Part shown: positions 1 through 64,000 of the stretch, one piece after another
Numbering within the stretch: the first letter of the stretch is position 1
How the letters are laid out: every line of letters begins with the position of its first letter
Source of the DNA: Escherichia phage vB_EcoM-E33
DNA: 64,000 nucleotides
Sequence record: OL780484.1
Reading direction: 5' to 3' (one strand)
Made by a program: the position numbers and the translations under genes
The notes under the pieces: generated by a model
What the model saw: only the letters and a program-made list of their open reading frames with translations
Told to the model about the DNA's origin: nothing
Databases searched by the model: none

Positions 1-115
1 CGGTTGGCGCTGGTTTGGTCGTGTGTCTCGTAATACAGACCGTGTTAAAAAGATTACAAATGAAATCCGCGTTAATGCTCAAGTATATCTGGAATTCCCT
101 ATGGAGGGCTGGTAA
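1..115 (+). CDS. 3' end of an upstream gene (partial, hypothetical)
   Basis: Open frame from window edge to TAA at 113-115, overlapping the next ATG (TAATG). Confidence 0.3.
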   Translation, partial: GWRWFGRVSRNTDRVKKITNEIRVNAQVYLEFPMEGW

Positions 116-708
116 TGGCCCTTTATGAACCTGGTTGTATGGGTATTGATACAAACTTCATCCGTCGGTCGGAAAATGCTGGAATTATTATCCCAAGTGG
201 TGAGAATATGATTATTAAAAAGTCCTGGCGAAATATCGATGACTGTGATGAAGGAATTTCAGCCAGTACAATAGATTGGTCAGGTTGTACTGCCGAAATG
301 AAACAGCTTTTAATTGAGGAATATAAAATGGGCTATATTGTAAACGGCTGGCAACCAGTAAAGAAAATCACTCGCACTGACGATAAGTATATTTGTCTCC
401 AAGATGGAAAGGCCAGGCTCATTGATACTGAATGGCTTACGTTCGGACGATATGTTGTAGCGTATTTTATTACTTTACTTCCAATGTTAGTGCTGAGTTC
501 ATTTTTAATCGATGCCAACTGGAATGATGCGCTAGAACGAACTATTATTGGCGCTGGATTAATGAACCTTGCCGCCGCTGGCGCTGCTTTAAGTATTTGG
601 TGCTTGGCTATTGAAATGCCATGGCGTTTACGTCGTCAACAACGTCTTTACGACGAAGGTAAAATCAAACAGAATTTAAATGAGTTTATTGAGGAATGCC
701 GTAAATGA
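115..708 (+). CDS. hypothetical protein with C-terminal hydrophobic segments
   Basis: 197-aa ORF; stop overlaps next start (ATGA); T4 e.x-region position. Confidence 0.5.
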   Translation: MALYEPGCMGIDTNFIRRSENAGIIIPSGENMIIKKSWRNIDDCDEGISASTIDWSGCTAEMKQLLIEEYKMGYIVNGWQPVKKITRTDDKYICLQDGKARLIDTEWLTFGRYVVAYFITLLPMLVLSSFLIDANWNDALERTIIGAGLMNLAAAGAALSIWCLAIEMPWRLRRQQRLYDEGKIKQNLNEFIEECRK

Positions 709-941
709 GTATTGCAATTTATATTAAATCTGAGTCATGTGATTCTTACCTGTATTCCTATGATACCGGAACATCAGAAGAGAAAATTAAAGAAGACTTA
801 GAAAGCGATATGGATATGTTCTGTCCTATTGGTGACTATATGCTTCAAGTGTCTGATAGTGAAAGTCCATCATCAGAAAATAGACTTCAAATTATTATGC
901 AAGATATTTTTAAACAATCATGGGAACGAGACGATGAGTAA
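705..941 (+). CDS. hypothetical acidic protein
   Basis: 78-aa ORF, start and stop both overlap neighbours. Confidence 0.45.
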   Translation: MSIAIYIKSESCDSYLYSYDTGTSEEKIKEDLESDMDMFCPIGDYMLQVSDSESPSSENRLQIIMQDIFKQSWERDDE

Positions 942-1383
942 GAAAGCTAAGGAATTATCGGCAGGTATTTTGTTCATGACCGTTGATAAAGAACTAGTTA
1001 TGGGTCGTGTAACAGGCTCTCGTAATCCAGAGAATATGCGTCATAAATGGGACATTCCTAAGGGTCATGTCGAACCAGGCGAAGAGCCTATTCAAGCGGC
1101 AATGCGCGAAACCGAAGAAGAGATTGGATTCACAGCATACGATCCTGCGTTCCTGAAAGACCTAGGTGAGTTCAAATATTCAAGCAATAAGAATCTACAT
1201 CTGTTCTTATATACAGTGCCTGTGGAACACGAGCAGTTCAAGGATTGCAAATGTACGGCTTACCATACGTTCCCTGATGGTCGTACTATTCCTGAATTCG
1301 ATGCTTTTGCCTTGATTAAACGGCCACAATGGGAATATGTCATGGGCCCGTCGATGTTTAAGGTTTTGGATTCACTCTTTTGA
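934..1383 (+). CDS. nudE: Nudix hydrolase
   Basis: Nudix box GHVEPGEEPIQAAMRETEEEIGF; start taken at internal ATG 934 (MSKKAKEL) overlapping upstream stop; immediately upstream of lysozyme as in T4. Confidence 0.8.
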   Translation: MSKKAKELSAGILFMTVDKELVMGRVTGSRNPENMRHKWDIPKGHVEPGEEPIQAAMRETEEEIGFTAYDPAFLKDLGEFKYSSNKNLHLFLYTVPVEHEQFKDCKCTAYHTFPDGRTIPEFDAFALIKRPQWEYVMGPSMFKVLDSLF

Positions 1384-1411
1384 TATAAATACCTCCTATA
1401 CTCAGGAGGTA
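1384..1411 (+). promoter_or_regulatory. T4-type late promoter TATAAATA (1384-1391) followed by hairpin TACCTCCT/AGGAGGTA that contains the lysozyme SD
   Basis: TATAAATA 23 nt upstream of e ATG; 8-bp inverted repeat 1390-1397/1404-1411 around SD GGAGG. Confidence 0.55.
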
Positions 1412-1413
1412 TT

Positions 1414-1908
1414 ATGGATATTTTTGATATGTTACGTCAAGACGAAGGTCTTGATTTAAATCTTTATAAAGACACTGAAGGTTATTGGACTATTGGCATT
1501 GGCCAATTGATTACTAAGAACCCTTCTAAAGATGTTGCTCGTGCTGAACTTGATAAGCTTATGGGTCGAGTTTGTAATGGTCGTATTACTATGGCTGAAG
1601 CTGAACAACTCTTTAACCGATCGGTTGAAAATGCTCGTAGAGCTATTCTGCGTAATCCTAAATTGAAACCTGTTTATGATGTACTGGACGAAGTTCGTCG
1701 TTGTGCTTTAATTAACATGGTCTTCCAAATGGGTGAAGCAGGCGTAGCAGGGTTCACTAACTCTTTACGTATGCTCCAACAGAAACGTTGGAACGATGCG
1801 GCAGTTAACCTGGCTCAATCCCGTTGGTATAAACAAACTCCTAATCGTGCTAAGCGCGTGATTTCAACATTTAAAACAGGTACTTGGAAAGCATATGAAA
1901 ACTTATAA
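1414..1908 (+). CDS. e: endolysin (T4 lysozyme)
   Basis: 164 aa; near-identical to remembered T4 lysozyme over its length (MxIFxMLRxDEGL...YKDTEGYxTIGIG...RTGTWxAYxNL). Confidence 0.95.
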
Positions 1909-2293
1909 TGAATTTATCGCAGAGAATGTAATTCCTGCATCTAAAGAACTTTTGGCGATGTTTGAATCTGAAGAGTTCACTGAAGAACTGAATGAGAACC
2001 TGACCCAGGCCACTCCTCAGGTTATTCGCGTTCGTAATGCCCTTCAGACAGGCATGCAGGCTCGTGTATCTAAGACTATGAAGCTGGCATTCACCACTTC
2101 TAAAAATGAAGACTATGGTGATGGTATTGCAATGAACACTGGGCAGTATTATGTTGAGTGGAATGGTGAAACCGGTACTGCTAAGATTCGCCAAACGAGA
2201 GCAGCGGGTGGCAAAATGTTGGACCTTAAACTGAACGTTAAAGAGAAAGACGTCGCGGCTTTGTTCAAGAATTGGATGAAGACTTACAAATAA
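1895..2293 (+). CDS. internal head protein (Ip) with capsid targeting sequence
   Basis: N-terminus [10 protein letters not shown] matches the T4 internal-protein capsid targeting sequence; 132 aa. Confidence 0.65.
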
Positions 2294-2343
2294 GTTTACA
2301 TCTCCTGTAGTCATGATACTATAGACCTATCAACTACAGGAGA
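2294..2343 (+). promoter_or_regulatory. early promoter (GTTTAC 2294-2299, TACTAT 2317-2322) with 10-bp inverted repeat TCTCCTGTAG/CTACAGGAGA covering the denV SD
   Basis: -35/-10 spacing 17 with TG extended -10; arms at 2301-2310 and 2334-2343. Confidence 0.6.
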
Positions 2344-2349
2344 TTAAAA

Positions 2350-2766
2350 ATGACTCGTATCAACCTTACCTTAGTATCTGAATTGGCTGACCAACACTTA
2401 ATGGCTGAATATCGTGAATTACCACGTGTTTTCGGTGCAGTTCGTAAGCATGTTGCTAATGGTAAACGTGTCCGTGATTTCAAAATCAGTCCTACTTTTA
2501 TCCTTGGCACAGGCCATGTTACATTCTTTTACGATAAGCTTGAATTTTTACGTAAGCGACAAATTGAGCTTATAGCCGAATGTTTAAAACGTGGTTTTAA
2601 TATCAAGGATACTACTGTCCAGGACATTAGTGACATTCCTCAGGAATTCCGTGGTGACTATACTCCACACGAAGCTTCTATTGCTATATCTCAGGCCCGT
2701 TTGGACGAAAAAATTGCACAACGCTCTACCTGGTACAAACATTACGGCAAGGCTATTTACGCTTAA
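2350..2766 (+). CDS. denV: endonuclease V (pyrimidine dimer DNA glycosylase)
   Basis: 138 aa; near-identical to remembered T4 endonuclease V ([28 protein letters not shown]...). Confidence 0.95.
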
Positions 2767-2808
2767 TTAAATCCGTGATAGAATACTTCTATCAACTTAA
2801 GGAATAAT

Positions 2809-3168
2809 ATGAAAACTTACCAACAATTTATTACTGAATCTACTCAGCGCATTAACGAAGCTATGTCTCCTGAACAATTGGCTAAGGCCAAAGAAGGGCT
2901 GAACCCATCTGAAGTTTTTAAAGTTACAGGTAAAGACTTTGCTTCCATGGCCACTAACCAGAGCTTGGCTAAAGAACTTAAATCTAAATCTAACTTCATT
3001 CATGCTACATGGAATGGTGATTCTCTTACTTCAATAAGTGTGTACAATAAAAAAGGTCTCCTTAAGAGTTCTTATGGCGCGGATGCCATCCGTGTTTCTA
3101 AATCAGATTGGCATAAAAACACTACTAAAGCAGAAAAACCTCATAACCCGGCACTAGACCATCTTTAA
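2809..3168 (+). CDS. internal head protein (Ip) with capsid targeting sequence
   Basis: N-terminus MKTYQQFITEST; 119 aa; first ~36 nt shared with the next gene. Confidence 0.65.
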   Translation: MKTYQQFITESTQRINEAMSPEQLAKAKEGLNPSEVFKVTGKDFASMATNQSLAKELKSKSNFIHATWNGDSLTSISVYNKKGLLKSSYGADAIRVSKSDWHKNTTKAEKPHNPALDHL

Positions 3169-3176
3169 GGCTTAAT

Positions 3177-3434
3177 ATGAAAACTTACCAAGAATTTATT
3201 ACAGAATCCACTTTAGTTTCTAAACGTTGGAATATGATTGTAAACGTTAAACCTTCCGGCACTGAAGTTTCTATGGCCGACCCTAATGATGACGAACTTG
3301 AGCACGCTTTTAGCTCTAAAGAAACTGACGAGAAAGTGGTTAAGCAACTGGTTGCTGATGCAGATCAACTTCGTAAAGTAGCAGATGTTGTTAAGCTGTT
3401 TACTAAGAAAGGTTTTAAACACGAAGAACGTTAA
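3177..3434 (+). CDS. internal head protein (Ip) with capsid targeting sequence
   Basis: N-terminus MKTYQEFITEST; 85 aa. Confidence 0.65.
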   Translation: MKTYQEFITESTLVSKRWNMIVNVKPSGTEVSMADPNDDELEHAFSSKETDEKVVKQLVADADQLRKVADVVKLFTKKGFKHEER

Positions 3435-3584
3435 TTAGCATTTTTAAATGGGAGCAACCTGGACCTCACAATTCTGTGAGGGACTCCCGCCAACCTGTAA
3501 TAAGGTCGAGCCCAAGTGCGGTAATGGGTAAATGCAGAAAGGGACGAATTAATGTGCCAAGGAACGGCCCTCAAAGGAAATACT
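3435..3584 (+). other. structured non-coding spacer (nested hairpins GGGAG..CCTCAC..GTGAGG..CTCCC)
   Basis: About 150 nt without a convincing ORF; nested inverted repeats; no cloverleaf recognised. Confidence 0.3.
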
Positions 3585-4112
3585 ATGAAATTTTTAACTC
3601 CCATTTATCTAACCTTAATGCACGCCTTCGCTGAACGCGCCATTGAACGTTTAGACTCAGACCAATATACCTGGTATGAACCTGCTTCAAGAATGCAAGA
3701 GTTTGGTACTCTTCGACTTGATGGCGGACGCCAAACAGGTAAAACAAGTGCCCTTGCTCAGTTCGCCGCTGATTGGGTTTCCAAGGGTAATGATGTGATT
3801 GTTATGTCGAGTTCTTCGCATCGCTCGCGAGAAATTTGTAATGTAATAAAACAGGTTTCTAAGGCACACCCACATCTCCAAGTCGAAGGTCCTGGTTTTG
3901 TTGTCTATGATACTGTGCGCAGTTTCCTTGATGAAGACAATTTCCATAAGTATCGTGGACTATCTGTTACTCGATTATTGATTATTATCGAAGAGCCAAT
4001 GCGCCTTCCAGCGATGGATAAGTTCTATGAAGCTTACCAGGTAATGATTAATAAATTTATGTGCCAAGGCGACAAGCCTTTGCCTCTGTTCTTTGTGATA
4101 GGAATGCAATGA
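3585..4112 (+). CDS. hypothetical protein with P-loop-like motif (GGRQTGKTSA)
   Basis: ORF 3552-4112; start placed at ATG 3585 after AAGGAAA SD. Confidence 0.45.
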   Translation: MKFLTPIYLTLMHAFAERAIERLDSDQYTWYEPASRMQEFGTLRLDGGRQTGKTSALAQFAADWVSKGNDVIVMSSSSHRSREICNVIKQVSKAHPHLQVEGPGFVVYDTVRSFLDEDNFHKYRGLSVTRLLIIIEEPMRLPAMDKFYEAYQVMINKFMCQGDKPLPLFFVIGMQ

Positions 4113-4405
4113 TGACTGATGAAGAACTTTTTGAGTTCTGTTATTTCTCACGTAAGGTTCGAAGAGAGGACCTTACTGCAAATTTCGAATATGCTTATTT
4201 CTACCCATTGGAATATGTATTCATGTCAGGGCCCTTTAAGGGCTCTCGTTTTAGATGTCATGCTCCTAGTATCCGATTAATGAAACAGGTTCCTTACTTC
4301 ACTCTCGAGTTCATCTCAGGGCCTTGTAAGGGTATTATTACTCGTAGTCTCTTGACTTATGACCAAGAGATTCATATGATTTCTGACTGGAAAAAATATG
4401 TCTAA
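4109..4405 (+). CDS. hypothetical protein with internal duplicated SGP(F/C)KG motif
   Basis: ATG overlaps upstream stop (ATGA); 98 aa. Confidence 0.4.
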   Translation: MMTDEELFEFCYFSRKVRREDLTANFEYAYFYPLEYVFMSGPFKGSRFRCHAPSIRLMKQVPYFTLEFISGPCKGIITRSLLTYDQEIHMISDWKKYV

Positions 4406-4616
4406 ATTGACAATTGAAGGTTCTGAAGAAGCTCTGAAAAGATTTGTTGAATGGCTTAATGGACCAGGTGAACAAGACTTTCTGGAAGTCTGGGATGGCG
4501 GTCGGTGGAATGGTAAAGAAATGATTTACCCGACTACCTATATCTCCGTGCAAGGTTGGACTGAAGGCCTTCGTTTGGTAGAATATGATATCGCAACTGG
4601 CGAGGAAGTGAAATGA
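4398..4616 (+). CDS. hypothetical protein
   Basis: 72-aa ORF in coupled gene chain. Confidence 0.4.
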   Translation: MSKLTIEGSEEALKRFVEWLNGPGEQDFLEVWDGGRWNGKEMIYPTTYISVQGWTEGLRLVEYDIATGEEVK

Positions 4617-4891
4617 TTGAAGATATCAAGGGTTATAAGCCGCATACCGACGATAAAATCGGTAAAGTAAACGCTATCAAAGATGCTGAAGTTCGTCTTG
4701 GGTTAATGTTTAAAGCTCTGGAAGAAGAACATGTTACTCATTATATGAACTTAGATACCGAAGAGGTTTCTGAACAAGAACTAGACCAGGCTCATGAACG
4801 CATCACCCAGATTCGTAATGCAATTGACCGTCTGAAAGAAGCAAGCATGTGGGCGTGTCGTTCCGTTTTCCAACCCGAGGAAAAATACTGA
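4613..4891 (+). CDS. hypothetical protein
   Basis: 92-aa ORF, start overlaps upstream stop. Confidence 0.45.
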   Translation: MIEDIKGYKPHTDDKIGKVNAIKDAEVRLGLMFKALEEEHVTHYMNLDTEEVSEQELDQAHERITQIRNAIDRLKEASMWACRSVFQPEEKY

Positions 4892-5100
4892 TGAAAATTG
4901 AAAGTTTACAAGATTTCCAGCGTATCATCGGTGAAGCCTGTACTGGCTACCACAAATACTTGCTTGACGACCAAATGGCTTGTCTCGAAGAAGGTGAAGT
5001 ACAGTATGCAGCCCAACGCCTTGAACAAGTGAAAGAGTTTTACCCTGTACTGGTAGAAATTTGTTCAGCTGCTGGAAAACTTACCCCATTCCAAGAATAA
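4891..5100 (+). CDS. hypothetical protein
   Basis: 69 aa from ATG overlapping upstream TGA. Confidence 0.4.
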   Translation: MKIESLQDFQRIIGEACTGYHKYLLDDQMACLEEGEVQYAAQRLEQVKEFYPVLVEICSAAGKLTPFQE

Positions 5101-5104
5101 AGCA

Positions 5105-5154
5105 GTTTACATCTCCTGTAGACGTGGTACTATAGACCTATCAACTACAGGAGA
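5105..5154 (+). promoter_or_regulatory. early promoter (GTTTAC 5105-5110, TG-n-TACTAT 5128-5133) with inverted repeat TCTCCTGTAG/CTACAGGAGA covering the regB SD
   Basis: Same architecture and arms as 2294-2343. Confidence 0.6.
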
Positions 5155-5161
5155 TTACAAA

Positions 5162-5620
5162 ATGTCAGAAATTAATTCAGAAGTATTCATCCGCCGCAAT
5201 AAATTACGTCGTCAGTTCGAAACCGAATTCCGTGAACTGAATACGTCCATCAAAAAAGCCGCCATCAAGAGCGGAGTCCCAGCCTTCTTTATTAAGTACT
5301 CTAATCACTTGTTGGACCGTGCTATCCAACGTGAAATCGACGAAAAATACGTTTTTGCTTTATTCAAGCAACTCCATAACCATGTTAAAGAAATTCATGA
5401 ATTTTTAATCCAGGAACCTCTACCTGATGTAGAATCCGAAATTGTCCCTGGTAAAGTGTATCGTCCATTGCGTCTCGAAATTACCGATAAAACCTTATGG
5501 CTAGGTATGACAGTAGACCGTAAACATCCTGATAAAGGATATTCCCTTAAATGTCGTATGGCATTTGTTAACTCTAAACGTTTAGAAGGTAAAACCAGCA
5601 CGAAAGTAATCTATCTTTAA
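5162..5620 (+). CDS. regB: RegB site-specific endoribonuclease
   Basis: 152 aa; EVFIRRNKLRR...HLLDRAIQREIDE...RLEITD matches remembered T4 RegB; T4-like position. Confidence 0.75.
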   Translation: MSEINSEVFIRRNKLRRQFETEFRELNTSIKKAAIKSGVPAFFIKYSNHLLDRAIQREIDEKYVFALFKQLHNHVKEIHEFLIQEPLPDVESEIVPGKVYRPLRLEITDKTLWLGMTVDRKHPDKGYSLKCRMAFVNSKRLEGKTSTKVIYL

Positions 5621-5632
5621 TAATGAGGTCTC

Positions 5633-6172
5633 ATGAAAAAAGTATTAGCCACTTTACTATTGACAGTTAGTATGTCTGCCCATAGCGTAGAGCCTACTTT
5701 CAGTAATGAACAACTCGATAATTTACATTATGCGTATGCTTTCGGTGAACAATACCAAAAGTCGGGAAAGTTCAAAGAAAACCCTAATCAAAAAGGATTA
5801 GGATATATTATGGCCGGATTACTATGGCAGGAATCATCTGCCGGAATTAATCAGGGTTTAAATAAAGATAAGCACCATGCTTATGGCATGTTCCAAAATT
5901 ACTTGCCTACGTTAAGAAGTCGTGTTCAACAGGTAGGTTGGAAGATGTCTGACAAAGAAATAATTCGTATGGTCCAAAAACGACAGAACAGTGCCTCTTG
6001 GGCCTACATTGAACTGTCTTATTGGATTGATGTTCACAAAGGTGACCTGAGAAAAGCGATTGCTTCTTATAATGCGGGCTGGAACGCCAAAGCAGGCAGT
6101 AAATATGCTTCTGAAGTTCTAGAAAAGGCCAATTACCTAAAATCTAAAAAGATGTTTGAGGCGGTGTATTAA
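5633..6172 (+). CDS. secreted lytic-transglycosylase-like protein (SLT domain)
   Basis: Signal peptide; SLT-like motifs WQESSAG, AYGMFQ, ASYNAGW. Confidence 0.5.
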   Translation: MKKVLATLLLTVSMSAHSVEPTFSNEQLDNLHYAYAFGEQYQKSGKFKENPNQKGLGYIMAGLLWQESSAGINQGLNKDKHHAYGMFQNYLPTLRSRVQQVGWKMSDKEIIRMVQKRQNSASWAYIELSYWIDVHKGDLRKAIASYNAGWNAKAGSKYASEVLEKANYLKSKKMFEAVY

Positions 6173-6529
6173 ATGATTAAGCAGATGACTATAGCGCTTA
6201 TGTTGATTGCTCCGGGAGTATTAGCGTCACAAGTTGGTGATAGTAATAATTCAATTGTCGAGTATGCTACCCGTACAGCAAAAGATTATTGTCATCCGAG
6301 TAATACTGAATGCATTATCGAATTCAGTTCAAAAATCACAGCTGCTTTTAAAGATGGGCAGAACGACGTAGAGCATCGTCGAATGAAAGAGAAAACTCTT
6401 TCTAAAAGATACGAGCAACGTCTAAACGTTACTGAATGTATTCCATCTGATAAAAAGTACAAAGAAATGTGCGCGTCTATGGTAGACAGACTCGTTGACT
6501 CTTACAACCGAGGATTAAACTCTAAATGA
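6173..6529 (+). CDS. secreted hypothetical protein
   Basis: N-terminal signal peptide MIKQMTIALMLIAPGVLASQ; 118 aa. Confidence 0.45.
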   Translation: MIKQMTIALMLIAPGVLASQVGDSNNSIVEYATRTAKDYCHPSNTECIIEFSSKITAAFKDGQNDVEHRRMKEKTLSKRYEQRLNVTECIPSDKKYKEMCASMVDRLVDSYNRGLNSK

Positions 6530-6993
6530 TTATTGATTATATTAAGGGCGATATTGTCGCCCTATTTCTTCAAGGTAATAATGTTGCACACGGGTGCAAC
6601 TGTTTCCACACAATGGGTTCAGGTGTAGCTGGACAATTAGCTAAGGCTTATCCGCCTATTCTCGCTATCGATAAAACTACTTATTTAGGTAATTTGGCAA
6701 AACTTGGCACGTTTACTCAAGCCACAGGTAATAATGGCCAAATTTGCTATAATTTATATACCCAATACGAACCAGGCCCTAATCTTGATTATGGTGCTTT
6801 AGTAAACTGTATGATAGAATTAAATCAACAAGCAAAAGGTCTTTTGTTTAAACCAAGAATTTATATCCCTCGCATTGGTTGTGGTATTGCTGGTGGTGAT
6901 TGGGACAAGGTTTATCAATTGATTAATTTGTTTACTCCTGATATTAATTTAGTGGTGGTAGATTATGAAAGCCCATTACCCGCATCCGTTTGA
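6526..6993 (+). CDS. macro-domain protein (putative ADP-ribose binding/processing)
   Basis: GDIV...NVAHGCNC...MGSGVAGQL and PRIGCGIAGG resemble macro-domain signature motifs. Confidence 0.5.
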   Translation: MIIDYIKGDIVALFLQGNNVAHGCNCFHTMGSGVAGQLAKAYPPILAIDKTTYLGNLAKLGTFTQATGNNGQICYNLYTQYEPGPNLDYGALVNCMIELNQQAKGLLFKPRIYIPRIGCGIAGGDWDKVYQLINLFTPDINLVVVDYESPLPASV

Positions 6994-7177
6994 CCCTAAA
7001 AACAAAGCGGAAATTATTCGACGCTGGACCGAAACACGAGTAACTAAATGCCCTATAAAAAGTCAACACAACACCGATAAATGGTATATTGGTGAATATG
7101 TTGAGTATACTTTTATAGATAAAAATAAACGTAAACAGCATGTAGAAGAATATTGCTTAAAGGTGCAATGGTTATGA
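6965..7177 (+). CDS. hypothetical protein
   Basis: 70-aa ORF overlapping upstream gene end. Confidence 0.35.
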   Translation: MKAHYPHPFDPKNKAEIIRRWTETRVTKCPIKSQHNTDKWYIGEYVEYTFIDKNKRKQHVEEYCLKVQWL

Positions 7178-7347
7178 GTCTGAGTAAAGAACAGAAAGAT
7201 AAATTGTTTGAGCTTATCCATGAGCTTATGGAACTCAACATAGAATGTGAATTTGATAACTCTCTGGATTGGGATTGGAGAGGTGGTGAAGAGGATGAGT
7301 TTTCTAAAAAGGAAAATGAATTAATTGCTTATGTAAATAGTCTTTAA
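7174..7347 (+). CDS. hypothetical acidic protein
   Basis: ATG overlapping upstream TGA; 57 aa. Confidence 0.4.
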   Translation: MSLSKEQKDKLFELIHELMELNIECEFDNSLDWDWRGGEEDEFSKKENELIAYVNSL

Positions 7348-7356
7348 GAAGGTAAT

Positions 7357-7929
7357 ATGGCTCAACTTTATTTTCATTATGCGGCGATGAATTCCGGGAA
7401 AACCGCTTCATTGCTAACGGCAGCTCATAACTACAAAGAACGTGGTATGGGCGTACTCCTTTTAAAGCCTGCGATAGACAATAGAGAATCAAGCCATAGC
7501 ATTTCGTCTCGTATAGGGATTAGTCAAGAGGCTAATGCCGTGACTCCGGATATGGACCTATACGAGTTCTATCGTTGGGCTGAATCTCAAAAAGATATCC
7601 ACTGCGTATTTGTGGATGAAGCACAGTTCTTAGAACCTGCACAGATAAAACAACTGGCAAAGATAGTAGACAATTATAATGTTCCGGTTATGTGCTATGG
7701 GCTAAGAACTGATTTTCAGGGTAAACTGTTTCCTGGCTCTGCTGAATTACTCGCTACGGCAGATAAACTCGTTGAGTACAAAGGTGTGTGCCATTGTGGC
7801 CGTAAAGCTACTATGACTGCTAGGGTCCAGGATGGTATCGCAATTAAGGACGGCGCCCAAGTTTCTATAGGTGGCAACGATTCTTACGTGTCATTGTGCA
7901 GGAAGCACTGGATAGAAATAACGAGTTGA
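7357..7929 (+). CDS. tk: thymidine kinase
   Basis: 190 aa; P-loop AAMNSGKTASLL, VPVMCYGLRTDF, CHCGRKATMTAR zinc motif; close to remembered T4 Tk. Confidence 0.9.
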   Translation: MAQLYFHYAAMNSGKTASLLTAAHNYKERGMGVLLLKPAIDNRESSHSISSRIGISQEANAVTPDMDLYEFYRWAESQKDIHCVFVDEAQFLEPAQIKQLAKIVDNYNVPVMCYGLRTDFQGKLFPGSAELLATADKLVEYKGVCHCGRKATMTARVQDGIAIKDGAQVSIGGNDSYVSLCRKHWIEITS

Positions 7930-7936
7930 GGGTATT

Positions 7937-8215
7937 ATGGACCTAAATTCAAAGATTTTAATTCTAGCGTTCGCTGTGGCTATTTCTTATATTGTTCTTT
8001 CGCCTATCATGGATGATGTGGCTTACAAAAGAGAGATAGAGGTTGTAGCAGCGACGTATAATGCTAATAATAAAGAGTGTCCTAATAAAAACGGGATGGA
8101 TTTAATTAAAGCGCATTATATGCTTTCCATTACCTCGCCTATACAGAGGAATTGGGTTGAATATAATTTTAACGACGTGTTCTATTCTTATTGTCGTAAG
8201 CTTAAAAAGCTATAA
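7937..8215 (+). CDS. hypothetical membrane-anchored protein
   Basis: N-terminal TM segment; 92 aa. Confidence 0.45.
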   Translation: MDLNSKILILAFAVAISYIVLSPIMDDVAYKREIEVVAATYNANNKECPNKNGMDLIKAHYMLSITSPIQRNWVEYNFNDVFYSYCRKLKKL

Positions 8216-8307
8216 ATAATAATACTAACCGTAGAGCTTTAGCTTTTGGTAATCGCTATCGGTTAAGGCCGAAAGGCAAATAGTATAAAACAACAAAGGA
8301 CTTTTGT

Positions 8308-8601
8308 ATGGATATTTTCCGTACAGCGGCTTGTATCCTTATGGCGGGATGTTTAAGCCCTACAGTTTCACTAGCAAATGGTGCCAATGATAAATTGATG
8401 GATGCATTTGCTAGTAGTGCGATGCCTGTTTATGCGCAAATGAGTAGACCCAGCGTAAAGGCCTCCGAAGACTATTGGGCCTATGTTACGGCTTCCTGGA
8501 AGATTTCAAGTTGTCGGACTATAGAAGCGTGCTCAATTGAAGGTCGGGCCATCGGAGAGCGTTATGTAAAACTAATGAAGGTGGAAGATGAAGTTCAATG
8601 A
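8308..8601 (+). CDS. secreted/lipoprotein-like 97-aa protein, possibly rI-like by position and size
   Basis: Signal peptide with LMAGC lipobox; T4 rI lies beside tk and is 97 aa; sequence itself not recognised. Confidence 0.35.
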   Translation: MDIFRTAACILMAGCLSPTVSLANGANDKLMDAFASSAMPVYAQMSRPSVKASEDYWAYVTASWKISSCRTIEACSIEGRAIGERYVKLMKVEDEVQ

Positions 8602-8971
8602 TTTCGTACCCAGTCGAGGGTCTGAAGTGGATTCTTATATTGGTTGGCTACTGGTTTCTTTAGCCTATTTTAAGTCAGCCCATTTAGAAACCAAAAGCTA
8701 TGCAAGACACAAAGCGTATGACTTCTATTATGTAGAAGTTCAAGGACCACTGGACCAATTTAGTGAGCAATATCTTGGATTCAGTGGCAAAGAATATAAA
8801 GCATCATTACCGTCTGCTTCAGACTTGCCTAAGGACCCTGTAGATTTCCTTGACGAGCTTCTTAAAGCATCTGATAAAATCTATGATACCCTTCCCAAGG
8901 CCATCCAGTCGACTTTGGACGATATCACTGGCGTCTTTTACCAGACTAAGTATTTGCTGACGTTAGAATAA
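8588..8971 (+). CDS. hypothetical protein
   Basis: 127-aa ORF followed by terminator. Confidence 0.45.
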   Translation: MKFNDFVPSRGSEVDSYIGWLLVSLAYFKSAHLETKSYARHKAYDFYYVEVQGPLDQFSEQYLGFSGKEYKASLPSASDLPKDPVDFLDELLKASDKIYDTLPKAIQSTLDDITGVFYQTKYLLTLE

Positions 8972-8976
8972 TCAAA

Positions 8977-9002
8977 GGTCTCACTTCGGTGGGACCTTTT
9001 TT
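8977..9002 (+). terminator. rho-independent terminator
   Basis: GGTCTCAC-ttcg-GTGGGACC hairpin followed by T6. Confidence 0.7.
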
Positions 9003-9011
9003 CGTTTAGGT

Positions 9012-9040
9012 GTTTACATCCTCTAGGAACATGATACTAT
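9012..9040 (+). promoter_or_regulatory. early promoter (GTTTAC ... TGATACTAT)
   Basis: -35 GTTTAC 9012-9017, extended -10 9035-9040; conserved block ATGATACTATAGACCTATCAA. Confidence 0.55.
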
Positions 9041-9068
9041 AGACCTATCAACTAATGAGGAGAACAGT

Positions 9069-9305
9069 ATGAAACTTACAAGTACTACGGTTTCATTAGA
9101 ATATGAAATCAACGGTCGTATCCTTGAGATTAAGATATTCGACGACCGAAGTATCTTCGCTGATTATCGAGGATACAGAATTCGTCTAGAAAAGGACGAG
9201 CTCAAGGAACCGTGGCTCCTTAAAGACACATTAAAGGGATGTGGATGTAAACTGAATACAGCCCAGGCCCAGGAATTGATTTCTAACATTAACAAATATT
9301 GGTGA
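9069..9305 (+). CDS. hypothetical protein
   Basis: 78-aa ORF downstream of promoter. Confidence 0.45.
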   Translation: MKLTSTTVSLEYEINGRILEIKIFDDRSIFADYRGYRIRLEKDELKEPWLLKDTLKGCGCKLNTAQAQELISNINKYW

Positions 9306-9309
9306 TATT

Positions 9310-9492
9310 ATGTTAACTACTGAACAGATTGAACAAATCCTTAAACTCGCTACTGCTATTGAACGGGATTCTTATGATATTGCAGTAGAACATTGCGAAG
9401 GCTATTCATATTCCGGAATAGAGCAGTGTAAACGAGATTTGGCTAACTCTAAAGCAGCATTGGTTGAGTATCTTAATGAGTTGAAAGCATAA
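9310..9492 (+). CDS. hypothetical protein
   Basis: 60-aa ORF. Confidence 0.4.
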   Translation: MLTTEQIEQILKLATAIERDSYDIAVEHCEGYSYSGIEQCKRDLANSKAALVEYLNELKA

Positions 9493-9749
9493 TGGCTGTC
9501 GGTTTTGCGAAGGATGGAGCCGAACAGCTCGAAATGGAAGCTGTTGTACAAGCCGCTATCACCCATGCGAGAGCACAAGTGGCTGTTGAACGTGAATCCT
9601 CTGAATTCTGTTTTGACTGCGACGAAAAAATTCCTGAAGCGCGGAGACAAGCGATTAAAGGTGTGATATATTGTGTTGGTTGTCAATCAATGCATGATAA
9701 AATTTTTAAACGTGAGCCACGAAATTGTTGGCACAGGAGCATGAGATGA
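9492..9749 (+). CDS. TraR/DksA-family C4 zinc-finger protein
   Basis: CFDCDEKIPEARRQAIKGVIYCVGCQ matches TraR/DksA zinc-finger signature. Confidence 0.5.
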   Translation: MAVGFAKDGAEQLEMEAVVQAAITHARAQVAVERESSEFCFDCDEKIPEARRQAIKGVIYCVGCQSMHDKIFKREPRNCWHRSMR

Positions 9750-9841
9750 TTTACTATCTTGAACCTTGGGCTTGGTTAACAATGACCGTAGGGCCTGTTT
9801 TAATTGGTTTATTCTTTTCGTGGTTGGCGAGGAAACTGTAA
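9746..9841 (+). CDS. small hydrophobic peptide (31 aa)
   Basis: ATG overlaps upstream TGA and its TAA overlaps next ATG; not in ORF track (too short). Confidence 0.3.
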   Translation: MIYYLEPWAWLTMTVGPVLIGLFFSWLARKL

Positions 9842-10038
9842 TGTTATATGACCCGAGTGGTAATTCTGAAGATGGTATTATTGTCCTCTTGGCAGATGTT
9901 GAAGAATCCGACGATGACATCTTTGTTAAAGATTGGGAAGAAAAAGGTGGAATCACGCTCCAACAAGAAAATGATATGATTTGTCTGAATGCAAGCCAAG
10001 TTGAAGAGCTTTATAGTATTTTAAAACATAACCGTTGA
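9841..10038 (+). CDS. hypothetical acidic protein
   Basis: 65 aa from internal ATG of ORF 9766-10038. Confidence 0.4.
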   Translation: MLYDPSGNSEDGIIVLLADVEESDDDIFVKDWEEKGGITLQQENDMICLNASQVEELYSILKHNR

Positions 10039-10048
10039 GGAATAGAAA

Positions 10049-10609
10049 ATGATTATTGAAACAACTGAATTGTTTGGCGAACTGTCCGCTGAAGTAGTTA
10101 ATAACGCAATTGAGCTTTCACAAGAAGACGATAAAATCGTACTGACTATCGCTGATATTAAACCGCTTTATGATTTAATGGTTTTGGATAGACACGATTA
10201 TCTTAATGGTCGTGCTAGTGCTCCTATTGATATCAATGATGATATGTATGCCTATATCTATAAAAACGAAAACGGGTTTAATCTGGAAAATGGTATTGAA
10301 TGTCTGAGCATCAGCGATTCTGATAAATTCTTTGATTGTATTTTCAAACTGTTCCAGGAAGAATGTAAGCCGGAAGTTGAATGGAAAGTCCCAGGCCAAG
10401 ATGCTGTGATTCGTTCTAGTGAAACGTTTGAAGGCACTGAAGAGGAATTAGATTATAATACTGAACTGACTGTGCTTCAACATAACGGCCGTGATTTGCT
10501 ATCCTTGACCCAAAGACACGACGGTGAAAATGAAGTGGTATTTACTAAGGACGAGCTCAAAGCTTTAGTCTCTTATCTGAACTCTGTTATCCCAACTATG
10601 AACTCTTAA
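10049..10609 (+). CDS. hypothetical acidic protein
   Basis: 186-aa ORF. Confidence 0.5.
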   Translation: MIIETTELFGELSAEVVNNAIELSQEDDKIVLTIADIKPLYDLMVLDRHDYLNGRASAPIDINDDMYAYIYKNENGFNLENGIECLSISDSDKFFDCIFKLFQEECKPEVEWKVPGQDAVIRSSETFEGTEEELDYNTELTVLQHNGRDLLSLTQRHDGENEVVFTKDELKALVSYLNSVIPTMNS

Positions 10610-10619
10610 GGAAAATATT

Positions 10620-11078
10620 ATGATTATCAATGCAAACTCTTGGCATGTTAAACTACATGACCGTTTTTATGCCAGTTATTCACGTCCGCGCTCATTATGC
10701 GCATACTTCTGGAAAATGGTTTGGGCGTGCTTTATATGTTCTGTGCTTGCAGGTAGTACTATTTTCGGCTTAACTGTTGCAGGTGCCGGTATATTGGAGC
10801 AGTTCTTTGTATTGAGTACTCCTGTTGGTTTAAGTTTAGGTTTTATTTTAGGACTGGTTACACTAGCTCTTATTCTAGCGGTAGCCGTTGGTATTGTGTA
10901 TTGTATAATGAATTTATGGTCCTGGTATGATTTACGTAAAGAAGAAAAGGAATGGCTACTAATTAAAGCTAAACGTGAAGGAAAGGAAATTAAAGAAAAT
11001 ATCGTTATTCAATATATCAAAGCTCGTAAATCTAAGGTCTGCCCTGTAATCCACTTCGAGAACAAAACAAACCCATAA
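10620..11078 (+). CDS. hypothetical multi-pass membrane protein
   Basis: 152 aa with several hydrophobic helices. Confidence 0.5.
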   Translation: MIINANSWHVKLHDRFYASYSRPRSLCAYFWKMVWACFICSVLAGSTIFGLTVAGAGILEQFFVLSTPVGLSLGFILGLVTLALILAVAVGIVYCIMNLWSWYDLRKEEKEWLLIKAKREGKEIKENIVIQYIKARKSKVCPVIHFENKTNP

Positions 11079-11842
11079 TGAATTATACCAAGCTTTATGA
11101 TAGTCTAATCCAAAGAGGTAAACTTAGAGGATTAGACAAATCCAAATTAAATTTTTATACAGAGTCCCATCATATACTCCCATCATGTATTGGTGGGAGT
11201 GATGAACCTAATAATTTAGTTCTGTTGACAGCCAGAGAACATTTTATAGCACACTGGCTTCTAGCTAGAATTCATTCTGATTCTTCTGGACTAATTTATG
11301 CTTGGTGGTCGTTTTATAGCTTCGGTGAGGATTCTCTAGGAAGAAATCTTAAACTAACTTCTAGAGGATACCAATTAGTTAGAGAAAAATTTTCAGAAAT
11401 TCATTCAAATGCGATGAAAGAAATATGGAAGACTGAAGAGTATAGAAATAAACGTTCTATAACTATGAGTCTACCGGAAATAAAAGATAAAATGTCTGCC
11501 GCTCAAATAGAAGCTCAAAACCGTCCTGAAGTTAAAGAGAAAATTTCTAAAGCTATTAAAGAAGCATTTAAACGCCCTGATGTTAGAGAAAGGCATTCTA
11601 ATGCTGTTAAGAAATCTCTAAATAATCCGGAAACTAAAAAGAGGCAATCTGATGCTTCTAAAGCAAAGCAAAGAATAGGAAAACATTGGCAAGATTATGA
11701 TTTGCTTTATTCTTTATGGGTTAAATTAAATAGGCCTAAGCGTGGGGCTTTTGGTACTTATATTAGTAAATTAGGATATCCCAAATCTAACTACCAACGT
11801 TTAATTATGCAATTTATTGAAGACTATGAAAGAGGTGAATAA
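11078..11842 (+). CDS. Mob-type HNH homing endonuclease
   Basis: HNH motif ESHHILPSCIGGSDEPNNLVLLTAREH; repeated basic NUMOD-like C-terminal motifs; paralog of 46719-47375; T4 mobD-like position. Confidence 0.7.
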   Translation: MNYTKLYDSLIQRGKLRGLDKSKLNFYTESHHILPSCIGGSDEPNNLVLLTAREHFIAHWLLARIHSDSSGLIYAWWSFYSFGEDSLGRNLKLTSRGYQLVREKFSEIHSNAMKEIWKTEEYRNKRSITMSLPEIKDKMSAAQIEAQNRPEVKEKISKAIKEAFKRPDVRERHSNAVKKSLNNPETKKRQSDASKAKQRIGKHWQDYDLLYSLWVKLNRPKRGAFGTYISKLGYPKSNYQRLIMQFIEDYERGE

Positions 11843-12852
11843 TGAGAACAGTTATGAAGGGATATTTTGGCTCCCACCTTTATGGAACAAGTACTCCGGA
11901 ATCTGATGTCGATTTTAAAGAAATCTTTGTTCCACATCCGCGTGATATTCTGTTAGGTACGGCTATGAACCATACCAACCTGAATACGAATAACACTGCT
12001 TCCAAAAACACTAAAGATGATGTTGACCACGAGCTTTACAGTCTGAAATATTTCTTTAAACTAGCGGCTGATGGCGAAACAGTTGCTTTGGATATGCTCC
12101 ACACTCCACCTGAACTGGTGGTTAAATCTGATTTACCTGATGTATGGAAATTTATCCAGGATAACCGTTCTCGGTTCTATACAACCAACATGAAAGCCTA
12201 TTTAGGGTACGTCCGTAAGCAAGCTTCTAAATATGGTGTTAAGGGTTCTCGTCTGGCTGCTCTGCGTGGTGTACTGGCAATCGTTAACCAGATTCCTGAA
12301 CAGTGGGTTGACTATCAAGAAGGAATCCCTGATAGACTTCGTCGTACTAAGGTAGAAGATATCAAACACAGACTCCCTGAAAATGAGTTCTGTGAATGGG
12401 TATTCCATAACCATGAGAAAACAGGCCCTCAAACGTTCTATACTGTTCTAGGACGTAAGTACCAAACTACTTTGTCTTTAATCGAGCTCAAGCAATCTCT
12501 GAATAAGCTCGATGCTGAATATGGTGAACGTGCCCGTAAAGCTGAAGCTAACGAAGGTATTGACTGGAAAGCTCTGAGCCATGCTTATCGGGCTGGGTAT
12601 CAATTGTTGGAAATCTACCAAACAGGCGACCTGGTATTCCCATTGCGCGAAGCCTCTATCATTAAGCTGATTAAGGCCGGTGAACTTCCATTTAAAGAGG
12701 TCCAAGAACTTCTTGAAGACACTGTTGATTTAGTCGAAGTACTGGCTATCCAGGCTCATAAGAACGGTATGCCTGCTAAGGTAGATATGAAGTTCTGGGA
12801 CAAGTTTGTTGAAGAGGTATACCTTGACAACCACAACTCTTATTATCGATAA
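11842..12852 (+). CDS. Pol-beta-superfamily nucleotidyltransferase-like protein
   Basis: N-terminal GSHLYGTSTPESDVD (GS..YG...SD.D nucleotidyltransferase signature); 336 aa. Confidence 0.45.
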   Translation: MRTVMKGYFGSHLYGTSTPESDVDFKEIFVPHPRDILLGTAMNHTNLNTNNTASKNTKDDVDHELYSLKYFFKLAADGETVALDMLHTPPELVVKSDLPDVWKFIQDNRSRFYTTNMKAYLGYVRKQASKYGVKGSRLAALRGVLAIVNQIPEQWVDYQEGIPDRLRRTKVEDIKHRLPENEFCEWVFHNHEKTGPQTFYTVLGRKYQTTLSLIELKQSLNKLDAEYGERARKAEANEGIDWKALSHAYRAGYQLLEIYQTGDLVFPLREASIIKLIKAGELPFKEVQELLEDTVDLVEVLAIQAHKNGMPAKVDMKFWDKFVEEVYLDNHNSYYR

Positions 12853-12859
12853 CGAAGAA

Positions 12860-13048
12860 ATGAAGGTCTTTTTATCATATGGAAGACCCCATAAAACCCG
12901 ACGTTGGTATCTTGAAGCTGTCTGTAAAGAAACCGGACGTCGAGTCAATATCAAGTACGCATGCAAACCTACGCCTAAACAGACAAGACGATTTGTTAAC
13001 TGGGCTGTAAATGATATCCGCTTCTATAATTTTTGGAGCGCAATTTAG
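12860..13048 (+). CDS. small basic hypothetical protein
   Basis: 62 aa from ATG 12860, just after the nucleotidyltransferase stop. Confidence 0.35.
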   Translation: MKVFLSYGRPHKTRRWYLEAVCKETGRRVNIKYACKPTPKQTRRFVNWAVNDIRFYNFWSAI

Positions 13049-13069
13049 GAACCTTCGGGTTCCTTTTTT
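13048..13069 (+). terminator. rho-independent terminator
   Basis: GGAACC-ttcg-GGTTCC followed by T6. Confidence 0.7.
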
Positions 13070-13088
13070 GGGTTTAGTGCAAAAAGGT

Positions 13089-13117
13089 GTTTACAACCTC
13101 GTAGAGCATGATACTAT
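13089..13117 (+). promoter_or_regulatory. early promoter (GTTTAC ... TGATACTAT)
   Basis: -35 13089-13094, -10 13112-13117, conserved ATGATACTATAGACCTATCAA block. Confidence 0.55.
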
Positions 13118-13165
13118 AGACCTATCAAATAAATGAACTGAAACAACTTAAAACGGAGATACAAA

Positions 13166-13420
13166 ATGAATATTAAAGCACCTTTCGCCGGTAATGTTAT
13201 TCGTGAAGATTCAATCGAAATCAACGGTGTGGTAGTTAAAGCGGTTTTAACTGATATCAAAACCTTGGTTAAAGTTGATTACTTAACCTTTAATTTCGAA
13301 AACATTGAAGGTTATATTAATTTCCCACCAAGCATTAAAATGCATGTACGCCATGAAACTTGGTCTAAAGCAGATCAGCAAAAAGCAGTAGATTTTATTA
13401 TTGAGTTCTTCTCAAAATAA
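13166..13420 (+). CDS. hypothetical protein
   Basis: 84-aa ORF. Confidence 0.45.
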   Translation: MNIKAPFAGNVIREDSIEINGVVVKAVLTDIKTLVKVDYLTFNFENIEGYINFPPSIKMHVRHETWSKADQQKAVDFIIEFFSK

Positions 13421-13488
13421 GTGTGTACATATGCTTTAAACGTGTTATTATAGACCTATCAAATCTACTGAGTGAAATGGAGAATATA

Positions 13489-14469
13489 ATGTTAACTATC
13501 AAAATCAACAAAGGTATCTATCGCGGTAATGAAATCTCTGGTACGTTCATGAGTTCAGGTAAAACCTGGTTCCCTAATAAAATTCATGAATCCGAAGCTC
13601 ACCTCGGTGATGGCAAGGTATTCGTACAGATTGATGGTGTTGAACGTGGTGTATGGGTGTTCAAATGTGACGTTGAAATGGAAGGTGCTGAAGCTCCTGC
13701 AGTTGTTACTGAATCCGCTGAAGAAATGAAACATCGCATTAACAAACGTTTTAAAGTAATGAACATGATGACTAATGGAATCATCGATGGTAAAATTCGT
13801 TCCCTTATCATCTCTGGTGCCGCAGGTATTGGTAAAACGTATTCTTTGGATAAAGCATTACAGAATGCCCACGAAAATGAAACTATCGAATATAAATCAA
13901 TCAACGGAAAGATTAGTGGAATCGGTCTTTACGAGCAGCTTTGGAATAACCGCGGCCCTAATAGTGTTCTTCTTATTGATGATGTTGATGTATTCTCTGA
14001 TATGGATATCCTGAACCTGTTAAAAGCAGCATTGGATACTGGTGAAAAACGTAAGGTGTGCTGGAGCACTTCAAGTTCTTATCTTGATGATAAAAATATC
14101 GATAAAGAATTTGAGTATGAAGGCACCATCGTGTTCATCACCAACGTTGATATTGACCGTGAATTAGAGCGTGGAACTAAACTTGCTCCACACCTCCAGG
14201 CTTTAGTATCGCGTTCAGTTTACTTAGACCTCGGAGTTCACTCGAACGAAGAGATTATGGTTCGTGTTGAAGACGTTATCCTGTCCACTGATATGATGCA
14301 AAACCGTGGTCTGACTGATGCCGAGACTTACCAAGCTTTAGCATGGATGAAGGCTAATGTATCTCGTCTTCGTAACGTATCATTACGTACAGCTCTTTAT
14401 CTGGCGGACTTCATTGCCACCGATAAAAATGACTGGAGCGAAATCGCTGAAGTTACACTTCTGAAATAA
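13489..14469 (+). CDS. AAA-type P-loop ATPase
   Basis: Walker A GAAGIGKT, Walker B VLLIDDVD; start at ATG 13489 after GGAG SD. Confidence 0.55.
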   Translation: MLTIKINKGIYRGNEISGTFMSSGKTWFPNKIHESEAHLGDGKVFVQIDGVERGVWVFKCDVEMEGAEAPAVVTESAEEMKHRINKRFKVMNMMTNGIIDGKIRSLIISGAAGIGKTYSLDKALQNAHENETIEYKSINGKISGIGLYEQLWNNRGPNSVLLIDDVDVFSDMDILNLLKAALDTGEKRKVCWSTSSSYLDDKNIDKEFEYEGTIVFITNVDIDRELERGTKLAPHLQALVSRSVYLDLGVHSNEEIMVRVEDVILSTDMMQNRGLTDAETYQALAWMKANVSRLRNVSLRTALYLADFIATDKNDWSEIAEVTLLK

Positions 14470-14478
14470 GGGTGAATT

Positions 14479-14820
14479 ATGTTTGAACAATTTATTTACA
14501 ATCTTTATAACGCAGGTCAGACTTTTTCCAAAGCTATGAAACAGTCCGTCGAGGACTATGATAAAGAACTTATCGATGGATATACTAATAGAGTTTATAA
14601 AACTGATTGTGAAGAAGGAGACTACAAGAGACTGCTCTTGGCCGCGAAGACCCAGGCCTTAATAAATCTAGACCATAAGCAGGTAAAGTTGGCAGGCGAC
14701 TTCCGAGATGAACTCTGCGCCATCAGGAATGAATATCGCATTCGTATTGAACACCAACGGAAAGAGAACACCCAATCCGCCTGGTTTAGTGGTCAAGCCG
14801 GTGAAAAAAGTTTCTATTAG
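14479..14820 (+). CDS. hypothetical protein
   Basis: 113-aa ORF. Confidence 0.45.
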   Translation: MFEQFIYNLYNAGQTFSKAMKQSVEDYDKELIDGYTNRVYKTDCEEGDYKRLLLAAKTQALINLDHKQVKLAGDFRDELCAIRNEYRIRIEHQRKENTQSAWFSGQAGEKSFY

Positions 14821-14822
14821 TT

Positions 14823-14872
14823 GTTTACATCTCCAGTAGAAATGATACTATAGACCTATCAACTACTGGAGG
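14823..14872 (+). promoter_or_regulatory. early promoter (GTTTAC, TACTAT) with inverted repeat TCTCCAGTAG/CTACTGGAGG covering the SD
   Basis: Arms carry compensatory changes relative to 2301-2343 (CTGTAG/CTACAG -> CAGTAG/CTACTG). Confidence 0.6.
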
Positions 14873-14877
14873 TTAAC

Positions 14878-15402
14878 ATGAACGCTAAAGATATTTTTTC
14901 ACTCATCAATTATAACAATGGTAATTTCAAATCCGAAAAACAAAGCAAGTTCTTTAACGACGTTGCTTGTGGTAATGAGATTACTGTATCTGGAGGAGAG
15001 ATTTACAAAAGCCGTTGGAACTGGATTGTTGTCATCGATTCAGTTGGTATTGTAGAGCTCTATAAAAACACTAACAAAAAACGTACTCTTCACTGGAGTC
15101 GTGAAACCAATCAAGCTTATCAAGCTGAACGTAACAAACGTTTAATGCCTACCGAATCTGACCTGGCAAACGTTAAATCTGATATCGCTTATTTCGATAA
15201 TCTGATTGCTGAACAACAAGCTGTTATTGATAAGTTTGACGAAATCAAAGCTTGTAAAGAGATTCCTGAATTCATGCGGGAATCAGTAAACGAACAGTAC
15301 GCCCTCACTTCAGGTCGTATCGAGCAGTACAAATCACAACGAGCTGAACGCCAAGCTCTGCTTCAGAAATTTGAAGAGCGTTTAAAGACGGTTCTCGCAT
15401 AA
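14878..15402 (+). CDS. hypothetical protein with helical C-terminal tail
   Basis: 174-aa ORF behind early promoter. Confidence 0.5.
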   Translation: MNAKDIFSLINYNNGNFKSEKQSKFFNDVACGNEITVSGGEIYKSRWNWIVVIDSVGIVELYKNTNKKRTLHWSRETNQAYQAERNKRLMPTESDLANVKSDIAYFDNLIAEQQAVIDKFDEIKACKEIPEFMRESVNEQYALTSGRIEQYKSQRAERQALLQKFEERLKTVLA

Positions 15403-15465
15403 ACGCTTTATACCAAGGATGGTATAATGGTTCTAGGTTCTTAATTACTTACTGAGGAAATTATT

Positions 15466-16308
15466 ATGTCACAGGCAATTAATCAAATTCGTTCTGAAGT
15501 TAAAAAAGTTGTTAAATTTGGTCGTATTCCGAGTTCTAAAGAAGTGGTTGAAAAGGTTCTATATATGATGTGGGACAAGTTCAATGTTTGTACTGTTAAA
15601 GATGACTTCACTAAAATCTTTGATAAGACCAGGTCGTTTACCTTAGAAGACCGGGTCATGAAAACTCTTCGTAAAACAGGTATGTTGTCTCGTGCTAATG
15701 CCAAAATTATTCTTAAAAATTATAACAAAGGCTACGACCTCTATGGTCGTTTAATCCCGGCGATGTCATTTGACGAAGTGGTTCAAGACCTTCATGCCAA
15801 CCAACGACGTCTACTAGCACTAGGTGCTCGCCTTGCAAAAGGTCAAGATAAACAAATGACCTTTAAGACTAATGGTTCAGGTGATTGGATTATCTTTAGT
15901 ATTGTTAACCACCCCAGAAATGAAAATGAGTATACCATTTCAACTTTTAGTGGTTGTCAATATGACAACTGGAAGTTCCATCTCCGATTAGCCTTGTCCG
16001 AATTAGAACAGCACGGTGTTCTTAGTTTTGGTGATGCCGAAACTGGGGTGGGTCAGCGTATTAAACTTTATAAAATTAAAGACCTGGCTGAAGAGCATTC
16101 AGAACAAGCTCCTAAACCGGAACCTGTGCCAGTGCGCAGCAATGAGAAGCACCAAGCTCAAATCGAGTATTTTAGCAATTTGCTTACTTGTCTTAATGTT
16201 ACAATTCAACAACAAGATGATGAGATTTTCCGACTCTCTGGTCTGAATGCTAAAGCCAAGGCTGAACGTCAAAAATATATCGATATCCTAAATCTTCTTA
16301 AGGATTAA
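15466..16308 (+). CDS. hypothetical protein with helical C-terminal tail
   Basis: 280-aa ORF; TIR ACTGAGGAAATTATTATGTCACA shared with 23290 gene. Confidence 0.5.
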   Translation: MSQAINQIRSEVKKVVKFGRIPSSKEVVEKVLYMMWDKFNVCTVKDDFTKIFDKTRSFTLEDRVMKTLRKTGMLSRANAKIILKNYNKGYDLYGRLIPAMSFDEVVQDLHANQRRLLALGARLAKGQDKQMTFKTNGSGDWIIFSIVNHPRNENEYTISTFSGCQYDNWKFHLRLALSELEQHGVLSFGDAETGVGQRIKLYKIKDLAEEHSEQAPKPEPVPVRSNEKHQAQIEYFSNLLTCLNVTIQQQDDEIFRLSGLNAKAKAERQKYIDILNLLKD

Positions 16309-16310
16309 TT

Positions 16311-16526
16311 ATGGAAATTATTGGTTTTATTCTTGCTTATCTTGTGATAGGATTTATTACTGCTTTGATTGCGCATAAAACAGGCGCGTGGAACCCGGTT
16401 AAAATTGAATCAAGCTATGATGCGGTATTCATTACATTTGTATGGCCAGTATTTTGCTTTGCCTGGTTATGTATGCTAATTCTGTGGCCTATCGCTAAAC
16501 TCTATGAAAAATTATTTGGACTCTGA
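16311..16526 (+). CDS. small membrane protein
   Basis: 71 aa, two hydrophobic helices. Confidence 0.45.
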   Translation: MEIIGFILAYLVIGFITALIAHKTGAWNPVKIESSYDAVFITFVWPVFCFAWLCMLILWPIAKLYEKLFGL

Positions 16527-16527
16527 T

Positions 16528-17397
16528 ATGAACATTAAAACACGTAAAGAATATTCCATCTATGACCATGACACGACTCGTCGTATCGCTATCGATCGGC
16601 TGGCAGACTTTGGCCATATTTGTAATGGTAATTATACTTATGGTGTAGGTCGTAAAGGGACTTATATTAGTTCTTTGAACGATTATTGCCGTTGCCCTGC
16701 TCATTTATTTGGTGCAACACTGCGAGCTAATATCAAAGACCTCTTGGCTACCGCAGGACGTATTTCTACGGTTCCTGTCAATATCAAGAATATTAATTTT
16801 ACGGCTCGTAACCTAGTCATTAATATTCTGCCTGACGGTATTCAAGTTCGTTTCCGTCCTACCTCAAAAGGTAATAAGGCCCTTCGTGAAGCATTCGAAA
16901 CCTTATTCAGAGAGGCAATGACCCGTATTAAGGCAGTAGAATCATATAAAGTTACAACCGATGAATATGCTGATTGTTTTGAGCGGGCTGATGCAGTGTA
17001 TTTTAATGTTAAACTAACTCGTGAATATCTTTTGTCTTATGCCCCTTATCAATCCCAACAAAAGGACCCACAAATGGAACGTCGTATCTCTGCAGTATCA
17101 TGTGACAGTGTAGGCCAGTATGCGGCCTATGACAAATTCAAAACCACTGCTGTACCAAGCCCATTCAATTCCGAACCGTATCATTGGAAAATTAAACCCG
17201 AGAATTCTTTGGTGGTTACTAACCCTACGATGAAACCTATCGAGAAGTATCATGAGGACCACCTCCAGGAATCAATCCACCGTTTAAACGGCCAGATCGA
17301 AGATGAGAAAAAGAGTATCCAAGACGTATTGATTCGCATCAAGAACATGGAACTCCAGCGTGACAAGCTCCGCGCGGCAGTATTAGCTCTAAAATAA
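16528..17397 (+). CDS. hypothetical protein with helical C-terminal tail
   Basis: Start at ATG 16528 just after upstream TGA (alternative 16504). Confidence 0.45.
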   Translation: MNIKTRKEYSIYDHDTTRRIAIDRLADFGHICNGNYTYGVGRKGTYISSLNDYCRCPAHLFGATLRANIKDLLATAGRISTVPVNIKNINFTARNLVINILPDGIQVRFRPTSKGNKALREAFETLFREAMTRIKAVESYKVTTDEYADCFERADAVYFNVKLTREYLLSYAPYQSQQKDPQMERRISAVSCDSVGQYAAYDKFKTTAVPSPFNSEPYHWKIKPENSLVVTNPTMKPIEKYHEDHLQESIHRLNGQIEDEKKSIQDVLIRIKNMELQRDKLRAAVLALK

Positions 17398-17454
17398 TGT
17401 TTACATCCAAGGATGGATGGAGTATAATCTTTTAAATCTACTGAGGAGAATATC

Positions 17455-18465
17455 ATGACTCGTACTGAATACATCAATGCCTTTACTACGTATATCACTA
17501 CCAACACCCCTCCGTTAACCCCATACGAGGTAATAGTTTCTAATATCAATAAATGGGTCGACCAAATTGATGATGCATTATCGCGCTGTTTCAAAGCTGA
17601 AATCGAAAAGATTGCAGGCCGTTTGTGCATTCATGATATCATTAAAACATTTAAAGGTTCTCGACTGCTTTCGCGCCTGGTCAATAAGGACATCCTTTCT
17701 GAGTTCGGTAAAGAGAAATATCCAGGTTCCAACCGTGTTGTTAGCTACAAATGGTTTGGTGATACCATAAAAGGTTATATCAAAATTAAAGGTATGGACC
17801 CTAATAGTTTATTTCCGCAACGTTGGGTTAGCGAATTCAAGGCTAACTCTGCATTAATTCTCAAAGCGGCCTCTAAAACTATAGTTTCCGGTGATTGTCG
17901 TACTATTCACCCGATGGCTAATTGCATGATTAAAACAAATAGTTATAAAGGAAAAGCTATTATTTCTGTTATTTGGTCACCTAATAGGAAACCTAAAGAT
18001 GATGCGGAAGTTGTAAAGTATCAAGATATTGCTTACGATACCTTGAATACTATCGAACAAGCTTTAGCTCTGATGGATACCGTAGAGAAATATGAGACCC
18101 AAGAAGTTAAACACCACTTAGGCTGGAAAGGATATGAGGTCTTAGTAACAGTCCGTGAAATCAAATGTACCGTTCCAAAAACTGATGCTGAAATTTACAA
18201 AGAAAAATGTGAGGAAATTGTGAACACTGATAAAGAGCCTGCTACATTAGAAGATTTGATTAACGACTTGAACAGCCCTATCATGGCCCCTACACCAATT
18301 ACTAAATCCAAGTTACCGGAAGTCGTTGCCTTGGAAAAAGCGTATAAAGACGCCCTTGCTATCAACAAAAAACTGACTGGCCAATATACTGCTGCCAAGA
18401 AACTTTGGGAAGAGTCTACCAATCGTTTAGACCGTCTTGAACAGGCTCTGGAGCTGCTGAAATGA
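17455..18465 (+). CDS. hypothetical protein with helical C-terminal tail
   Basis: 336-aa ORF. Confidence 0.5.
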   Translation: MTRTEYINAFTTYITTNTPPLTPYEVIVSNINKWVDQIDDALSRCFKAEIEKIAGRLCIHDIIKTFKGSRLLSRLVNKDILSEFGKEKYPGSNRVVSYKWFGDTIKGYIKIKGMDPNSLFPQRWVSEFKANSALILKAASKTIVSGDCRTIHPMANCMIKTNSYKGKAIISVIWSPNRKPKDDAEVVKYQDIAYDTLNTIEQALALMDTVEKYETQEVKHHLGWKGYEVLVTVREIKCTVPKTDAEIYKEKCEEIVNTDKEPATLEDLINDLNSPIMAPTPITKSKLPEVVALEKAYKDALAINKKLTGQYTAAKKLWEESTNRLDRLEQALELLK

Positions 18466-18773
18466 AACAACGTTTAGCTGAAGATATTGCTTCAGCATCT
18501 AATACTGGTTTATTGAAATTTATTAAAGCCGCGGATGTTGAAGTTGAATTGGTTGGTAAAATTCATGGTTGTGATGATTATGATGATGCCGTTAATTGGG
18601 ATGCTGTAATGGCTATGGTCGCACGACGAGAACAAGCTTCTAAGAATGTTCCTAACTGTCCTAAGTGCGGCACAGAACAGGTTCAATTGGTCCATTGGCA
18701 GACTAGTAATCTTCGTTACAAATGCCGCCATTGTAAACATAAATTTGAGCGAGAAGAAAATGGCAAAGCGTAA
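18462..18773 (+). CDS. zinc-ribbon protein
   Basis: CPKCG...17 aa...CRHCKHKF C4 zinc ribbon. Confidence 0.5.
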
Positions 18774-18996
18774 AGAATATGTAGAGGCTGCCGATAAGGC
18801 AGTCCGCGAACTTACTTTAGCTTATTATAAAGAGCATGGTAAATTTCCGGACAGTTATTCAGTATTGAAATCTGCTTTAACTCGCTCGTATAATAATATA
18901 CTATCTGATGTGTATAATTTAAAATATGAGCACATGGAAAAATATGGAACAGAACTTGACCGTTCTGAAGCATTCAAACAAATATTAGGAATTTAA
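18760..18996 (+). CDS. hypothetical protein
   Basis: 78 aa from ATG 18760 ([13 protein letters not shown]). Confidence 0.4.
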
Positions 18997-18997
18997 A

Positions 18998-19261
18998 ATG
19001 TTTAAAGTTTATGGTTATGATTCAAATATTCACCGTTGTGTTTTCTGTGATAATGCCAAACGTCTGCTTGATGTTAAGAAACAACCTTACGAATTCATTA
19101 ACGTGATGCCGGAAAAAGGCGTATTTGATGATGAGAAGATTGCTCAACTCCTGGCTGCGCTTGGTCGCGAATCTCAAATCGGTTTGACCATGCCGCAAGT
19201 ATTTGCCCCTGATGGAAGTCATATTGGTGGCTTTGACCAACTGCGAGCGTATTTCAAATGA
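18998..19261 (+). CDS. nrdC: glutaredoxin-like thioredoxin
   Basis: 87 aa; MFKVYGYDSNIHxCVxCDNAKRLL...GSHIGGFDQLRxYFK matches remembered T4 NrdC. Confidence 0.9.
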   Translation: MFKVYGYDSNIHRCVFCDNAKRLLDVKKQPYEFINVMPEKGVFDDEKIAQLLAALGRESQIGLTMPQVFAPDGSHIGGFDQLRAYFK

Positions 19262-19270
19262 TTGAATTAA
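19253..19270 (+). repeat. 18-bp direct repeat TTCAAATGATTGAATTAA (copy 1)
   Basis: Exact second copy at 19411-19428; each spans a stop/start junction. Confidence 0.7.
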
Positions 19271-19419
19271 TGTTGGTTGTTTTGTATCTTATCATCGGTA
19301 TTGGTTATGCTAAGACCCTAGCTAAATTAGATGATTCAGGTGACTTTTGTTGGTGGTTGACGTCTATGATTTGTTGGCCTTTATTTCTGGTTGGTGCTTC
19401 ATTCTGGAACTTCAAATGA
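19258..19419 (+). CDS. small membrane protein (53 aa)
   Basis: ATG overlaps nrdC stop, own stop overlaps next ATG; hydrophobic; bounded by the 18-bp direct repeats. Confidence 0.4.
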   Translation: MIELMLVVLYLIIGIGYAKTLAKLDDSGDFCWWLTSMICWPLFLVGASFWNFK

Positions 19420-19428
19420 TTGAATTAA
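19411..19428 (+). repeat. 18-bp direct repeat TTCAAATGATTGAATTAA (copy 2)
   Basis: Exact copy of 19253-19270. Confidence 0.7.
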
Positions 19429-19724
19429 ACGAACAAACCATTTTTCTAGGTGATGGTACCGAAGATGACCTGGAATATAAACTATACGAATATATGGTTT
19501 GGTTGGCTAAAGCAGAAGGTATAGACTTTGCTGTAGCCCATCCATATGGCGAGAACACTGTTGTAATCGGCGGCACCGCTTACGAAGTCCAATGGCAATA
19601 CGTTGGCCTTGAATCTGAAGAATTTGAAGAAGATGAACACGGTGATTGGCATCCAGTCGGTCCTTGGTACTGGGAACACGGTGAACCTGATTTTGAAGTA
19701 AGTAGTTGGTGGTGTGACCGTTAA
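19416..19724 (+). CDS. hypothetical acidic protein
   Basis: 102 aa from ATG 19416 (MIELNEQ...). Confidence 0.4.
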   Translation: MIELNEQTIFLGDGTEDDLEYKLYEYMVWLAKAEGIDFAVAHPYGENTVVIGGTAYEVQWQYVGLESEEFEEDEHGDWHPVGPWYWEHGEPDFEVSSWWCDR

Positions 19725-19779
19725 GCCATGGTATGTCGCTCGGTGGGATACGATAGAACCTACCGAGCCAGAGGAACCC

Positions 19780-19809
19780 GTTTACAACGATTCCGAAATA
19801 GAGTATAAT
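19780..19809 (+). promoter_or_regulatory. early promoter GTTTAC-18-TATAAT
   Basis: Consensus -35 and -10 hexamers. Confidence 0.5.
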
Positions 19810-19831
19810 GAACCTTCAAACAATGATTTAA

Positions 19832-20032
19832 TTGATATGGAATATGGGTTTTACTATGAAAACTGAACTGATTTATACTGAAAAGTTAAATGGCGGTAAA
19901 GTCTGGAAACTTCTTATTAAAGGAAGTCCTACTGATCAGTTTATGGCCACTTGTGTAGGGTTATACACCCGTCCTACCAAAAAGATGATTCGTCAATTTA
20001 AACGGTTGCATCGCTCATTTTATAATGTTTAA
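19832..20032 (+). CDS. hypothetical basic protein
   Basis: 66-aa ORF; start uncertain (19832 or 19856). Confidence 0.3.
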   Translation: MIWNMGFTMKTELIYTEKLNGGKVWKLLIKGSPTDQFMATCVGLYTRPTKKMIRQFKRLHRSFYNV

Positions 20033-20070
20033 TAAATACCTATATCTAATTATTATTAAAGGTATAGGTC

Positions 20071-21144
20071 ATGCAAGATTTCGGACATTGGGCGGTATTT
20101 GAAGAAACCGATATTAAAAACCATATTGGATTTGTATACGTAATCACTTTTGAAGATGGCAAAAAATATGTGGGTGCTAAAAAGATTTGGAAACGAATTA
20201 AAGCTGCACCTTGCACATTTAAACGCGGCCCTAAAAAAGGATTTGAAGAATCTGATTGGAAAACCTATACCTCATCATCTAATGAACTAAACGCAATGAT
20301 AGAAAAGGGTATAAGTCCTAAAGAGTACCTTATTGTAGGATGGTATCCTACTTGGGGTAAAACTCTTATGGCAGAAATGGAAATGCAATTAGCCAATGAT
20401 GTTTTACGAGACCCTATGTGGCTTAACAAGCAAATTGGCGGACATTTCAACCCTAACTGCTTTGACGATTTAACCGAAGATGATATTGCAAGATGGATGG
20501 AATTTGATAAAGGGAACGAACATGTTTCCTGGCCTATGATGTACAAAATCGGTCAGAAAACCAAATATGTTAAACCTGACGAAGTTGGCAAGTATATTAA
20601 ATCTGGGTGGCAATTTGGTCGTTCTAAAACAGAAAAACATTCTGTTACCTATAATTGCTCTAAATTTACTATATGGGACTATCAAGAAAATAAAGCAGTG
20701 GAAGTTCTAAATCAAAATGAGTTTGCTCGTAATAATGATTTAAGTAGCAACCATCTAACTAGACTACTTCAAGGAACTCTCGACCTTATTAAAGATCGCT
20801 GGGGACTTCCACCAGATATTGCTCGTCAGCGTTATAAATTTCAGGACGTTTCTTCAGGAACAAAATTTTTATCTAATTCTGAGTTAGAAGAATTTTACGG
20901 TATGACTCGCGGTCAGGCTAACAAAGCCGTTAAAGATGGAAGAGCCGTTAAATTGGTAGTCGAAAGCAAAGAAGACCACATTAAAAAACTTGGCTCTATC
21001 GAATTGGTAAAAACCGAAAAGACAAAAGTTACGTCTCAAGTAATGCTTAACAGTTTTAAAGATATAGTTAATCCTATGACCACTGCCGAAAAATCAGAAA
21101 TGATTGAATGGTTGGAAAGTTATATAACTTATTTGAAATCTTAA
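20071..21144 (+). CDS. GIY-YIG-like (Seg-type) putative homing endonuclease
   Basis: GFVYVITFEDGKKYVGAKK...WKR has GIY-x10-YIG spacing followed by basic residues; 357 aa. Confidence 0.4.
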   Translation: MQDFGHWAVFEETDIKNHIGFVYVITFEDGKKYVGAKKIWKRIKAAPCTFKRGPKKGFEESDWKTYTSSSNELNAMIEKGISPKEYLIVGWYPTWGKTLMAEMEMQLANDVLRDPMWLNKQIGGHFNPNCFDDLTEDDIARWMEFDKGNEHVSWPMMYKIGQKTKYVKPDEVGKYIKSGWQFGRSKTEKHSVTYNCSKFTIWDYQENKAVEVLNQNEFARNNDLSSNHLTRLLQGTLDLIKDRWGLPPDIARQRYKFQDVSSGTKFLSNSELEEFYGMTRGQANKAVKDGRAVKLVVESKEDHIKKLGSIELVKTEKTKVTSQVMLNSFKDIVNPMTTAEKSEMIEWLESYITYLKS

Positions 21145-21160
21145 TGAGGAAATCGCTTAA

Positions 21161-21286
21161 ATGATTAATTTTTATGGCTACACATTTTATGCTTTAGCCG
21201 AATCTCTGAATGATGCGGTGCGTATTATGGGTGTTGAGTATCCTGCTCAATGGTTATTTGTTGTAACTAACATGTGGGTTCTTTAA
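21161..21286 (+). CDS. small hypothetical protein (41 aa)
   Basis: ATG after GAGGAAA SD; stop overlaps next ATG; not in ORF track. Confidence 0.3.
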   Translation: MINFYGYTFYALAESLNDAVRIMGVEYPAQWLFVVTNMWVL

Positions 21287-21501
21287 TGAATAAATTTCGT
21301 AATGCTGTTTCTGATATCCTGGCTAATATAACATTGGTTCTGTTTATCGTATGCCTTTTAATCCTGGCTATTCCGTTTGGATTGCTGTTCATGATTATTG
21401 GTGCTCTGAGTACTGAAAAAGGTCTTGAAGGGTCCGAGTTCGACAAACGAATCCAGGCTGTTCATAGTGTTATTGCAAAAATGATGAAGGTGAAAGAATG
21501 A
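21286..21501 (+). CDS. small membrane protein
   Basis: 71 aa, hydrophobic. Confidence 0.4.
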   Translation: MNKFRNAVSDILANITLVLFIVCLLILAIPFGLLFMIIGALSTEKGLEGSEFDKRIQAVHSVIAKMMKVKE

Positions 21502-21794
21502 AACGTTTTGAAGAATATGTAGCTTTGAATTGGACCGCTTGGGACAAGTTTGGTGATGATTGGTACTTCCATGACTGTGACCTGAACCCTGAATTCTTTA
21601 AAGGTAAGGAAGACGACCTCAAGGACATCTATGCTCTGTCAGAGATTCATGGTATTAAACCTACTGTCTATTTCTCTTTTGATGATACCGGGTTCCTTAT
21701 CCAGATTTACGTCCCATACGGAACTAATGAAGACGAAGTTCTAAAAACTTGGGACTACCAAGGAGTTATTTCCTGTGGACCAAAAGTTAACTAA
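21498..21794 (+). CDS. hypothetical protein
   Basis: 98-aa ORF. Confidence 0.45.
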   Translation: MKRFEEYVALNWTAWDKFGDDWYFHDCDLNPEFFKGKEDDLKDIYALSEIHGIKPTVYFSFDDTGFLIQIYVPYGTNEDEVLKTWDYQGVISCGPKVN

Positions 21795-22092
21795 AATTGA
21801 GATTTACGGTATCCCTGAGACAGTCATGCGCTGTCCAGGGTGCATTGCTGTTCTATCGCTCCTAAATTCCCTTTCTATCCCACATACTTTCTATCCTGTG
21901 ATTAACCAGACGCCGTCAGGCGCAGTATACGACAAGCCTCTTATAGTATCATTGGCCAAACGTGCAGGCTTCAAGAGCTTAGCGATACGCTATCCTGTCA
22001 TATTTGTCGATAATAAGAAAATAGAAAATATTCCTGCCTTCAAATCGCTTTTGATTGAACTTGGTTATGACCAAGATTTAATTGAAGATTAG
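21775..22092 (+). CDS. glutaredoxin/NrdH-like redoxin
   Basis: IYGIP...CPGC CxxC motif and VIFVDNKKIENIP; T4 nrdH-like position upstream of 55. Confidence 0.4.
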   Translation: MDQKLTKIEIYGIPETVMRCPGCIAVLSLLNSLSIPHTFYPVINQTPSGAVYDKPLIVSLAKRAGFKSLAIRYPVIFVDNKKIENIPAFKSLLIELGYDQDLIED

Positions 22093-22093
22093 T

Positions 22094-22145
22094 ATTTACT
22101 TCCTCTCCTCACGTGTTATAGTCTATCCTATCAACACATGAGGAG
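22094..22145 (+). promoter_or_regulatory. early promoter (ATTTAC, TATAGT) with inverted repeat CTCCTCACGTGTT/AACACATGAGGAG covering the SD
   Basis: 13-bp arms with one mismatch flank the -10. Confidence 0.5.
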
Positions 22146-22151
22146 AACATT

Positions 22152-22334
22152 ATGACTATCCAAGATAAAGAAATTAAAGCCGACCAGTATTATTTGGTAA
22201 ATGGCTACCCTGTTCAAGTAACAAAGGTAACAAATCTCGATGTATGGTATCAACCTTTGACTCACCCTGATGCTCCATTGATGGTGTGCGACCGTTCTTT
22301 ATTTTGTTCAGTAGCTAAGGAAATTAAATCATGA
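22152..22334 (+). CDS. hypothetical protein
   Basis: 60-aa ORF. Confidence 0.4.
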   Translation: MTIQDKEIKADQYYLVNGYPVQVTKVTNLDVWYQPLTHPDAPLMVCDRSLFCSVAKEIKS

Positions 22335-22585
22335 GTCTGAAATTACATTCAATGAAAAATATCATTACCCTTAATCTGGATGATGAGCGCCTGATTTTTC
22401 TCACCGTCACTGATAAGAATATTGAAATTGCAAATGGTCCTAAGACTTATTGTTGCCCAGTGAAGAATTGGAAACATGTAACCTTTTTGACCCTGTGCGA
22501 CCGTCTGAAAGATATTAAGTTAGATTTGGATGTCAAAGATGTCCAATACATTAAAAATCTTATTGGATACAAACTGCTGAGGTAA
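22331..22585 (+). CDS. hypothetical protein
   Basis: 84-aa ORF. Confidence 0.4.
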   Translation: MSLKLHSMKNIITLNLDDERLIFLTVTDKNIEIANGPKTYCCPVKNWKHVTFLTLCDRLKDIKLDLDVKDVQYIKNLIGYKLLR

Positions 22586-22587
22586 CT

Positions 22588-22881
22588 ATGGGTAAAACTA
22601 TTCGTCGTAAAGAATTGTCTGTAAAAGATTTTTATTATTCCGGACGTCGTAAAGCACCTGACGGCGTAAGTCAGGAACTGGTTGAAGAAAATATATTCCG
22701 TTCCGACAAGTGGAAACGTATGCGCGGTGTTGATTCTGAAGTTAAGAATGAAATGAATCGCCAACTTCGTAAAGAAGTGAGAAAGCTGAAAAAAGATGTT
22801 TACAACGACGATGAACCTGATTACAATACTTCTCATCGAGTTGCAAAACGTAAATCAAACGAATGTTATCGTTATAGCTGA
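22588..22881 (+). CDS. hypothetical basic protein
   Basis: 97-aa ORF. Confidence 0.4.
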   Translation: MGKTIRRKELSVKDFYYSGRRKAPDGVSQELVEENIFRSDKWKRMRGVDSEVKNEMNRQLRKEVRKLKKDVYNDDEPDYNTSHRVAKRKSNECYRYS

Positions 22882-22888
22882 GGAAAAT

Positions 22889-23020
22889 ATGAATATCAAA
22901 CGAATGCTTTTTAAGCAAGGACTATACACTTTAAATGTTAGTCCAAAGGGCGATACAACCACGTGGTCAGTAAATGACTGGATTAAATTCATTGATAAAC
23001 ACGGAAACTGGAAAATTTAA
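22889..23020 (+). CDS. small hypothetical protein
   Basis: 43 aa from ATG 22889 after GAGGAAA SD. Confidence 0.3.
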   Translation: MNIKRMLFKQGLYTLNVSPKGDTTTWSVNDWIKFIDKHGNWKI

Positions 23021-23221
23021 ATGAATCCTGAATCTAAATTATCACAGCGAATTGCTGAAGCTCGTCGTCAGTTCTTTGAAAATATGATAGCCCAAGGTAT
23101 TGATGACGAAGTTTTTCTGAACTGGTTTTGGAACCACAAATATTCAAGTTGTTCAGGCGCTTTATTAATTTCAGCTGCATCTATGTACGAAGGCTGGAAA
23201 GGTGCAATGAGTCAAAAATAG
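23021..23221 (+). CDS. hypothetical protein
   Basis: 66-aa ORF. Confidence 0.4.
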   Translation: MNPESKLSQRIAEARRQFFENMIAQGIDDEVFLNWFWNHKYSSCSGALLISAASMYEGWKGAMSQK

Positions 23222-23289
23222 TTTACAAACTCTTGGGACCAGAGTATAATGGTCCTACGGATTATAACTTTAAAACTGAGGAAATTATT

Positions 23290-23619
23290 ATGTCACAAGC
23301 TATTAAAAACGTACTGAACTCTTTCGCTTTCGATAAAGTAAACGAACTGATGAAAACAGGTTTTGTAACTCCTCAGGTTCTTGACCAATGGGTTGCTGAA
23401 CTGTTACCAATCATGCACTCTAAAGACCAGAAAATTGGTAAGAACGGTATTCGTGAAATCCTGGTTCAATATATCCTTGATGAATTCGATGTCGCTGCCT
23501 TTGGTGTTGAATCCAAAGCTTGGTGCCCTGGCGAAATCACGGATAAAACTATCCGTCGTATGAAAAACCAACGTAAGAAAAAATTCGTTGACCTGAAAAT
23601 TGTTAAGGCAGCGAAATGA
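23290..23619 (+). CDS. hypothetical protein
   Basis: 109 aa from ATG 23290 (MSQAIKN) after TGAGGAAA SD. Confidence 0.45.
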   Translation: MSQAIKNVLNSFAFDKVNELMKTGFVTPQVLDQWVAELLPIMHSKDQKIGKNGIREILVQYILDEFDVAAFGVESKAWCPGEITDKTIRRMKNQRKKKFVDLKIVKAAK

Positions 23620-23882
23620 TTAAAATAAAACTCTCTAATTACGATAAAAACTTGGAAATGATTGCTATGAAAGAAGAACTCTTGAATGATGTCCGCTTTA
23701 CCGGTTATGCAGTTCAATTTAATGGTGATGGGGCTCTCCAGATTGAGGGTGACCACTTCATCATCGAATACGAATTTAAACAGTACTGGCTTTATGCGAA
23801 GGACGAAGTTGGTGGTGTTGATTACGTCGACGAGTTCGATAACCTGGATGATGCCTTAGAAGGAGCTCGATTCCTACAATGA
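23616..23882 (+). CDS. hypothetical protein
   Basis: 88-aa ORF. Confidence 0.45.
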   Translation: MIKIKLSNYDKNLEMIAMKEELLNDVRFTGYAVQFNGDGALQIEGDHFIIEYEFKQYWLYAKDEVGGVDYVDEFDNLDDALEGARFLQ

Positions 23883-24142
23883 AACCCATATCCACCACCC
23901 TCGCCTACGAAGGTCTCGGATTTTTCTTAATAGATAACTGTATGGATGTTGAGTTTGTTTGTGGTGAGACTTCTTTAGTATGGAAGTCTCATATTTCCAA
24001 ATACAACCATCGCGAATATCCAAGTCTTTTTAAAGAATTTTGTGGATATATGTCTGAACACGGGTGTACTGATACAATTTCTTATTCCGAGTTCACACAA
24101 ATCCTTGAAACAGTATTTCAGGCTTATTGCTTACTCCGTTGA
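23879..24142 (+). CDS. hypothetical protein
   Basis: 87-aa ORF. Confidence 0.45.
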   Translation: MKPISTTLAYEGLGFFLIDNCMDVEFVCGETSLVWKSHISKYNHREYPSLFKEFCGYMSEHGCTDTISYSEFTQILETVFQAYCLLR

Positions 24143-24177
24143 TGCTTTAAAAGGGTCTTCAAATACTATGATATAAT
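24143..24177 (+). promoter_or_regulatory. possible promoter upstream of gene 55 (TGCTTTA box, TACTAT/TATAAT)
   Basis: MotA-like box 24143-24149; -10 candidates at 24164-24169 and 24172-24177; spacing non-ideal. Confidence 0.3.
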
Positions 24178-24208
24178 AGACCTATGATTTGAGTTATCTG
24201 AGGTAACA

Positions 24209-24766
24209 ATGACCGAAATTAAACTGACTAAAAATAACTATGTAAATAATAAGGAGCTTCTGAAAGCTATCACCCAATGGAAAACAGAACTCAGAGAAAA
24301 TACCGATCCTAATAAAATAGTTCGCCAGAACGACGTTATCGGCTTGGCTATTATGCTCATTGCTGAAGGACTAAGTAAACGTTTCAACTTCTCAGGATAT
24401 ACCCAATCTTGGAAGCAAGAAATGATTGCTGATGGAATCGAAGCTTCGATTAAAGGTCTTCACAACTTCGACGAAACAAAATACGACAACCCACATGCAT
24501 ATATCACTATGGCTTGTTTTAATGCCTTCGTTCAGCGTATCAAAAAAGAACGTAAAGAAATGGCAAAGAAATATAGCTACTTCGTCCATAATGTCTATGA
24601 CAGTAATGATGACGACATGGTAGGTATTGCAGATGAAACCTTTATCCAAGATATCTACGACAAAATGACTCAGTATGAAACCTCTTTAACTAAAGCACCA
24701 GGGTCTGATAAGAGTGCCGAACCTAAAGTTGGTGAACTGGATTTTTTATATGGAACATCAGATTAA
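24209..24766 (+). CDS. 55: late-transcription sigma factor gp55
   Basis: 185 aa; YVNNKELL...[55 protein letters not shown] matches remembered T4 gp55. Confidence 0.9.
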
Positions 24767-24980
24767 TATCACTCCACTTTTAGATGGAATGGAAGACTTC
24801 GAAGCACTCCCTTATTTTATTAAATTGATATTACGGGATGTTAAAGGTCTTCCTATTGATATTGACCCACTTAACGTCAGGAATATTGAATTCACTTCTC
24901 CTGACAATAACGTAGATTACCGTTATCATGTTGAGAACGCTAATTTCTACTTCACTATTGAATTGACTCCAAAGGATTAA
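24750..24980 (+). CDS. hypothetical protein
   Basis: 76 aa; start uncertain. Confidence 0.35.
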
Positions 24981-24981
24981 T

Positions 24982-25293
24982 ATGCAAAGCCATGACATTT
25001 CTCAATTGACTGATGAGCAAATTGAAGAAGCCCAGCAACGTTTAGAAGAGCACAATATTAAAGAAGCTAATTCTCAAGCGGCTAAGATTCTTAAGAAGAA
25101 TGCTCGTGAAATCCGTCGTTTAAATCTCCATGCCCAAGGCGCTGTACTTGAAAACAACTTTGAAGCATATAAGTACGCTTTAATTAAATTACGTGGTATT
25201 TACCGTCAACCTGTTACTGATGAACTTGTTCAATTGATGTGGGAATCTACCCGCAAACAAATTTGGGAAATCGTCAATGGCCCTAGTAAATAA
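24982..25293 (+). CDS. hypothetical protein
   Basis: 103-aa ORF. Confidence 0.45.
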   Translation: MQSHDISQLTDEQIEEAQQRLEEHNIKEANSQAAKILKKNAREIRRLNLHAQGAVLENNFEAYKYALIKLRGIYRQPVTDELVQLMWESTRKQIWEIVNGPSK

Positions 25294-25477
25294 ACCCTTT
25301 AAACGGCTTCTTATTGGAGCCGCCTTTAGACTTCGCTCATACGGTAATATCTGTATTAAGCAGTCCGAAACCGAATATAAAATGGTCGGCCAGTATTCCG
25401 ATGGAATTTTTCGGATTGAGCCTGTAGCCAAGGTTTGGGTAGATTCTCATCAACTTAAGAAATGGTGGCAACGATGA
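25277..25477 (+). CDS. hypothetical protein
   Basis: 66-aa ORF. Confidence 0.35.
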   Translation: MALVNKPFKRLLIGAAFRLRSYGNICIKQSETEYKMVGQYSDGIFRIEPVAKVWVDSHQLKKWWQR

Positions 25478-25535
25478 TAACGTGGACAGGCGGCTAATGA
25501 AAGACGAATACGAAAAAGTTTAAGAGGTTGTATGA

Positions 25536-25709
25536 ATGACGAATTCGATGGATTTTGATAAGATTAAATCTGACAAAAATGAGATGATACTTCAATTTGA
25601 AGCCGCTCGTATTAAAGCAGAAAATGAAGGTACTATTACCTATAAGCCTATCAAGTTCAGGTCTAATCACGAACCTCTGTACGGTGTATTAGTTGGTAAA
25701 GGAGCTTAG
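25536..25709 (+). CDS. small hypothetical protein (57 aa)
   Basis: AAGAGG SD then ATG 25536; stop lies inside the terminator hairpin; not in ORF track. Confidence 0.3.
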   Translation: MTNSMDFDKIKSDKNEMILQFEAARIKAENEGTITYKPIKFRSNHEPLYGVLVGKGA

Positions 25710-25720
25710 GCTCCTTTTTT
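25701..25720 (+). terminator. rho-independent terminator
   Basis: GGAGC-ttag-GCTCC followed by T6. Confidence 0.65.
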
Positions 25721-25743
25721 GCTTTCTGAATGGATGATAAAAT
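25720..25743 (+). promoter_or_regulatory. possible MotA-dependent middle promoter for gene 47
   Basis: TGCTTTC box, 11-nt spacer, TAAAAT; T4 46/47 are middle genes. Confidence 0.35.
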
Positions 25744-25774
25744 AAATCTATGAAATACATTATAAAGGTAGATT

Positions 25775-26797
25775 ATGAAAATTTTGAATATAGGTGATTT
25801 GCATATCGGAGTAAAAGCCGATGACCCTTGGATTCAGGAAATCCAGCTTAACGGTATTAAACAGGCTGTAGAATATTCTAAAGCAAACAATATTGATACA
25901 TGGATTCAATATGGTGATTGGTTCGATGTACGCAAGGCTATCACCCATAAATGTATGGAATTTAATCGTGGTCTGGTGGAAATTATCAGCGATGCAGGTA
26001 TTAAAGTCCATGTTATAATTGGTAACCATGATGCAACGTTTAAAAATAGCATAACTCCTAATGCGGTTTCTGAACTTCTTACTCAGTATGAAAATTTTAC
26101 TGTTTACGAGAAACCTACTACGGTTAATTTTGATGGCACCGAAATTGATTTGATTCCATGGATGTGTGAAGAAAACACGACCGATATCATGGACCATATC
26201 AAAAATACTACAGCAGATTTCTGCATTGGCCACTGGGAATTAAATGGTTTCTATTTCTATAAAGGAATGAAATCACATGGTTTAGAACCTGATTTCCTTA
26301 AGAAGTATAAGCAAGTATGGTCTGGTCACTTCCACACCATTTCTGATGCAGCAAACGTCAAGTATATTGGTACGCCATGGACCCTGACTGCAGGTGATGA
26401 GAACGACCCTCGTGGCTTCTGGATTTTCGATACAGAAACCCATAAAATGGATTTCATCATCAATGAAACTTGTTGGCACCGTAAGATTCATTATCCAAAC
26501 GCGACTATCGATTACAAAGATTTTACAAATATCGCAGTTCGTGTTATAGTCGATAAAATTGATGACGGTCTTACTAAGTTCGAATCAGAGCTTGAAAAGG
26601 TTGTCCACTCTTTACGTATCGTGTCTAAGGTAGATAACAGTGTTGATATCGATGATTCTGAAGAGGAAGATGAAGTTAAGTCCCTCTTGGATATAATGTA
26701 TGATTATATCGATGCCCTTCCTGATGGCCACACTGAAGACGATGTTAAAGCCCTTAAGACTATGGCCGCACAACTTTATAATGAGGTTACACGATGA
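25775..26797 (+). CDS. 47: recombination endonuclease subunit gp47 (Mre11-like)
   Basis: 340 aa; calcineurin-like phosphoesterase motifs GDLH, GNHD; followed by gp46 as in T4. Confidence 0.85.
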   Translation: MKILNIGDLHIGVKADDPWIQEIQLNGIKQAVEYSKANNIDTWIQYGDWFDVRKAITHKCMEFNRGLVEIISDAGIKVHVIIGNHDATFKNSITPNAVSELLTQYENFTVYEKPTTVNFDGTEIDLIPWMCEENTTDIMDHIKNTTADFCIGHWELNGFYFYKGMKSHGLEPDFLKKYKQVWSGHFHTISDAANVKYIGTPWTLTAGDENDPRGFWIFDTETHKMDFIINETCWHRKIHYPNATIDYKDFTNIAVRVIVDKIDDGLTKFESELEKVVHSLRIVSKVDNSVDIDDSEEEDEVKSLLDIMYDYIDALPDGHTEDDVKALKTMAAQLYNEVTR

Positions 26798-27057
26798 CTT
26801 TAGATGAATTCAAAAAATCAGGCCTTGAACTAGAACACGACTGCATCGTTATTGATGACGATAACCAAACGAATATCATTAAGTTCTGGTTTGAAGCCGT
26901 GAGCACTCGCGATACCAACGAGCTTATTAAAGTTTATGTTGCTACTGATTGGGCTGTAGAATTTAGCTTTAATGTAATGGTAGATGATACTCCAGAAACA
27001 TTAATTCATATGGCTGAATCATGCATCAAGGATGCTTATAATGACGAAAATGTATAA
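26794..27057 (+). CDS. hypothetical acidic protein
   Basis: 87-aa ORF. Confidence 0.45.
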   Translation: MTLDEFKKSGLELEHDCIVIDDDNQTNIIKFWFEAVSTRDTNELIKVYVATDWAVEFSFNVMVDDTPETLIHMAESCIKDAYNDENV

Positions 27058-27256
27058 ACATGATTTTCATATTGGCGATGGCTGGTTCGGTAATGTAGAA
27101 TGGGACGTGGATGGTTCTTGGTATACCGGAACTATGTATGTCACTTCTGGATATTCTGAAGGTGTTTCATGGGCCATGGAACTTGACGACGTGTTTGCTT
27201 CTTCCGAAGAAATGCTAGAATATGCCGAACAAACAATTCGTGAGAACAATACATGA
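27041..27256 (+). CDS. hypothetical acidic protein
   Basis: 71 aa; start at ATG 27041 after AAGGA. Confidence 0.4.
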   Translation: MTKMYKHDFHIGDGWFGNVEWDVDGSWYTGTMYVTSGYSEGVSWAMELDDVFASSEEMLEYAEQTIRENNT

Positions 27257-28935
27257 AGACTTTTAAGTTAAAGAAAGTAACGTATAAAAATATCATGTCA
27301 GTAGGCCAGCAACCTATTACAATCCAACTTGATAAGGTCCAAAAGACCTTAGTCACCGGTAAAAACGGCGCTGGTAAATCTACGTTCCTTGAAGCCGTTA
27401 CATTTGCTCTGTTCGGTAAGCCTTTTCGTGATGTTAAGAAAGGGCAGTTGATTAACTCAAGTAATAAGAAAGACCTTTTGGTCGAACTGTGGATGGAATA
27501 TGATGGCAAAGAATACTATATCAAGCGCGGGCAAAAACCCAATATTTTTGAAATCTCTTGTGGCGGTGAACGTCTTGATGAATCTGCCAGCAGTAAAGAC
27601 TTCCAAGCAGAATTTGAACAGCTTATCGGAATGTCATATACCAGTTTCAAACAGATTGTCGTACTTGGTACAGCAGGGTATACCCCTTTCATGGGTTTGT
27701 CGACCCCTGCGCGCCGAAAGCTTGTGGAAGACCTCTTAGAGGTTTCTGTATTAGCGGATATGGATAAGTTGAACAAATCTTTGATTCGTGAGACTAATAG
27801 CCAAATCCAAGTAATCGACGTTAAGCAGGATTCTATTACCCAACAGATTAAAATTTATAATGACAACGAAGAACGTCAGCGTAAATTATCCGGCGAGAAC
27901 GCAGCACGTCTACAAGTAATGTATGACGAGCTAGTTAAAGAAGCCAGGACTGCGAAGGGCAATATAGAAAAACTAACTGATGAATTACTCAATGTCATCG
28001 TCGATGATGACCCTAGCAACTCTATGAGTGACCTGAGCAATAAAGGATTTGCAATCAAGAATGATATGGCAACCTTTACTAAGGTCGTGAAATTATACGA
28101 AACTGGCGGTAGCTGTCCTACGTGTATGCAAGGGTTAGAAGAGCATGGGAACATCCTTACTAAAATTAAGGACAAGAACTTTGAACTTCAAAAATCTTTG
28201 GATAAGATTAATGAGCAGTACCAAGAACTCAAGCTCATTAAGGACCAAGTAACCGAACAACGTAATAAAGCGCTGGCTATTAAATCTCAGATAGCTACTC
28301 ATAAGCAACAAGCCATTACTGCCGTAGAGAAAGCTAAAAAAGTTAAAGTATTAATAGACCAAGCCGCTGCTGAGTTCGTAAGTAATGCCGAAGAGATTGC
28401 CACGCTTCAAGCAGAGCTTGATAAAATCGTCTCTACCAAATCGTCCTTAGTAATGGAAAAATATCATCGTGGAATTCTGACAGAAATGTTGAAGGATACC
28501 GGTATTAAAGGTTCCATTATTAAGAAATACATTCCTATCTTTAATAAGCAGATAAATTCTTATTTGAAGATTATGGAAGCCGACTACGTCTTTACCCTAG
28601 ACGAAGAATTCAATGAGACGATTAAATCACGTGGACGTGAAGACTTTAGTTATGCTTCATTTTCACAGGGTGAGAAAGCACGTATTGATATCGCACTACT
28701 TTTTACCTGGCGTGATATTGCTTCAAAGGTATCCGGTGTTAATATCAGCACATTAATTCTTGATGAAGTTTTTGACAGTGCTACTGACGCCGAGGGTGTT
28801 AAGAGCATTGCAACCATCTTGAATAGCCTTGAAGATACGAACGTGTTCATTATCTCTCACCGAGACCATGACCCACAAGCTTATGGCCAACATCTTCAAA
28901 TGAAGAAAGTTGGACGATTCACGGTGATGGAATGA
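27253..28935 (+). CDS. 46: recombination endonuclease subunit gp46 (Rad50/SbcC-like ATPase)
   Basis: 560 aa; Walker A GKNGAGKST, central coiled coil and zinc hook CPTC, C-terminal LILDEVFD. Confidence 0.9.
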   Translation: MKTFKLKKVTYKNIMSVGQQPITIQLDKVQKTLVTGKNGAGKSTFLEAVTFALFGKPFRDVKKGQLINSSNKKDLLVELWMEYDGKEYYIKRGQKPNIFEISCGGERLDESASSKDFQAEFEQLIGMSYTSFKQIVVLGTAGYTPFMGLSTPARRKLVEDLLEVSVLADMDKLNKSLIRETNSQIQVIDVKQDSITQQIKIYNDNEERQRKLSGENAARLQVMYDELVKEARTAKGNIEKLTDELLNVIVDDDPSNSMSDLSNKGFAIKNDMATFTKVVKLYETGGSCPTCMQGLEEHGNILTKIKDKNFELQKSLDKINEQYQELKLIKDQVTEQRNKALAIKSQIATHKQQAITAVEKAKKVKVLIDQAAAEFVSNAEEIATLQAELDKIVSTKSSLVMEKYHRGILTEMLKDTGIKGSIIKKYIPIFNKQINSYLKIMEADYVFTLDEEFNETIKSRGREDFSYASFSQGEKARIDIALLFTWRDIASKVSGVNISTLILDEVFDSATDAEGVKSIATILNSLEDTNVFIISHRDHDPQAYGQHLQMKKVGRFTVME

Positions 28936-29123
28936 GTGATTTTATAACAGGCCAGCATTTGTTGGCCGTTCCTGAACTAAAGCGGTATGTTTTAGTTAAC
29001 AACTTCTCTGGAGACGAACATCTTGTTACTGAAGATTATCTCCGAAATGCTTTTAAGTCAGAGTATGATAGAATCATGTCGAACAGGAACCCTGCCTGGT
29101 TCGTTTATGAATACTTTGATTAA
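28932..29123 (+). CDS. hypothetical protein
   Basis: 63-aa ORF. Confidence 0.45.
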   Translation: MSDFITGQHLLAVPELKRYVLVNNFSGDEHLVTEDYLRNAFKSEYDRIMSNRNPAWFVYEYFD

Positions 29124-29131
29124 ACGTTAAG

Positions 29132-29155
29132 TGCTTTAAAATATTGATTTATAAT
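29132..29155 (+). promoter_or_regulatory. MotA-type middle promoter (TGCTTTA-11-TATAAT)
   Basis: Mot box 29132-29138, -10 29150-29155. Confidence 0.5.
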
Positions 29156-29185
29156 ACATCTACCAACCAAATGAGAGAAAATATT

Positions 29186-29599
29186 ATGTTTGCTAACGCT
29201 ATTACTGTTAAAGATATCCAAGTTAAAACCATTCGTACTGACTCCAACCCACACAATCAAAACCGTATCCGTAAATCATGGGTACTGAATATTGATACCG
29301 ACTCTGCACGTCGTCTGCAGTCTCTTCCACAAGAAACTAAGTTCATGCTCTACGGTATCATTGATAACGACGTATCTGATAAGTGGGTAGAAATTATGCG
29401 TCGCCATTATAATGATTCATTGGCCGCAGGTGCTAAACTGGTTATCGACCGTGATGGTTCTGAACGTCTCGAAGATGATTATTGCGTAGATTTTGACGAA
29501 CAACTGCTTGAAGCCGGTGCTATTGTTGCTTCCCAGATTCCAGAGTATATTGAATCTCTGCCTGAATCCATTCGTAAACAAATGATCGTTATTGCTTAA
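29186..29599 (+). CDS. RpbA-like protein (RNA polymerase binding), by position
   Basis: 137 aa between 46 and 45 as T4 rpbA; start at ATG 29186 downstream of the middle promoter. Confidence 0.4.
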   Translation: MFANAITVKDIQVKTIRTDSNPHNQNRIRKSWVLNIDTDSARRLQSLPQETKFMLYGIIDNDVSDKWVEIMRRHYNDSLAAGAKLVIDRDGSERLEDDYCVDFDEQLLEAGAIVASQIPEYIESLPESIRKQMIVIA

Positions 29600-29623
29600 T
29601 TTTTGACTTGATAAGGAAACATT

Positions 29624-30322
29624 ATGAAATTCTCTAAAGAAACTCTGAACATTCTGAAAAACTTCTCCAGTATTAACCCAGGTATCATGCTTAAGCCTGG
29701 TAACACTATTCTAACTCGTTCAGTAACGGGTGCAAGTTATGGTGAAGCTACTGTAAGTGATACCTTTGATATCGAAGCCGCAATCTATGATTTGAACGGC
29801 TTCTTAAGTATTCTGTCATTGGTATCTGATAGTGCTGAAGTTTCGGTAAGTGAAGACCAAACCACTCTAATTATTAAAGACCAACGTTCAACTATTAAGT
29901 GGCCTATTGCCGACCCAAGTACAATTGCATTCCCAAGCAAAGCTATTCCGTTCCCGGTGGCTGAAGTTATTTTTGACCTTAAAGCCGAAGATTACCAACA
30001 GTTGATGCGTGTGTCCTCTGGACTGAGTATTGACACATTTGCTATTACTGTAGACAATGGTAAAATTGTAATCAATGGCTACAAACAAGTTGATGATAAG
30101 GACCTGGCACGTCCATTGTATTCCTTAGTGGTTGCAGACCATGATGGCCCTGAATTCAAATTCATTATCAACAAAACTAATATGAAAATGATGCCTGCCG
30201 ATTACCATGTACTGTTATGGGCTCGTGGTGAAGGTCAGGACGCTCGTTTCGCAGCCAAGTTTGAAGGTTCACAAGCTTCTTATGTATTGGCTATGGAAGC
30301 AGGCTCAAGCCACTCGTTCTAA
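29624..30322 (+). CDS. 45: sliding clamp gp45
   Basis: 232 aa; colinear match to remembered T4 gp45 (KNFxxINxGIMLKxG..., FNFIINxxNMKMxP). Confidence 0.95.
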   Translation: MKFSKETLNILKNFSSINPGIMLKPGNTILTRSVTGASYGEATVSDTFDIEAAIYDLNGFLSILSLVSDSAEVSVSEDQTTLIIKDQRSTIKWPIADPSTIAFPSKAIPFPVAEVIFDLKAEDYQQLMRVSSGLSIDTFAITVDNGKIVINGYKQVDDKDLARPLYSLVVADHDGPEFKFIINKTNMKMMPADYHVLLWARGEGQDARFAAKFEGSQASYVLAMEAGSSHSF

Positions 30323-30328
30323 AGCATA

Positions 30329-30346
30329 GGGAGGAATATTCCTCCC
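30329..30346 (+). terminator. palindromic hairpin GGGAGGAAT/ATTCCTCCC (terminator-like, weak T-tract) followed by GGAGTATAATG
   Basis: 18-bp perfect palindrome after gp45 stop; TATAAT at 30353-30358. Confidence 0.4.
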
Positions 30347-30384
30347 TTGGAGTATAATGTAAAAACAAACCTGAGGAAATTAAT

Positions 30385-31344
30385 ATGCTTACAGTAAACA
30401 ATAATGAATTCATGTTCGAACAGAAATATCGTCCAGGTACTTTATCTGAGTGTATTCTGCCTGCGCATGATAAAGAAACCCTCCAAGCCATTGTTAATAA
30501 GGGCCTAATCCCTAACATTATCCTAGTCTCTGCTTCACCAGGCACAGGTAAAACTACCGTAGCTAAAGCATTGTGTGCTGATACAAATTCAGACATGTTG
30601 TTTGTTAACGGTTCTGACTGCCGTATTGATTTCGTTCGTAATGAACTTACTCGTTTTGCATCTTCCAAATCTATCGAAGGTAAACGTAAGGTAATTGTTA
30701 TCGACGAATTCGACCGCGCCGGTGTTGCTGAAGCTCAACGTCACCTTCGTTCGTTCTTAGAAGCCTATTCCTCAAACTGTTCTGTAATTATTACAGCAAA
30801 CAATATTGATGGTATTATCGGTCCACTTCAATCCCGTTGTCGTGTTATTAAATTTGGTGAAGCCACTCCGGCCGACCAAACATCCATGATGAAAGAAATG
30901 ATTCATCGTGCTGTAGCAATCTGTAAAAACGAAAATATCGAAGTCGAAGACCTTAAAGTTATTGCTGCCTTAGTTAAACAAAACTTTCCTGACTTCCGTA
31001 AAACAGTTAACCAACTAGACCGTTACTCATCCAGTGGTAAAATCGATACAGGCATTTTGAGTATTGTAATGAATACCAATTCGCCTATTGATGAAGTAGT
31101 GGCTGCACTTAAAGATAAAAACTTTAAAGAACTCCGTGCATTAGCTCCACGCCATGTCAATGACTATTCCAACTTTATTATGTCACTGGCTAACGAACTC
31201 TATGGTAAATTGCCTGGGCCAAGCATTGTTAGAATGTATGAAATTGTCGGTGAAAATAACCAATACCACGGTATTGCGGCTAACCCAGAAATTCACATGA
31301 CTTATCTGTTCATCCAACTTGCTCTGGAGCTCCAATGGCTATAA
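30385..31344 (+). CDS. 44: clamp loader large subunit gp44
   Basis: 319 aa; AAA+ motifs SPGTGKTT, VIVIDEFD. Confidence 0.95.
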   Translation: MLTVNNNEFMFEQKYRPGTLSECILPAHDKETLQAIVNKGLIPNIILVSASPGTGKTTVAKALCADTNSDMLFVNGSDCRIDFVRNELTRFASSKSIEGKRKVIVIDEFDRAGVAEAQRHLRSFLEAYSSNCSVIITANNIDGIIGPLQSRCRVIKFGEATPADQTSMMKEMIHRAVAICKNENIEVEDLKVIAALVKQNFPDFRKTVNQLDRYSSSGKIDTGILSIVMNTNSPIDEVVAALKDKNFKELRALAPRHVNDYSNFIMSLANELYGKLPGPSIVRMYEIVGENNQYHGIAANPEIHMTYLFIQLALELQWL

Positions 31345-31907
31345 GTCTTTTTGATGATGACGTTGAACTGAACGAACATGAAGTTGCTTGGAAATCACGT
31401 AACGACGCTGCAATTCAAGCCTTGGCCGATTCATTTAAAGAAAAGGCTGAAAACGAACTGTTCGCCATTATGAATGATATCACATATGGTAAGAACCAAC
31501 GTAACTTGGCTCAGTCGGAAAACTACAATCAATTTTGGCTCGATAATAGTTTGAGCCAACATGTGGATTGTATTATGCAGGCTGCAATGGTTAACTGTCT
31601 GAAACTTGATGACCAAAGTCATTTCAACTATCTTTTACACGCTGTTCCTAAGGGTAAGAGGTTTGGTAAATGGGCTAAGGCCCATGATGATGAAGTTAGT
31701 GTAGTTTTTATTACTCGTTTATTGATGAAATACCATTCAATTAATAATGATGACGCTTATCGTTATCTCGAGACTTATAAAATTAAAGGCCATCTTCCTG
31801 CAGTGCTTAAGAAGATGAAAGGGTTGGTTACGGACGAATTCCTGAAATCCGTAACTAAAAATGTTAAAGAACAAAAAGACTTGAAAAAGAAAGCATTGGA
31901 ATGGTAA
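31335..31907 (+). CDS. 62: clamp loader small subunit gp62
   Basis: 190 aa; position between 44 and regA. Confidence 0.85.
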   Translation: MAISLFDDDVELNEHEVAWKSRNDAAIQALADSFKEKAENELFAIMNDITYGKNQRNLAQSENYNQFWLDNSLSQHVDCIMQAAMVNCLKLDDQSHFNYLLHAVPKGKRFGKWAKAHDDEVSVVFITRLLMKYHSINNDDAYRYLETYKIKGHLPAVLKKMKGLVTDEFLKSVTKNVKEQKDLKKKALEW

Positions 31908-31913
31908 ATTAAA

Positions 31914-32276
31914 ATGATTGAAATTACTCTGAAACAACCTGAAGACTTCTTGAAAGTGAAAGAGACCCTAACTCGTATGGGTATCGCTAATAATAAAGAA
32001 AAGAAACTATATCAATCCTGCCACATTCTGCAAAAGCAAGGGCTATACTATATCGTCCACTTTAAAGAGATGTTGCGTATGGATGGCCGCCAAGTTGATA
32101 TCGATGGTGAAGACTACCAACGTCGTGATTCAATTGCCCAGCTTCTTAAGGAGTGGGGACTGATTGATATAGTAGACGACTCTGAGCTGTTCGAAATCAC
32201 TAATAATTTCCGTGTCATTTCCTTTAAGCAGAAAAATGACTGGGAACTACTGTCTAAGTATACCATTGGTAATTAA
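31914..32276 (+). CDS. regA: translational repressor RegA
   Basis: 120 aa; MIEITLKxPEDFLKVKETLTRMGIANNK...YYIVHFKEMLRMDGRQV matches remembered T4 RegA. Confidence 0.9.
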   Translation: MIEITLKQPEDFLKVKETLTRMGIANNKEKKLYQSCHILQKQGLYYIVHFKEMLRMDGRQVDIDGEDYQRRDSIAQLLKEWGLIDIVDDSELFEITNNFRVISFKQKNDWELLSKYTIGN

Positions 32277-32277
32277 T

Positions 32278-32493
32278 ATGATTCTTGAAATTGAAACGTG
32301 TGAACGTCTTAAAGAGGTATACGGACTTTCTCCAACTCAAACGATTTTTGACCTTTCCGAAGAGCTCCAAATAGAATTTCAAAAGGACCTCCAAAAGTTA
32401 CTACATCCTGGCCAGCAAGTCTTCCAGGCTATGATTAAAACTAAAGACGAAGATGGTAATTCAACTATTAAACGTCAGACAATAGAAATTTAA
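32278..32493 (+). CDS. hypothetical protein
   Basis: 71 aa from ATG 32278, one nt after regA stop. Confidence 0.35.
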   Translation: MILEIETCERLKEVYGLSPTQTIFDLSEELQIEFQKDLQKLLHPGQQVFQAMIKTKDEDGNSTIKRQTIEI

Positions 32494-32498
32494 GCAAA

Positions 32499-32516
32499 GG
32501 GACTTCGGTCCCTTTT
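32499..32516 (+). terminator. hairpin GGGAC-ttcg-GTCCC + T4 followed by GGAGTATAATG
   Basis: Stem-loop and T-run; same downstream motif as 30347-30359. Confidence 0.5.
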
Positions 32517-32574
32517 GGAGTATAATGATTCATCAACAAACAAAAGACAATCACTCGTCTATAAAGGAAATGAA

Positions 32575-35286
32575 ATGCAAGAATTCTATTTGACAGTCGA
32601 ACAAATCGGTGATAATATTCTCGAACGTTACATCGATAAAAATGGTAACGAACGTAGTCGTGAAGTTCCTTACAAGCCTACAATGTTTATGCATGCTAAT
32701 CCAGAGCAAGCCGTAAAATACATTGATATCTATGGTAAGGGTTGTGTTAAGAAAGAATTCGACTCTATGCGTGATGCATCCCAATGGATGAAACGTATGG
32801 ACGATATGGGTCTCGAAGCCCTGGGTATGGACGACTATAAATTAGCCTATTTGTCTGATACCTATCGTAAAGAAATCAGATATGATTCTTCTAAGATTCG
32901 TATTGCTAACTTCGACATCGAGGTAACATCTCCTGATGGATTCCCTGAACCAGCTCAGGCTAAACATCCTATCGATGCCATTACCCACTACGACTCGATT
33001 GACGATAAATTCTATGTATTCGACCTTTTAGTTTCGCCTTATGGTACTGTCGAAGAGTGGTCGATTAAAATCGCTGAGAAACTCCAAGACGAAGGCGGTG
33101 ACGAAGTTCCACAAGAAATCATTGACAAAATCGTTTATCTTCCGTTTAATTCTGAAGAAGAAATGATGCTTGAGTACTTGAATTTCTGGCAACAGAAAAC
33201 TCCTGTGATTTTGACTGGATGGAACGTTGAGTCGTTTGACGTACCGTACGTTTATAACCGTCTGAAAAATCTGTTCGGTGAGAACACTGCTAAGCGATTA
33301 AGCCCACATCGTAAAACTCGTGTTAAAGTTATTGAGAACATGTACGGGGCTCGTGAAATCATTACATTGTTCGGTATCTCTGTTCTGGATTATATCGACC
33401 TCTATAAAAAATTCAGCTTCACCAACCAGCCTTCTTATTCTCTGGATTATGTTTCTGAATATGAATTGAAAGTAGGTAAGTTGAAATATGATGGCCCAAT
33501 CTCCAAGTTACGTGAGACGAACCACCAACGATATATTTCCTATAACATTATCGACGTATATCGTGTAGTGCAGATTGATATGAAGCGTCAGTTCATTCTT
33601 CTGAGTTTGGACATGGGTTATTATGCCAAGATGCAGATTCAGTCGGTGTTCAGCCCAATTAAGACTTGGGACGCTATTATCTTTAATAGCCTTAAAGAAC
33701 AAGGCAAGGTAATTCCACAAGCTCGCTCACACGTGGTCCAACCTTATCCTGGTGCTTTCGTTAAGGAACCGATTCCTAACGCTTACAAATATGTAATGAG
33801 TTTCGACCTTACATCTCTGTATCCGAGTATCATTCGACAAGTGAATATAAGCCCAGAGACCATCGCAGGGACATTCGCTAACGCACCGATACATGAATAT
33901 ATTGCCGGAACTGCTCAGCGTCCTAGCGACACCTACAGTTGCTCTCCTAACGGCATGATGTACTATAAAGACCGTGAAGGTGTGATTCCGACAGAAATCA
34001 CCAAGGTATTCTTGCAGCGTAAAGAACATAAAGGTTACATGCTTGCAGCTCAACGTAATGGTGAGTTAATTAAAGAAGCATTGGAAAATCCTAATCTCTC
34101 AGTTGATAGTCCACTGGATATCGATTATCGTTTTGACTTCTCTGACGAAATCAAAGCCAAGATTAAAGCACTGTCAGCGCCTTCTTTAAGAGAAATGTTG
34201 AAGAAAGCCGAGCTCACTGAAGTTGCAGGTAACACTGCTCAGATTAACCGTAAGTTGCTTATCAACTCCCTTTATGGTGCACTTGGTAACGTATGGTTCC
34301 GTTACTATGACCTCAGGAACGCAACTGCAATCACATTGTTTGGTCAAATGGCCCTCCAATGGATTGAACGTAAGGTTAACGAATATCTGAATAGCGTGTG
34401 TAAGACTGAAAACCAGAAGTTCGTGCTCTACGGTGATACTGACTCCATTTATGTTAAGGCAGATGCAATCATCAATAAAGTAGGCGAAGATAAATTCCGT
34501 GATACTAACCACTGGGTCGACTTCTTAGATAAATTTGCACGTGAACGTATGGAACCAGCTATTGATGCAGGCTTCCGTGAGATGTGCGAATACATGAACA
34601 ACAAACAACACTTGATGTTCATGGACCGAGAAGCTATCGCAGGTCCTCCACTTGGTTCTAAAGGCCTTGGTGGATTCTGGACAGGCAAGAAACGTTATGC
34701 ACTTAACGTTTGGGACATGGAAGGTACTCGTTATGCTGAACCACACTTGAAAATCATGGGTCTCGAAACTCAGAAATCAAGTACACCTAAAGCAGTTCAG
34801 AAAGCTCTGAAGGAATGTATCCGTCGTATGCTTCAGGAAGGCGAGGCATCTTTGCAAGAATATTTCAAACAGTTTAATAAGGAATTTAACGAACTCGATT
34901 ATGTAAGCATTGCAGCAGTATCCAGTGCTAACAACATCGAGAAATATAATGAAGGTGGATTCCCGGGTTCTAAATGTCCATACCACATCAAAGGTTGCTT
35001 AGCTTACATGCGTGCTTCTGCAGGTGATTTGACTATGCCTCGTATCGTTGATGGTGAAAAGGTATATGTACTGCCACTTAAAGAAGGCAACCCGTTCGGT
35101 GAAGCTTGTATGGCATGGCCGTCAGGTATTGAACTTCCGGTTCAGATTCGTGACCAAGTCCTCCGTTGGATGGACTACAACGTACTGTTCCAAAAGACCT
35201 TTATCAAACCTCTGACCGGTTTTACTGAGTCTGCTAAAATCGACTACGAGAAAAAAGCAACATTATTTGATATGTTCGACTTTTAA
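32575..35286 (+). CDS. 43: DNA polymerase gp43 (family B)
   Basis: Start at MQEFYLTVEQIG; exo motifs FDIE, polymerase motifs DxxSLYPSI and YGDTDS; long colinear match to remembered T4/RB69 gp43. Confidence 0.95.
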   Translation: MQEFYLTVEQIGDNILERYIDKNGNERSREVPYKPTMFMHANPEQAVKYIDIYGKGCVKKEFDSMRDASQWMKRMDDMGLEALGMDDYKLAYLSDTYRKEIRYDSSKIRIANFDIEVTSPDGFPEPAQAKHPIDAITHYDSIDDKFYVFDLLVSPYGTVEEWSIKIAEKLQDEGGDEVPQEIIDKIVYLPFNSEEEMMLEYLNFWQQKTPVILTGWNVESFDVPYVYNRLKNLFGENTAKRLSPHRKTRVKVIENMYGAREIITLFGISVLDYIDLYKKFSFTNQPSYSLDYVSEYELKVGKLKYDGPISKLRETNHQRYISYNIIDVYRVVQIDMKRQFILLSLDMGYYAKMQIQSVFSPIKTWDAIIFNSLKEQGKVIPQARSHVVQPYPGAFVKEPIPNAYKYVMSFDLTSLYPSIIRQVNISPETIAGTFANAPIHEYIAGTAQRPSDTYSCSPNGMMYYKDREGVIPTEITKVFLQRKEHKGYMLAAQRNGELIKEALENPNLSVDSPLDIDYRFDFSDEIKAKIKALSAPSLREMLKKAELTEVAGNTAQINRKLLINSLYGALGNVWFRYYDLRNATAITLFGQMALQWIERKVNEYLNSVCKTENQKFVLYGDTDSIYVKADAIINKVGEDKFRDTNHWVDFLDKFARERMEPAIDAGFREMCEYMNNKQHLMFMDREAIAGPPLGSKGLGGFWTGKKRYALNVWDMEGTRYAEPHLKIMGLETQKSSTPKAVQKALKECIRRMLQEGEASLQEYFKQFNKEFNELDYVSIAAVSSANNIEKYNEGGFPGSKCPYHIKGCLAYMRASAGDLTMPRIVDGEKVYVLPLKEGNPFGEACMAWPSGIELPVQIRDQVLRWMDYNVLFQKTFIKPLTGFTESAKIDYEKKATLFDMFDF

Positions 35287-35288
35287 GT

Positions 35289-35318
35289 GTTTACATACCA
35301 CAAGGAACGTGGTAGTAT
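35289..35318 (+). promoter_or_regulatory. early promoter (GTTTAC ... TG-n-TAGTAT)
   Basis: -35 35289-35294, -10 35313-35318. Confidence 0.5.
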
Positions 35319-35348
35319 CCTTCCTATCAACTACATGAGGAAATTACA

Positions 35349-35585
35349 ATGGAAGCTTTAATCGTTAGTGCTGGTGTTTTAGGATTCGGTTCTCTGGTTA
35401 TTATGTTCATCGGTTACTTTTTACCATGGATTCTGGCTCTTCTGCGAGGCACTCGTAGTAATGTAGGAATTTTCTTCCTTAATCTCCTGTTAGGCTGGAC
35501 GATGATTGGTTGGGTAGTGGCTTTAATCTGGGCTATCGTCGCTGAACGTAAATCAAACGCACAAATCATTATTGTTAAACAATGA
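35349..35585 (+). CDS. small two-helix membrane protein (Imm-like by position)
   Basis: 78 aa, two hydrophobic helices; T4 imm/imm.1 follow gene 43. Confidence 0.4.
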   Translation: MEALIVSAGVLGFGSLVIMFIGYFLPWILALLRGTRSNVGIFFLNLLLGWTMIGWVVALIWAIVAERKSNAQIIIVKQ

Positions 35586-35719
35586 AAATAATTGTTTTAT
35601 TTCTTATAATGGCTGCCTTTACCGTTTATTGGGCAGTGGCAATTCCGCCAATGATTCCGACACTCATCATTGGATGGATTATTCTTATAGCACAAATTAA
35701 GTATAACTGTTTTAATTGA
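35582..35719 (+). CDS. small membrane peptide (45 aa)
   Basis: ATG overlapping upstream TGA; hydrophobic; not in ORF track. Confidence 0.3.
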   Translation: MKIIVLFLIMAAFTVYWAVAIPPMIPTLIIGWIILIAQIKYNCFN

Positions 35720-35726
35720 GGATATT

Positions 35727-36227
35727 ATGAAAAAGTTAATTATCGCAATGAGTATGCTCCTATCAGGTTGCGCGGTCCAATATGGTGATACAGTTTCGGC
35801 CGATGAAGTTGGTAAAGCTCGTATCGCAGCTGAACAGAAACAATTCGATGGCGAAATGAAATTCCGTGCAGGTTCTGGACTTGTGTACACCCGAGCTAAT
35901 AATCAATGCGGTAATAACTGTGCAAAATATGCTCAACAAGAAATCGAATTCCAACGTGAACAAGAGTCCAAGCGTGAAGCGGTACTAGCCAAACACCAGG
36001 CAGAAATGAAGCGTCAAGATGATTTGTACAAAAAGCAGAAACTGTATGCGATGTGCGTAAACCATATCAATCTACAGATTTCCATCCACGAGGCTCGTTA
36101 TTACGAAATGCTCGAAACCGAGAGCTTCGGTAAAGCTCGTGATTATAAGAAACAAATCGATAAGCTCAAGACCAAAGTACCGGCGGCAATAGAACAGTGT
36201 ATTGAAATCGGTAAAGATAAGATTTAA
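35727..36227 (+). CDS. putative lipoprotein
   Basis: Signal peptide with lipobox LLSGC; 166 aa. Confidence 0.5.
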   Translation: MKKLIIAMSMLLSGCAVQYGDTVSADEVGKARIAAEQKQFDGEMKFRAGSGLVYTRANNQCGNNCAKYAQQEIEFQREQESKREAVLAKHQAEMKRQDDLYKKQKLYAMCVNHINLQISIHEARYYEMLETESFGKARDYKKQIDKLKTKVPAAIEQCIEIGKDKI

Positions 36228-36287
36228 GCAATACCAATTTATTAAAAATAGTGTATAATGTACCTACATTCACTTGAGGAACAGATA

Positions 36288-37961
36288 ATGAAAAAGGTTG
36301 TTATTTTAGGCGCGGGTCTTGGCTCACGGTTGTATCCAATTACCAACGAAATCCCGAAGGTACTGGTTAACTACAAACAACATACTGTATTAAAACATTT
36401 GTATGATTTGTATAGTAATCAATCAGATGAAATTATTCTGGTTATTCACAGCAAATTTAACGACCTCGTTAAAGGCTATATTAAATCCATTAACATGATT
36501 AATAGTGATAAGCCTAAATTCACTATTCGTAACGTTGATGTTGCCAATGGTTCGGCTCATGCTATCGATTGCATTGCCGAAGATATCATTGGGCACAATG
36601 TCTTGTTTAACTGGTGTGATATTATTCCTGAAGGTCATAAAGTTGAGTGGGATAACGACTACTGTTATACCTATGGGACTGACTGTCGTTTTACATTTGA
36701 AGAACCGTACTTGCGTGAAATTGGTACCGGTGGTGGCGTAGTTGGCTTGTATCAGGTGGCTAATTGGACAGGTTTCGACCGTTCTAATTATGGTGAAGAC
36801 CTTGCTGACAACCTGGATTCAATGGTCCATTTGACTGAACGTAAGTTAGACTTTGTAGTTGATGTTGGTGACAAACTGAAACTGGCTAAGGCGCATGAAG
36901 ATTCTGAAATTAACCGTGAATTTAATAAATTAGAGTTCACCGAGAATCTAGCTATTAAAGTACCAACTAACGAATTGGGTAAAGAAATCCAATCTAAAGA
37001 AATCAATTGGTATAATTCTATTGATTCCGAATTCGTTCCTAGCATTGTAGACTTTGCTCCAGGCGAATTCATTAAAATGGAACGTATCTTTGGTCGAACC
37101 ATGGCAGATGCCTACCGGTTTATGTCTAAAGAAACTAAAGTCCTAATGGTTTATAAGGTTATTAGTGCATTACGTTCGTTCGGTGGAACTATCGATAATC
37201 CGTCCGATGAGCAATGGTATTCTGATGTTAAGAAAGAAGTATTGGACAAGGTCCTTATTCGTAATGCTTCTATTGCCGGATTGATTGAAGGCTTTGCTCC
37301 ACAGGGTATTACCCATGTTAACGACTTCAAGGTAGGCGACCCAGAAAAACTTCTTCGTCACGCCTTAGAAATTCTGTCTGAACATAAAGAACCGTACCAA
37401 CTTATTCATGGCGACCCGCACTACAGTAATATTATGTTGTCGGACGAAGGTAATATTAAAATCATCGACCCACGTGGTTATTTTGGTAATAGTTCTAAAG
37501 GCCCTGCGATTTATGATGAAGCTAAGGTGCTTTATTCTATCGATGGTTATGACAAATTTAACTCTGACCCTCTATGGGGTGGCTTAACTCGTAACGGAAC
37601 TCGTGTATTCGTTGATATTGAAAAGGTTATGCCTTTAGATGATATTCCGATGTGTACATTTAAGCACAAGCTCTGGATTGCTGTTATCTGGATGGCATTG
37701 GCAGGTTACTTTAAAAATAACCCTCTGAAAGCTCTGGGCGCTTATTACAATGGGCTATATCAACTGAGTGTGCTGCTGAAGCGGCATCCTCGTAAGCGTA
37801 AGCTTATCACAGGTGAATTCGTTGATGAAGTTCGCGACCCTATCACGGCTCAAATTATCACTCGTTGTCCTGATAAGTGGGTTTTGCTTGACCAGGAAAC
37901 TGGTGTAAAATATAAACCTACAGGTTCTACCGAACTCCACAAACAATGGAAGAAAATTTAA
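36288..37961 (+). CDS. bifunctional sugar-phosphate nucleotidyltransferase / kinase-like protein
   Basis: N-term ILGAGLGSRL (G-x-G-x-R nucleotidyltransferase motif); C-term HGDPHYSNIML...IIDPRG (APH/choline-kinase-like catalytic loop); start at ATG 36288 after GAGGA. Confidence 0.55.
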   Translation: MKKVVILGAGLGSRLYPITNEIPKVLVNYKQHTVLKHLYDLYSNQSDEIILVIHSKFNDLVKGYIKSINMINSDKPKFTIRNVDVANGSAHAIDCIAEDIIGHNVLFNWCDIIPEGHKVEWDNDYCYTYGTDCRFTFEEPYLREIGTGGGVVGLYQVANWTGFDRSNYGEDLADNLDSMVHLTERKLDFVVDVGDKLKLAKAHEDSEINREFNKLEFTENLAIKVPTNELGKEIQSKEINWYNSIDSEFVPSIVDFAPGEFIKMERIFGRTMADAYRFMSKETKVLMVYKVISALRSFGGTIDNPSDEQWYSDVKKEVLDKVLIRNASIAGLIEGFAPQGITHVNDFKVGDPEKLLRHALEILSEHKEPYQLIHGDPHYSNIMLSDEGNIKIIDPRGYFGNSSKGPAIYDEAKVLYSIDGYDKFNSDPLWGGLTRNGTRVFVDIEKVMPLDDIPMCTFKHKLWIAVIWMALAGYFKNNPLKALGAYYNGLYQLSVLLKRHPRKRKLITGEFVDEVRDPITAQIITRCPDKWVLLDQETGVKYKPTGSTELHKQWKKI

Positions 37962-38320
37962 TGCATCTGTGTTTTGATATCGATAATACCATTACTCACT
38001 GGCAAGATGACCGTGATTACGAAAACTTTAAACCGGACACCGAAATGGTGTCCATGATTAATAAGCTTTATGATGAAGGGTACGAGATTACCTTGTTCAC
38101 TGCCCGTGGTATGACTTCATGCGGCCCGGGTCGAATCTTGGTTGAAGTAGTTCCTGCATTAGTTAAGAACCTTGAAAAGATTGGATTGAAATATCACAAT
38201 CTGCTTACACATAAGCCGAGTTATACTTTTATCATCGATGACCGAGCAATCCGTCCTGACCACTTTAAAGAAATGGTTCGTGAAGGAACTCTTGAAACCT
38301 ATAAGGCATATCATCCGTGA
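37961..38320 (+). CDS. HAD-superfamily phosphatase-like protein
   Basis: Motif I FDIDNTIT (DxDxT), LFTARG, IIDDR; TAATG overlap with upstream gene. Confidence 0.5.
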   Translation: MHLCFDIDNTITHWQDDRDYENFKPDTEMVSMINKLYDEGYEITLFTARGMTSCGPGRILVEVVPALVKNLEKIGLKYHNLLTHKPSYTFIIDDRAIRPDHFKEMVREGTLETYKAYHP

Positions 38321-38853
38321 AACCAAAAATCATTGTTATCGACGGCCCGGATAATTCCGGGAAGTCTACTTTAATTGAATCACTTTTATCTGATAAGAAA
38401 TATCGTCTTATTGATTTCCCTAAAAAGATTAATGGCAAATGCATTTCATTAGGGACCGATAATGACAAGGCTTTAGTCGAGACGTTGTATAAGTTTTTAG
38501 ACCCTAATTTCGTTTACATCCTTGACCGTGGTTATCCAAGTAATATTGTTTACTCGGGATTCCTTCGCGGTGAAATGGACCCTTATGTAGAACTGGAAGA
38601 TTGGAAAAGGTTTAAATCTGAATTCAATATTATTGAGGTTATTTTAACCCGTAATCCACTGGATAAAGACTTTGAAGATGACCTTATTAAATTAACCAAA
38701 GATGAGTTCAACCTAACTATCCGCCAATACGAAACATGTTTTGAAAACGTGTTTAAAATCTTAAATCACGACGGCCATAATAACTTGCTTAACGTCGATA
38801 TGGTAGAATTAAAACGTCTGAATGAATATATTGAAAATAAGGTGAATAAATGA
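38317..38853 (+). CDS. thymidylate-kinase-like P-loop nucleotide kinase
   Basis: IVIDGPDNSGKSTL Walker A, RLIDFP and LDRGYPSNIVYSGF resemble TMPK motifs. Confidence 0.5.
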   Translation: MKPKIIVIDGPDNSGKSTLIESLLSDKKYRLIDFPKKINGKCISLGTDNDKALVETLYKFLDPNFVYILDRGYPSNIVYSGFLRGEMDPYVELEDWKRFKSEFNIIEVILTRNPLDKDFEDDLIKLTKDEFNLTIRQYETCFENVFKILNHDGHNNLLNVDMVELKRLNEYIENKVNK

Positions 38854-39548
38854 AACACATTACCGCTGTTAGTTTTGAAAACGCGTTTAAGCAAATGAAC
38901 GAAGAAATCCTGGAAGCTCCACAGTTTGCAGTTGATTCTCGTATCGGCCGTTGTTATGAAATTGGTTCTGCTTCGGTAGAAGTACTGGATGCAAGCACCT
39001 ATAAATTCACCGACCCTCGTATTAATCGTATCAACTATGATTATGCCGAATCTTTCTGGAAGTTTATGATTTCTGGTGGTACTGACGCCGCCGAAGCATT
39101 TAAGGAATACCCTAATGTTGCTAAGTTCATTGATAAGCCGAAAAGTGACGTATTGCCTGCAAACTTCAACACTTTCTATGGACCTAGAATTGTGGCCCAA
39201 CTCCCAGCCTTACTTAAAGAGCTTAAAGAGAAGCCTAACTCAAGACGAGTTGTGTTCCAAATTCTCCAAGAACAAGACCAAGCCCTCCTTGATTCTGACG
39301 AATCCTTAGAATATCCATGTACTGATTCAGTGACATATTATATTCGTGATGGACGTCTTTATGCACATACCCATATGCGTTCACAGAACTGTGCTATTGT
39401 TATGCAGCTGGATTTCTATCTGCAGGGTAAACTGATGGCCTTTATTGCTGAACAGTGTGGTGTTGGTCTGGGTACGTATTCCCATACTATGGTTAGTGCA
39501 CACGTATTTGAACGTGATTTTGACTACGTTCGAGGATTCCTGAAATGA
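38850..39548 (+). CDS. thymidylate-synthase-family pyrimidine hydroxymethylase (divergent gp42-like)
   Basis: KPNSRRVVF, catalytic-Cys motif YPCTDSVTYYIRD, MRSQN, SAHVF align to remembered T4 gp42 motifs; low overall identity. Confidence 0.5.
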   Translation: MKHITAVSFENAFKQMNEEILEAPQFAVDSRIGRCYEIGSASVEVLDASTYKFTDPRINRINYDYAESFWKFMISGGTDAAEAFKEYPNVAKFIDKPKSDVLPANFNTFYGPRIVAQLPALLKELKEKPNSRRVVFQILQEQDQALLDSDESLEYPCTDSVTYYIRDGRLYAHTHMRSQNCAIVMQLDFYLQGKLMAFIAEQCGVGLGTYSHTMVSAHVFERDFDYVRGFLK

Positions 39549-40438
39549 GTTTGTTTATCGTTCCTATTTTCAGTATGCGTAGTTACGAAACAGGTGAATA
39601 TGCCGTCCTTAAGGACGGTAATTTTCAACTCCATTTAAACCGTGCTTGCCAAGGTGATTATCTGGCTTATCCTAGAAATTCGAGCGATATCAAAGAATGC
39701 ATTGAATTATTTCCTGAACTGAATTTTGTACCTCTTTGGTATAAAGAAAATGCTTATGAAACTCGTAAACATTTTTGGTCTGAAAATGAGTTCGTTGTTG
39801 ATTCGTTAATCGAATACTATGACTGCTCAGGATTGGTAACCGATATCACAGGTTATGATGGCACTCAGACTGTACAATTCAACTTTAACATTACAATGGA
39901 CCCTGAAGTTCCTCGTTATTATATCGACGAGTTTATTGATACCGACGTGTCCTCAGTTGAACGTTCGATTTATACCACAGTCCTGAATCAATGCCAGAAA
40001 GACGTCCTGGTGTCACGAGGTGCGTCCTCTGATAAGATTTTTGTAGACCAAAAGGTAATTAATCCGGCAGTAATTGAGCGTTACTCTGAAGGCCTAGCGC
40101 CTATTAAAATTGATGGTATTTTCCATCCATTCCGTATCTCTGATAAATGTTATCAATTCGAAAGAGTTGTAGACCAAGCTGCGGCTGAAGGTTCTCGCCT
40201 TTATATCACCGATCCGAATGATTCATTTAAGCGTGAAGACTATCGTCCTGATGTAGAGATTATTAAATTCAAACCGAGTAAGGTTGAATATTATCAGATT
40301 CTGAAATCAAGACCTCATATCATTTATCATGAGAATCCCAGTTTAGTATTTCATCCTGGCCTGGCTGAATTCATTTATTTCGGTGCCCACATCCATTCTG
40401 AGCACGAAATGCCAAGTTATGAGGACGTGGTCCTTTAA
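39545..40438 (+). CDS. hypothetical protein (occupies T4 beta-glucosyltransferase slot)
   Basis: 297-aa ORF coupled to the upstream gene; no motif recognised. Confidence 0.45.
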   Translation: MSLFIVPIFSMRSYETGEYAVLKDGNFQLHLNRACQGDYLAYPRNSSDIKECIELFPELNFVPLWYKENAYETRKHFWSENEFVVDSLIEYYDCSGLVTDITGYDGTQTVQFNFNITMDPEVPRYYIDEFIDTDVSSVERSIYTTVLNQCQKDVLVSRGASSDKIFVDQKVINPAVIERYSEGLAPIKIDGIFHPFRISDKCYQFERVVDQAAAEGSRLYITDPNDSFKREDYRPDVEIIKFKPSKVEYYQILKSRPHIIYHENPSLVFHPGLAEFIYFGAHIHSEHEMPSYEDVVL

Positions 40439-40515
40439 CGCTGTAAATGTGAAGTGATATAATTACCCTATCTTAAAACGTGAGTAAAATATAATGATGC
40501 CTATGGAAAAATATA

Positions 40516-41688
40516 ATGTCTGATTTAAAATCCCGTTTGATTAAAGCTTCTACTTCTAAAATGACCGCCGACCTGACCAAATCTAAATTGTTTAATGGTC
40601 GTGACGAAGTTCCTACTCGTATCCCTATGCTGAATATTGCATTAGGCGGTGCGTTGAATGCAGGCTTACAATCAGGTTTGACAATCTTTGCTGCTCCATC
40701 TAAACACTTTAAAACGTTGTTTGGACTTACCATGGTTGCGGCATATATGAAGAAATATCCAGACGCAATTTGTTTGTTCTATGACTCTGAGTTTGGTGCT
40801 TCAGAATCTTATTTCCGTTCGATGGGTGTTGATTTGGAACGTGTGGTTCATACACCAATCCAGTCAGTCGAACAGCTTAAAGTTGATATGACCAACCAGT
40901 TAGAAGAAATTACTCGTGGCGAAAAGGTTATTATCTTTATCGACTCCATTGGTAACACTGCTTCTAAGAAAGAAACCGAAGATGCTTTGAACGAGAAAGT
41001 TGTAGGTGATATGACTCGTGCTAAATCACTGAAATCTCTGTTCCGTATCGTAACACCTTATCTGACCATCAAAGATATCCCTTGTGTAGCAATTAACCAC
41101 ACGGCTATGGAAATTGGTGGAATGTACCCTAAAGAGATTATGGGTGGTGGTACTGGTATTCTGTACTCTGCTTCTACCGTGTTCTTTATCTCTAAACGTC
41201 AGGTTAAAGATGGTACTGAGCTCACTGGTTATGACTTCACACTGAAGGCCGAGAAATCTCGTACGGTTAAAGAGAAATCAACGTTCCCGATTACAGTGAA
41301 CTTCGAAGGTGGTATCGACCCATTCAGTGGATTGCTTGAAATGGCTACTGATATTGGCTTTGTCGTGAAACCTAAAGCTGGCTGGTATAATCGTGCATTC
41401 CTTGACGAAACCACAGGCGAAATGGTTCAAGAAGAAAAAGCATGGCGTGCTAAAGCTACCGATTGTGTCGAGTTCTGGGGACCGCTGTTTAAACATGCCC
41501 CGTTCCGTGAAGCAATCGAGAATAAGTATAAGCTCGGTGCAATTAATTCTATTAAAGAAGTTGACGATGCAGTGAACGACCTTATTAACTCTCGTGTCTC
41601 TAAGAACGTTGCTGTTAAATTAGGTGGTAATGCCCAAAGCGCCGCTGATATCGAAAACGATTTGGAAGAGATGAATTTAGATGACTGA
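40516..41688 (+). CDS. uvsX: recombinase UvsX (RecA-like)
   Basis: 390 aa; MSDLKSRLIKASTSK..., Walker A GPSKxFKT, colinear with remembered T4 UvsX. Confidence 0.95.
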   Translation: MSDLKSRLIKASTSKMTADLTKSKLFNGRDEVPTRIPMLNIALGGALNAGLQSGLTIFAAPSKHFKTLFGLTMVAAYMKKYPDAICLFYDSEFGASESYFRSMGVDLERVVHTPIQSVEQLKVDMTNQLEEITRGEKVIIFIDSIGNTASKKETEDALNEKVVGDMTRAKSLKSLFRIVTPYLTIKDIPCVAINHTAMEIGGMYPKEIMGGGTGILYSASTVFFISKRQVKDGTELTGYDFTLKAEKSRTVKEKSTFPITVNFEGGIDPFSGLLEMATDIGFVVKPKAGWYNRAFLDETTGEMVQEEKAWRAKATDCVEFWGPLFKHAPFREAIENKYKLGAINSIKEVDDAVNDLINSRVSKNVAVKLGGNAQSAADIENDLEEMNLDD

Positions 41689-42010
41689 TTTATCTGATTT
41701 AGATAATTTCGTTAAAGATACCGAAGAGGGTCCTAGTGACCCTCGTTATTATGAGAAATCATTAGATATAATCCGTAAGTCAATGGGTTCTGTTAAGCAG
41801 GAAATTATGCTTACTTTACCCGATGGCACTGCTCACATCGTTTATGTGATGAATATTGTTATTGAGAAAGATGGAAAAGTGTCGGTTGATTTCGGAACAC
41901 CTTCCGAAGACCGAAAAGAAGAGCTAGCGCTTCATGTAGAAAAATGTGTTACAATGCAAATACAAGAAGAACTGGATAAAATTAAATCTAAGAGGTGGTG
42001 GAAGTGGTAG
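41681..42010 (+). CDS. gp40-like protein (by position between uvsX and 41)
   Basis: 109-aa ORF overlapping both neighbours. Confidence 0.4.
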   Translation: MTDLSDLDNFVKDTEEGPSDPRYYEKSLDIIRKSMGSVKQEIMLTLPDGTAHIVYVMNIVIEKDGKVSVDFGTPSEDRKEELALHVEKCVTMQIQEELDKIKSKRWWKW

Positions 42011-43434
42011 AAACTATTTTGGCTCAACTGCTAGGCAATAGTGATTATTTCACTAAGGTCTGGCCTTATATGAATGATTCTTATTTTGACCAGGGTCCTG
42101 CAAAGACCCTTTTCAAAGAAATTAAAAAACACGTCAATGAATATAATGCAGTGCCTTCTAAGAACGCATTGAGCATTGCATTAGATAACAGTACGCTTTC
42201 AGAAGTTGAACATCAAGGCGCTAAAGAGCTTTTAAGTTCGCTGAACGCCGGGCCTGAAGACCAAGAATGGTTGGTTAAAGAGACGGAGAAATACGTTCAG
42301 AAAGCAGCGATGTATAATGCAACTTCAAAAATCATTGAAATCCAAACTAATGCCGACCTTCCAGTTGAGCAACAAAATAGAAAACTTCCAGGTATTGGTG
42401 CTATTCCAGATATCATGCGTGATGCATTATCGATTTGTTTCGATTCTGAATTAGGTCATGACTGGATGGATGACTATGAAGAACGATTCAAAAGTTATTC
42501 CGATAAAGCACGTAAGGTTCCGTTCCGTCTTAATATTCTGAATAAGATTACCAAAGGTGGTGCTGAGTTTGGTACTGAAAACGTATTGTTGGCAGGAACA
42601 AACGTAGGTAAGTCTCTTGGTCTTTGTTCATTGGCTGCTGATTACCTTCAATCTGGTTACGATGTTCTTTATATCTCCATGGAGATGGCAGAGGAAGTAT
42701 GTGCTAAGCGTATCGATGCCAACCTTCTGGACGTGTCGCTGGATGATATCGATGATGGTCACGTCTCGTGGCCTGAATATAAAGCTAAGATGGATAAATG
42801 GCGTTCAACTGCTACTTTAGGTCGTTTAAAGATTAAACAGTATCCTACTGGCGGTGCTAATGCCGATACATTCCGTGCATTATTAAACGAATACAAGCTC
42901 AAACAAAACTTTGTCCCACAGGTCGTTATCGTTGACTACTTGGCTATCTGTGCATCGTCTCGTACGAAAGTTTTCTCTGAAAACAGTTACGGATTGATTA
43001 AGATGGTTGCTGAAGAACTACGTGGACTTGCAGTAGAGAAGAAATTACTGTTGTGGACTGCAGCCCAGACTACTCGTGGTGCGAACGTTGCAGCCGAAAT
43101 CGATATGGCCGATATTGCTGAATCCTTTGGTATTGCACATACTGCAGACTTCATGTTGGGTGTGGTCGAGACAGAAGAGTTCGCTCAGATGGGTATGCAG
43201 ATGGTTAAGCAGCTTAAATCTCGTTATGGCGATAAGAGCTACTACAACAAATTTAAGATTGGTGTTAAGAAAGGAAATCAACGTTGGTACGAAGTTGAAG
43301 ATGATTCCAACCCAGGCCCAGTGAACACTGTTCGTGAGGCTACAGGTGAGATGAATCGCCAGGCCGAGGTCAATCGACAGACGCGTGTTAATAGAAGTGA
43401 TTTGGACGATTTAGCAGCATCTATCAAATTTTAA
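41995..43434 (+). CDS. 41: replicative DNA helicase gp41
   Basis: 479 aa; Walker A GTNVGKS, YISMEMAEEVCAKRIDAN, colinear with remembered T4 gp41. Confidence 0.95.
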   Translation: MVEVVETILAQLLGNSDYFTKVWPYMNDSYFDQGPAKTLFKEIKKHVNEYNAVPSKNALSIALDNSTLSEVEHQGAKELLSSLNAGPEDQEWLVKETEKYVQKAAMYNATSKIIEIQTNADLPVEQQNRKLPGIGAIPDIMRDALSICFDSELGHDWMDDYEERFKSYSDKARKVPFRLNILNKITKGGAEFGTENVLLAGTNVGKSLGLCSLAADYLQSGYDVLYISMEMAEEVCAKRIDANLLDVSLDDIDDGHVSWPEYKAKMDKWRSTATLGRLKIKQYPTGGANADTFRALLNEYKLKQNFVPQVVIVDYLAICASSRTKVFSENSYGLIKMVAEELRGLAVEKKLLLWTAAQTTRGANVAAEIDMADIAESFGIAHTADFMLGVVETEEFAQMGMQMVKQLKSRYGDKSYYNKFKIGVKKGNQRWYEVEDDSNPGPVNTVREATGEMNRQAEVNRQTRVNRSDLDDLAASIKF

Positions 43435-43454
43435 GGAGCTTCGGCTCCTTTTTT
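43435..43454 (+). terminator. rho-independent terminator
   Basis: GGAGC-ttcg-GCTCC followed by T6. Confidence 0.7.
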
Positions 43455-43463
43455 GTTTTAAGG

Positions 43464-43492
43464 GTTTACATCTCCTGTAGGCGTGATACTAT
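43464..43492 (+). promoter_or_regulatory. early promoter (GTTTAC ... TGATACTAT)
   Basis: -35 43464-43469, -10 43487-43492, conserved block. Confidence 0.55.
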
Positions 43493-43516
43493 AGACCTAT
43501 CAACTTGGAGAACAAA

Positions 43517-43834
43517 ATGAAAACCATCGACTGTAAAGCAGAATATAAAGTGTATTATCATGGAAGTTGTAGTGTTGCTAATATCGGTAATATGCTTTGT
43601 CCTCCTGAGGAAACAGGAGTTCTGTCTGAAACCAGTCGTAAGAAAAACCTGAATCGTGTGTTCTTTACTGAAGATATCGGTTTGGCTAAGATTTATGCTG
43701 GACGTGCAGCCCGTTCAGTGGGAGGAGAACCTCGTCTTTATCGTGTAATTGCTCCGGTAGATGTGGTTTGTTTAAATGATACTAAAGGCGCTACGGTTTA
43801 TCATGCTGAATGGGCCTTCTGTGAGGAAATCTAA
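43517..43834 (+). CDS. hypothetical protein
   Basis: 106 aa from ATG 43517 after GGAGA SD; lies between 41 and dmd. Confidence 0.45.
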   Translation: MKTIDCKAEYKVYYHGSCSVANIGNMLCPPEETGVLSETSRKKNLNRVFFTEDIGLAKIYAGRAARSVGGEPRLYRVIAPVDVVCLNDTKGATVYHAEWAFCEEI

Positions 43835-44038
43835 ATGCCTAAATTAGAGAAAGTAGTGTTTATTGGTTGGTTTGAAAATGGTAATATGTTTACCAAAGAA
43901 ACCGTTCTGGATGTTAGTGACCAAAATATGATTGAATGGGTTACAGTGCAGTATGCAGAAGTGAATAATGCGCTGGTGAAAGCCTTTGTTGATGACAATA
44001 AAGTTTTTGAGTGTGATTACCGTTCTAACGAAAAATAA
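43835..44038 (+). CDS. dmd: Dmd antitoxin (anti-RnlA/LsoA)
   Basis: 67 aa; KVVFxGWFxNxxMFTKE...TQYAEVNxALVKAFxDDxKV matches remembered T4 Dmd; position between 41 and 61. Confidence 0.6.
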   Translation: MPKLEKVVFIGWFENGNMFTKETVLDVSDQNMIEWVTVQYAEVNNALVKAFVDDNKVFECDYRSNEK

Positions 44039-44040
44039 CA

Positions 44041-44070
44041 GTTTACATCAAAGGGATAATGCAGTATATT
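44041..44070 (+). promoter_or_regulatory. early promoter (GTTTAC ... TATATT) with inverted repeat GGGATAAT/ATTATCCC
   Basis: -35 44041-44046, -10 44065-44070. Confidence 0.5.
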
Positions 44071-44098
44071 ATCCCTATCAACTACCGAGGAGAACATT

Positions 44099-44392
44099 AT
44101 GAAAAAGTTATTAATCGCAGCAATTCTTGCCGTAGCATCATGTGGTACAGCCCCAGTTACTGCTGGACTTGATAAAGACCTTTGTGAATGGTCTATGACT
44201 GCAGACCAAGAATCAGTCGAACATCAGATTTATGCTGATATCATGAACATCACTAAACGTGACCGCCCTGATATGGTTAAAGAAGTGTCAGACCAATTGG
44301 CTTCAAGCGGCGTTATGCAGTATAACTATGTTCTGTATTGTGACGCTAATTTCGATAACAAAAACATCGTTAAAGAGGTGACAGGTGAATAA
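44099..44392 (+). CDS. Spackle-like periplasmic protein
   Basis: 97 aa with signal peptide/lipobox VASC; size and position match T4 sp (61.3). Confidence 0.4.
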   Translation: MKKLLIAAILAVASCGTAPVTAGLDKDLCEWSMTADQESVEHQIYADIMNITKRDRPDMVKEVSDQLASSGVMQYNYVLYCDANFDNKNIVKEVTGE

Positions 44393-44825
44393 GATTAACA
44401 GAAATTTAGTTATCAAAAAACTTCGTTGTAAAAATCCAAATGCACAGGCATACAGGATGTTTTGGAGCGACGACCACCAATACCTAGGTTATTTTCTTGT
44501 TGATAGTGATGATAGAATTACAATGGCTCATAAACTTCTTAACAGAGAATTAAACCATTGGCAAGAACTTATTGCGGTGAGGTCTAAATTATTTTCATGC
44601 AATACAATGCACCAATTGGTTTATTTTTTCGCCGATGGTATTCCTGACAAGGTTGAGTTTGATGGGTTTGAATTTAAAGACATCCTCCCGGACAACGAAT
44701 TGAACGACTGTGTTAATATGGATATCCCTAGCAAGTATATCAAAAACAGTCTGTTGAAAATTCTGGAAGCTCCGGTTTATTCAATTGACGACCAGATTTT
44801 TAATGCCTTTATGAATCGAGGTTAA
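44385..44825 (+). CDS. hypothetical protein
   Basis: 146-aa ORF. Confidence 0.45.
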   Translation: MNKINRNLVIKKLRCKNPNAQAYRMFWSDDHQYLGYFLVDSDDRITMAHKLLNRELNHWQELIAVRSKLFSCNTMHQLVYFFADGIPDKVEFDGFEFKDILPDNELNDCVNMDIPSKYIKNSLLKILEAPVYSIDDQIFNAFMNRG

Positions 44826-44826
44826 T

Positions 44827-45048
44827 ATGTTTGTTTTAACTCAATTCTCTAAAGCGGTATATGGTTACTCCTGCCAGTGGGAAGTCTTTATCGATTCTCC
44901 TTCACCTAAGTACGGTGTTTTTGGACGAGTAACTACTCAAGCTTATGTTGCACGGCCGACTAAGCGCCAGCTTCGTAAACTTAAAAAGGCCCATCGCCAA
45001 CTGATTGAAAGAAGGGAACAATATGAGTGCAATGTGTACGGGCTCTAA
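44827..45048 (+). CDS. hypothetical basic protein
   Basis: 73-aa ORF. Confidence 0.4.
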   Translation: MFVLTQFSKAVYGYSCQWEVFIDSPSPKYGVFGRVTTQAYVARPTKRQLRKLKKAHRQLIERREQYECNVYGL

Positions 45049-45214
45049 GATTTCTGTATTCGAGTTATTCGAAGAATATGAAATCATATCAAAAGACCAA
45101 GAAGCTATCCATATTATTGCTGATGATGGTGTGACTTGGATTATTCCACTTTACCACGAAGATACCTATGAAGTCACTGATGCAAATGGTGATAAAGCTA
45201 TTTTCGTAATATAA
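45023..45214 (+). CDS. hypothetical acidic protein
   Basis: 63 aa; start uncertain (45005 or 45023). Confidence 0.3.
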   Translation: MSAMCTGSKISVFELFEEYEIISKDQEAIHIIADDGVTWIIPLYHEDTYEVTDANGDKAIFVI

Positions 45215-45217
45215 ATA
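45210..45217 (+). promoter_or_regulatory. T4-type late promoter TATAAATA
   Basis: TATAAATA followed by GGAG SD and ATG 45231. Confidence 0.4.
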
Positions 45218-45230
45218 AGGCCAGGAGCCT

Positions 45231-45392
45231 ATGAAATCTTTTAAAGAAGTTATGAACGAAGATATGGTCGCAGGCGATGCAGGTGGTAACCCATCTAATA
45301 TTGCCTCCGGAACTACCTCAGGCGCGGTCGTCAACAAAGGGCCTGAACAAATCCCATCTAAAAAGCGTAAAGAAAAATCCGAAAACGAATGA
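45231..45392 (+). CDS. small hypothetical protein (53 aa)
   Basis: Strong SD AGGAG 4 nt upstream; late-promoter motif just upstream; not in ORF track. Confidence 0.35.
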   Translation: MKSFKEVMNEDMVAGDAGGNPSNIASGTTSGAVVNKGPEQIPSKKRKEKSENE

Positions 45393-45430
45393 TATAATGG
45401 CTCTATTAATTTAGAGCCCAAGGAAAAATA

Positions 45431-46459
45431 ATGTCATATGTCGATAGAGAATTTGCTGTACGTGCCTTGAATTACCAACCTAAATTCAGACAAGTAACCG
45501 GTAGTGATTTTAAATTAAACTGCCGTTGTCGTGTATGTGGCGACTCCCTAAAAGATGAGAACAAAGCTCGTTTTTGGGCCTATCCGGCCAATGACGGCTC
45601 CGTAATGCTGCACTGTTTTAACTGTGACTATTCAGCAGGAATTAAGAAGTATCTATACGAATATGAGCCTGATTTATATCGAGAATATATTCTTGAGAAA
45701 CATAAAGAGCAATCGTTCGGGAGACAAGCTGCACCTAAGGTGGAGATATCAGAAAAGATTAAAGCCAAGATGCCTGTCATCGAAAAGCTTAATTTCTGTG
45801 AACGTCTGGATAGAATGCCAAAGGACCATCCTATTATCAAATATGTAACACTACGTTGCATTCCTGAAAACAAATGGAATCGCTTATGGTTTACTAAAGA
45901 ATGGCCGGCATTGGTGAACTCTGTCAATCCAGGGACCTATTCTAAAGAAATGCCTGAGCCTCGTTTGGTTATTCCAATTTTCAATAAGAATAAACAAATT
46001 GAAAGTTTTCAGGGTCGAGCCTTACGTAAAGATGCTCCACAAAAATATATTACAATAAAAGCTCATGACCAAGCTACAAAAATATATGGAATGGATACAG
46101 TTGACGAACGTCAGTTGGTGTGGGTAATGGAAGGCCCTATTGACTCTTTGTTTGTTCCGAATGCAATAGCAATTACTGGCGGGTCGTTGGACTTGGCTAT
46201 GGTTCCATGTAAAGAAACTCGTGCCTGGGTAATGGACAATGAACCCCGCCATCCTGACACAATTAAGCGTATGCAACGATTAGTTGATGCTGGCGAAAGG
46301 GTTCTATTCTGGGACAAGGCTCCATGGCCTTCTAAAGATATAAATGATATGATTATGAAAGATAAAGCTGATATAAATGATGTACTGGCATATATGAAAG
46401 CTAATATAGCCCAAGGTCTAATGGCTAAAATGAGACTTTCAAAATATTCTAAAATTTAG
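45431..46459 (+). CDS. 61: DNA primase gp61
   Basis: 342 aa; zinc-ribbon CRCRVCGDS...CFNCDY and EPDLYREYI match remembered T4 primase. Confidence 0.9.
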   Translation: MSYVDREFAVRALNYQPKFRQVTGSDFKLNCRCRVCGDSLKDENKARFWAYPANDGSVMLHCFNCDYSAGIKKYLYEYEPDLYREYILEKHKEQSFGRQAAPKVEISEKIKAKMPVIEKLNFCERLDRMPKDHPIIKYVTLRCIPENKWNRLWFTKEWPALVNSVNPGTYSKEMPEPRLVIPIFNKNKQIESFQGRALRKDAPQKYITIKAHDQATKIYGMDTVDERQLVWVMEGPIDSLFVPNAIAITGGSLDLAMVPCKETRAWVMDNEPRHPDTIKRMQRLVDAGERVLFWDKAPWPSKDINDMIMKDKADINDVLAYMKANIAQGLMAKMRLSKYSKI

Positions 46460-46656
46460 GCAGGAACTCCGCTAAAGAATCCAATTATGCTTAATACGTG
46501 TTCCATTGTAACCGCTGGTAAAATTATCCCTTGGCTAGCGGCTACAGGGACTACTAGAAGATTCCAAAGGAATACGTCTAGCGCAAGAAAACCTAACATC
46601 ATTTTCTTGTCTTTCTTTTCGGCCAATTTCCAGATTTGGTAAAAAATACTGCCCAT
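46456..46656 (-). CDS. small membrane protein (minus strand)
   Basis: 66 aa; AGGAGG SD 5 nt upstream of ATG on minus strand; hydrophobic; lies in an otherwise intergenic gap. Confidence 0.5.
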   Translation of the reverse strand: MGSIFYQIWKLAEKKDKKMMLGFLALDVFLWNLLVVPVAASQGIILPAVTMEHVLSIIGFFSGVPA

Positions 46657-46677
46657 GTTATCCTCCTGTTAAATTAA

Positions 46678-46685
46678 TATTTATA
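46678..46685 (-). promoter_or_regulatory. T4-type late promoter TATAAATA (minus strand)
   Basis: Reverse complement of TATTTATA, ~10 nt upstream of the SD of the minus-strand gene. Confidence 0.4.
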
Positions 46686-46688
46686 ACT

Positions 46689-46712
46689 TGCTTTACAAAT
46701 TAATGATACAAT
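46689..46712 (+). promoter_or_regulatory. possible MotA-type middle promoter (TGCTTTA-11-TACAAT)
   Basis: Mot box 46689-46695, -10 46707-46712; very short leader before ATG 46719. Confidence 0.3.
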
Positions 46713-46718
46713 TATCCC

Positions 46719-47375
46719 ATGAATTACGAAAAAATATACCAGGAATTAATATCTAAAGGAAAATTAAGAGGTTCTAAGCGGTCTTTATCATATTATACGG
46801 AAGAACACCATGTTATACCTAGATGTATGAATGGTTCTGATGATAAAAACAATTTAGTTGCTTTATTGCCAAGAGAACACTTTGTAGCTCATAGGCTTTT
46901 AACAAAAATATATCCCGAAGTAAAAGGTCTACATTATGCTGTTAATTTAATGAGATATAATAAAGGAGTTAAATTAACTAGTAGAACTATAGCCACGTTA
47001 AGAGAAAATAACGCTAAAGCATTTTCAGGAAAAAATAACCCGATGTTTGGTAAACCTTCCTGGATTAGAGGGATGAAAACTCCTGAAGAAACTAAAGCCA
47101 AAATGCGCCTGGCTCATAAAGATAAAATTATATCTGATGAAGCCAAGGCCAATATGAGTAAAGCTAGAAAAGGAAGATTTAGTGGTAAAGATTCCCCTAG
47201 ATATGGTTTGCCGAATCCTAGGCGTGGAGAAATATGGAATAGTTACGATATGCTTTACGAATTATGGGTTTACAATAATAAACCTAAACGCACCAAATTT
47301 AATAAAATAGCTGTTGATAATGGATATCCTGATATTTGTTATCGACGAATGATAGAAAACTTTAATAGGAAATAA
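46719..47375 (+). CDS. Mob-type HNH homing endonuclease
   Basis: HNH motif EEHHVIPRCMNGSDDKNNLVALLPREH; NUMOD3-like GKNNPMFGK; AT-rich; paralog of 11078-11842. Confidence 0.7.
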   Translation: MNYEKIYQELISKGKLRGSKRSLSYYTEEHHVIPRCMNGSDDKNNLVALLPREHFVAHRLLTKIYPEVKGLHYAVNLMRYNKGVKLTSRTIATLRENNAKAFSGKNNPMFGKPSWIRGMKTPEETKAKMRLAHKDKIISDEAKANMSKARKGRFSGKDSPRYGLPNPRRGEIWNSYDMLYELWVYNNKPKRTKFNKIAVDNGYPDICYRRMIENFNRK

Positions 47376-47379
47376 TATA

Positions 47380-47901
47380 ATGGCATTTTTTAACGAATGT
47401 AGTGGTTTGATTTCTGGTGTTGATAAAGCTGAGGAAGCTTATTTTAATGCTCTGATTCATGAAGATAAAGACCCTCTGCAGGTTATGCTTGATATGCAGA
47501 AATCATTACAGGTCCGTTTGGCTACTGAAAAATCTGAATTTAACTCTAACCCCGATGAACTGGCTACTGCAGGTCAAGTTGTCGATTGGCTTCGCAACCA
47601 GAAAGATTATATTGATGACGAATTCCGTGAACTGTTGACTTCTCTTGGTGGCATGAGTAATGGTGAGAAAGCCGCATCTAGCGTCTGGAAGCCTTGGAAA
47701 GCTCAGCACGGTGAATTCCGTAACCGTCGTATTGACGAACTCTCTCCTGAAGACCAGCTTGAAATTAAATTCGAGATGATTGATATTCTGCACTTTGTTC
47801 TGAATATGTTCCAAGGTCTTGGTCTGTCAGCCGAAGAAATCTTTAAGTTGTATTACCTGAAAAACGCTGAGAACTTTGCTCGTCAAGACCGAGGTTATTA
47901 A
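47380..47901 (+). CDS. 56: dCTP pyrophosphatase gp56 (MazG-like all-alpha NTP-PPase)
   Basis: 173 aa; DDEFRELL and EMIDILHFVL resemble MazG-type motifs; T4-like position next to 61. Confidence 0.6.
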   Translation: MAFFNECSGLISGVDKAEEAYFNALIHEDKDPLQVMLDMQKSLQVRLATEKSEFNSNPDELATAGQVVDWLRNQKDYIDDEFRELLTSLGGMSNGEKAASSVWKPWKAQHGEFRNRRIDELSPEDQLEIKFEMIDILHFVLNMFQGLGLSAEEIFKLYYLKNAENFARQDRGY

Positions 47902-48041
47902 TGCCTCGTTTAAATAAACGTCAACTAAAAAAGTTGAATAAGAAAAGGGCGAAAGCCTTTACTGCCTTATTACGTAATGAAATAACTAAAGAAATAGACC
48001 AAGAGATTATTGAACAACTTTGGAAAGCCGCCAAATTGTAA
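47901..48041 (+). CDS. small basic hypothetical protein (46 aa)
   Basis: TAATG overlap with gp56 stop; not in ORF track. Confidence 0.3.
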   Translation: MPRLNKRQLKKLNKKRAKAFTALLRNEITKEIDQEIIEQLWKAAKL

Positions 48042-48043
48042 GT

Positions 48044-48051
48044 TATAAATA
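48044..48051 (+). promoter_or_regulatory. T4-type late promoter TATAAATA upstream of soc
   Basis: TATAAATA 31 nt upstream of soc ATG; soc is a late gene. Confidence 0.45.
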
Positions 48052-48082
48052 CACCTGTAATTAAACAACAAAGGAGTTAATT

Positions 48083-48316
48083 ATGGGTGGTTTCGTTAAT
48101 ATCAAAACCTTTACACATCCAGCTGGTGAAGGTAAAGAAGTTAAAGGTACTGAGGTTTCGGTTCCGTTTGAGATTTATTCAAACGAGCACCGTATTGCAG
48201 ACTCTCATTATCAGACTTTCCCTTCGGCCGTTGCAGCCTATACTACTGTAGTGACTGATGCAGCCGATTGGCGAACTAAGAACGCAGCAATGTTCACGCC
48301 GACCCCAGTAGTTTAA
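48083..48316 (+). CDS. soc: small outer capsid protein Soc
   Basis: 77 aa; VNIKTF...HYQTFPS...AAY matches remembered T4 Soc. Confidence 0.65.
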   Translation: MGGFVNIKTFTHPAGEGKEVKGTEVSVPFEIYSNEHRIADSHYQTFPSAVAAYTTVVTDAADWRTKNAAMFTPTPVV

Positions 48317-48322
48317 TTATAA

Positions 48323-48345
48323 GGAACCTTCGGGTTCCTTTTTTT
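48323..48345 (+). terminator. rho-independent terminator
   Basis: GGAACC-ttcg-GGTTCC followed by T7. Confidence 0.7.
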
Positions 48346-48411
48346 GGTTTTAAGGGTTTACTTTCTAGGAAGGCCGTGTTAAGATGGTCTTATCTTATAG
48401 AGGAGAACACT

Positions 48412-48621
48412 ATGTTAAATCGTTGGATTAAACCAAATAAAACTTTGGATGAAATTATCGCTAATCATGTATTGAAAAAGTACTTTTATACTCCTTGGTA
48501 TACCGAAGTTATTGTCCATTCATTTATGATGCATGAAGACGGTTCTATCGAATTTAATGCTGAAATCCGTCACGAGACTGATGATAACGATAAAGTTGAA
48601 TTTAAACGAGGTTTCCTATGA
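48412..48621 (+). CDS. hypothetical protein
   Basis: 69 aa from ATG 48412 after GAGGAG SD. Confidence 0.4.
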   Translation: MLNRWIKPNKTLDEIIANHVLKKYFYTPWYTEVIVHSFMMHEDGSIEFNAEIRHETDDNDKVEFKRGFL

Positions 48622-48953
48622 TTCGTTGGCTTAAGAATTTTTTCAAGATTACCCCTGGCGAAGGGCCGGTTCCTATTAGTCCATCAGACGTTAAGTTAAG
48701 GGAATATGTTTATGTGGGCGATGGTATGATGGAAGAAGTTATCCGTCAACCTGAAAAAGCCGGTAATGTAGGCCCGGGTGCCCTTCCTTTGAATTCTAAA
48801 AAGTTTAAAGAGCATCTAGAAGCTCGTCGCACAAGCCATATTGATACTACTCCTATTATGGTTGCGGCTGCTGTCAGTTCTTGGACTGGTGATTCTTCTT
48901 ATTCGTCTTATGACTCAGGAAGCTGTGACTCATCGTCCGGCTCGTGTGATTAA
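48618..48953 (+). CDS. hypothetical protein with Ser/Cys-rich C-terminal tail
   Basis: 111 aa; tail SSWTGDSSYSSYDSGSCDSSSGSCD. Confidence 0.45.
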   Translation: MIRWLKNFFKITPGEGPVPISPSDVKLREYVYVGDGMMEEVIRQPEKAGNVGPGALPLNSKKFKEHLEARRTSHIDTTPIMVAAAVSSWTGDSSYSSYDSGSCDSSSGSCD

Positions 48954-49153
48954 TGAAACCTTTATCATGGCTTAAAGATTGGCTGGACCGTCCTGGTGAT
49001 TATCTTGATGACGGGTGGTTGGACCAAGCTAATGCAGAAATGAAACGCGAGTCCGAAGAATGGATTCTTAAAGGTATCCGTGAAGAACGCGAAAAGAAAT
49101 TAGAACGCGAAGCTCTTAGAATTATGCGTGACATCTATGGGGATAAATCATGA
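48953..49153 (+). CDS. hypothetical protein
   Basis: 66-aa ORF. Confidence 0.4.
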
Positions 49154-49317
49154 CTACTGAAGAGGCCGAAAAACAAGCTAAAGAGGCACTGGATTTGCTT
49201 CTTAAAATTGGTAGTAAAATGATGAAAGAAAACGAGAAATACATCCAAGAAAATAAAATTCCGGATGGTCCTTTAGTAGGTAAACTAAGAAGAGGAAATC
49301 ATAATGAAAGTTTATGA
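49150..49317 (+). CDS. small hypothetical protein (55 aa)
   Basis: ATGA overlap with upstream stop; not in ORF track. Confidence 0.3.
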
Positions 49318-49792
49318 ACTAGAATTCCATGTACGTGATTCATCTGGACAGACACGTCCTTATGATGCTACAGTGTGTCTTATCTTTGTCGACAATGGTA
49401 CGAATTCTATAACCCAGTTAGAAACACGATTAAAAGATATTAAGCTTCCAGAAAATATTATGATGAAGGCTTACCATAACAAAAATGTTGATGTTGCTGA
49501 AGATTGTCCTTTTAGCCTGGCTGAAGCATTACATATCAAGGGTTATCGCCATCCGGACCCGTATGGCGAAGGAACAATGGACATTTTCTATAAAGATACC
49601 GATAGAATGTCCAACGAACGTCTTAAAGGTCGTACTTATCTTATTTCCGCTACCGAAGACCTTATTGAAGTTGAACGTCAGATTTGGAAGCACTTTGATA
49701 TTGGATTGCGCTTTACCATGACTGAAGACGCTATTCGTGATGCTAAGGTACGAGCTCGTATGTACGAGTACGGTCCTATCGGTGGTTACTAA
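49304..49792 (+). CDS. hypothetical protein
   Basis: 162-aa ORF. Confidence 0.45.
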
Positions 49793-49980
49793 TGGACTTA
49801 TTTGATATGTTTGTCATTCCGGACCCTGAGCCTGAAACAACTCAGGAGCCGCCTGTTGACCTTGTCAACGAACTTGATATGATTATACAGAAGCATGGTT
49901 TTAAGTTGCCTAAAGATGTTCTTAGTGACCTAGCTTCTTATTACTTAGACCCTCCACCCTGGGCTCCTTGGGTAAAATAA
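49792..49980 (+). CDS. hypothetical acidic protein
   Basis: 62-aa ORF. Confidence 0.4.
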   Translation: MDLFDMFVIPDPEPETTQEPPVDLVNELDMIIQKHGFKLPKDVLSDLASYYLDPPPWAPWVK

Positions 49981-49982
49981 AG

Positions 49983-50034
49983 TTTTACACCTCCTCCCTT
50001 CATGTTATAATGACCTCTAAATCACTGGAGGTCA
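49983..50034 (+). promoter_or_regulatory. early promoter (TTTTAC ... TATAAT 50006-50011) followed by inverted repeat TGACCTC/GAGGTCA containing the SD
   Basis: 7-bp arms at 50011-50017 and 50028-50034; SD GGAGGT lies in the 3' arm. Confidence 0.5.
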
Positions 50035-50035
50035 T

Positions 50036-50605
50036 ATGAACATCGAACAAAAATGTCTTTATCAAGACCGAATCAATTCCAAATTCTCAAAACACGAACA
50101 GAATCTTTTAGAAAAATGTCTGGATGCTAAAAAAGACCCTAACTTCCATTACGACCTTGACAAACTGGTTCGCAAGCATGTTACTTCAGCGGTTCCAGTA
50201 GAGTTGTATCGTGGGATTACCACCAGAGAACTTGAGCAATTAGAGCTCCTTTCAGTAGGGTGTCAATGGTCTCCTGGTCGAGTTACTTCTTTTAGTACAC
50301 AATACTCTCAGGCTCGTCAGTTCGCAGGGGCGTGGGAATATGGAACCAAAACCATTTTAAGTCTCAGGAATGCACCGTTCATTTTCGACTACTACAACCA
50401 TGCTATAGACCTTGTTCTTGCAGGGAATGTAGACGCCCTTGAAATTGATGAAACTCGTATTGACCTCTATGATATGGTCGAAACTGAATGTGAGTTCATG
50501 GTCTCTAGCCAATCGCGATTTGAGATTGTTGCAATCGAAACCGTCAAAAGAGACCCGTATGATATCGAGTACAAAACAATTCATTTAAAAATGTTGGATT
50601 TTTAG
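50036..50605 (+). CDS. Mod-type ADP-ribosyltransferase (ModA/ModB family)
   Basis: R-S-E motifs: LYRGI, SFS, ECEF; tandem paralog of the next gene; T4 mod-like position. Confidence 0.55.
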   Translation: MNIEQKCLYQDRINSKFSKHEQNLLEKCLDAKKDPNFHYDLDKLVRKHVTSAVPVELYRGITTRELEQLELLSVGCQWSPGRVTSFSTQYSQARQFAGAWEYGTKTILSLRNAPFIFDYYNHAIDLVLAGNVDALEIDETRIDLYDMVETECEFMVSSQSRFEIVAIETVKRDPYDIEYKTIHLKMLDF

Positions 50606-50659
50606 TTTACAGGCAAGGAAGCTTGTGGTACTATCTTTCTACCAACTGAGGAGAATAAT

Positions 50660-51274
50660 ATGTTATACCCTAACCACAGATTATCAGAGTTCTATGACAA
50701 TGTTAAGTGCGATGATTTCCGTGAAAACATTCAGTGTGAAATCGACCAGCAGTATTCTGATTTAGAACAGAGTACCCTCTGGCTGTGTATGGAAAATAAA
50801 CCGGATTGCATCCAAGAAACTCTGAATAAAATTATCCGTAAGAATCTGACTTCTGTAGTGCCTGACAAGCTGTACCGTGGAATTTCTAAGAAAACTTTGA
50901 AATACCTTGAATCGGTAGGATGTGTCGGCGCTACTATTGAATTTGACAGGGTAATGAGCTTCTCTAAAGATTTTAAGATTGCCCGTAATTTTGCTTCATA
51001 TAATTTTTACGGAACTAAAAATATTTTCTGTATTAACGATGCCCCCTTTGCATTTGATTATCAGGAAGCAATCTTTAAAATGATTTGTGGCGCTCCTCCC
51101 GAAGAGTTCAACGGGCCGTATCCTGAAATAACTCGAACTTCAAACTTACAACTAGTGAATGATGAGGATGAGATGATGTTCCCTGCGGGAACTACGCTGC
51201 GCGTAGACTCTATTGAGAAGGTTTATGGATGGCAAGATTATACATTATGGAATCTTTCCGTTCTTTCTTACTGA
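50660..51274 (+). CDS. Mod-type ADP-ribosyltransferase (ModA/ModB family)
   Basis: LYRGIS, SFS, DEDEMMF; paralog of 50036-50605. Confidence 0.55.
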   Translation: MLYPNHRLSEFYDNVKCDDFRENIQCEIDQQYSDLEQSTLWLCMENKPDCIQETLNKIIRKNLTSVVPDKLYRGISKKTLKYLESVGCVGATIEFDRVMSFSKDFKIARNFASYNFYGTKNIFCINDAPFAFDYQEAIFKMICGAPPEEFNGPYPEITRTSNLQLVNDEDEMMFPAGTTLRVDSIEKVYGWQDYTLWNLSVLSY

Positions 51275-51343
51275 ACCACCCGGTTTAATTGAAAGGCAAA
51301 GTCCTTGATTCATTATACCGTCGAAAATTTAAAGCAAAAAAGT

Positions 51344-51372
51344 GTTTACTTTATCAAGCAACATGATACTAT
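51344..51372 (+). promoter_or_regulatory. early promoter (GTTTAC ... TGATACTAT)
   Basis: -35 51344-51349, -10 51367-51372. Confidence 0.55.
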
Positions 51373-51414
51373 AGACACCTATCAACTAATCGTCCGTAAG
51401 ATGAGAAAAATACC

Positions 51415-52149
51415 ATGACCCCTGAATTTGAATTAAAGGTTTACAAACGTCGCGAACACACTAAAGCCTCTGCCAAAAAACGTGGTAAGGACTTCAATCT
51501 GTCTAGTAATTATGTTCGTAGACTTCTCGAACAAAAAGTGTGTGCTTATTCAGGCGAACGTTTTGATGAGAATTCAGTTAGTGATAAGATTTCATTTGAA
51601 CGTTTTAATAATGATATTGGTTATATCGAAGGTAATGTAATCCCAGTTAAAGTCAAGTACAATAGCTTACGTGCTGATTTGTCTTTAGATGAATTGAAAC
51701 GTGCACAGACTCGTTTAGCGTCCCGTATTTCAGGTGGTTCTAAAATGCCTAATAGTTTTAAAGTTACCCCAGATAATTATTATAAAATTCGTAAAATAGT
51801 TAAAAATATTAAAGATACCCAAAGAGGTCTTAAAAAGCGTGAAAAACGTCTTAAGGACCTTATTAAATCAGGAGCTACTGATAAGACCCCTTCTGTCATC
51901 GCGGTTAAGGCCCGTATCCATGGTTCTAACGCTTCAATAGGTACTATGGAAAAGGGTCTTAAATCTTTAATTGGTGGGCCTGATTGGCGTGTCAAGTTTA
52001 AATTGTCTGAAGCAGAAACGCGTTACGATATGTATGATAAAATTATTCAAGGTCTGGAGCGTTTAGAACACCTTTCTTTTATTGACAAAATGAAGTTGAA
52101 AAAAGGTCTTCCGCTGAATGCTTCAATTTTTTCACTGATTAGAGGTTAA
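51415..52149 (+). CDS. hypothetical protein (Srd-position)
   Basis: 244 aa between mod genes and dda, where T4 has srd; sequence not recognised. Confidence 0.4.
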   Translation: MTPEFELKVYKRREHTKASAKKRGKDFNLSSNYVRRLLEQKVCAYSGERFDENSVSDKISFERFNNDIGYIEGNVIPVKVKYNSLRADLSLDELKRAQTRLASRISGGSKMPNSFKVTPDNYYKIRKIVKNIKDTQRGLKKREKRLKDLIKSGATDKTPSVIAVKARIHGSNASIGTMEKGLKSLIGGPDWRVKFKLSEAETRYDMYDKIIQGLERLEHLSFIDKMKLKKGLPLNASIFSLIRG

Positions 52150-52150
52150 C

Positions 52151-52450
52151 GTGATGTACTATGCATACGTATTAGTTCACAAGGACAAAGACGGGTACGA
52201 AATTCCATTAGAAGAGGCCGGTGAGGTGACTTTGTATTCGACAAAGATTGGAGCCGATACCGCTCTATCCGTTTATGAAATGTCAACAAAAAGATATCTT
52301 CGGCTTGGACGCCTTGAAACGGTGTGCACACCTAGAAAATGGTGGTTTGATAAGTGGGAAACTAAAACAGTATATCCTACCGAAGAACGAGCCCGAGAAC
52401 TTAAATTAGTTTTAGACACTTTATATGTTAAGCGAGTAAAATTGGCATGA
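52151..52450 (+). CDS. hypothetical protein
   Basis: 99-aa ORF upstream of dda. Confidence 0.4.
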   Translation: MMYYAYVLVHKDKDGYEIPLEEAGEVTLYSTKIGADTALSVYEMSTKRYLRLGRLETVCTPRKWWFDKWETKTVYPTEERARELKLVLDTLYVKRVKLA

Positions 52451-53778
52451 TTACATTTGAAGACTTGAACATCGGCCAGAGGACGGCCTTTAAAGAAATC
52501 ATTGAAGCTATTAAACGACGTAAGGGCGAATGGATTACATTGAACGGCCCTGCTGGTACGGGTAAAACAACCCTTACCAAATTTATTCTTGACCATCTAG
52601 TCAAGAATGGTGAACTCGGAGTTATTTTGACTGCACCTACCCATGCGGCCAAAAAGGTGTTGTCGAAACTCGCAGGTCAAGAAGCATCAACAATCCATAG
52701 AATCTTAAAGATTAACCCTACTACGTACGAAGACCAGGACATCTTTGAACAACGCGAAGCTCCTGACTTGAGCAAATGTAACGTTCTGGTTGTTGATGAA
52801 GGCTCGATGATTGACGGTAAGCTGTTTAAGATTATCGAATCTTCAGTGCCACCATGGTGTACTGTATTAGGGATTGGCGACAGAGCTCAGCTACAGCCAG
52901 TGGAACCTGGAAGTGATGGTAGTCCACAGTTGTCTCCGTTCTTTACCCATCCAAAAATCAAGCAATTGCATTTGACCGAAGTAATGCGTAGCAATGCTCC
53001 AATCATTGAGGTTGCTACTGAAATCCGTAATGGTGGGTGGTTTAGAGATTGTGTATTCGAAGGACATGGTGTCCATGGTTTTAAATCCCAAACAGCATTA
53101 AAAGATTTTATGATGAATTATTTTTCCATTGTAAAAGATGCTGATGCCCTGTTTGAGAATAGGATGTTTGCTTATACCAATAAATCGGTTGAAAAGCTGA
53201 ATAGCATTATTCGTAAAAAGCTTTATGAAACCGATGCACCTTATATCAAGGGCGAAATCCTAGTGATGCAAGAGCCTTTTATGAAGGAACTTGAATACGA
53301 TGGTAAGAAATTCTCTGAAACCATTTTTAATAATGGACAAATGGTTCGTATTCTGGATGTGAACCATACCTCGTTGTTTTTGTCTGCTAAGGATGTAGGC
53401 ACTCGTCAAATGATTAATTACTGGGACCTGCAAGTAGAATCTGTTGATGAAGACGACGAGTACTATGTAGAGCATTTAAAGGTTATCGATGAGGCTTCAG
53501 TTGAGAAGTTCCATTATTTCTTGGCTAAGGTTGCTACAGAGTACAAAGCCATGCGTGGTAGTGGTAAGAAACCTAAGTGGGCTGATTTCTGGAAAGCCAA
53601 GCGAATGTTCAGTAAGGTTCGAGCTCTTCCTGTGAGCACTGTTCATAAATCCCAAGGACTTACAGTCCAAAACAGTTTCATCTATACTCCATGCATGCAT
53701 ATGGCTGATGCGAATTTAGCTTCACAGCTGGCTTATGTTAGTATTACTCGTGCTCGTACTGACGCCTACTACGTTTGA
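52447..53778 (+). CDS. dda: Dda DNA helicase (SF1B)
   Basis: 443 aa; Walker A GPAGTGKTT, AAPTHAAKK, colinear with remembered T4 Dda. Confidence 0.9.
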   Translation: MITFEDLNIGQRTAFKEIIEAIKRRKGEWITLNGPAGTGKTTLTKFILDHLVKNGELGVILTAPTHAAKKVLSKLAGQEASTIHRILKINPTTYEDQDIFEQREAPDLSKCNVLVVDEGSMIDGKLFKIIESSVPPWCTVLGIGDRAQLQPVEPGSDGSPQLSPFFTHPKIKQLHLTEVMRSNAPIIEVATEIRNGGWFRDCVFEGHGVHGFKSQTALKDFMMNYFSIVKDADALFENRMFAYTNKSVEKLNSIIRKKLYETDAPYIKGEILVMQEPFMKELEYDGKKFSETIFNNGQMVRILDVNHTSLFLSAKDVGTRQMINYWDLQVESVDEDDEYYVEHLKVIDEASVEKFHYFLAKVATEYKAMRGSGKKPKWADFWKAKRMFSKVRALPVSTVHKSQGLTVQNSFIYTPCMHMADANLASQLAYVSITRARTDAYYV

Positions 53779-53785
53779 GGAAAAT

Positions 53786-54025
53786 ATGATTAAAGTAACT
53801 AAAGACCAATTTTATAAGTTGAAATTCGAAACCGAACATATTATTAAAGTCAACCAAAATAATATCAGCATTAGGCAAAAGGCCCATACTGTCCTGAACT
53901 CTCTTAAAGAGATTGAAAGTGATTTTATTGCAGTACAAAATCTGATGGACGACAATATCTCTTCGGTTTATATTGAAGACTACACTGTTGGCCAAATCCG
54001 AGACCTTATGAGGTACGTTAAATGA
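53786..54025 (+). CDS. hypothetical protein
   Basis: 79 aa from ATG 53786 after GAGGAAA SD. Confidence 0.4.
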   Translation: MIKVTKDQFYKLKFETEHIIKVNQNNISIRQKAHTVLNSLKEIESDFIAVQNLMDDNISSVYIEDYTVGQIRDLMRYVK

Positions 54026-54696
54026 AAGATATAATTATTGACTTTGAAACCTTTGCCACTACTCAAAATGCAGCGGTTATCGACCTAGCCGTAATTGCTT
54101 ACGACCCTAATCCAGAGGTTGTAGAAACGTTTGAAGAGCTTACTCAACGAGGCCTTCGTATTAAATTTGACCTCGCTTCTCAACGTGATAAACGACTGTT
54201 TTCTAAAAGCACGTTGCAGTGGTGGAAAGAGCAAGGGCCTGAAGCGCGTAAAAACCTGGCTCCATCTGAAATTGATGTGTCCACTTCTATTGGTCTCGGT
54301 AATTTCCTGGAATACTGCCGTAAAAACGAAGTGGACCAATGGAAATCTCAGATGTGGTGCCGTGGAATGTCCTTTGACTTTCCTATCTTAGTAGACCTAA
54401 TCCGTGATGCTTATCGTTCTGAAGGTGTTCCTGAGAATGAAATTGATACCAGTAAATTAGAACCGGTTAAATTCTGGAACCAACGTGACATCCGTACAGC
54501 TATTGAAGCATATTCACTAACTCGTGGATTGAGCATGTGTCCTCTGCCTAACGGAACATTGAATGGCTTTGTTGCTCATGACTCCATCCATGACTGTGCT
54601 AAGGATATCTTGATGCTTAAATATGCCCAACGATACGCCTTGGGTCTGGAAGATGTCCCTGAGAATCCTGACCCATTAAGTATAAAAAATCGATAA
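54022..54696 (+). CDS. dexA: exonuclease A (DnaQ-like 3'-5' exonuclease)
   Basis: 224 aa; Exo I motif IIIDFET; position next to dda. Confidence 0.75.
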   Translation: MKDIIIDFETFATTQNAAVIDLAVIAYDPNPEVVETFEELTQRGLRIKFDLASQRDKRLFSKSTLQWWKEQGPEARKNLAPSEIDVSTSIGLGNFLEYCRKNEVDQWKSQMWCRGMSFDFPILVDLIRDAYRSEGVPENEIDTSKLEPVKFWNQRDIRTAIEAYSLTRGLSMCPLPNGTLNGFVAHDSIHDCAKDILMLKYAQRYALGLEDVPENPDPLSIKNR

Positions 54697-54700
54697 AAGT

Positions 54701-54751
54701 GTTTACTTCTCCTCATGACATGATATTATCTACCCTATCAACATGAGGAGA
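54701..54751 (+). promoter_or_regulatory. early promoter (GTTTAC, TG-n-TATTAT) with 10-bp inverted repeat TCTCCTCATG/CATGAGGAGA covering the SD
   Basis: Arms at 54708-54717 and 54742-54751; differ in sequence from 2301/2334 but keep complementarity. Confidence 0.6.
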
Positions 54752-54756
54752 ACAAA

Positions 54757-55266
54757 ATGAAAATTTATCGAGTGGAGTCATCGTTCAGTATCTTAGATAA
54801 CAGCGATGTTATAGCAATCACTCACCAACAGTGCCGCCAATTAACACCGTATAGAGGCTCGTTTGATGAATGGAGCGAAGGTTGGTTATTAGAAGTAGGT
54901 TTCGACAAACCTAATTTTAGACACCACCATACCAATAATAAAAATATTCCACTACCAGGTCAAGACAAGTTGTTGGTGGAAAATTCTAATAAAACCATTC
55001 GAACTAAGTGGAACCAGCCTGATTATGAAGGCTGTGATGATTATATTCCAGGTTGGTTTGTTAATCTCTACCATTTTGCTTTTGCCAGTGAGTATGATAT
55101 GATGCGCTGGTTCACTCGTGAAGAGCGTGAAGAATTATCTTCTAAAGGATTCTATCTTGCCGTTTACGAAATCCCTGAAGATGAGGTTGTCATTGGTGGC
55201 CACCAAGTAATGTTCCGCAAATCCCATGCTGAACTCGTAGATTTTATTGAATTGAGAACAATATGA
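54757..55266 (+). CDS. hypothetical protein
   Basis: 169-aa ORF. Confidence 0.45.
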   Translation: MKIYRVESSFSILDNSDVIAITHQQCRQLTPYRGSFDEWSEGWLLEVGFDKPNFRHHHTNNKNIPLPGQDKLLVENSNKTIRTKWNQPDYEGCDDYIPGWFVNLYHFAFASEYDMMRWFTREEREELSSKGFYLAVYEIPEDEVVIGGHQVMFRKSHAELVDFIELRTI

Positions 55267-55811
55267 AATTTAATTACAACCCTAAATACACCCCGAATCC
55301 GGCAGCTAAACTGATTGATTTTGATGTTTTAAGCACTTATGTATGCCCTGTTAAACCACTGGAAATTAAGGAACCTGCTATGAATACTCAGACTATCGAA
55401 ATCGGCAAAACCTACAAACTGGTTGAACCTGAAATTAAAACTAAGGCCTTGATTTCTGGCCATAAAACTCTGACTGAGGTTTTTGGCGAAGGCGAATTTA
55501 TTGTTGAAGAATTTACCAAAAGTGACTGGTTTACTAAATCTTACGTCATCCACGGCCGTCGATTAGATAATAACAAAATAGAGAAAATCTTGGTTTATGA
55601 AGATGAGTTCATCCTGTTCCAAGAAGTTGAAGAACAAGAACCTACCGACCTTCTGTGTGCTGCTGTGTCTATCCGTCGTCCTTTTGATAATCCTATCTGT
55701 GGTTGGGTAACAGACCAGTGGGTTGAAGACGGTGTTGAGCTGCTGAACGTTGTACATGCTGGTGATTTTAGCGTAGTACCTCGTAGTGCAGTGGTTAATG
55801 TATTGAATTAG
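55263..55811 (+). CDS. hypothetical protein (paralog A)
   Basis: C-terminal TDQWVEDGVELLNVVHAGDFSVVP shared with the next gene. Confidence 0.45.
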   Translation: MKFNYNPKYTPNPAAKLIDFDVLSTYVCPVKPLEIKEPAMNTQTIEIGKTYKLVEPEIKTKALISGHKTLTEVFGEGEFIVEEFTKSDWFTKSYVIHGRRLDNNKIEKILVYEDEFILFQEVEEQEPTDLLCAAVSIRRPFDNPICGWVTDQWVEDGVELLNVVHAGDFSVVPRSAVVNVLN

Positions 55812-55813
55812 TA

Positions 55814-55849
55814 GTTTACTTTATCGAGAGCCATGTTATAATGGCTCTC
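55814..55849 (+). promoter_or_regulatory. early promoter (GTTTAC ... TATAAT) inside inverted repeat GAGAGCCAT/ATGGCTCTC
   Basis: -35 55814-55819, -10 55837-55842. Confidence 0.5.
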
Positions 55850-55884
55850 ATGGAGAATAAACTTATTAACCAAGAGAGAAAATT

Positions 55885-56436
55885 ATGATTACTATCGGTG
55901 AAATTGTTCGTGTATCCAAAGAATCTCGCTCAAAAGCCGCGGGTCGTTTTGTTGAAGTTGCTGGTATTCGTACTAATTTAGTAGGTGGAATTAAAGAAGT
56001 TAAAGTGCGTATTATTCCTAAAAATGGCCAGACTGAAACTCAATTCGCTTATGTGCATCCTAAATTCCTGGAATCAACTGAATTCACTGGACACATCGCT
56101 CCTGTAGTTGAAGAAGTTGAATCCCATGATGGGTATGTATGTGAAAGCAATGATATCCGTGGCGTAGTAGCTCAAGACGTTGAAACTATTGACCAATCTC
56201 ATGTTGGTGTTGATTTCAAATGGAAATTAGGTAAAGGTGTCTTTTTCGTTTCACCTAAACCGTTTGAATACAATTGCAAGTATGGTCCGACTTATGAAAC
56301 CACTAGTATGTCCGGTTACATCACAGACCAATGGGTTGAAGAAGGTGTTAAGCTGTATAACATCGTGTTCCTTGGCACCTTTAAAGTAGTTCCTGAAAGT
56401 TTTATTGTTGAGTACGCTGATATTCATTTTGCATAA
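55885..56436 (+). CDS. hypothetical protein (paralog B)
   Basis: C-terminal TDQWVEEGVKLYNIVFLGTFKVVP shared with the previous gene. Confidence 0.45.
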   Translation: MITIGEIVRVSKESRSKAAGRFVEVAGIRTNLVGGIKEVKVRIIPKNGQTETQFAYVHPKFLESTEFTGHIAPVVEEVESHDGYVCESNDIRGVVAQDVETIDQSHVGVDFKWKLGKGVFFVSPKPFEYNCKYGPTYETTSMSGYITDQWVEEGVKLYNIVFLGTFKVVPESFIVEYADIHFA

Positions 56437-56448
56437 AGTTTAAAAACA

Positions 56449-56478
56449 GTATACAACAGGGTAGTAGTGTGATACTAT
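56449..56478 (+). promoter_or_regulatory. early promoter (GTATAC ... TGATACTAT)
   Basis: -10 56473-56478. Confidence 0.45.
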
Positions 56479-56508
56479 TACCCTATCAACAAATGAGAGG
56501 AAAATAAA

Positions 56509-56727
56509 ATGGCTAAAGTTACTGTGAACTCGACTCGTGAAGAATTTGAAGATGTTCTGTTCAACCCTGATTTAATCGTGGTTCAAAAGGAACATTCTGA
56601 TACGTTTTCTCATTTATCGTCGGTTTATGTATACGAAAACCAAGGTGATGAAAACCCTATCTATGCGGTGTTCCGTGAAATCACTGCTGAAGGCACCGAC
56701 TTCTGGAAGGAAACTTATAATGCTTAA
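56509..56727 (+). CDS. hypothetical protein
   Basis: 72-aa ORF. Confidence 0.4.
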   Translation: MAKVTVNSTREEFEDVLFNPDLIVVQKEHSDTFSHLSSVYVYENQGDENPIYAVFREITAEGTDFWKETYNA

Positions 56728-57157
56728 TCAAGAACTTGAATTTGAAAAAGGTAAATGGTACTATTTTAAAGATGATGCGGCAGAAGCTGAATTCCGTAAG
56801 CTGAATTCCCATAATATTAGGAATCCTAATAATTCTTCTATAGCAGATATCATTGTCAATTCTGAAGGTTTTTGCCCTGTTAGATTAGCGGCAGGTTATG
56901 TGATGAACGTGGACTTGGCTTATGGTGATAACACTGATATGGTTTTATATCCAAGCGAGCGTAAATTCTTTACGGAAATGGTTGTAGTTGACAGTGAAGA
57001 CGAATGGGCCGAAGATGGTTTCTCTGAAGACGAAGACACGTCTGAAGATGCAGCTCCATTCGAACCGAGTGATTTTCCTTTAACTAAAATCACTATCTCT
57101 AATAATTCTGAAGCCTGGTCAGTTTTCCAGATGTTGAAAGCTCACTTTAAGGAATAA
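56720..57157 (+). CDS. hypothetical acidic protein
   Basis: 145 aa from ATG 56720. Confidence 0.4.
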   Translation: MLNQELEFEKGKWYYFKDDAAEAEFRKLNSHNIRNPNNSSIADIIVNSEGFCPVRLAAGYVMNVDLAYGDNTDMVLYPSERKFFTEMVVVDSEDEWAEDGFSEDEDTSEDAAPFEPSDFPLTKITISNNSEAWSVFQMLKAHFKE

Positions 57158-57158
57158 T

Positions 57159-57335
57159 ATGCCACTTTATGATTACAAATGCCAATCTGAAGACTGTGCA
57201 AAAGAATACGAAAAAATCAAGAAAATCTCTGAAAGAGATAATGATGTTTGTCCTGATTGCCATCGGCTGGCTGTTCGGTTAGTCTCGGCTCCTAAACATG
57301 TTAATGGCGGTTTTTACGACCTGCTGACTAAGTGA
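57159..57335 (+). CDS. small zinc-ribbon protein (58 aa)
   Basis: YKCQSEDC...CPDCH zinc ribbon; not in ORF track. Confidence 0.4.
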   Translation: MPLYDYKCQSEDCAKEYEKIKKISERDNDVCPDCHRLAVRLVSAPKHVNGGFYDLLTK

Positions 57336-57341
57336 GAAATT

Positions 57342-57602
57342 ATGAAATATATTAATCGTTCTATTGCAGCTCTCGTATTAGCAGTTTCTTTGGTTGGATG
57401 TACTGATGCCGATAATGCTACCCGTGTATTGGATGCAAATGGCTACGAACAAATCCAAATCACAGGATACAACCTATTTGGCTGCTCTGAAGATGATTTC
57501 CAACGTACAGGCTTTATTGCTGTGGGTCCGACAGGTAAAAGGGTTGAAGGAACTGTTTGTTCTGGATTATTCTTTAAAAAGTCGACCATTCGATTTGATT
57601 AA
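57342..57602 (+). CDS. putative lipoprotein
   Basis: Signal peptide with lipobox LVGC; 86 aa. Confidence 0.45.
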   Translation: MKYINRSIAALVLAVSLVGCTDADNATRVLDANGYEQIQITGYNLFGCSEDDFQRTGFIAVGPTGKRVEGTVCSGLFFKKSTIRFD

Positions 57603-57618
57603 GGGCTTCGGCCCTTTT
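57603..57618 (+). terminator. rho-independent terminator
   Basis: GGGC-ttcg-GCCC followed by T4. Confidence 0.55.
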
Positions 57619-57619
57619 A

Positions 57620-57644
57620 TGCTTTAAGTGAAATGGGATAATAT
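57620..57644 (+). promoter_or_regulatory. MotA-type middle promoter (TGCTTTA-12-TAATAT) upstream of gene 39
   Basis: Mot box 57620-57626, -10 57639-57644. Confidence 0.45.
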
Positions 57645-57668
57645 TCTCCTACTACATGAGGAAATAAC

Positions 57669-59486
57669 ATGATTAAGAATGAAATTAAAGTACTGTCCGA
57701 CATTGAACATATCAAAAAACGTAGTGGGATGTATATTGGCTCAAGTGCTAATGAAGCTCACGGTCGATTCCTGTTTGGTAATTTTACACAGGTAAACTAT
57801 GTTCCTGGACTGGTTAAATTAATTGATGAAATCATTGATAACTCTGTCGATGAAGCTATTCGTACCAATTTTAAATTCGCAAATAAAATTGATGTTCAAA
57901 TTAAGAATAACCAGGTTTCAGTTTCTGATAATGGTCGTGGTATTCCACAAGCAATGGTCACCGACCAAAATGGTGAACAGATTCCAGGTCCTGTAGCTGC
58001 ATGGACTATTCCAAAGGCAGGTGGTAACTTTGGAGATGACGCTGAGCGTAAGACAGGCGGCATGAATGGTGTCGGTAGTAGTTTAACTAATATCTTCTCT
58101 GTTTTGTTCACAGGCATCACCTCTGATGGTGAGAATGAGATTACTGTTAACTGTTCAAACGGAATGGAAAACAAAGGTTGGTCTACTAAGAAATCTAAAG
58201 GTAAGGGTACTTCGGTTATATTCACCCCAGACTTTAATCATTTCGAAGAAAATAGCCTGTCACAAATTTATCTGGATATTACATTAGACCGATTGCAAAC
58301 TCTGGCCGTAGTTTATCCTGATATTCAATTTACTTTTAATGGTAAAAAAGTAGATGGCAACTTTAAAAAGTATGCTAAGCAATTTGGTGAAGACTTTGTA
58401 ATCCAAGAAACCGATAATGTTTCGATGGCGTTCACTCCTTCTCCGGATGGATTCCGTCAACTGACTTATGTAAACAATATCCACACCAAGAATGGTGGCC
58501 ACCACGTTGAATGTGTATTCGATGATATTTGTGAACACCTTCTGCCAGGCATTAAAAAGAAATACCGTGGAATTGAAGTAACTAAAGCTCGTGTTAAAGA
58601 ATGCCTTACGATGGTGATGTTCATTCGTGATATGAGCAACATGCGTTTTGATTCACAGACTAAAGAACGTTTGACCTCTCCTTTTGGTGAGATTCGCAAT
58701 CATATCCAAATTGATGCTAAAAAAATTGCTCAAGCCATTCTTAAAGTTGATGGGTTGATTATGCCTATCGTTGAAGCTGCTTTAGCACGTAAATTAGCAG
58801 CTGAAAAGGCTGCCGAAACTAAAGCCGCTAAGAAAGCTTCTAAAGCCAAGGTCCATAAGCATATTAAAGCTAACCTATACGGCAAAGATGCTGATACAAC
58901 CCTGTTCCTAACCGAAGGTGATTCCGCTATGGGTCCTTTCATTGAAGTCCGTAATAAAGACCTTCAAGGTGGCTATCCATTACGTGGTAAGGTTATGAAT
59001 ACCTGGGGAATGACAGCAACAGATATCATGAAGAACAAGGAACTATTTGATATCTGTGCAATCACTGGATTGGTTATTGGTGAACCCGCAGAGAAAACCA
59101 ACTATCGTAATATTGCTATTATGACCGATGCCGATGTGGATGGTACTGGTTCGATTTATCCATCATTGCTAGCCTTCTTTAGTCAATGGCCTGAATTGTT
59201 CGAACAAGGCCGAGTACGTTTCTGTAAAACTCCGGTAATTATTGCCCAGGTTGGTAAAGAACAGGAATGGTTCTATGATGTGCCTAGTTATACCAAAGCT
59301 AAGGATTCTCTACCAAAACATTCTATTCGTTATATCAAAGGACTAGGTTCTCTTGAGAAAGCTGAATACCGTCGAATGATTCAAGACCCTAAATTTGATG
59401 TGGTTCAATTACCTGAAGATTGGAAAGAACAGTTCGAAATGCTCCTTGGTAATGACCCTCAACTCCGTAAGGCCTGGATGTCGTAA
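57669..59486 (+). CDS. 39: DNA topoisomerase II large (ATPase) subunit gp39, fused 39/60 size
   Basis: 605 aa; GHKL ATPase N-terminus MIKNEIKVLSDIEHIKKRSGMYIGS matches remembered T4 gp39; TOPRIM-like C-terminus. Confidence 0.9.
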   Translation: MIKNEIKVLSDIEHIKKRSGMYIGSSANEAHGRFLFGNFTQVNYVPGLVKLIDEIIDNSVDEAIRTNFKFANKIDVQIKNNQVSVSDNGRGIPQAMVTDQNGEQIPGPVAAWTIPKAGGNFGDDAERKTGGMNGVGSSLTNIFSVLFTGITSDGENEITVNCSNGMENKGWSTKKSKGKGTSVIFTPDFNHFEENSLSQIYLDITLDRLQTLAVVYPDIQFTFNGKKVDGNFKKYAKQFGEDFVIQETDNVSMAFTPSPDGFRQLTYVNNIHTKNGGHHVECVFDDICEHLLPGIKKKYRGIEVTKARVKECLTMVMFIRDMSNMRFDSQTKERLTSPFGEIRNHIQIDAKKIAQAILKVDGLIMPIVEAALARKLAAEKAAETKAAKKASKAKVHKHIKANLYGKDADTTLFLTEGDSAMGPFIEVRNKDLQGGYPLRGKVMNTWGMTATDIMKNKELFDICAITGLVIGEPAEKTNYRNIAIMTDADVDGTGSIYPSLLAFFSQWPELFEQGRVRFCKTPVIIAQVGKEQEWFYDVPSYTKAKDSLPKHSIRYIKGLGSLEKAEYRRMIQDPKFDVVQLPEDWKEQFEMLLGNDPQLRKAWMS

Positions 59487-59530
59487 TAAATATGTATGGT
59501 ACTAATTGGTGCCATACAAAAGGAGACTTT

Positions 59531-59692
59531 ATGAGAAAGTACTGGGTTACGCTCGTCACCGGTGAATACGGTTATATCTGGACTGATACTAGACCTCAGT
59601 TTGCAGAATACGTGACTATTACAGTCGAGACATGGGACGGCGAAGTTTACCAAACCCGCGGACAAGTCTATAAGGTCGATTCAAGTAACTAA
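59531..59692 (+). CDS. small hypothetical protein
   Basis: 53 aa from ATG 59531 after AAGGAG SD. Confidence 0.35.
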   Translation: MRKYWVTLVTGEYGYIWTDTRPQFAEYVTITVETWDGEVYQTRGQVYKVDSSN

Positions 59693-59700
59693 ACTAATAA

Positions 59701-59718
59701 GGGCCTTCGGGCCCTTTT
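59701..59718 (+). terminator. rho-independent terminator
   Basis: GGGCC-ttcg-GGCCC followed by T4. Confidence 0.6.
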
Positions 59719-59722
59719 CGGG

Positions 59723-59747
59723 GTTTACAAAGACCTGTGGTTATGAT
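59723..59747 (+). promoter_or_regulatory. early promoter (GTTTAC ... TATGAT)
   Basis: -35 59723-59728, -10 59742-59747. Confidence 0.45.
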
Positions 59748-59769
59748 AGGATTATCTAGAGGTGAGAAT

Positions 59770-60093
59770 ATGATTATGCAAGATAACAGTATAGTGAACA
59801 CTGACAATCTAGCTTTATCCTTTATGGAAACGGCCATTCGTAACTGTAAAGATGAAGGAGTAGTGACTACAAGCGGTAAGGGACTTGAATACCTTAAGGC
59901 TGTAAAATCTATTGCCTTAAAGATTAAAGATAACCAGGCGCTCTCTCCTGTGGTCCAGGAAAAGGTTTTAGAGATAATGTATCGCCACAGAGAGCACAAA
60001 AGTACAATGGGTTCTATGAGAAGAATTCTGGCTGAACTAGGTTCTACCAGAGAATATGTTCAACATGAGGTAGTTAAAAATGACAAACTTTAA
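59770..60093 (+). CDS. hypothetical protein (rIIA.1 position)
   Basis: 107 aa from ATG 59770. Confidence 0.4.
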   Translation: MIMQDNSIVNTDNLALSFMETAIRNCKDEGVVTTSGKGLEYLKAVKSIALKIKDNQALSPVVQEKVLEIMYRHREHKSTMGSMRRILAELGSTREYVQHEVVKNDKL

Positions 60094-60283
60094 AGTGAAT
60101 ATTGATTTGTTCGATAAAGCCGTCCATAAAGAATTCCGGTTAATCCAACGATTTTTTGATATCAATGCGGCTGAGGATTTTAAAGAACGCTTTAAAGAAA
60201 TCAGATATAAAATACTCAACGACATCGCTACTAAGGACGAGCTCCTTGAAGTGGCAGACATTTTTAAACGTAACCTGAATTGA
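60080..60283 (+). CDS. hypothetical protein
   Basis: 67-aa ORF. Confidence 0.35.
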   Translation: MTNFKVNIDLFDKAVHKEFRLIQRFFDINAAEDFKERFKEIRYKILNDIATKDELLEVADIFKRNLN

Positions 60284-60290
60284 GAAAAAT

Positions 60291-62501
60291 ATGATTATTG
60301 AAACCGAAAAAGAACAAATCATTGGTAATGGTGCTAAGTCCACAGGCTTTACTATTCAGGCATCGCCTAAGGTCTTTAAAATTTTGTCATCAGACCTTTA
60401 TAGTAATAAAGTACGTGCCGTAGTTCGTGAACTAATTACCAACATGATTGATGCCCATATTCTAAATGGTAATAAAGAACGTTGGAAAGTACAGGTTCCT
60501 GGTAAACTAGACCCTCGCTTTGTATGTCGTGATTTCGGTCCGGGTATGAGTGATTTCCAAATTCGTGGTGATGAAAACGAAACAGGTTTGTATAACTCTT
60601 ATTTCGCGTCGTCCAAAACCGCTTCTAACGATTTCATCGGCGGCTTTGGCCTTGGTTCAAAATCTCCGTTCAGTTATACCGAAACGTTTAATATTACCTC
60701 ATGGCACAATGGCGAAGTTCGCGGTTATGTAGCATATATGGATGGTGATGGCCCGCAGATTAAACCTACTTTCGTAGAACCTATGCAGCCAGGTGATAAA
60801 ACAGGTATCGAAATCACGGTTCCTGTTGATGAAGAAGATTTCCGTAAGTTTGAAACTGAAGTTCGTTATATCATGCGGCCTTTCATTGGTCTTGGTGATG
60901 TAGACGGTGTTGAAGTTGATTATTTCCCTGAATTTGACGATTACCATCCTGTAACCACTACAAATTATGGCAGCTTCGAACGTTCAGGACTTTATGCAGT
61001 TTATGGTGGTATTGTTTATCCATTGGATTCTGCCTATAATAAAGGCACATGGATGCGTACTCGCCATGATGTAGTTTATATTAAGTTCCCTATGGGTTCA
61101 CTGGATATTGCTCCGTCTCGTGAAGTGTTGTCTCTTGATAAACGTACGATGGAAAATATTGCAACCCGTATCGAAGCACTGGATGCAGTGGTCTTTAAAA
61201 ACGATACACAGGAATGGGTTGAATCTGATAATCCACGCCATGTTTATCGTGACCTTTCTAACCTTGGTTACAGTGCTCGTGACTATCTTACCAAAAAAGG
61301 TGGAACTAGCCTGTTTACTACAGAAAAATTGACATATGAGAAATTATACCAGCGTTATACCCTTCAAAACGACCTTATTAATTTAGGTGTGGTTTACGAA
61401 GTCGTTTCAGACCCACGTTTGAAACGAATTAAGTCAAGTGGTAATACTTCTTCGGTAGCAGGACTTAGTAATTTATTAGGCATTAATAAGAAAGAAATCC
61501 ATGTTGTTTATGATGATGAAAAAGGTCGTGTGCCATTAGTTCGAGGTCTTTGGGCTCTGGCAATGGACAACAGTGCTTCGGCTAAGAAAATTGTTAAAGA
61601 GAACAATATTCCTAAATACGGAACTGACCTTATTTTTGTCGACCCAAATTCAATGTTGCAAATGCAACAACTTGAAAAGGTTAAAGAACTTTTTAAAGGT
61701 GACACAATTCATTTTTATAAAGTCTCTGAACTGAATAAAATTGTTAAGCCATGGATTCCGGTTACTGTCCGTTCATCAGAACCGCGTCCTAAAACACCGA
61801 GTGCTTATCGTTGGTTCATTAAAGACGGGCGCTGGCAACAAGAGACCATGTATTTGACTGCTGCCGAAGCAGAAGAAATTACAGGTTATGTTCTGTTTGG
61901 CAGTCGTTCTGATATTATGGGAATGGATGAAGCTTATGGTATCTTTGACATCAATACCACTACCATGTGTCGTATGGCTAATTTGATTGGTGCTACCGAA
62001 TTCCATATCATTCGCCCTCAGATTGCCAAAAAGATTAAAAAGTTAGGCCAATGCGAATGCTTGATGGAAGCTACATTAGAAGCTTATGCTGAAGCCTTAG
62101 ACGCGGTAGATGTTGATGACTACCTTGGTAGCAATACTCGAGCTCGGTATTACCTTGAAATCATTGCTAAGTTCCCTCAGCTTAATTTCATGACCAAGTA
62201 TTTCAGTGATAAGCCGGTGACTGAAGCATATACTCGTCTGAGTAATTTCTATGATATATTCCGTTATATGAATTTCGGCGGATATATCACTGATGATAAG
62301 CTTTCCGTTATCAAGAAAATTTGTAACAATACTTTTTTTAAGTTGACTGATAATGCTTCAAGCAACAATGATAAAATGACTGTACAGTTTGAATCTGATT
62401 ACCATTTAGTTTCAGACTACATGTATCGTCGTGGAACATCCATTACCGAGGCTTCTGTAGCTCAAATTGTTAAATTCATGAAAGCCGTGGAAGCGGCTTA
62501 A
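60291..62501 (+). CDS. rIIA: rIIA protein
   Basis: 736 aa; HATPase-like N-terminus (RELITNMIDA, GGFGLGSKSPF); size and position before rIIB. Confidence 0.8.
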   Translation: MIIETEKEQIIGNGAKSTGFTIQASPKVFKILSSDLYSNKVRAVVRELITNMIDAHILNGNKERWKVQVPGKLDPRFVCRDFGPGMSDFQIRGDENETGLYNSYFASSKTASNDFIGGFGLGSKSPFSYTETFNITSWHNGEVRGYVAYMDGDGPQIKPTFVEPMQPGDKTGIEITVPVDEEDFRKFETEVRYIMRPFIGLGDVDGVEVDYFPEFDDYHPVTTTNYGSFERSGLYAVYGGIVYPLDSAYNKGTWMRTRHDVVYIKFPMGSLDIAPSREVLSLDKRTMENIATRIEALDAVVFKNDTQEWVESDNPRHVYRDLSNLGYSARDYLTKKGGTSLFTTEKLTYEKLYQRYTLQNDLINLGVVYEVVSDPRLKRIKSSGNTSSVAGLSNLLGINKKEIHVVYDDEKGRVPLVRGLWALAMDNSASAKKIVKENNIPKYGTDLIFVDPNSMLQMQQLEKVKELFKGDTIHFYKVSELNKIVKPWIPVTVRSSEPRPKTPSAYRWFIKDGRWQQETMYLTAAEAEEITGYVLFGSRSDIMGMDEAYGIFDINTTTMCRMANLIGATEFHIIRPQIAKKIKKLGQCECLMEATLEAYAEALDAVDVDDYLGSNTRARYYLEIIAKFPQLNFMTKYFSDKPVTEAYTRLSNFYDIFRYMNFGGYITDDKLSVIKKICNNTFFKLTDNASSNNDKMTVQFESDYHLVSDYMYRRGTSITEASVAQIVKFMKAVEAA

Positions 62502-62515
62502 TCTAAGGAAATATT

Positions 62516-63484
62516 ATGTACAATATTAAGTGTTTGACCTCCGCTGAGCAAGTTGAAATCGCTAAGTTATATATTTCTGGTAATTATACTCAGAATGAGT
62601 TGGCTGACTGGTACAGTGTATCAGTTGATACAATCCGTAAAGTCCTGAAAAATGCTAAAGGAGCTGGACAGGCCCAGGTAGTTATTACCGGAAATATCAA
62701 AGTAACAGTTCCTAACGAGCCTCGTGAAGTTCCCGTTGAAGTTACTATTGGCGGCTCTCGCCCTGAAATTATCTGGAACGCGAGTTCTAAATTCGTATCC
62801 ATCACTGAAGGTCGTACAGTATGGAACACCACTAATAAGAACAAACATTTTGATGCCATCGTACAGGCTCTTAAAGAATCTCGTTTCGATGACGCGATTA
62901 AACTGATTTCCATTAAAGAAGCCGTTAAGGCCTTTGTTAAAGGCAACGTTCGTATTGAAGGTGGACGTCTGGTTTACCAAGGCATTGAATTGCGTTCAGG
63001 GTTGATTGACCGTATTATCACTTCAATGGAAAACGGTGAAGACTTCGAATTCTACCTGCCGTTCCTTGAGAACCTGTTAGAAAACCCAAGCGAAAAAGCT
63101 GTACAACGTTTGTTCGACTTCTTGGTGGCAAACGACATCAAAATTACTGAAGATGGTCACTTTATTACGTGGAAGGTGGTTAACTCCGATTACACCGACT
63201 GCCGTACCGGTACGTTTGATAACTCACCAGGCAAACCGGTTAAAATGCCTCGTTCTCGTGTAAATGACGATGATGAAGTAACCTGTTCAAGTGGTCTGCA
63301 CGTTTGCTCTCGTAGTTATATCAGTCATTTTGGTAACTCAAGCTGTAAAGTGGTTTCATGTAAAGTTAACCCACGTGATGTTGTTAGTATTCCGGTCGAT
63401 TACGGTGATGCTAAAATGCGTGTATGTTATTATGAAGTTCTAGAAGACGTCACCGAACAGTTCGCAAACGAATACAAATACTAA
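62516..63484 (+). CDS. rIIB: rIIB protein
   Basis: 322 aa directly downstream of rIIA. Confidence 0.75.
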   Translation: MYNIKCLTSAEQVEIAKLYISGNYTQNELADWYSVSVDTIRKVLKNAKGAGQAQVVITGNIKVTVPNEPREVPVEVTIGGSRPEIIWNASSKFVSITEGRTVWNTTNKNKHFDAIVQALKESRFDDAIKLISIKEAVKAFVKGNVRIEGGRLVYQGIELRSGLIDRIITSMENGEDFEFYLPFLENLLENPSEKAVQRLFDFLVANDIKITEDGHFITWKVVNSDYTDCRTGTFDNSPGKPVKMPRSRVNDDDEVTCSSGLHVCSRSYISHFGNSSCKVVSCKVNPRDVVSIPVDYGDAKMRVCYYEVLEDVTEQFANEYKY

Positions 63485-63493
63485 ATCAATAAC

Positions 63494-63509
63494 GGAGGCT
63501 TCGGCCTCC
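63494..63509 (+). terminator. stem-loop GGAGGC-ttcg-GCCTCC (terminator-like, no T-tract)
   Basis: 6-bp GC-rich stem immediately after rIIB stop. Confidence 0.35.
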
Positions 63510-63521
63510 TAATGAGGAATT

Positions 63522-63719
63522 ATGTTAGGTTACCAAGCACGTGTAGTTGAAGAATACGACCAGTTGGTTCTTAAAATTAACGCACTAGAAACCTTTATTG
63601 AAGGTGGTGTTTTTGAAACTCTTGATATCCGTCAACAAGGGTTACTGATTGCACAACTGGATGCGATGGGCGCTTATGCTCATTGTTTAGAGGTTCGTAT
63701 TTCTTATTTCGGTGAGTAA
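63522..63719 (+). CDS. hypothetical protein
   Basis: 65-aa ORF. Confidence 0.4.
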   Translation: MLGYQARVVEEYDQLVLKINALETFIEGGVFETLDIRQQGLLIAQLDAMGAYAHCLEVRISYFGE

Positions 63720-63720
63720 A

Positions 63721-64000
63721 ATGATTAATTACCTGAATGTCGGTGAACGTGGTATCAAGATTTCTAATTTGCGTGGATTCCATAAAGCAGGTACTGTTTA
63801 TTGTGCTAAGCTCGTTAAACACCCGGGTGATGTTCATTACGCTTTTCTAGAATGCGATGAGGTGGTCGAAGGCGAATTTCCTTTAGCAGATTCTGATACT
63901 TTAGAACCCGACGACCGAATTTATTACGGTGAACTTCATATTCGAGGCATTTATGGTGAAGACGAACCCGGGACTACTCCGATTGGCAGCGATGCCGACA
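63721..64000 (+). CDS. hypothetical protein (5' part, runs off window end)
   Basis: ATG one nt after upstream stop; frame open to end of window. Confidence 0.35.
   Translation, partial: MINYLNVGERGIKISNLRGFHKAGTVYCAKLVKHPGDVHYAFLECDEVVEGEFPLADSDTLEPDDRIYYGELHIRGIYGEDEPGTTPIGSDAD

Follow-up and report, generated by a model that had tools for sequence, protein, structure and literature searches.

The interval between the lysozyme gene e and vs.8 carries three short genes whose products begin alike and then part company, which raises the question of whether these are internal proteins (IPs) of the T4 type and, if so, what they are for. The window (the whole 64-kb stretch of DNA that was analysed) is of Dhakavirus type and is 99.5% identical to phage WG01. 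Each of the three ATG-initiated ORFs, here called ipA, ipB and ipC (Table 1), is preceded by a Shine-Dalgarno sequence and encodes an N-terminus of the form MKTY(N/Q)(E/Q)FI(A/T)E (MKTYQEFITE in ipC), which the original prediction had taken for the capsid targeting sequence (CTS) of T4 internal proteins. This identification stands. A degenerate DNA pattern for the leader matches exactly three sites in the window when both strands are searched with up to three mismatches, and it matches none in 100 dinucleotide shuffles. Amber-suppression mutagenesis of the T4 IPIII CTS assigned residues 4 and 7 to targeting and residues 8 and 10 to processing (PMC9026906), and all three proteins keep the corresponding targeting residues (Y4 and F7) and prohead-protease processing residues (I8 and E10). 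Residues 8-10 form an (L/I)-x-E site for gp21, which reads IAE in ipA and ITE in ipB and ipC. The further claim that the first ~36 nt of the genes are near-identical is true of ipB and ipC (33/36, and 28/30 over the first 30 nt) but not of ipA, which reaches ~65-80% only (23/36 and 22/30 with ipB, 24/36 and 24/30 with ipC). Over the following 36 nt the pairwise identity among the three genes falls to 7-12/36.

Beyond the leader the proteins are unrelated, as predicted: BLASTP alignments among the three, and between them and T4 IPI, IPII and IPIII, end at residues 10-17, and the mature bodies (computed masses 8.5-13.8 kDa) show no detectable similarity to those of the T4 proteins. In tblastn searches of the whole window with IPIII and IPII homologues from T4, WG01 and JS10 only the leaders were matched. 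Searches of Pfam and NCBIfam yielded no family for ipA, ipB or ipC, and a PHROGs search returned solely families of "unknown function" and weak matches confined to the leader.

Table 1. Features of the e to vs.8 region (positions in the window)
Feature	Position	Strand	Remarks
Exact T4-type late promoter box TATAAATA	1384..1391	+	23 nt before the e start codon
Gene e, T4 lysozyme homologue	1414..1908	+	Left locus anchor; annotated e in WG01, JS10 and T4
ipA, 132-aa internal-protein candidate, PHROG 15461	1895..2293	+	CTS codons 1-10, nt 1895-1924
PeSL-like cassette junction	2295..2348	+	Sigma-70 early promoter inside a strong stem-loop
denV (endonuclease V)	2350..2766	+	Conserved; splits the ip cluster into two cassette arrays
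Sigma-70 early-type promoter-like site upstream of ipB	2756..2784	+	TTTACG-17-TAGAAT with TG
ipB, 119-aa internal-protein candidate, PHROG 3966	2809..3168	+	CTS nt 2809-2838
ipC, 85-aa internal-protein candidate	3177..3434	+	CTS nt 3177-3206; orphan body
GC-rich non-coding spacer	3435..3584	+	Right boundary of the last cassette slot
vs.8 homologue	3585..4112	+	Right locus anchor

The position of the genes also agrees with an assignment to the internal proteins. The gene order is nudE-e-[IP]-denV-[IP][IP]-vs.8, and the three genes thus sit in the canonical T4 internal-protein locus, e-denV-vs.8, as in T4, JS10, WG01, RB69 and Marfa. In T4, ipIII and ipII occupy the same e-to-vs.8 interval and both lie between e and denV; in RB69 and Marfa the IP cassettes flank denV on either side, as they do in the window. 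The last 14 nt of e overlap the start of ipA, and of the five exact late promoter boxes in the 64 kb, only the one upstream of e lies close to the cluster; late transcripts of e and ipA probably start from it. The interval to which the original prediction was attached also holds denV, between ipA and ipB, a gene that the prediction did not mention.

The three bodies differ in their distribution and in their predicted properties. The ipA body is predicted to be alpha+beta and basic (pI 8.8, or 9.9 if cut at E34), and residues 32-34 (nt 1988-1996) form a second (L/I)-N-E site, LNE34, that is invariant in the family. We found ipA in 49 phage records, which belong to Dhakavirus and Klebsiella Marfavirus and, for the more divergent copies, to phages of Serratia and Erwinia; comparison of E. 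coli with Klebsiella phages gives ~84-90% identity for this protein. The ipB body is basic (pI 9.5) and alpha/beta, with a possible second site of the form I-N-E/A (INE17) at residues 15-17; it is present in 12 close records and, at ~33% identity, in 77 records that are mostly RB69-like, and RB69ORF123c is a distant homologue. Both families are confined to phages and annotated "hypothetical". The mature form of ipC is predicted to be near-neutral (~8.5 kDa, pI ~6). A PDB sequence search aligned ipA with the target-recognition domain of M.HhaI (E = 0.011, residues 189-275); we rejected this match as compositional because the family profile lost it and gave equally weak matches to flagellin D3 (E = 0.044). 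Searched against 1.84 billion representatives, the HMMER profile of ipA recovered only phage IP-type proteins, together with repeat matches to beta-propeller-like proteins, which run through a GxGIAxNTGxxYVxW motif and are not informative. The match of ipB to 9hnh in the same type of search was likewise rejected, as it spans 28 residues only, in a repeat protein that iterates a short segment; ipC had no match in the PDB sequence search.

We consider it probable that ipA, ipB and ipC belong to the T4 internal-protein class, carried as exchangeable cassettes, whose products are packaged through the CTS, injected and most likely directed against host defences. By analogy with T4, the first ten residues (MKTYxxFIxE) would dock the proteins onto the prohead scaffolding core, and the prohead protease gp21 would cleave after Glu10 and, in ipA, probably also after the invariant L-N-E34. 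The mature proteins of 8-14 kDa would stay beside the DNA inside the head and enter the next host together with it, where they would most likely neutralise defences that act on incoming sugar-modified DNA. Putative targets are type IV restriction enzymes of the GmrSD/BrxU type or similar, with one inhibitor per enzyme variant. The model for packaging, cleavage, injection, role and target alike is T4 Ip1, Ip2 and Ip3, which have only the leader in common and each of which inhibits a distinct GmrSD type IV enzyme (PMC12373910); this extends beyond the classical work on IPI and strengthens the idea that such proteins are anti-restriction effectors. However, seven further genes, ip4-10, gave no reproducible GmrSD target (Silas et al., PMC12373910), and to equate an internal protein with a GmrSD inhibitor is therefore an unsafe generalisation. 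Our literature searches found no virion proteomics or genetics on ipA, ipB and ipC or on their homologues in Dhakavirus (JS98), Marfavirus or RB69.

The original prediction also described the genes as a variable set, and a comparison of repertoires across relatives supports this description. Among 13 Dhakavirus loci, six body families are present or absent combinatorially, in 10 different combinations, and the differences extend to phages that are otherwise >94% identical. The same leader precedes at least 24 body families in a small sample of IMG/VR, and the functional residues of the CTS and the (I)-x-E site are kept in all 24. The window lacks homologues of IPII and IPIII at the e-denV-vs.8 locus, where many sister Dhakaviruses have them; IPIII is missing there from the window phage, IME281 and KIT01, IME281 is also without ipB and ipC, and PSD9 and LQ5 are without ipA. 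IME281, PSD9 and the window phage thus offer ready, isogenic-like comparisons for host-range tests.

The boundaries of the exchanged segments can be placed precisely. Where ipC is replaced by another body, ipD, the left breakpoint falls exactly after nt +30 and the right one at the conserved core of the spacer downstream. A given body can follow more than one upstream context, and a given context can precede more than one body; each breakpoint coincides either with the last position of the leader or with one of the repeated early-promoter/stem-loop cassettes. The ipB body of phage AnYang lies between perfect direct repeats of 42 nt that comprise the Shine-Dalgarno and CTS sequences, and relatives without ipB show the exact product expected from recombination between repeats of the AnYang type. 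Since the cassette breakpoints coincide with the end of the 30 nt that encode the leader, the suggestion that the shared 5' end is a recombination handle is borne out, and a packaging signal that doubles as a recombination site is visible here base by base. The shared 5' module (Shine-Dalgarno sequence plus 30 nt of CTS) and the early-promoter/stem-loop junctions may act as short patches of homology through which bodies would be swapped, deleted or inserted in frame, and close relatives would in this way come to carry different repertoires.

An alternative explanation, which we regard as unlikely though the strongest of its kind, is that the proteins are packaged through the leader but serve the virion itself, in charge neutralisation or organisation of the DNA or in assembly of the scaffold and core, and that their diversity reflects weak constraint. 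T4 IPIII mutants do assemble heads more slowly and have ~40% burst size, and T4 internal proteins are basic and abundant, with ~300 copies of each (PMC9026906); ipA and ipB are likewise basic, and the failure of ip4-10 to yield reproducible GmrSD targets is in line with a structural role. However, ipC is not basic, and the window phage, IME281 and KIT01 do without IPIII at this locus, which suggests that no single internal protein is structurally indispensable. The combinatorial presence and absence of bodies among phages that are otherwise >94% identical also speaks against this explanation, and the strong conservation of bodies across genera, as in ipA, fits specific targets better than generic polycations. 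Moreover, defence targets are now known for all three T4 internal proteins.

The junction between ipA and denV contains a second kind of shared element. An early promoter (TTTACA-16-TACTAT with TG, 2295-2322) is embedded in a stem-loop of -20.7 kcal/mol (z = -5.9), the 3' arm of which covers the denV Shine-Dalgarno sequence. The motif GTTTACATCTCCT is located on each side of ipIII in WG01, and the window has no ipIII cassette at that motif. In relatives a GTTTAC(A/T)TCTCCT motif marks the e/III, A/III, III/denV and A/denV borders, and the equivalent borders in T4 carry GTTTAC early-promoter variants, with GTTTACATCTCCT itself at II/denV. The junction therefore has the attributes of a PeSL, namely a sigma-70-like promoter with a stable stem-loop beside a variable ORF, repeated at cassette borders; PeSL-mediated shuffling has been documented experimentally in T4-type phages (PMC2839356).

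The same promoters might be read differently. If the common 5' end were no more than a trace of recombination or gene duplication within a hyperplastic region, the proteins could be early, cytoplasmic and accessory, and would not be packaged. Early-type promoters do lie directly ahead of denV and ipB; ipB and ipC lack an exact late promoter upstream, where the closest signals are early-type sigma-70 promoters; and the shared module takes in the Shine-Dalgarno region, which is non-coding. However, in T4 the genes for IPII and IPIII, which are genuine virion proteins, show this upstream promoter architecture as well, and the conserved part in all 24 sampled families is an in-frame peptide with the CTS functional residues and the (I)-x-E site. 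The homology runs past the start codon and ends exactly at the cleavage site, and in T4 ten leader residues are enough to package foreign proteins such as GFP (PMC9026906). We therefore judge this explanation to be very improbable. The notion that one or more of the ORFs, chiefly ipC, are decaying or non-functional cassette remnants is hardly credible: although the ipC body has PHROG matches to its leader only and no relatives that we could find beyond copies 96-100% identical (six phage records from five sequenced phages, all six 100% identical, and one metagenomic cluster), the ORF is intact in every copy and keeps the whole leader and a Shine-Dalgarno sequence 8 nt upstream, three substitutions in the variant at 96% identity leave the frame undisrupted, and ipA and ipB are conserved across genera. 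Against the interpretation of the three genes as packaged anti-defence cassettes it counts that ipC, unlike the basic T4 internal proteins, is near-neutral, that its body appears to have no relatives that would support selection on it, and that an exact late box is missing ahead of ipB and ipC.

The spacer between ipC and vs.8 deserves separate description. It holds a near-invariant core of 38 nt (about 3489-3527) that is common to T4, Vequintavirus and a Pseudomonas phage, and in the unrelated phages this core adjoins tRNA arrays. The element matches no Rfam family, contains no tRNA or tmRNA, and has an MFE no better than shuffles. We attribute 13 bacterial matches to a 17-mer of the element to chance, as none showed extended similarity. 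The core sequence was not found in the literature searched and may be more novel than the ip gene set.

The likely chemistry of the phage DNA bears on the choice of targets. The window phage has an RB69-like sugar-modification cluster (cf. PMC13326640), and its DNA probably contains arabinosylated 5-hydroxycytosine rather than glucosyl-hmC; the targets may therefore differ from those of the T4 proteins. Enzymes of the GmrSD family are able to cleave arabinosylated phage DNA too (PMC6024577, PMC13390438). Leaving aside the divergent copies of ipA found in Serratia and Erwinia phages, the ipA and ipB families are confined to phages of the Dhaka-, Marfa- and Mosigvirus type, the genera predicted to arabinosylate 5-hydroxycytosine. 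A bolder, tentative proposal, which we consider possible but would not bet on, is that the products of ipA, ipB and ipC are a so far overlooked group of injected inhibitors, adapted to defences (GmrSD/BrxU variants or DNA glycosylases, for example) that recognise arabinosylated 5-hydroxycytosine in DNA, and that the 30 nt encoding the leader serve as a site of in-frame cassette exchange and, with the junctions and the spacer element, constitute an integron-like, recombinase-free system for trading effectors.

Injected internal proteins act ahead of any phage gene expression, and so they decide the survival of modified DNA during the first seconds in a defended cell. To our knowledge, after fifty years the only internal proteins with known targets are Ip1-3, each of them specific to one GmrSD variant. 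The window adds three leader-bearing families that are labelled "hypothetical" in the databases, two of which are conserved across genera of therapy-relevant phages (infecting E. coli, Salmonella, Shigella and Klebsiella), and all three are concrete candidates to be paired with orphan type IV restriction systems.

Compared with T4 IPI, IPII and IPIII (work of the Black laboratory; Ip1-3 in Silas et al. 2025), the three proteins have the same key CTS residues, the (L/I)-x-E site, a small size, the same locus (e-ipIII-ipII-denV in T4) and mutually unrelated bodies, and by analogy they would resemble them in packaging, processing, injection and action against type IV restriction. They differ in that their bodies lack detectable similarity to those of the T4 proteins and in that the cassettes of the window lie on both sides of denV. 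T4 internal proteins are usually basic, as are ipA and ipB (pI 8.8-9.9), whereas ipC has a pI of 6.1. The concept of swappable internal proteins is not new (PMC9026906; Repoila et al. 1994, as cited in PMC12373910). In the account given in PMC12373910, ip4-10 and other polymorphic IP genes of T-even phages also comprise unrelated ORFs behind one leader in a polymorphic locus, with functions mostly unassigned; they are described there mainly at the ipI locus (57B-tRNA) of phages of the Tequatrovirus type. The tblastn matches of ipA and ipC fall only outside records named Tequatrovirus, an observation that bears on their distinctness from Ip4-Ip10. The set in the window is a new example of these fast-swapping, probable anti-defence proteins.

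The PeSL cassettes (Arbiol et al. 2010, PMC2839356) resemble the locus in placing a strong sigma-70-like promoter and a stem-loop between small accessory ORFs, and here too a cassette, ipIII, is bordered by a repeated motif; WG01 has this cassette and its 99.5% relative, the window phage, does not. PeSLs were defined in RB49 and phi1, and the window adds a second, in-frame patch of homology, the Shine-Dalgarno and CTS coding sequence; exchanges therefore replace the protein body while the targeting leader stays. Anti-defence hotspots, such as anti-CRISPR loci, and integron arrays share with the locus the clustering of small unrelated genes, their rapid exchange, conserved flanking recombination sites and a presumed one-to-one match with variants of host defences. 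Unlike these systems, the locus in the window shows no evident dedicated recombinase. Exchange presumably proceeds through the general T4 recombination machinery acting on homologies of 30-50 nt, and the conserved site lies in coding sequence and is at the same time the packaging signal.

The internal-protein candidates ipA, ipB and ipC lie in a region 99.5% identical to Escherichia phage WG01 (Straboviridae, Tevenvirinae, Dhakavirus; JS98 and JS10 are relatives), in the gene order nudE, e, ipA, early promoter with stem-loop, denV, ipB, ipC, spacer and vs.8. T4 has the order e-ipIII-ipII-denV-vs.8 in the same orientation, and leader-bearing ORFs flank denV on both sides also in RB69 and Klebsiella phage Marfa; the three genes therefore occupy one of the two classical internal-protein loci. 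A second such locus is found in Dhakaviruses outside the window (loci L019, L026 and L074, from QL01-, IME281- and vB_EcoM_005-like contigs). It encodes leader-bearing proteins of 74 and 90 aa with two further body families, and the full repertoire of the window phage is therefore probably larger than three.

Features of the internal-protein locus and of the RB69-like cluster in the window
Feature	Position	Strand	Remarks
e (lysozyme)	1414-1908		3' end overlaps ipA start by 14 nt
ipA	1895-2293	+	132 aa, ATG ORF
Early promoter and stem-loop junction	2295-2348		between ipA and denV
denV	2350-2766		between ipA and ipB
ipB	2809-3168	+	119 aa, ATG ORF
ipC	3177-3434	+	85 aa, ATG ORF; leader MKTYQEFITE
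GC-rich spacer ipC-vs.8	3435-3584		150 nt; 38-nt core about 3489-3527
vs.8	3585-4112		right of 150-nt spacer
NTP-transferase and APH-type (sugar) kinase fusion	36258-37961		567 aa; RB69-like cluster
P-loop kinase-like protein	38317-38853		RB69-like cluster
Thymidylate-synthase-family protein	38850-39548		RB69-like cluster

The original prediction that all three ORFs begin with the leader MKTY(N/Q)(E/Q)FI(A/T)E, in front of bodies unrelated to one another and to T4 IPI, IPII and IPIII, is confirmed. A degenerate DNA pattern for the leader (both strands, up to 3 mismatches) matches the 64-kb window at these three sites only and has no match in 100 dinucleotide-preserving shuffles, and BLASTP alignments among the three products and the three T4 proteins are limited to residues 1 to 10-17. 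The first ~36 nt of the genes had been called near-identical, which holds for ipB and ipC (28/30 in the first 30 nt) but is generous for ipA (22/30 with ipB, 24/30 with ipC); directly after the leader, nucleotide identity among the three drops to 7-12/36.

Residues 1-10 of T4 IPIII suffice for the packaging of foreign proteins, and amber-suppression mutagenesis assigned targeting to residues 4 and 7 and processing to residues 8 and 10 (PMC9026906). Y4, F7, I8 and E10 are kept in all three ORFs, and each leader ends in I-x-E, the gp21 protease motif. The predicted mature masses are 8.5-13.8 kDa; ipA and ipB are basic, as are the T4 internal proteins, and ipC is near neutral. The conserved residues, the cleavage motif and the mature size argue, at the level of sequence, for membership of all three in the internal-protein class. 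Members of the ipA family share a further invariant site, (L/I)-N-E at residues 32-34, which persists even in the distant Serratia and Erwinia phage proteins that have lost residues 11-29. This points to an extended propeptide like that of T4 IPI; in ipB, residues 15-17 read I-N-E/A. A literature search found no virion proteomics on these families. The ipB homologue RB69ORF123c (L083 2465-2794) starts with MKTYQEFIAA, with Ala for Glu at position 10; by the T4 mutagenesis rules this leader should allow packaging and prevent cleavage at its end.

All GenBank records examined label ipA and ipC "hypothetical protein", and ipB likewise, save for two evidently misassigned product names. In PHROGs, ipA falls into phrog_15461 and ipB into phrog_3966, both of "unknown function", and ipC has leader-only matches. 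No fold was assignable to any of the three, and a sequence match of ipA to the DNA-recognition domain of M.HhaI was lost in profile search. Members of the ipA family come from 49 phage records, of Dhakavirus, Klebsiella Marfavirus (~85%), and Serratia 4S and Erwinia Cronus (~50%). A set of 5.8 billion proteins contains 18 ipA clusters, and profile searching of 1.84 billion representatives returned only phage proteins, also leader-initiated. There are 12 close copies of ipB and 77 more distant ones at ~33% identity, mostly from RB69-like phages and including RB69ORF123c. The copies of ipC in its six phage records are 100% identical to one another, and a single metagenomic cluster matches at 96%. 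One IMG/VR scan with the leader pattern, together with the loci already fetched, gave 138 leader-bearing ORFs whose bodies fall into at least 24 unrelated families; the recent literature (PMC12373910) quotes a lower figure, "at least 10". One metagenomic protein, P0022 (194 aa), consists of the leader, a body like that of the RB69p125/F13 family, a linker and an ipA-type body; the linker contains M-T-E-S and L-T-E-S, which resemble leader-end protease sites, and the protein looks like a polyprotein from the fusion of two cassettes.

The comparison of repertoires across relatives that had been proposed covered the e-vs.8 locus of 13 Dhakaviruses and revealed six body families behind the leader (A, III and II upstream of denV; B, then C or D, downstream), which combine in 10 different ways.

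Body families at the e-vs.8 locus, by position relative to denV
Phage	Upstream	Downstream
Window	A	B C
WG01	A III	B C
ABTNLS3	A III II	B C
KIT01	A II	B D
PSD9, LQ5	III	B C
IME281	A	D
MX01, C6	A III II	D
JS10	III A	D
ABTNLsp5	A III	B D
AnYang	A III II	B D

Among the sampled phages, only the window combines A, B and C without homologues of both T4 proteins, IPII and IPIII, at this locus, and tblastn found neither body across the whole 64 kb. An IPIII homologue of 198 aa, sharing 86-87% identity with T4 IPIII, is present in WG01, JS10 and most sister phages and absent from the window (2293-2350, against 2394-3154 in locus L001); in parallel, IME281 has lost II and III, and KIT01 has lost III. The absence of IPIII is notable given that T4 ipIII mutants assemble heads more slowly and have a burst size of ~40% (PMC9026906).

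Two types of short repeat mark the cassette borders: the leader and the promoter/stem-loop junction. Between the window (B-C-vs.8) and KIT01 (B-D-vs.8), identity spans the end of ipB, the Shine-Dalgarno sequence and nt 1-30 of the next gene, ends exactly at the codon after Glu10, and restarts at the conserved core in the spacer. The D body is found in an "after-ipB" context in KIT01 and AnYang and in an "after-denV" context in JS10, MX01 and IME281; the II body of KIT01 lies behind an ipIII-type context, and the A body behind two contexts. In AnYang the ipB body is enclosed by perfect direct repeats of 42 nt, each combining TTAAGGAATAAT with 30 nt of leader; recombination between them would yield precisely the MX01/IME281 arrangement. 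WG01 has GTTTACATCTCCT on both sides of the ipIII cassette, and the window has one copy of the motif and no ipIII. The idea that the leader provides a recombination handle is thus borne out by breakpoints mapped to its end, with the promoter/stem-loop repeats as additional borders. At the window junction a sigma-70 early promoter lies within a stem-loop (-20.7 kcal/mol, z = -5.9), an anatomy like that of the promoter-early stem-loop (PeSL) elements, through which accessory ORFs of T4-type phages are excised and shuffled, as experiments have shown (PMC2839356).

In this stem-loop, the denV Shine-Dalgarno (AGGAG) is paired with upstream sequence and the promoter -10 box is in the loop; T4 keeps the same junction before denV. 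The 5' arm would be missing from transcripts initiated at the promoter, leaving the denV ribosome site exposed; in read-through transcripts from upstream the stem-loop would hide it. The 3' end of ipA (2276-2293) reads ...W-M-K-T-Y-K-stop (ATGAAGACTTACAAATAA), resembling the first five leader codons plus a stop, and is possibly the scar of an old leader-mediated recombination. At the same codons WG01 and MX01 have TATAAATAA, which is an exact late-promoter box and lies immediately before ipIII; the window has TACAAATA.

The spacer core, C(C/T)AACCTGTAATAAGGTCGAGCNNNRGYGCGGTAATGRG, also given as CYAACCTGTAATAAGGTCGAGC...GCGGTAATGRG, is the right-hand homology anchor of the last internal-protein slot. 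Across Straboviridae, 968 phage records match the spacer. Its core is near-invariant in the copies examined, among them that of T4, which falls within the annotated 5' end of vs.8 (locus L003 3865-3887, minus strand). The core also occurs in Vequintaviruses and Pseudomonas phage PsgM04F, on the tRNA strand and about 550-600 nt upstream of, or within, tRNA gene arrays; no true bacterial copies were found. The core is not protein-coding: synonymous variation is zero, the variable positions would all be non-synonymous, RB69-type copies carry a 1-nt indel, and the frame differs from that of vs.8 in the window. RNAalifold proposes two invariant hairpins within an enclosing helix, with compensatory changes in one clade, and a hairpin upstream of the core differs in sequence while conserving its pairing in each clade examined, except for KIT01/JS10-type copies, where pairing is unclear. 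With no Rfam family and no tRNA call, the core is a candidate for an unannotated structured RNA or DNA site and may merit follow-up of its own. In the annotated 5' end of T4 vs.8 (L003 3793-3956, minus strand), the start lies upstream of this non-coding core; the corresponding stretch does not share the vs.8 frame in the window and is interrupted in KIT01. The N-terminal ~44 codons of T4 vs.8 are thus probably misannotated, with the true start at the downstream ATG (MRTF...).

T4 Ip1, Ip2 and Ip3 have only the leader in common, are injected, and each block one distinct GmrSD-type type IV enzyme without cross-protection (PMC12373910). GmrSD-family enzymes also attack arabinosylated DNA (PMC6024577; PMC13390438), and arabinosyl-5-hydroxycytosine is predicted for Dhaka-, Marfa- and Mosigviruses (PMC13326640). 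Most ipA- and ipB-family records come from these three genera, with distant ipA copies in Serratia and Erwinia phages. A cluster in the window (35727-40438) resembles the RB69 cytosine-arabinosylation genes, and no T4-type glucosyltransferase is annotated in its WG01 counterpart; the DNA of the window phage is probably not glucosyl-hmC. The analogy with Ip1-3, the action of GmrSD enzymes on arabinosylated DNA, the RB69-like cluster and the distribution among genera favor reading ipA, ipB and ipC as putative inhibitors that are injected, are variant-specific and counter defences against sugar-modified DNA. Caveats to this reading are that ip4-10 had no reproducible target in the same study (PMC12373910), that no exact late promoter precedes ipB or ipC, that ipC is not basic, and that, as noted above, no fold was assignable and the M.HhaI match of ipA did not hold up. 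The main alternative explanation is that the three proteins act inside the virion, in DNA organisation or head assembly; however, IPIII and IPII are freely lost in the window phage and its sister phages, and individual bodies are strongly conserved across genera, both of which weaken such a role. Inhibition of host defences remains the best reading.

That hyperplastic loci encode unrelated, polymorphic bodies behind a conserved capsid-targeting leader has been recognised since the 1990s, and the functional rationale for this combination is recent. The novelty of the present findings is modest. It consists of three leader-bearing families, including one orphan, that databases leave unannotated, a phage without any T4 internal proteins at the e-vs.8 locus, the leader as crossover site from base-level breakpoints, and the link between leader-bearing families and arabinose-modified lineages.

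Follow-up and report, generated by a model that had tools for sequence, protein, structure and literature searches.

Escherichia phage vB_EcoM-E33 carries, at positions 2,294 to 2,343 of the window (the whole stretch of 64,000 nucleotides from record OL780484.1 that was analysed), an early promoter whose −35/−10 spacer is complementary to the leader and Shine-Dalgarno sequence (SD) of the gene downstream. The locus raises the question of whether a promoter built inside an inverted repeat could determine if its gene is translated, since transcripts starting locally would lack the first arm of the repeat while read-through transcripts would contain both. The window derives from a JS98/JS10-like T4-type phage, and positions 1800–6800 share 92–99% identity (megablast) with JS98/JS10/WG01/PSD9-like T4-type coliphages. 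The annotated genes beneath this match are ipIII, denV, regB and vs; the open reading frame (ORF) at 2350 is endonuclease V (denV) from annotation in relatives, and that at 5162 matches the phage endoribonuclease family (RegB, E = 7e-72). All early genes of the window are carried on the + strand.

Early promoters were collected on the + strand of the window with a dedicated pattern, GTTTAC-N17/18-TAnnnT, which returned ~21 plausible T4-type candidates. The dedicated pattern was needed because a generic sigma-70 scan of the window showed no overall enrichment (49 sites vs 44.8 in shuffles). Each early promoter has an A/T-rich upstream region, and a TG-extended −10 box is usual. A box around the inferred start site, CCTATCAAC, is frequent (2326–2334, 5137–5145, 9044–9052, 14855–14863, 22127–22135, 35323–35331, 43496–43504, 44074–44082, 51378–51386, 54734–54742 and 56482–56490); its T4 version is CTATCAAC. 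Near-identical promoter cassettes occur at 2294, 5105, 9012, 13089, 14823, 43464 and 51344. Rfam covariance models gave no match at gathering thresholds across the whole window.

Table 1. Predicted parts of the early promoters in the window whose SD is complementary to promoter DNA
Feature	Position	Strand	Details
denV −35 box GTTTAC	2294–2299	+	early promoter
denV arm 1 ATCTCCTGTAGT, anti-SD	2300–2311	+	in promoter spacer
denV −10 box TACTAT	2317–2322	+	extended TG at 2314–2315
denV inferred start, near A2329 in box CCTATCAAC	2326–2334	+	T4 early-promoter geometry
denV arm 2 ACTACAGGAGAT, includes SD	2333–2344	+	12 bp with arm 1; ATG 2350
regB early promoter	5105–5133	+	−35 5105–5110; arm 1 5111–5121; −10 5128–5133
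regB arm 2 CTACAGGAGAT, includes SD	5145–5155	+	11 bp with arm 1; ATG 5162
Early promoter	14823–14851	+	−35 14823–14828; arm 1 TCTCCAGTAG 14830–14839; −10 14846–14851
Arm 2 CTACTGGAGG, SD of 174-aa gene	14863–14872	+	ATG 14878
Early promoter	22094–22122	+	−35 ATTTAC 22094–22099; arm 1 22104–22117; −10 22117–22122
Arm 2 AACACATGAGGAGA, SD of 60-aa gene	22133–22146	+	ATG 22152
Early promoter	54701–54729	+	−35 54701–54706; arm 1 TTCTCCTCATG 54707–54717; −10 54724–54729
Arm 2 CATGAGGAGAA, SD of 169-aa gene	54742–54752	+	11 bp with arm 1; ATG 54757
Variant geometry, promoter TTTTAC-N17-TATAAT, ModA/ModB-like gene	49983–50035	+	ATG 50036

All five arm pairs cited in the original prediction were found where it had placed them, at the promoters 2294, 5105, 14823, 22094 and 54701 (Table 1). 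At each of these sites arm 1 lies between the GTTTAC-type −35 box and the TAnnnT −10 box, and arm 2 spans the SD and stops 4–6 nt short of the ATG. The stems comprise 8–12 perfect bp, or 10–14 pairs when wobbles or one mismatch are included: the stem at 14823 has nine Watson-Crick pairs and one U·G, which is the last pair, and that at 22094 has 8+5 bp flanking one C·A mismatch (22112). At the five promoters the spacer is perfectly complementary to the leader over at most 12, 11, 9, 8 and 11 bp, respectively, and at the other sixteen over 3–6 bp; the cassette copies at 9012 and 43464 pair over merely 5 bp. A sixth promoter, at 49983, has a variant geometry in which the 5′ arm (50010–50019) runs from the end of the −10 box to ~+6 and pairs with the SD region (50026–50035), its partner just before the ATG being GGAGGTCAT (−14.3 kcal/mol, z −4.0). 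The arrangement had been ascribed to many early promoters; five of the ~21, with 49983 as a sixth, possess it, so that "many" amounts to about a quarter.

Among these paralogous copies pairing is held despite changes on both sides, as had been proposed. At 54701 the arms differ in sequence and complementarity is preserved (11 bp, TTCTCCTCATG/CATGAGGAGAA). The compensatory G-to-A and C-to-T changes described for 14823 are in fact, relative to 2294, a T>A in arm 1 and an A>T in arm 2; a terminal A>G additionally makes the U·G wobble. The denV and regB promoters of the window (2294–2344 and 5105–5155) have the same arms, whereas those of T4 (65413 and 62797) differ; in the JS98-like lineage the cassette seems to have been copied as a whole, with both its arms, from one of the two genes to the other.

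Perfect complementarity of at least 8 bp occurred at 5 of 21 promoters; shuffling the spacers 2000 times gave an expectation of 0.058 such promoters and never more than 2. Searching IMG/VR by pattern yielded 120 loci; with the promoters of the window added, 184 distinct promoter-leader units were obtained, which fall into 83 orthology clusters. With their own leaders, 21 of 184 spacers formed a duplex of −15 kcal/mol or below, vs 21 of 3942 cross pairs between different clusters; at the cluster level, −10 kcal/mol was reached by 18% of own and 2.4% of cross pairs. The shuffled-spacer test and the own-versus-cross comparison rule out a chance origin of the pairing.

RNA extending from the −35 box to the ATG was predicted to fold with −18.3 to −21.1 kcal/mol at the five sites (z −3.8 to −6.2), and none of 200 shuffles was as stable. 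Promoter-started leaders of 24 nt were predicted to be unstructured (0 kcal/mol). When the folded segment was extended by 40 nt on the upstream side and by 30 nt into the coding region, the predicted probability that a 10-nt window at the SD is unpaired, in read-through and local RNA respectively, was 0.07/0.44, 0.19/0.32, 0.01/0.54, 0.21/0.59 and 0.01/0.62. For the 5-nt SD core it was 0.00 in the read-through RNA at all five sites vs 0.31–0.68 in the local RNA. Both halves of the proposal are thus borne out by prediction: read-through RNA would fold over the SD in a hairpin of −18 to −21 kcal/mol, and local transcripts would leave the SD free, their leaders being unstructured and the SD unpaired with a probability of about 0.3–0.7. 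In most copies an inner helix between TGATA (extended −10) and TATCA (conserved box) is predicted to close the loop. The loops are long (21–27 nt), and for this reason the kinetics of folding relative to 30S binding are uncertain. U·G wobbles are present in the stems and fit pairing in the sense-strand RNA. With arm 1 situated between the two promoter boxes, any start 3′ of the −10 box, as predicted here, excludes it. The comparison that had been drawn with T4 lysozyme, whose 5′ arm also precedes the proximal start, is geometrically correct.

The reading that we consider probable, on the basis of these predicted structures, is that a subset of immediate-early genes is translationally insulated, their translation being gated by the promoter from which the mRNA originates. 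The 5′ arm of the hairpin would reside inside the promoter, in the −35/−10 spacer or, in the variant, between the −10 box and +1, and the 3′ arm would be the leader and SD of the following gene. RNA from the local promoter would start ~7 nt past the −10 box and hence without the 5′ arm, leaving a short unstructured leader of ~20 nt with a free SD. RNA from an upstream promoter would contain both arms, and a stem of 10–14 bp would bury the SD, resulting in poor binding of the 30S subunit. The gene product would then be made solely while its own early promoter fires, and later read-through or middle-mode transcripts would carry the gene silently; genes behind an intrinsic terminator would need no stem. 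The model builds on observed complementarity, predicted folds, covariation and the mutual exclusion of stems and terminators; we infer promoter activity, start positions, read-through RNA, the translation block and the benefit.

Covariation extends well beyond the window. The arms of the strong cases include TCTCC-T-GTAG, TCTCC-A-GTAG, TCTCC-AT-TAG, TTCTCC-TC-TAGTTG, TTCTCC-TCA-TG, GTTCCTCCGT and others, and each is complemented by its own leader. Thirty cassette promoters, picked irrespective of pairing except for two that were added, were aligned in a fixed register. The structure of 2294 gave 66% paired cells on this alignment compared with 35–48% in slid registers, both-side changes were present at 9 of 12 pairs, and the covariation score was 0.282 vs 0.177±0.018 in shuffles (0/500) and 0.087–0.183 in slid registers.

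Orthologous promoters, whose comparison the original prediction had called for, showed the same pattern: those of denV and regB keep pairing with many different arms. At regB the arms are ATCTCCTGTAG/CTACAGGAGAT in JS98-like phages, TTTCTCCTCTTTATG/CATAAAGAGGAGAAA in another lineage and CTTTTCCTCTTGACTG/CAGTTAAGAGGAGAA in T4, and in other lineages an SD helix of 5–7 bp is accompanied by an inner one, GGGCTAT/ATAGCCC. The SD stem is absent from regB in RB69-like contigs, where a hairpin enclosing the −10 box is all that is predicted, and an orthologous promoter in contig L023 likewise lacks it. The denV survey covered 39 loci (60–99% protein identity) with 33 distinct upstream sequences. For 14 denV promoters aligned with MAFFT, RNAalifold predicted no pairs, because a sequence alignment cannot bring the covarying arms into register; covariation at denV was judged instead by per-sequence folds and the fixed-register alignment. 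In the per-sequence folds the SD of denV is predicted to be buried in nearly every lineage, by at least eight arm variants in two geometries, with the arm either in the spacer or reaching from the −10 box as far as +1 (TATGATGTCCTCC...GGAGGACA is one example).

The same script applied to T4 itself (NC_000866) detected strong pairing of the spacer with the SD, of −17 to −22 kcal/mol, at 7 of 33 candidate early promoters, those of dexA, nrdC.9, regB, denV, alt.-2, rnlA and ndd.4. The arms at T4 denV are the same as those at denV in the window; the T4 ipII stem (CTCCTAGAATT/ATTCTAGGAT) leaves the SD uncovered. Since T4 has this pairing at seven promoters, promoters with a predicted SD-pairing arm are a property of the T-even group and are not peculiar to vB_EcoM-E33. 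Stem-loops ahead of denV, ipII and ipIII in T4 were reportedly noted by Valerie et al. in 1986 (NAR).

Insulation by a stem presupposes transcription from upstream. At the four paired sites with an assignable stop, only 0–4 nt separate the end of the upstream ORF from the −35 box and no terminator intervenes; transcription is therefore expected to read through. CTTCGG-loop terminators with T-runs lie just 5′ of five other early promoters (8974–9002, 13048–69, 43435–54, 48323–45 and 59701–18), and SD pairing at these five never exceeds 5 bp. Across the collection, an intrinsic terminator within 80 nt upstream was found at none of 22–23 strongly paired promoters vs 30 of ~158 others (Fisher p 0.016–0.028, a modest value obtained from instances that are not independent). 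The gene at 43517 has a terminator and 5 bp of pairing in the window, and in contig L076 it has a 14-bp stem and no terminator; in jumbo relatives, the denV promoter has its −35 box overlapped by a terminator instead. Taken with the mutual exclusion of stem and terminator, these two cases suggest that the two elements can substitute for one another in shielding a gene from transcription that arrives from upstream. The denV upstream region of the jumbo contigs (L170–L177, 345–378 kb) contains a GC hairpin and T-run whose stem includes a TTGAC −35 box (GGGTTGACTTCGGTCAGCCCTTTTTGCTATAAT), and by its sequence this element is a composite terminator-promoter of the KVP40/nt-1 type.

The original prediction had regarded the lysozyme mechanism as apparently generalised in this phage. 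This would hold for a subset of promoters, but it is not universal: in spacer-swap chimeras of 181 promoters, mean SD accessibility was 0.326 with the own spacer and 0.323 with foreign spacers (cluster-level p = 0.86). Occlusion of the SD by all early promoters is rejected by these equal means. The distribution of the spacer effect over the 181 units is two-sided. SD accessibility fell below 0.1 in 42 of 181 units with their own spacer, and the chimera mean fell below 0.1 in 11. SD occlusion would accordingly be limited, in these folding models, to roughly 15–25% of early promoters. At the promoters 44041, 55814 and 23221 the spacer is predicted to be held in a −10-box hairpin, leaving the SD freer than with a foreign spacer.

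A second class of hairpins encloses the −10 box and lies off the SD (55826–55849, 44053–44075, 56458–56484 and 23235–23255; for example GAGAGCCAT...ATGGCTCTC). Spacers of this class are predicted to leave the SD more exposed than foreign ones would, and the hairpins fit the published description of promoter early stem-loop (PeSL) cassettes. A broader reading, which we advance only tentatively, is that T4-like phages possess a general and evolvable promoter-spacer code, whereby the translatability of each mRNA would be set gene by gene by its source promoter: some spacers would hide the SD, along with its RegB site, in upstream RNA, some would be locked in a hairpin of their own, and other genes would use an upstream terminator.

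The stems might serve a different end. RegB cuts GGAG in early SDs, and secondary structure blocks this cleavage; the stem could therefore act mainly to hide intergenic GGAG in long polycistronic RNAs, so that only short promoter-proximal mRNAs are cut and read-through RNAs with downstream delayed-early genes are spared. The window does encode regB, the regB promoter itself has a stem in most lineages, and the SDs at 54747–54757 (GGAGAACAAAA) and 43507–43517 agree exactly with the published consensus GGAGRAYARAA, most other early SDs of the window being one or two positions off. RegB-like SDs are, however, as common at promoters that lack a stem, so the motif is no predictor of the stem, and denV-type stems are found also in lineages that may or may not possess regB. 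We consider shielding from RegB unlikely as the main explanation, although it is compatible with promoter-gated translation and could be its main selective benefit. Alternatively, the stem-loop could belong to a mobile promoter-terminator cassette of the PeSL type, attenuating or terminating upstream transcription and providing homology for gene shuffling, with only an incidental overlap of the SD. Near-identical cassettes do recur at seven sites of the window, and close relatives have different genes upstream of regB, the cassette marking the junction. Yet an incidental overlap leaves unexplained that arm 2 always lies over the SD and that the two arms covary; the stems are missing exactly where true terminators occur; and recombination requires homology rather than self-complementarity. 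Nor do the elements resemble terminators, having no U-tract 3′ of arm 2 (TTAAAAATG, AACAAAATG) and loops of 21–27 nt. These sequence features, set against the GC-rich stem, 3–8-nt loop and directly adjoining U-run of an intrinsic terminator, make such a function unlikely and led us to reject it, and none of the five stems was called in a terminator scan. As an account of the SD-covering stems, the cassette explanation appears distinctly improbable.

Two further readings place the function elsewhere. The upstream stop codons lie 6–11 nt before arm 1, near the reach of a terminating ribosome, and ribosomes that terminate there might open the stem at its base, giving coupling instead of silencing; translation of the downstream gene on read-through RNA would then need a ribosome from the upstream ORF to melt arm 1. 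At four of the five sites, however, the gap is at least 10 nt or the stop is unassignable, and a ribosome at the stop, judging from its footprint, would open the first pair or two at most. The arrangement is moreover linked to promoters rather than to stop codons, and in the variant geometry the arm, placed after the −10 box, is at least 25 nt from the stop. We regard such coupling as very unlikely. The symmetry of the arms about the −10 box and start site would also suit an element acting in DNA, either a palindrome bound as an operator by a dimeric protein or a cruciform modulating promoter activity. Against this, arm sequences vary freely between promoters while complementarity is retained, a signature of structure rather than of a protein-binding site; a protein operator is rejected on this ground. 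The U·G pairs are C·A mismatches on the opposite strand, and arm 2 is always the SD. We attach hardly any probability to a DNA-level element. Gating of translation by the promoter is the reading that we carry forward.

Hairpins that occlude a start site and contain a promoter are of a known kind. In T4 e, soc, 49 and I-TevI, the SD and/or AUG is held in a helix in transcripts from distal promoters, and a proximal promoter in or over the DNA for the 5′ strand yields proximal transcripts that are free of this strand and are translated; for e and I-TevI the long transcripts were shown experimentally to be untranslated (PMC3014915). The five sites of the window likewise have the SD in a stable predicted helix in read-through RNA, and a predicted proximal promoter placed such that its transcripts lose the 5′ strand. 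They differ in promoter class and position. The cases on record, e, soc, 49, I-TevI and some homing-endonuclease genes, all involve late promoters (PMC3014915), of the gp55 type TATAAATA in the four named T4 genes, whereas those of the window are sigma-70 early promoters of the GTTTAC-N17/18-TAnnnT type with the 5′ arm in the −35/−10 spacer. The implied outcome also differs: expression of the T4 genes is delayed to the late period, whereas translation in the window would be confined to the immediate-early burst. The early-promoter form is not among the cases in the 2010 review of T4 start-site hairpins (PMC3014915), and we found no description of SD occlusion by an early-promoter spacer in the accessible literature, though older print may mention denV stem-loops.

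PeSL cassettes, described in comparisons of RB49/phi1, PST/T4 and nt-1/KVP40, are repeated intergenic units of an AT-rich region, a strong early promoter with an overlapping stem-loop, an SD and an ATG, and are associated with gene shuffling (PMC2839356, PMC4122927). The ~21 early promoters of the window share the AT-rich upstream region, SD and ATG, and are near-identical at 7 sites. The PeSL stems have been read as terminators or attenuators and as recombination sites; those of RB49 are typically GGGG...CCCC and overlap the −10 box or sit inside the spacer. Neither "sequester" nor "translation" appears in the 2010 PeSL paper. In the window, unlike in the PeSL description, the 3′ arm is the SD itself, there is no U-tract, and stems are excluded where terminators are present; arm 1 occupies the spacer and arm 2 lies past the start site on the SD at the five sites. 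The PeSL model explains why the cassettes are repeated and mobile, but not the constant identity of arm 2 with the SD. The KVP40/nt-1-type PeSL, with a terminator over the −35 box, also insulates at the promoter, but transcriptionally, by a GC stem and T-run, whereas the insulation proposed for the window would be translational. T-even early promoters carry AT-rich stem-loops of variable size according to Repoila et al. 1994, as cited in the discussion of Arbiol 2010. The inverted repeat that Repoila et al. placed at the flanks of internal-protein genes was reportedly interpreted as recombination homology, and the T4 ipII stem misses the SD.

If correct, promoter gating would mean that translation of a set of immediate-early genes, including those for RegB and DenV, is set by promoter identity and not by the presence of mRNA alone. 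Transcriptomes of T4-type phages would need to be reread, as RNA abundance would not equal expression for gated genes, and the model would bear on explanations of early-protein shut-off and on the reading of promoter-overlapping PeSL stem-loops. Under the broader spacer code, should it hold, each promoter-SD cassette would be a self-insulating, portable expression unit; PeSL shuffling would be tied to translational function, and the classical distinction between immediate-early and delayed-early genes would be explained in part. The presence of stems at T4 denV, regB, dexA, rnlA and others makes the model directly testable in T4, and the arrangement provides a compact, naturally occurring template for the insulation of genes in synthetic operons.

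Two further arrangements were observed at promoter boundaries. Contigs L124/L126 and L127/L128/L137 share the same regB cassette but have unrelated sequence on its upstream side, ~60–100 nt upstream of regB, identity resuming at AAAGCA|GTTTAC; in this one case, the junction is of the replacement type predicted by the PeSL shuffling model. In the window, a 10-bp pairing, CAGTAGATTT/AAATCTACTG (13386–13395 with 13461–13470), spans the whole promoter at 13423, its arms lying at the end of the upstream gene and at +5..+14, and leaves the SD uncovered.

What the first reader, a model, noticed from the sequence alone, without database searches (positions are those of the whole stretch)
5633..6529. 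Secreted SLT-like lytic transglycosylase and a second secreted protein in the early region
ORF 5633-6172 has a signal peptide and SLT-domain-like motifs (ES..., GMFQ, AYNAGW), followed by another signal-peptide protein (6173-6529). A periplasmic muralytic enzyme expressed early, separate from the endolysin, could act in superinfection exclusion or cell-wall remodelling.
Basis: partly seen in the sequence, partly recalled or inferred. Interest (0 to 1): 0.35.

Follow-up and report, generated by a model that had tools for sequence, protein, structure and literature searches.

The report
T4 vs.1/vs: exported transglycosylase gene pair
These two genes are this T4-like phage's copies of the long-catalogued T4 genes vs.1 (an exported, SLT-type cell-wall-cutting enzyme, already noted in the literature) and vs (the "valyl-tRNA synthetase modifier"), so the finding is largely ordinary, except that vs looks like an exported partner of vs.1, which does not fit its textbook cytoplasmic job.

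Summary
Both ORFs are real and lie at the stated coordinates. The window is a Dhakavirus (JS98/Bp7/QL01-like T-even phage). ORF 5633-6172 is vs.1 and ORF 6173-6529 is vs, inside the conserved early array regB-vs.1-vs-tk.4-tk.

Vs.1 is a single-domain GH23/SLT-type enzyme. The family keeps the catalytic Glu (E67). Its AlphaFold model matches only g-type lysozymes and lytic transglycosylases. A family profile hits the type-III-secretion "specialised" transglycosylase EtgA (E 6e-7). All 37 aligned relatives carry a Sec-type signal peptide.

The SLT resemblance of vs.1 was published in 2003/2006 and appears in some GenBank records. That part is already known, though no biochemical test of it turned up.

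The second "secreted protein" is the orthologue of T4 Vs. It has a conserved signal peptide (a lipobox in some relatives), four invariant cysteines and a four-helix model. A family member lies next to or near vs.1 in 64 of 70 T4-like loci, usually translationally coupled. Published T4 transposon data show vs and vs.1 mutants sharing a fitness defect.

This predicts a periplasmic Vs.1/Vs module, which conflicts with the classical cytoplasmic role of Vs. Superinfection exclusion has no support.

The parts
5106..5133 (+). sigma-70/T4-early-type promoter-like site (TTTACA-16-TACTAT with upstream TG) ahead of regB; the likely start of the regB-vs.1-vs-tk.4 transcript
   Evidence: Consensus scan and sequence. 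Inferred only. No MotA-box match lies directly upstream of vs.1.
5162..5620 (+). regB (site-specific endoribonuclease), the upstream neighbour; 12 nt separate its stop from the vs.1 start
   Evidence: Pfam REGB_T4 6e-69; phrog_1323.
5633..6172 (+). vs.1: 179-aa precursor of an exported single-domain GH23/SLT-type lytic transglycosylase (predicted mature form 161 aa, 18.6 kDa, pI 9.4)
   Evidence: 67% identical to T4 Vs.1. phrog_600. SLT hits across the family. AF2 pLDDT 87.6. Foldseek top hits are all GH23. Family profile against EtgA gives E 5.9e-7. Masses.
5633..5686 (+). Vs.1 signal peptide (aa 1-18, MKKVLATLLLTVSMSAHS | VEP); too short a hydrophobic core (13 residues) for a SAR or TM anchor
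   Evidence: Rule-based scan, 37/37 relatives. pLDDT is low over residues 1-20.
5831..5836 (+). Glu67-Ser68: the 'E-S' motif, predicted catalytic acid/base
   Evidence: E67 is invariant in 37 close and 52 diverse relatives. It aligns with the QES Glu of Slt70 and the NES Glu of EtgA.
5885..5896 (+). G85-M-F-Q88, equivalent to the SLT 'G-L-M-Q' motif
   Evidence: G85, Q88 and N89 are invariant in A1. Aligned with GLMQ of Slt70.
6065..6079 (+). S145-Y-N-A-G149, equivalent to the SLT 'A-Y-N-x-G' motif; Y158 follows
   Evidence: Y146, G149 and Y158 are invariant in 52 diverse relatives.
6173..6529 (+). vs: 118-aa precursor, orthologue of T4 Vs ('valyl-tRNA synthetase modifier'). Predicted exported four-helix protein (mature form 100 aa, 11.5 kDa) with four invariant Cys at codons 6290-6292, 6311-6313, 6437-6439 and 6470-6472
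   Evidence: 45% identical to T4 Vs. phrog_1256. Alignments A2 and A4. AF2 pLDDT 79 with four helices. Signal peptide in 25/26 relatives. Lipobox variants in relatives.
6173..6226 (+). Vs signal peptide (aa 1-18, MIKQMTIALMLIAPGVLA | SQV)
   Evidence: pLDDT <50 for residues 1-22.
6526..6993 (+). tk.4 (macro-domain protein), the downstream neighbour; overlaps vs by 4 nt. Context only.
   Evidence: Pfam Macro 4.9e-8; phrog_335.
1414..1908 (+). gene e, the T4-type endolysin. Context only: it shows that Vs.1 is a second muralytic enzyme, separate from the endolysin.
   Evidence: 74% identical to T4 lysozyme over 164 aa.

Best explanation
The two ORFs are the vs.1 and vs genes of a Dhakavirus (T-even phage). 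They are transcribed early together with regB and are translationally coupled.

Vs.1 is made as a 20.5-kDa precursor and exported by Sec. Its signal peptide is most likely cut after Ser18. The 18.6-kDa basic mature protein is a single-domain GH23 (SLT family 1) enzyme of the small, EtgA-like 'specialised' type. Glu67 would act as the sole acid/base and cleave MurNAc-beta1,4-GlcNAc bonds, giving 1,6-anhydro-MurNAc ends. This would be limited, local remodelling of the infected cell's sacculus, not lysis.

Vs is likewise exported. It folds into a four-helix bundle probably stapled by two disulfides. I infer that it works with Vs.1 in the periplasm as a modulator or partner.

The module is accessory: non-essential in T4, but it contributes to fitness in liquid competition, in minimal medium and on a clinical host.

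Shown here: gene identity, fold class, motif conservation, signal-peptide features and synteny.
Inferred: export, catalytic chemistry, the Vs.1-Vs partnership and the physiological purpose.
For: - Identity and synteny.
- SLT/GH23 class: Pfam SLT in 33/37 close and 19/52 diverse relatives. The AF2 model (pLDDT 87.6) has only GH23 proteins among its confident Foldseek hits: g-type lysozyme, MltD, Slt, LtgA and GH23 chitinase, with probabilities 0.96-1.0. The family profile hits EtgA at E 5.9e-7.
- Catalytic residues: E67, Y146, G149 and Y158 are invariant across 52 sequences at 23-48% identity. No second conserved acidic residue lies between E67 and G85 in alignment A1, which fits a transglycosylase rather than a hydrolase.
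- Signal peptides: 37/37 and 25/26 relatives.
- Vs features: four invariant Cys, four helices, and lipobox (ALSGC) versions in five loci.
- Pairing: a Vs-family gene is found in 64/70 vs.1 loci. In 59/70 the ORF starting within a few bases of the vs.1 stop has a signal-peptide-like N-terminus.
- Expression: T4 vs.1 and vs are both 'early RNA, middle protein'.
- T4 HIDEN-SEQ data: both genes are non-essential. After liquid LB competition, mean insertion counts were vs 26.6 and vs.1 22.6, against 178-767 for neighbours regB, vs.3, tk.4 and tk.3. In M9, vs fell by log2FC -2.19 (padj 0) and vs.1 by -0.87 (p 0.0055). On clinical strain CFE299, vs.1 fell by -1.20 (padj 0.015) and vs by -1.04.
Against: - No enzymatic, localisation or interaction data were found for Vs.1 from any phage in the library searched.
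- The window protein alone is below Pfam's SLT threshold. Foldseek E-values are modest (0.02) with TM 0.42-0.51.
- Signal peptides were judged by simple rules, not SignalP.
- Classical biochemistry says Vs binds cytoplasmic valyl-tRNA synthetase (Muller & Marchin 1975/1977, as cited in PMC8076793). That is hard to square with export.
- The shared fitness phenotype of vs.1 and vs insertions could be polarity of vs.1 insertions on the coupled vs gene.
- Vs.1 homologues occur without any Vs in Ackermannviridae, Felix-O1-like and some Aeromonas phages, so Vs.1 does not need Vs.
Confidence: 0.72

Rival explanations
1. Vs is what the annotation says: a cytoplasmic protein that binds and modifies host valyl-tRNA synthetase. 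Its hydrophobic N-terminus is not an export signal, or is only an inefficient one, and its adjacency to vs.1 has no functional meaning. Vs.1 acts alone.
For: - Classical literature cited in PMC8076793.
- A vs deletion impairs T4 plaques specifically in minimal medium, where amino-acid supply and charging matter. The vs M9 effect (-2.19) is much larger than that of vs.1 (-0.87).
- Vs.1 exists without Vs in several phage families.
Against: - A signal-peptide layout is present in 25/26 close Vs relatives, with variable sequence but conserved form.
- Five relatives carry a lipoprotein lipobox instead.
- Four Cys are invariant across the family down to 17-29% identity, as expected for periplasmic disulfides.
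- Coupling to a signal-peptide enzyme gene is tight in most T4-like loci.
- Full-length His-tagged T4 Vs was insoluble in the cytoplasm.
- Predicted mature T4 Vs is 11.0 kDa against 13.1 kDa for the precursor. From memory, unverified here, the purified factor was about 10 kDa, which fits the processed form.
Confidence: 0.25
2. Vs.1 is an auxiliary, secreted endolysin. It accumulates in the periplasm and contributes to final lysis alongside gene e, like the Sec-secreted Tgl of staphylococcal kayviruses or SAR endolysins.
For: - Precedent: Kayvirus Tgl is a secreted, LT-motif enzyme with an early-type promoter that acts with the main endolysin (PMC7150955).
- Felix-O1-like homologues are annotated 'putative lysin' and lie about 1.2 kb upstream of the spanin genes.
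Against: - Expression is early and shared with regB, far from the holin gene.
- The hydrophobic core of 13 residues is too short for a SAR anchor.
- T4 vs.1 is non-essential.
- From established T4 genetics (memory), e-minus mutants fail to lyse, so Vs.1 cannot replace e.
Confidence: 0.15
3. Vs.1 blocks superinfecting phages or competitors at the cell wall, or else is a non-catalytic peptidoglycan-binding protein.
For: Its periplasmic location and early timing would suit exclusion. No direct evidence was found.
Against: - No hit to any PADLOC defence model.
- From memory, T4 exclusion is accounted for by Imm and Spackle.
- Cutting the wall would help, not hinder, an incoming phage.
- The catalytic Glu and all SLT motifs are invariant, which argues against a dead enzyme.
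Confidence: 0.07

Closest known systems
T4 genes vs.1 (NP_049725) and vs (NP_049724)
   Same: Orthologues. Vs.1 is 67% and Vs 45% identical to the T4 proteins. The gene order regB-vs.1-vs-tk.4-tk is the same, as are the signal-peptide and Cys features.
   Different: Only sequence divergence. In the window the vs.1 stop abuts the vs start, while in T4 they overlap by 8 nt. T4 Vs.1 has no assigned function; its SLT resemblance was noted in 2003/2006.
EtgA/IagB/IpgF/VirB1/P19-type 'specialised' lytic transglycosylases of secretion and conjugation systems (EtgA structures 4xp8, 8urn)
   Same: Small (about 150-200 aa), single SLT domain, Sec signal peptide and periplasmic. EtgA is the best sequence match in the PDB (E 5.9e-7), with its Glu aligned to E67.
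   Different: Those enzymes are encoded in, and recruited by, a trans-envelope machine. Vs.1 sits in a phage early nucleotide/RNA-metabolism region with no such machine nearby. The extra Asp reported for EtgA (memory) has no conserved counterpart in Vs.1.
Slt70 / MltD / goose-type lysozyme (GH23 catalytic domain, Pfam PF01464)
   Same: Predicted fold and the E-S, G-x-x-Q and Y-N-x-G motifs.
   Different: Vs.1 has no accessory domains (no superhelical U/L domains, no LysM, no lipid anchor). The window sequence scores below the Pfam gathering threshold.
Kayvirus Tgl (PMC7150955)
   Same: A phage-encoded, Sec-secreted enzyme with LT motifs, an early-type promoter, and separate from the main endolysin.
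   Different: Its host is Gram-positive and it is related to IsaA/SceD. It has been shown experimentally to be lytic; Vs.1 has not been tested.
Periplasmic lysozyme inhibitors and phage periplasmic proteins (Ivy/PliG/MliC, LprI/DUF1311, T4 Spackle), considered as models for Vs
   Same: Small exported proteins that act on a muralytic enzyme. LprI-type proteins are also helical with four Cys (memory).
   Different: No sequence or fold similarity of Vs to any of them was detected. The analogy is only conceptual.

Membership tests
GH23 / SLT family-1 lytic transglycosylase (Pfam PF01464) | Significant match to the SLT profile | tested here: inconclusive
   The window protein scores 16.2 bits against a gathering score of 21.3. 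However, 33/37 close relatives match at E<=0.01 with best 1.3e-7, 19/52 diverse relatives match at E<=0.001 with best 5e-9, and many relatives have precomputed PF01464 hits.
GH23 / SLT family-1 lytic transglycosylase (Pfam PF01464) | Catalytic Glu in an E-S motif, plus the G-L-M-Q and A-Y-N-x-G motifs | tested here: met
   E67-S68, G85-M-F-Q88 and S145-Y-N-A-G149. E67, Y146 and G149 are invariant in 52 diverse members. The motifs align with Slt70 and EtgA.
GH23 / SLT family-1 lytic transglycosylase (Pfam PF01464) | Lysozyme-like alpha-helical fold | tested here: met
GH23 / SLT family-1 lytic transglycosylase (Pfam PF01464) | Non-hydrolytic cleavage that yields 1,6-anhydro-MurNAc | not testable with these tools
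   Needs muropeptide analysis. The absence of a second conserved acidic residue in A1 is only suggestive.
Specialised (machine-associated) lytic transglycosylases (EtgA-like) | Small single-domain SLT protein with a Sec signal peptide | tested here: met
   179 aa, with a signal peptide. The family is mostly 160-200 aa. EtgA is the best PDB sequence hit.
Specialised (machine-associated) lytic transglycosylases (EtgA-like) | Encoded within, and acting for, a trans-envelope secretion, pilus or flagellar apparatus | tested here: not met
   The neighbours are regB, vs, tk.4 (macro domain) and tk. No envelope machine genes are present.
T4 Vs family ('valyl-tRNA synthetase modifier', phrog_1256 / PF26829) | Sequence orthology and synteny with T4 vs | tested here: met
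   phrog_1256 at 2.7e-34. 45% identity to T4 Vs, E 4e-30. Same position between vs.1 and tk.4. PF26829 is precomputed for all homologues.
T4 Vs family ('valyl-tRNA synthetase modifier', phrog_1256 / PF26829) | Binds and modifies cytoplasmic valyl-tRNA synthetase (implies a cytoplasmic location) | not testable with these tools
   The sequence features point the other way: signal peptide, lipobox variants and four invariant Cys. Binding itself cannot be tested here.
Phage endolysin (holin-dependent or SAR) | A late lysis-cassette gene, or a SAR anchor of about 18-20 weakly hydrophobic residues | tested here: not met
   The gene lies in an early-region context. The hydrophobic core is 13 residues. 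The true endolysin e is at 1414-1908.

The most novel reading that the evidence does not exclude
The Vs family, annotated for about 50 years as a cytoplasmic 'valyl-tRNA synthetase modifier', is really an exported, disulfide-bonded periplasmic (in some phages lipid-anchored) partner or regulator of the exported transglycosylase Vs.1. The two would form a conserved two-gene periplasmic module of T4-like phages. The classical Vs-ValRS association would then be secondary: a moonlighting activity, a small unexported fraction, or formed after cell breakage.
Probability: 0.3. Interest if true: 0.65.

Novelty: already known. Interest (0 to 1): 0.3.

Why it matters
As stated, the finding re-discovers an annotated gene pair. 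Vs.1's SLT resemblance is in the T4 literature and in some database records, so it adds little.

What remains open is why so many large virulent myoviruses (2075 records: Straboviridae, Ackermannviridae, Felix-O1-like) export a cell-wall-cutting enzyme early in infection, well before lysis. T4 transposon data now show it contributes to fitness, especially on a clinical host.

The better lead is Vs. Its export signals, invariant cysteines and tight coupling to vs.1 conflict with the cytoplasmic role it is named for. Settling this would either correct a very old annotation or reveal a dual-location protein. It needs only simple fractionation, N-terminal mass spectrometry and non-polar deletions in T4.

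Tried and rejected
- Single-sequence phmmer of Vs.1 and Vs against PDB sequences gave nothing useful.
- The close-family profile A1 against PDB gave only weak g-type lysozyme hits, E 0.2. The broader profile A3 was needed to reach EtgA.
- hhalign of A1 against the single Slt70 C-domain sequence was not significant (probability 0.4). It did place E67 on the Slt70 QES Glu and GMFQ on GLMQ.
- I tested whether Vs is a lysozyme-inhibitor-like protein (LprI/DUF1311, Spackle, PliG/Ivy). There was no Pfam hit in 22 diverse members and no PDB sequence hit. Foldseek against PDB gave no fold match, best E 2. BFVD returned only Vs homologues plus one phage 'lipoprotein'. The idea is rejected as homology and kept only as an analogy.
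- NCBIfam, PADLOC and Rfam found nothing for the region.
- No MotA-box middle promoter lies directly upstream of vs.1.
- The 2003 T4 genome review and the 1975 Muller & Marchin paper are not held in the library, so classical Vs facts rest on citations in other papers and on memory.
- The search for related loci failed with the very diverse alignment A3; A1 was used instead.

Full report
**What is at the coordinates**

The stop codon of the first abuts the ATG of the second. The second overlaps the next gene by 4 nt. Only 12 nt separate the upstream gene from the first ORF.

The 1.9-kb stretch around them is 99.5% identical to Escherichia phage QL01 and 95-99% identical to LQ5, PSD9, Bp7, JS10 and IME08. 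These are Dhakavirus members of the Tevenvirinae.

In the annotated relatives, and in T4 itself, the gene order is regB - vs.1 - vs - tk.4 - tk.3 - tk.2 - tk. The window proteins are 67% (Vs.1) and 45% (Vs) identical to the T4 proteins. PHROGs places them in phrog_600 (unknown function) and phrog_1256 ('valyl tRNA synthetase modifier'). The finding therefore concerns the T4 genes vs.1 and vs.

**Is Vs.1 an SLT-type enzyme?**

- The window protein alone gives a sub-threshold Pfam SLT hit: 16.2 bits against a gathering score of 21.3, E 0.0077.
- At family level the link is firm. 33 of 37 relatives at 42-90% identity match SLT at E<=0.01, best 1.3e-7. 19 of 52 much more diverse relatives at 23-48% identity match at E<=0.001, best 5e-9.
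- A profile of the diverse set hits EtgA, the type-III-secretion peptidoglycan lytic enzyme (PDB 8urn), at E 5.9e-7. Goose-type lysozyme follows at E 0.038.
- An AlphaFold2 model built on the family alignment is confident (mean pLDDT 87.6, pTM 0.81). Its Foldseek hits in the PDB with probability 0.96-1.0 are all GH23 proteins: cod and swan g-type lysozymes, MltD, Slt, LtgA and a GH23 chitinase. E-values are about 0.02-0.2 and TM 0.42-0.51, measured with the signal peptide included in the query.
- The classical family-1 motifs are present and conserved: W-Q-E67-S, G85-M-F-Q88, S-Y146-N-A-G149 and Y158. E67, Y146, G149 and Y158 are invariant across 52 diverse members.
- E67 aligns with the catalytic-motif Glu of Slt70 and of EtgA.
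- No second acidic residue is conserved between E67 and G85 in the close-family alignment. That fits a lytic transglycosylase better than a hydrolytic lysozyme. This is an inference, not a test.

**Is it exported?**

The N-terminus MKK-VLATLLLTVSMSA-HS|VEP has the charge, hydrophobic-core and small -3/-1 layout of a Sec signal peptide. The same layout, with different sequences, appears in 37/37 aligned relatives.

The hydrophobic core of 13 residues is too short for a membrane or SAR anchor. The predicted mature protein is 161 aa, 18.6 kDa, pI 9.4. SignalP was not available, so this rests on simple rules plus conservation.

**Is this new?**

No. Nolan et al. [quoted passage not shown] They found this in 6/6 T4-like genomes and say it corroborates earlier PSI-BLAST matches for T4 vs.1.

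UniRef and several GenBank records already name the protein 'transglycosylase SLT domain-containing protein'. No paper reporting an experimental test of activity or location turned up in the library.

**Distribution**

tblastn finds Vs.1 in 2075 phage records. These include not only Straboviridae but also Ackermannviridae (about 157 kb) and Felix-O1-like phages (about 87 kb). In the homologues I translated from those groups, the signal peptide and motifs are kept.

A profile search of 1.84 billion cluster representatives finds 494 members at E<=0.001. Nearly all are 160-200 aa, so this is a family of small single-domain proteins.

**The second ORF, vs**

It is the orthologue of T4 Vs, the 'valyl-tRNA synthetase modifier'. 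That protein is reported to bind host ValRS (Muller & Marchin 1975, 1977, as cited in PMC8076793). Yet the family looks extracytoplasmic:

- A signal-peptide layout is present in 25/26 close relatives and in T4 Vs itself (MTKILVLCIGLISFSASASA|DTS).
- Four cysteines are invariant in the close family. All four are kept in diverse relatives down to 17-29% identity, although MAFFT splits the third Cys between two columns. The spacing is regular, C-x5-10-C ... C-x8-10-C.
- The AlphaFold model (pLDDT 79) shows four helices, with the Cys pairs at the two helix-hairpin turns.
- In five related loci the signal peptide is replaced by a lipoprotein lipobox, ALSGC.

No Pfam, PDB-sequence or fold relative of known function was found. 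When others expressed full-length N-His T4 Vs in the cytoplasm, it went to inclusion bodies.

**Linkage of the two genes**

I examined 70 vs.1 loci from IMG/VR.

- In 59 of them, the ORF that starts within a few bases of the vs.1 stop (offsets of -8 to +7 in the listing) has a signal-peptide-like N-terminus. These ORFs are typically about 100-120 aa with four Cys in the mature part.
- An iterative HMM search starting from the window Vs converges on a family member in 64 of the 70 loci. That includes RB43-like phages, where the gene lies roughly 0.5-1.2 kb downstream of vs.1.
- A plain tblastn with the window Vs finds only 797 records, so the family is wider than its annotation suggests.

**Functional data for the T4 orthologues**

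- Both genes are listed as 'early RNA, middle protein' in the omics tables of Wolfram-Schauerte et al. 2022.
- In the HIDEN-SEQ transposon study (bioRxiv 10.1101/2025.11.20.689424) both are non-essential.
- After liquid LB competition, mean insertion counts are vs 26.6 and vs.1 22.6. The neighbours have far more: regB 178.6, tk.4 289.6, vs.3 652 and tk.3 767.
- In M9 against LB, vs drops by log2FC -2.19 (adjusted p 0). It is the strongest hit, and a clean deletion confirmed it. vs.1 drops by -0.87 (p 0.0055, adjusted 0.155).
- On the clinical strain CFE299, vs.1 is significantly depleted (-1.20, adjusted p 0.015). vs drops similarly (-1.04, not significant).
- The two genes therefore behave alike and unlike their neighbours. 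Polarity of vs.1 insertions on the coupled vs gene could contribute, and I cannot exclude it.

**Mechanism proposed**

An early-type promoter-like site (GTTTACA-16-TACTAT, 5106-5133) precedes regB. The tight spacing suggests one transcript and coupled translation of vs.1 and vs.

Vs.1 is exported, processed and acts as a small periplasmic lytic transglycosylase using Glu67. Vs is exported, oxidised and, I infer, modulates or partners Vs.1. The outcome would be limited remodelling of the sacculus during infection. This is dispensable in rich laboratory conditions but helpful in minimal medium and on some natural hosts.

It is not the lysis enzyme. The T4-type endolysin e is present at 1414-1908 (74% identical to T4 e), and vs.1 is early and non-essential. 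Nothing supports superinfection exclusion: there are no PADLOC hits, and a wall-cutting enzyme has no obvious way to block entry.

**Rivals**

1. The classical view: Vs is cytoplasmic and unrelated to Vs.1. It is supported by old biochemistry and by the stronger M9 phenotype of vs. It is contradicted by the export features.
2. Vs.1 as an auxiliary secreted endolysin, like Kayvirus Tgl (PMC7150955).
3. Exclusion, or a non-catalytic binding protein.

**Verdict**

The finding as given is ordinary. The one point of interest is the conflict between the name of Vs and its sequence features. The Vs.1/Vs pair appears to be a conserved periplasmic module. I put the probability of that reading at about 0.3, and it is directly testable in T4.

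Noticed in passing
L005:2471-3088 (Salmonella phage GEC_vB_GOT); also hit H34 and UniRef names for P0019 and P0056: Vs.1 homologues (SLT motifs, signal peptide) are mis-annotated as 'RegB site-specific RNA endonuclease' or 'endoribonuclease' in several GenBank and UniRef records, apparently by transfer from the neighbouring gene. Vs homologues are often mislabelled 'valyl-tRNA synthetase', i.e. the enzyme itself.
   Followed up: partly
L046, L062-L064 and L069-L087 etc., about 300-330 nt after the vs.1 stop (for example L004:3363-3755): Many T4-like phages carry a third signal-peptide protein directly after the Vs-like gene. It is 130-146 aa with 2 Cys in the mature part and an N-terminal 'AWEKLPGYPE' motif. 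It is absent from this window and from T4, where tk.4 follows vs directly. The periplasmic cluster may be larger in other lineages.
   Followed up: no
L062, L063, L064, L068, L082 (ORF starting at the vs.1 stop): In these loci the Vs-family protein has a lipoprotein lipobox (LSGC followed by K) instead of a plain signal peptide.
   Followed up: partly
window 5140-5164: The regB Shine-Dalgarno is CAGGAGA, which contains the GGAG that RegB cleaves. The vs.1 and vs sites are GAGG-type without GGAG. This fits regB autoregulation as known from T4 (memory) and may spare vs.1 and vs.
   Followed up: no
window 8308-8601: The 97-aa ORF in the rI position matches the PHROG 'lysis inhibition' family (7.7e-30) but has no BLASTP similarity to T4 RI. 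Its N-terminus ends in a lipobox-like LMAGC, unlike the SAR domain reported for T4 RI (memory).
   Followed up: partly
window, whole (23 sites, e.g. 6795-6820, 18873-18899, 29132-29155): MotA-box-type middle-promoter patterns (TGCTTnA, then 9-14 nt, then TAnnnT) are enriched: 23 found against 6.25 expected, and 0 of 100 shuffles reach 23. They lie mostly on the + strand, in line with the all-plus-strand early/middle gene array.
   Followed up: no
window 3552-4112: A 186-aa ORF (phrog_1488, unknown function; it occupies the position of vs.8 in Bp7) has a P-loop-like GRQTGKTS motif and weak hits to AAA and terminase-N NTPase families.
   Followed up: no
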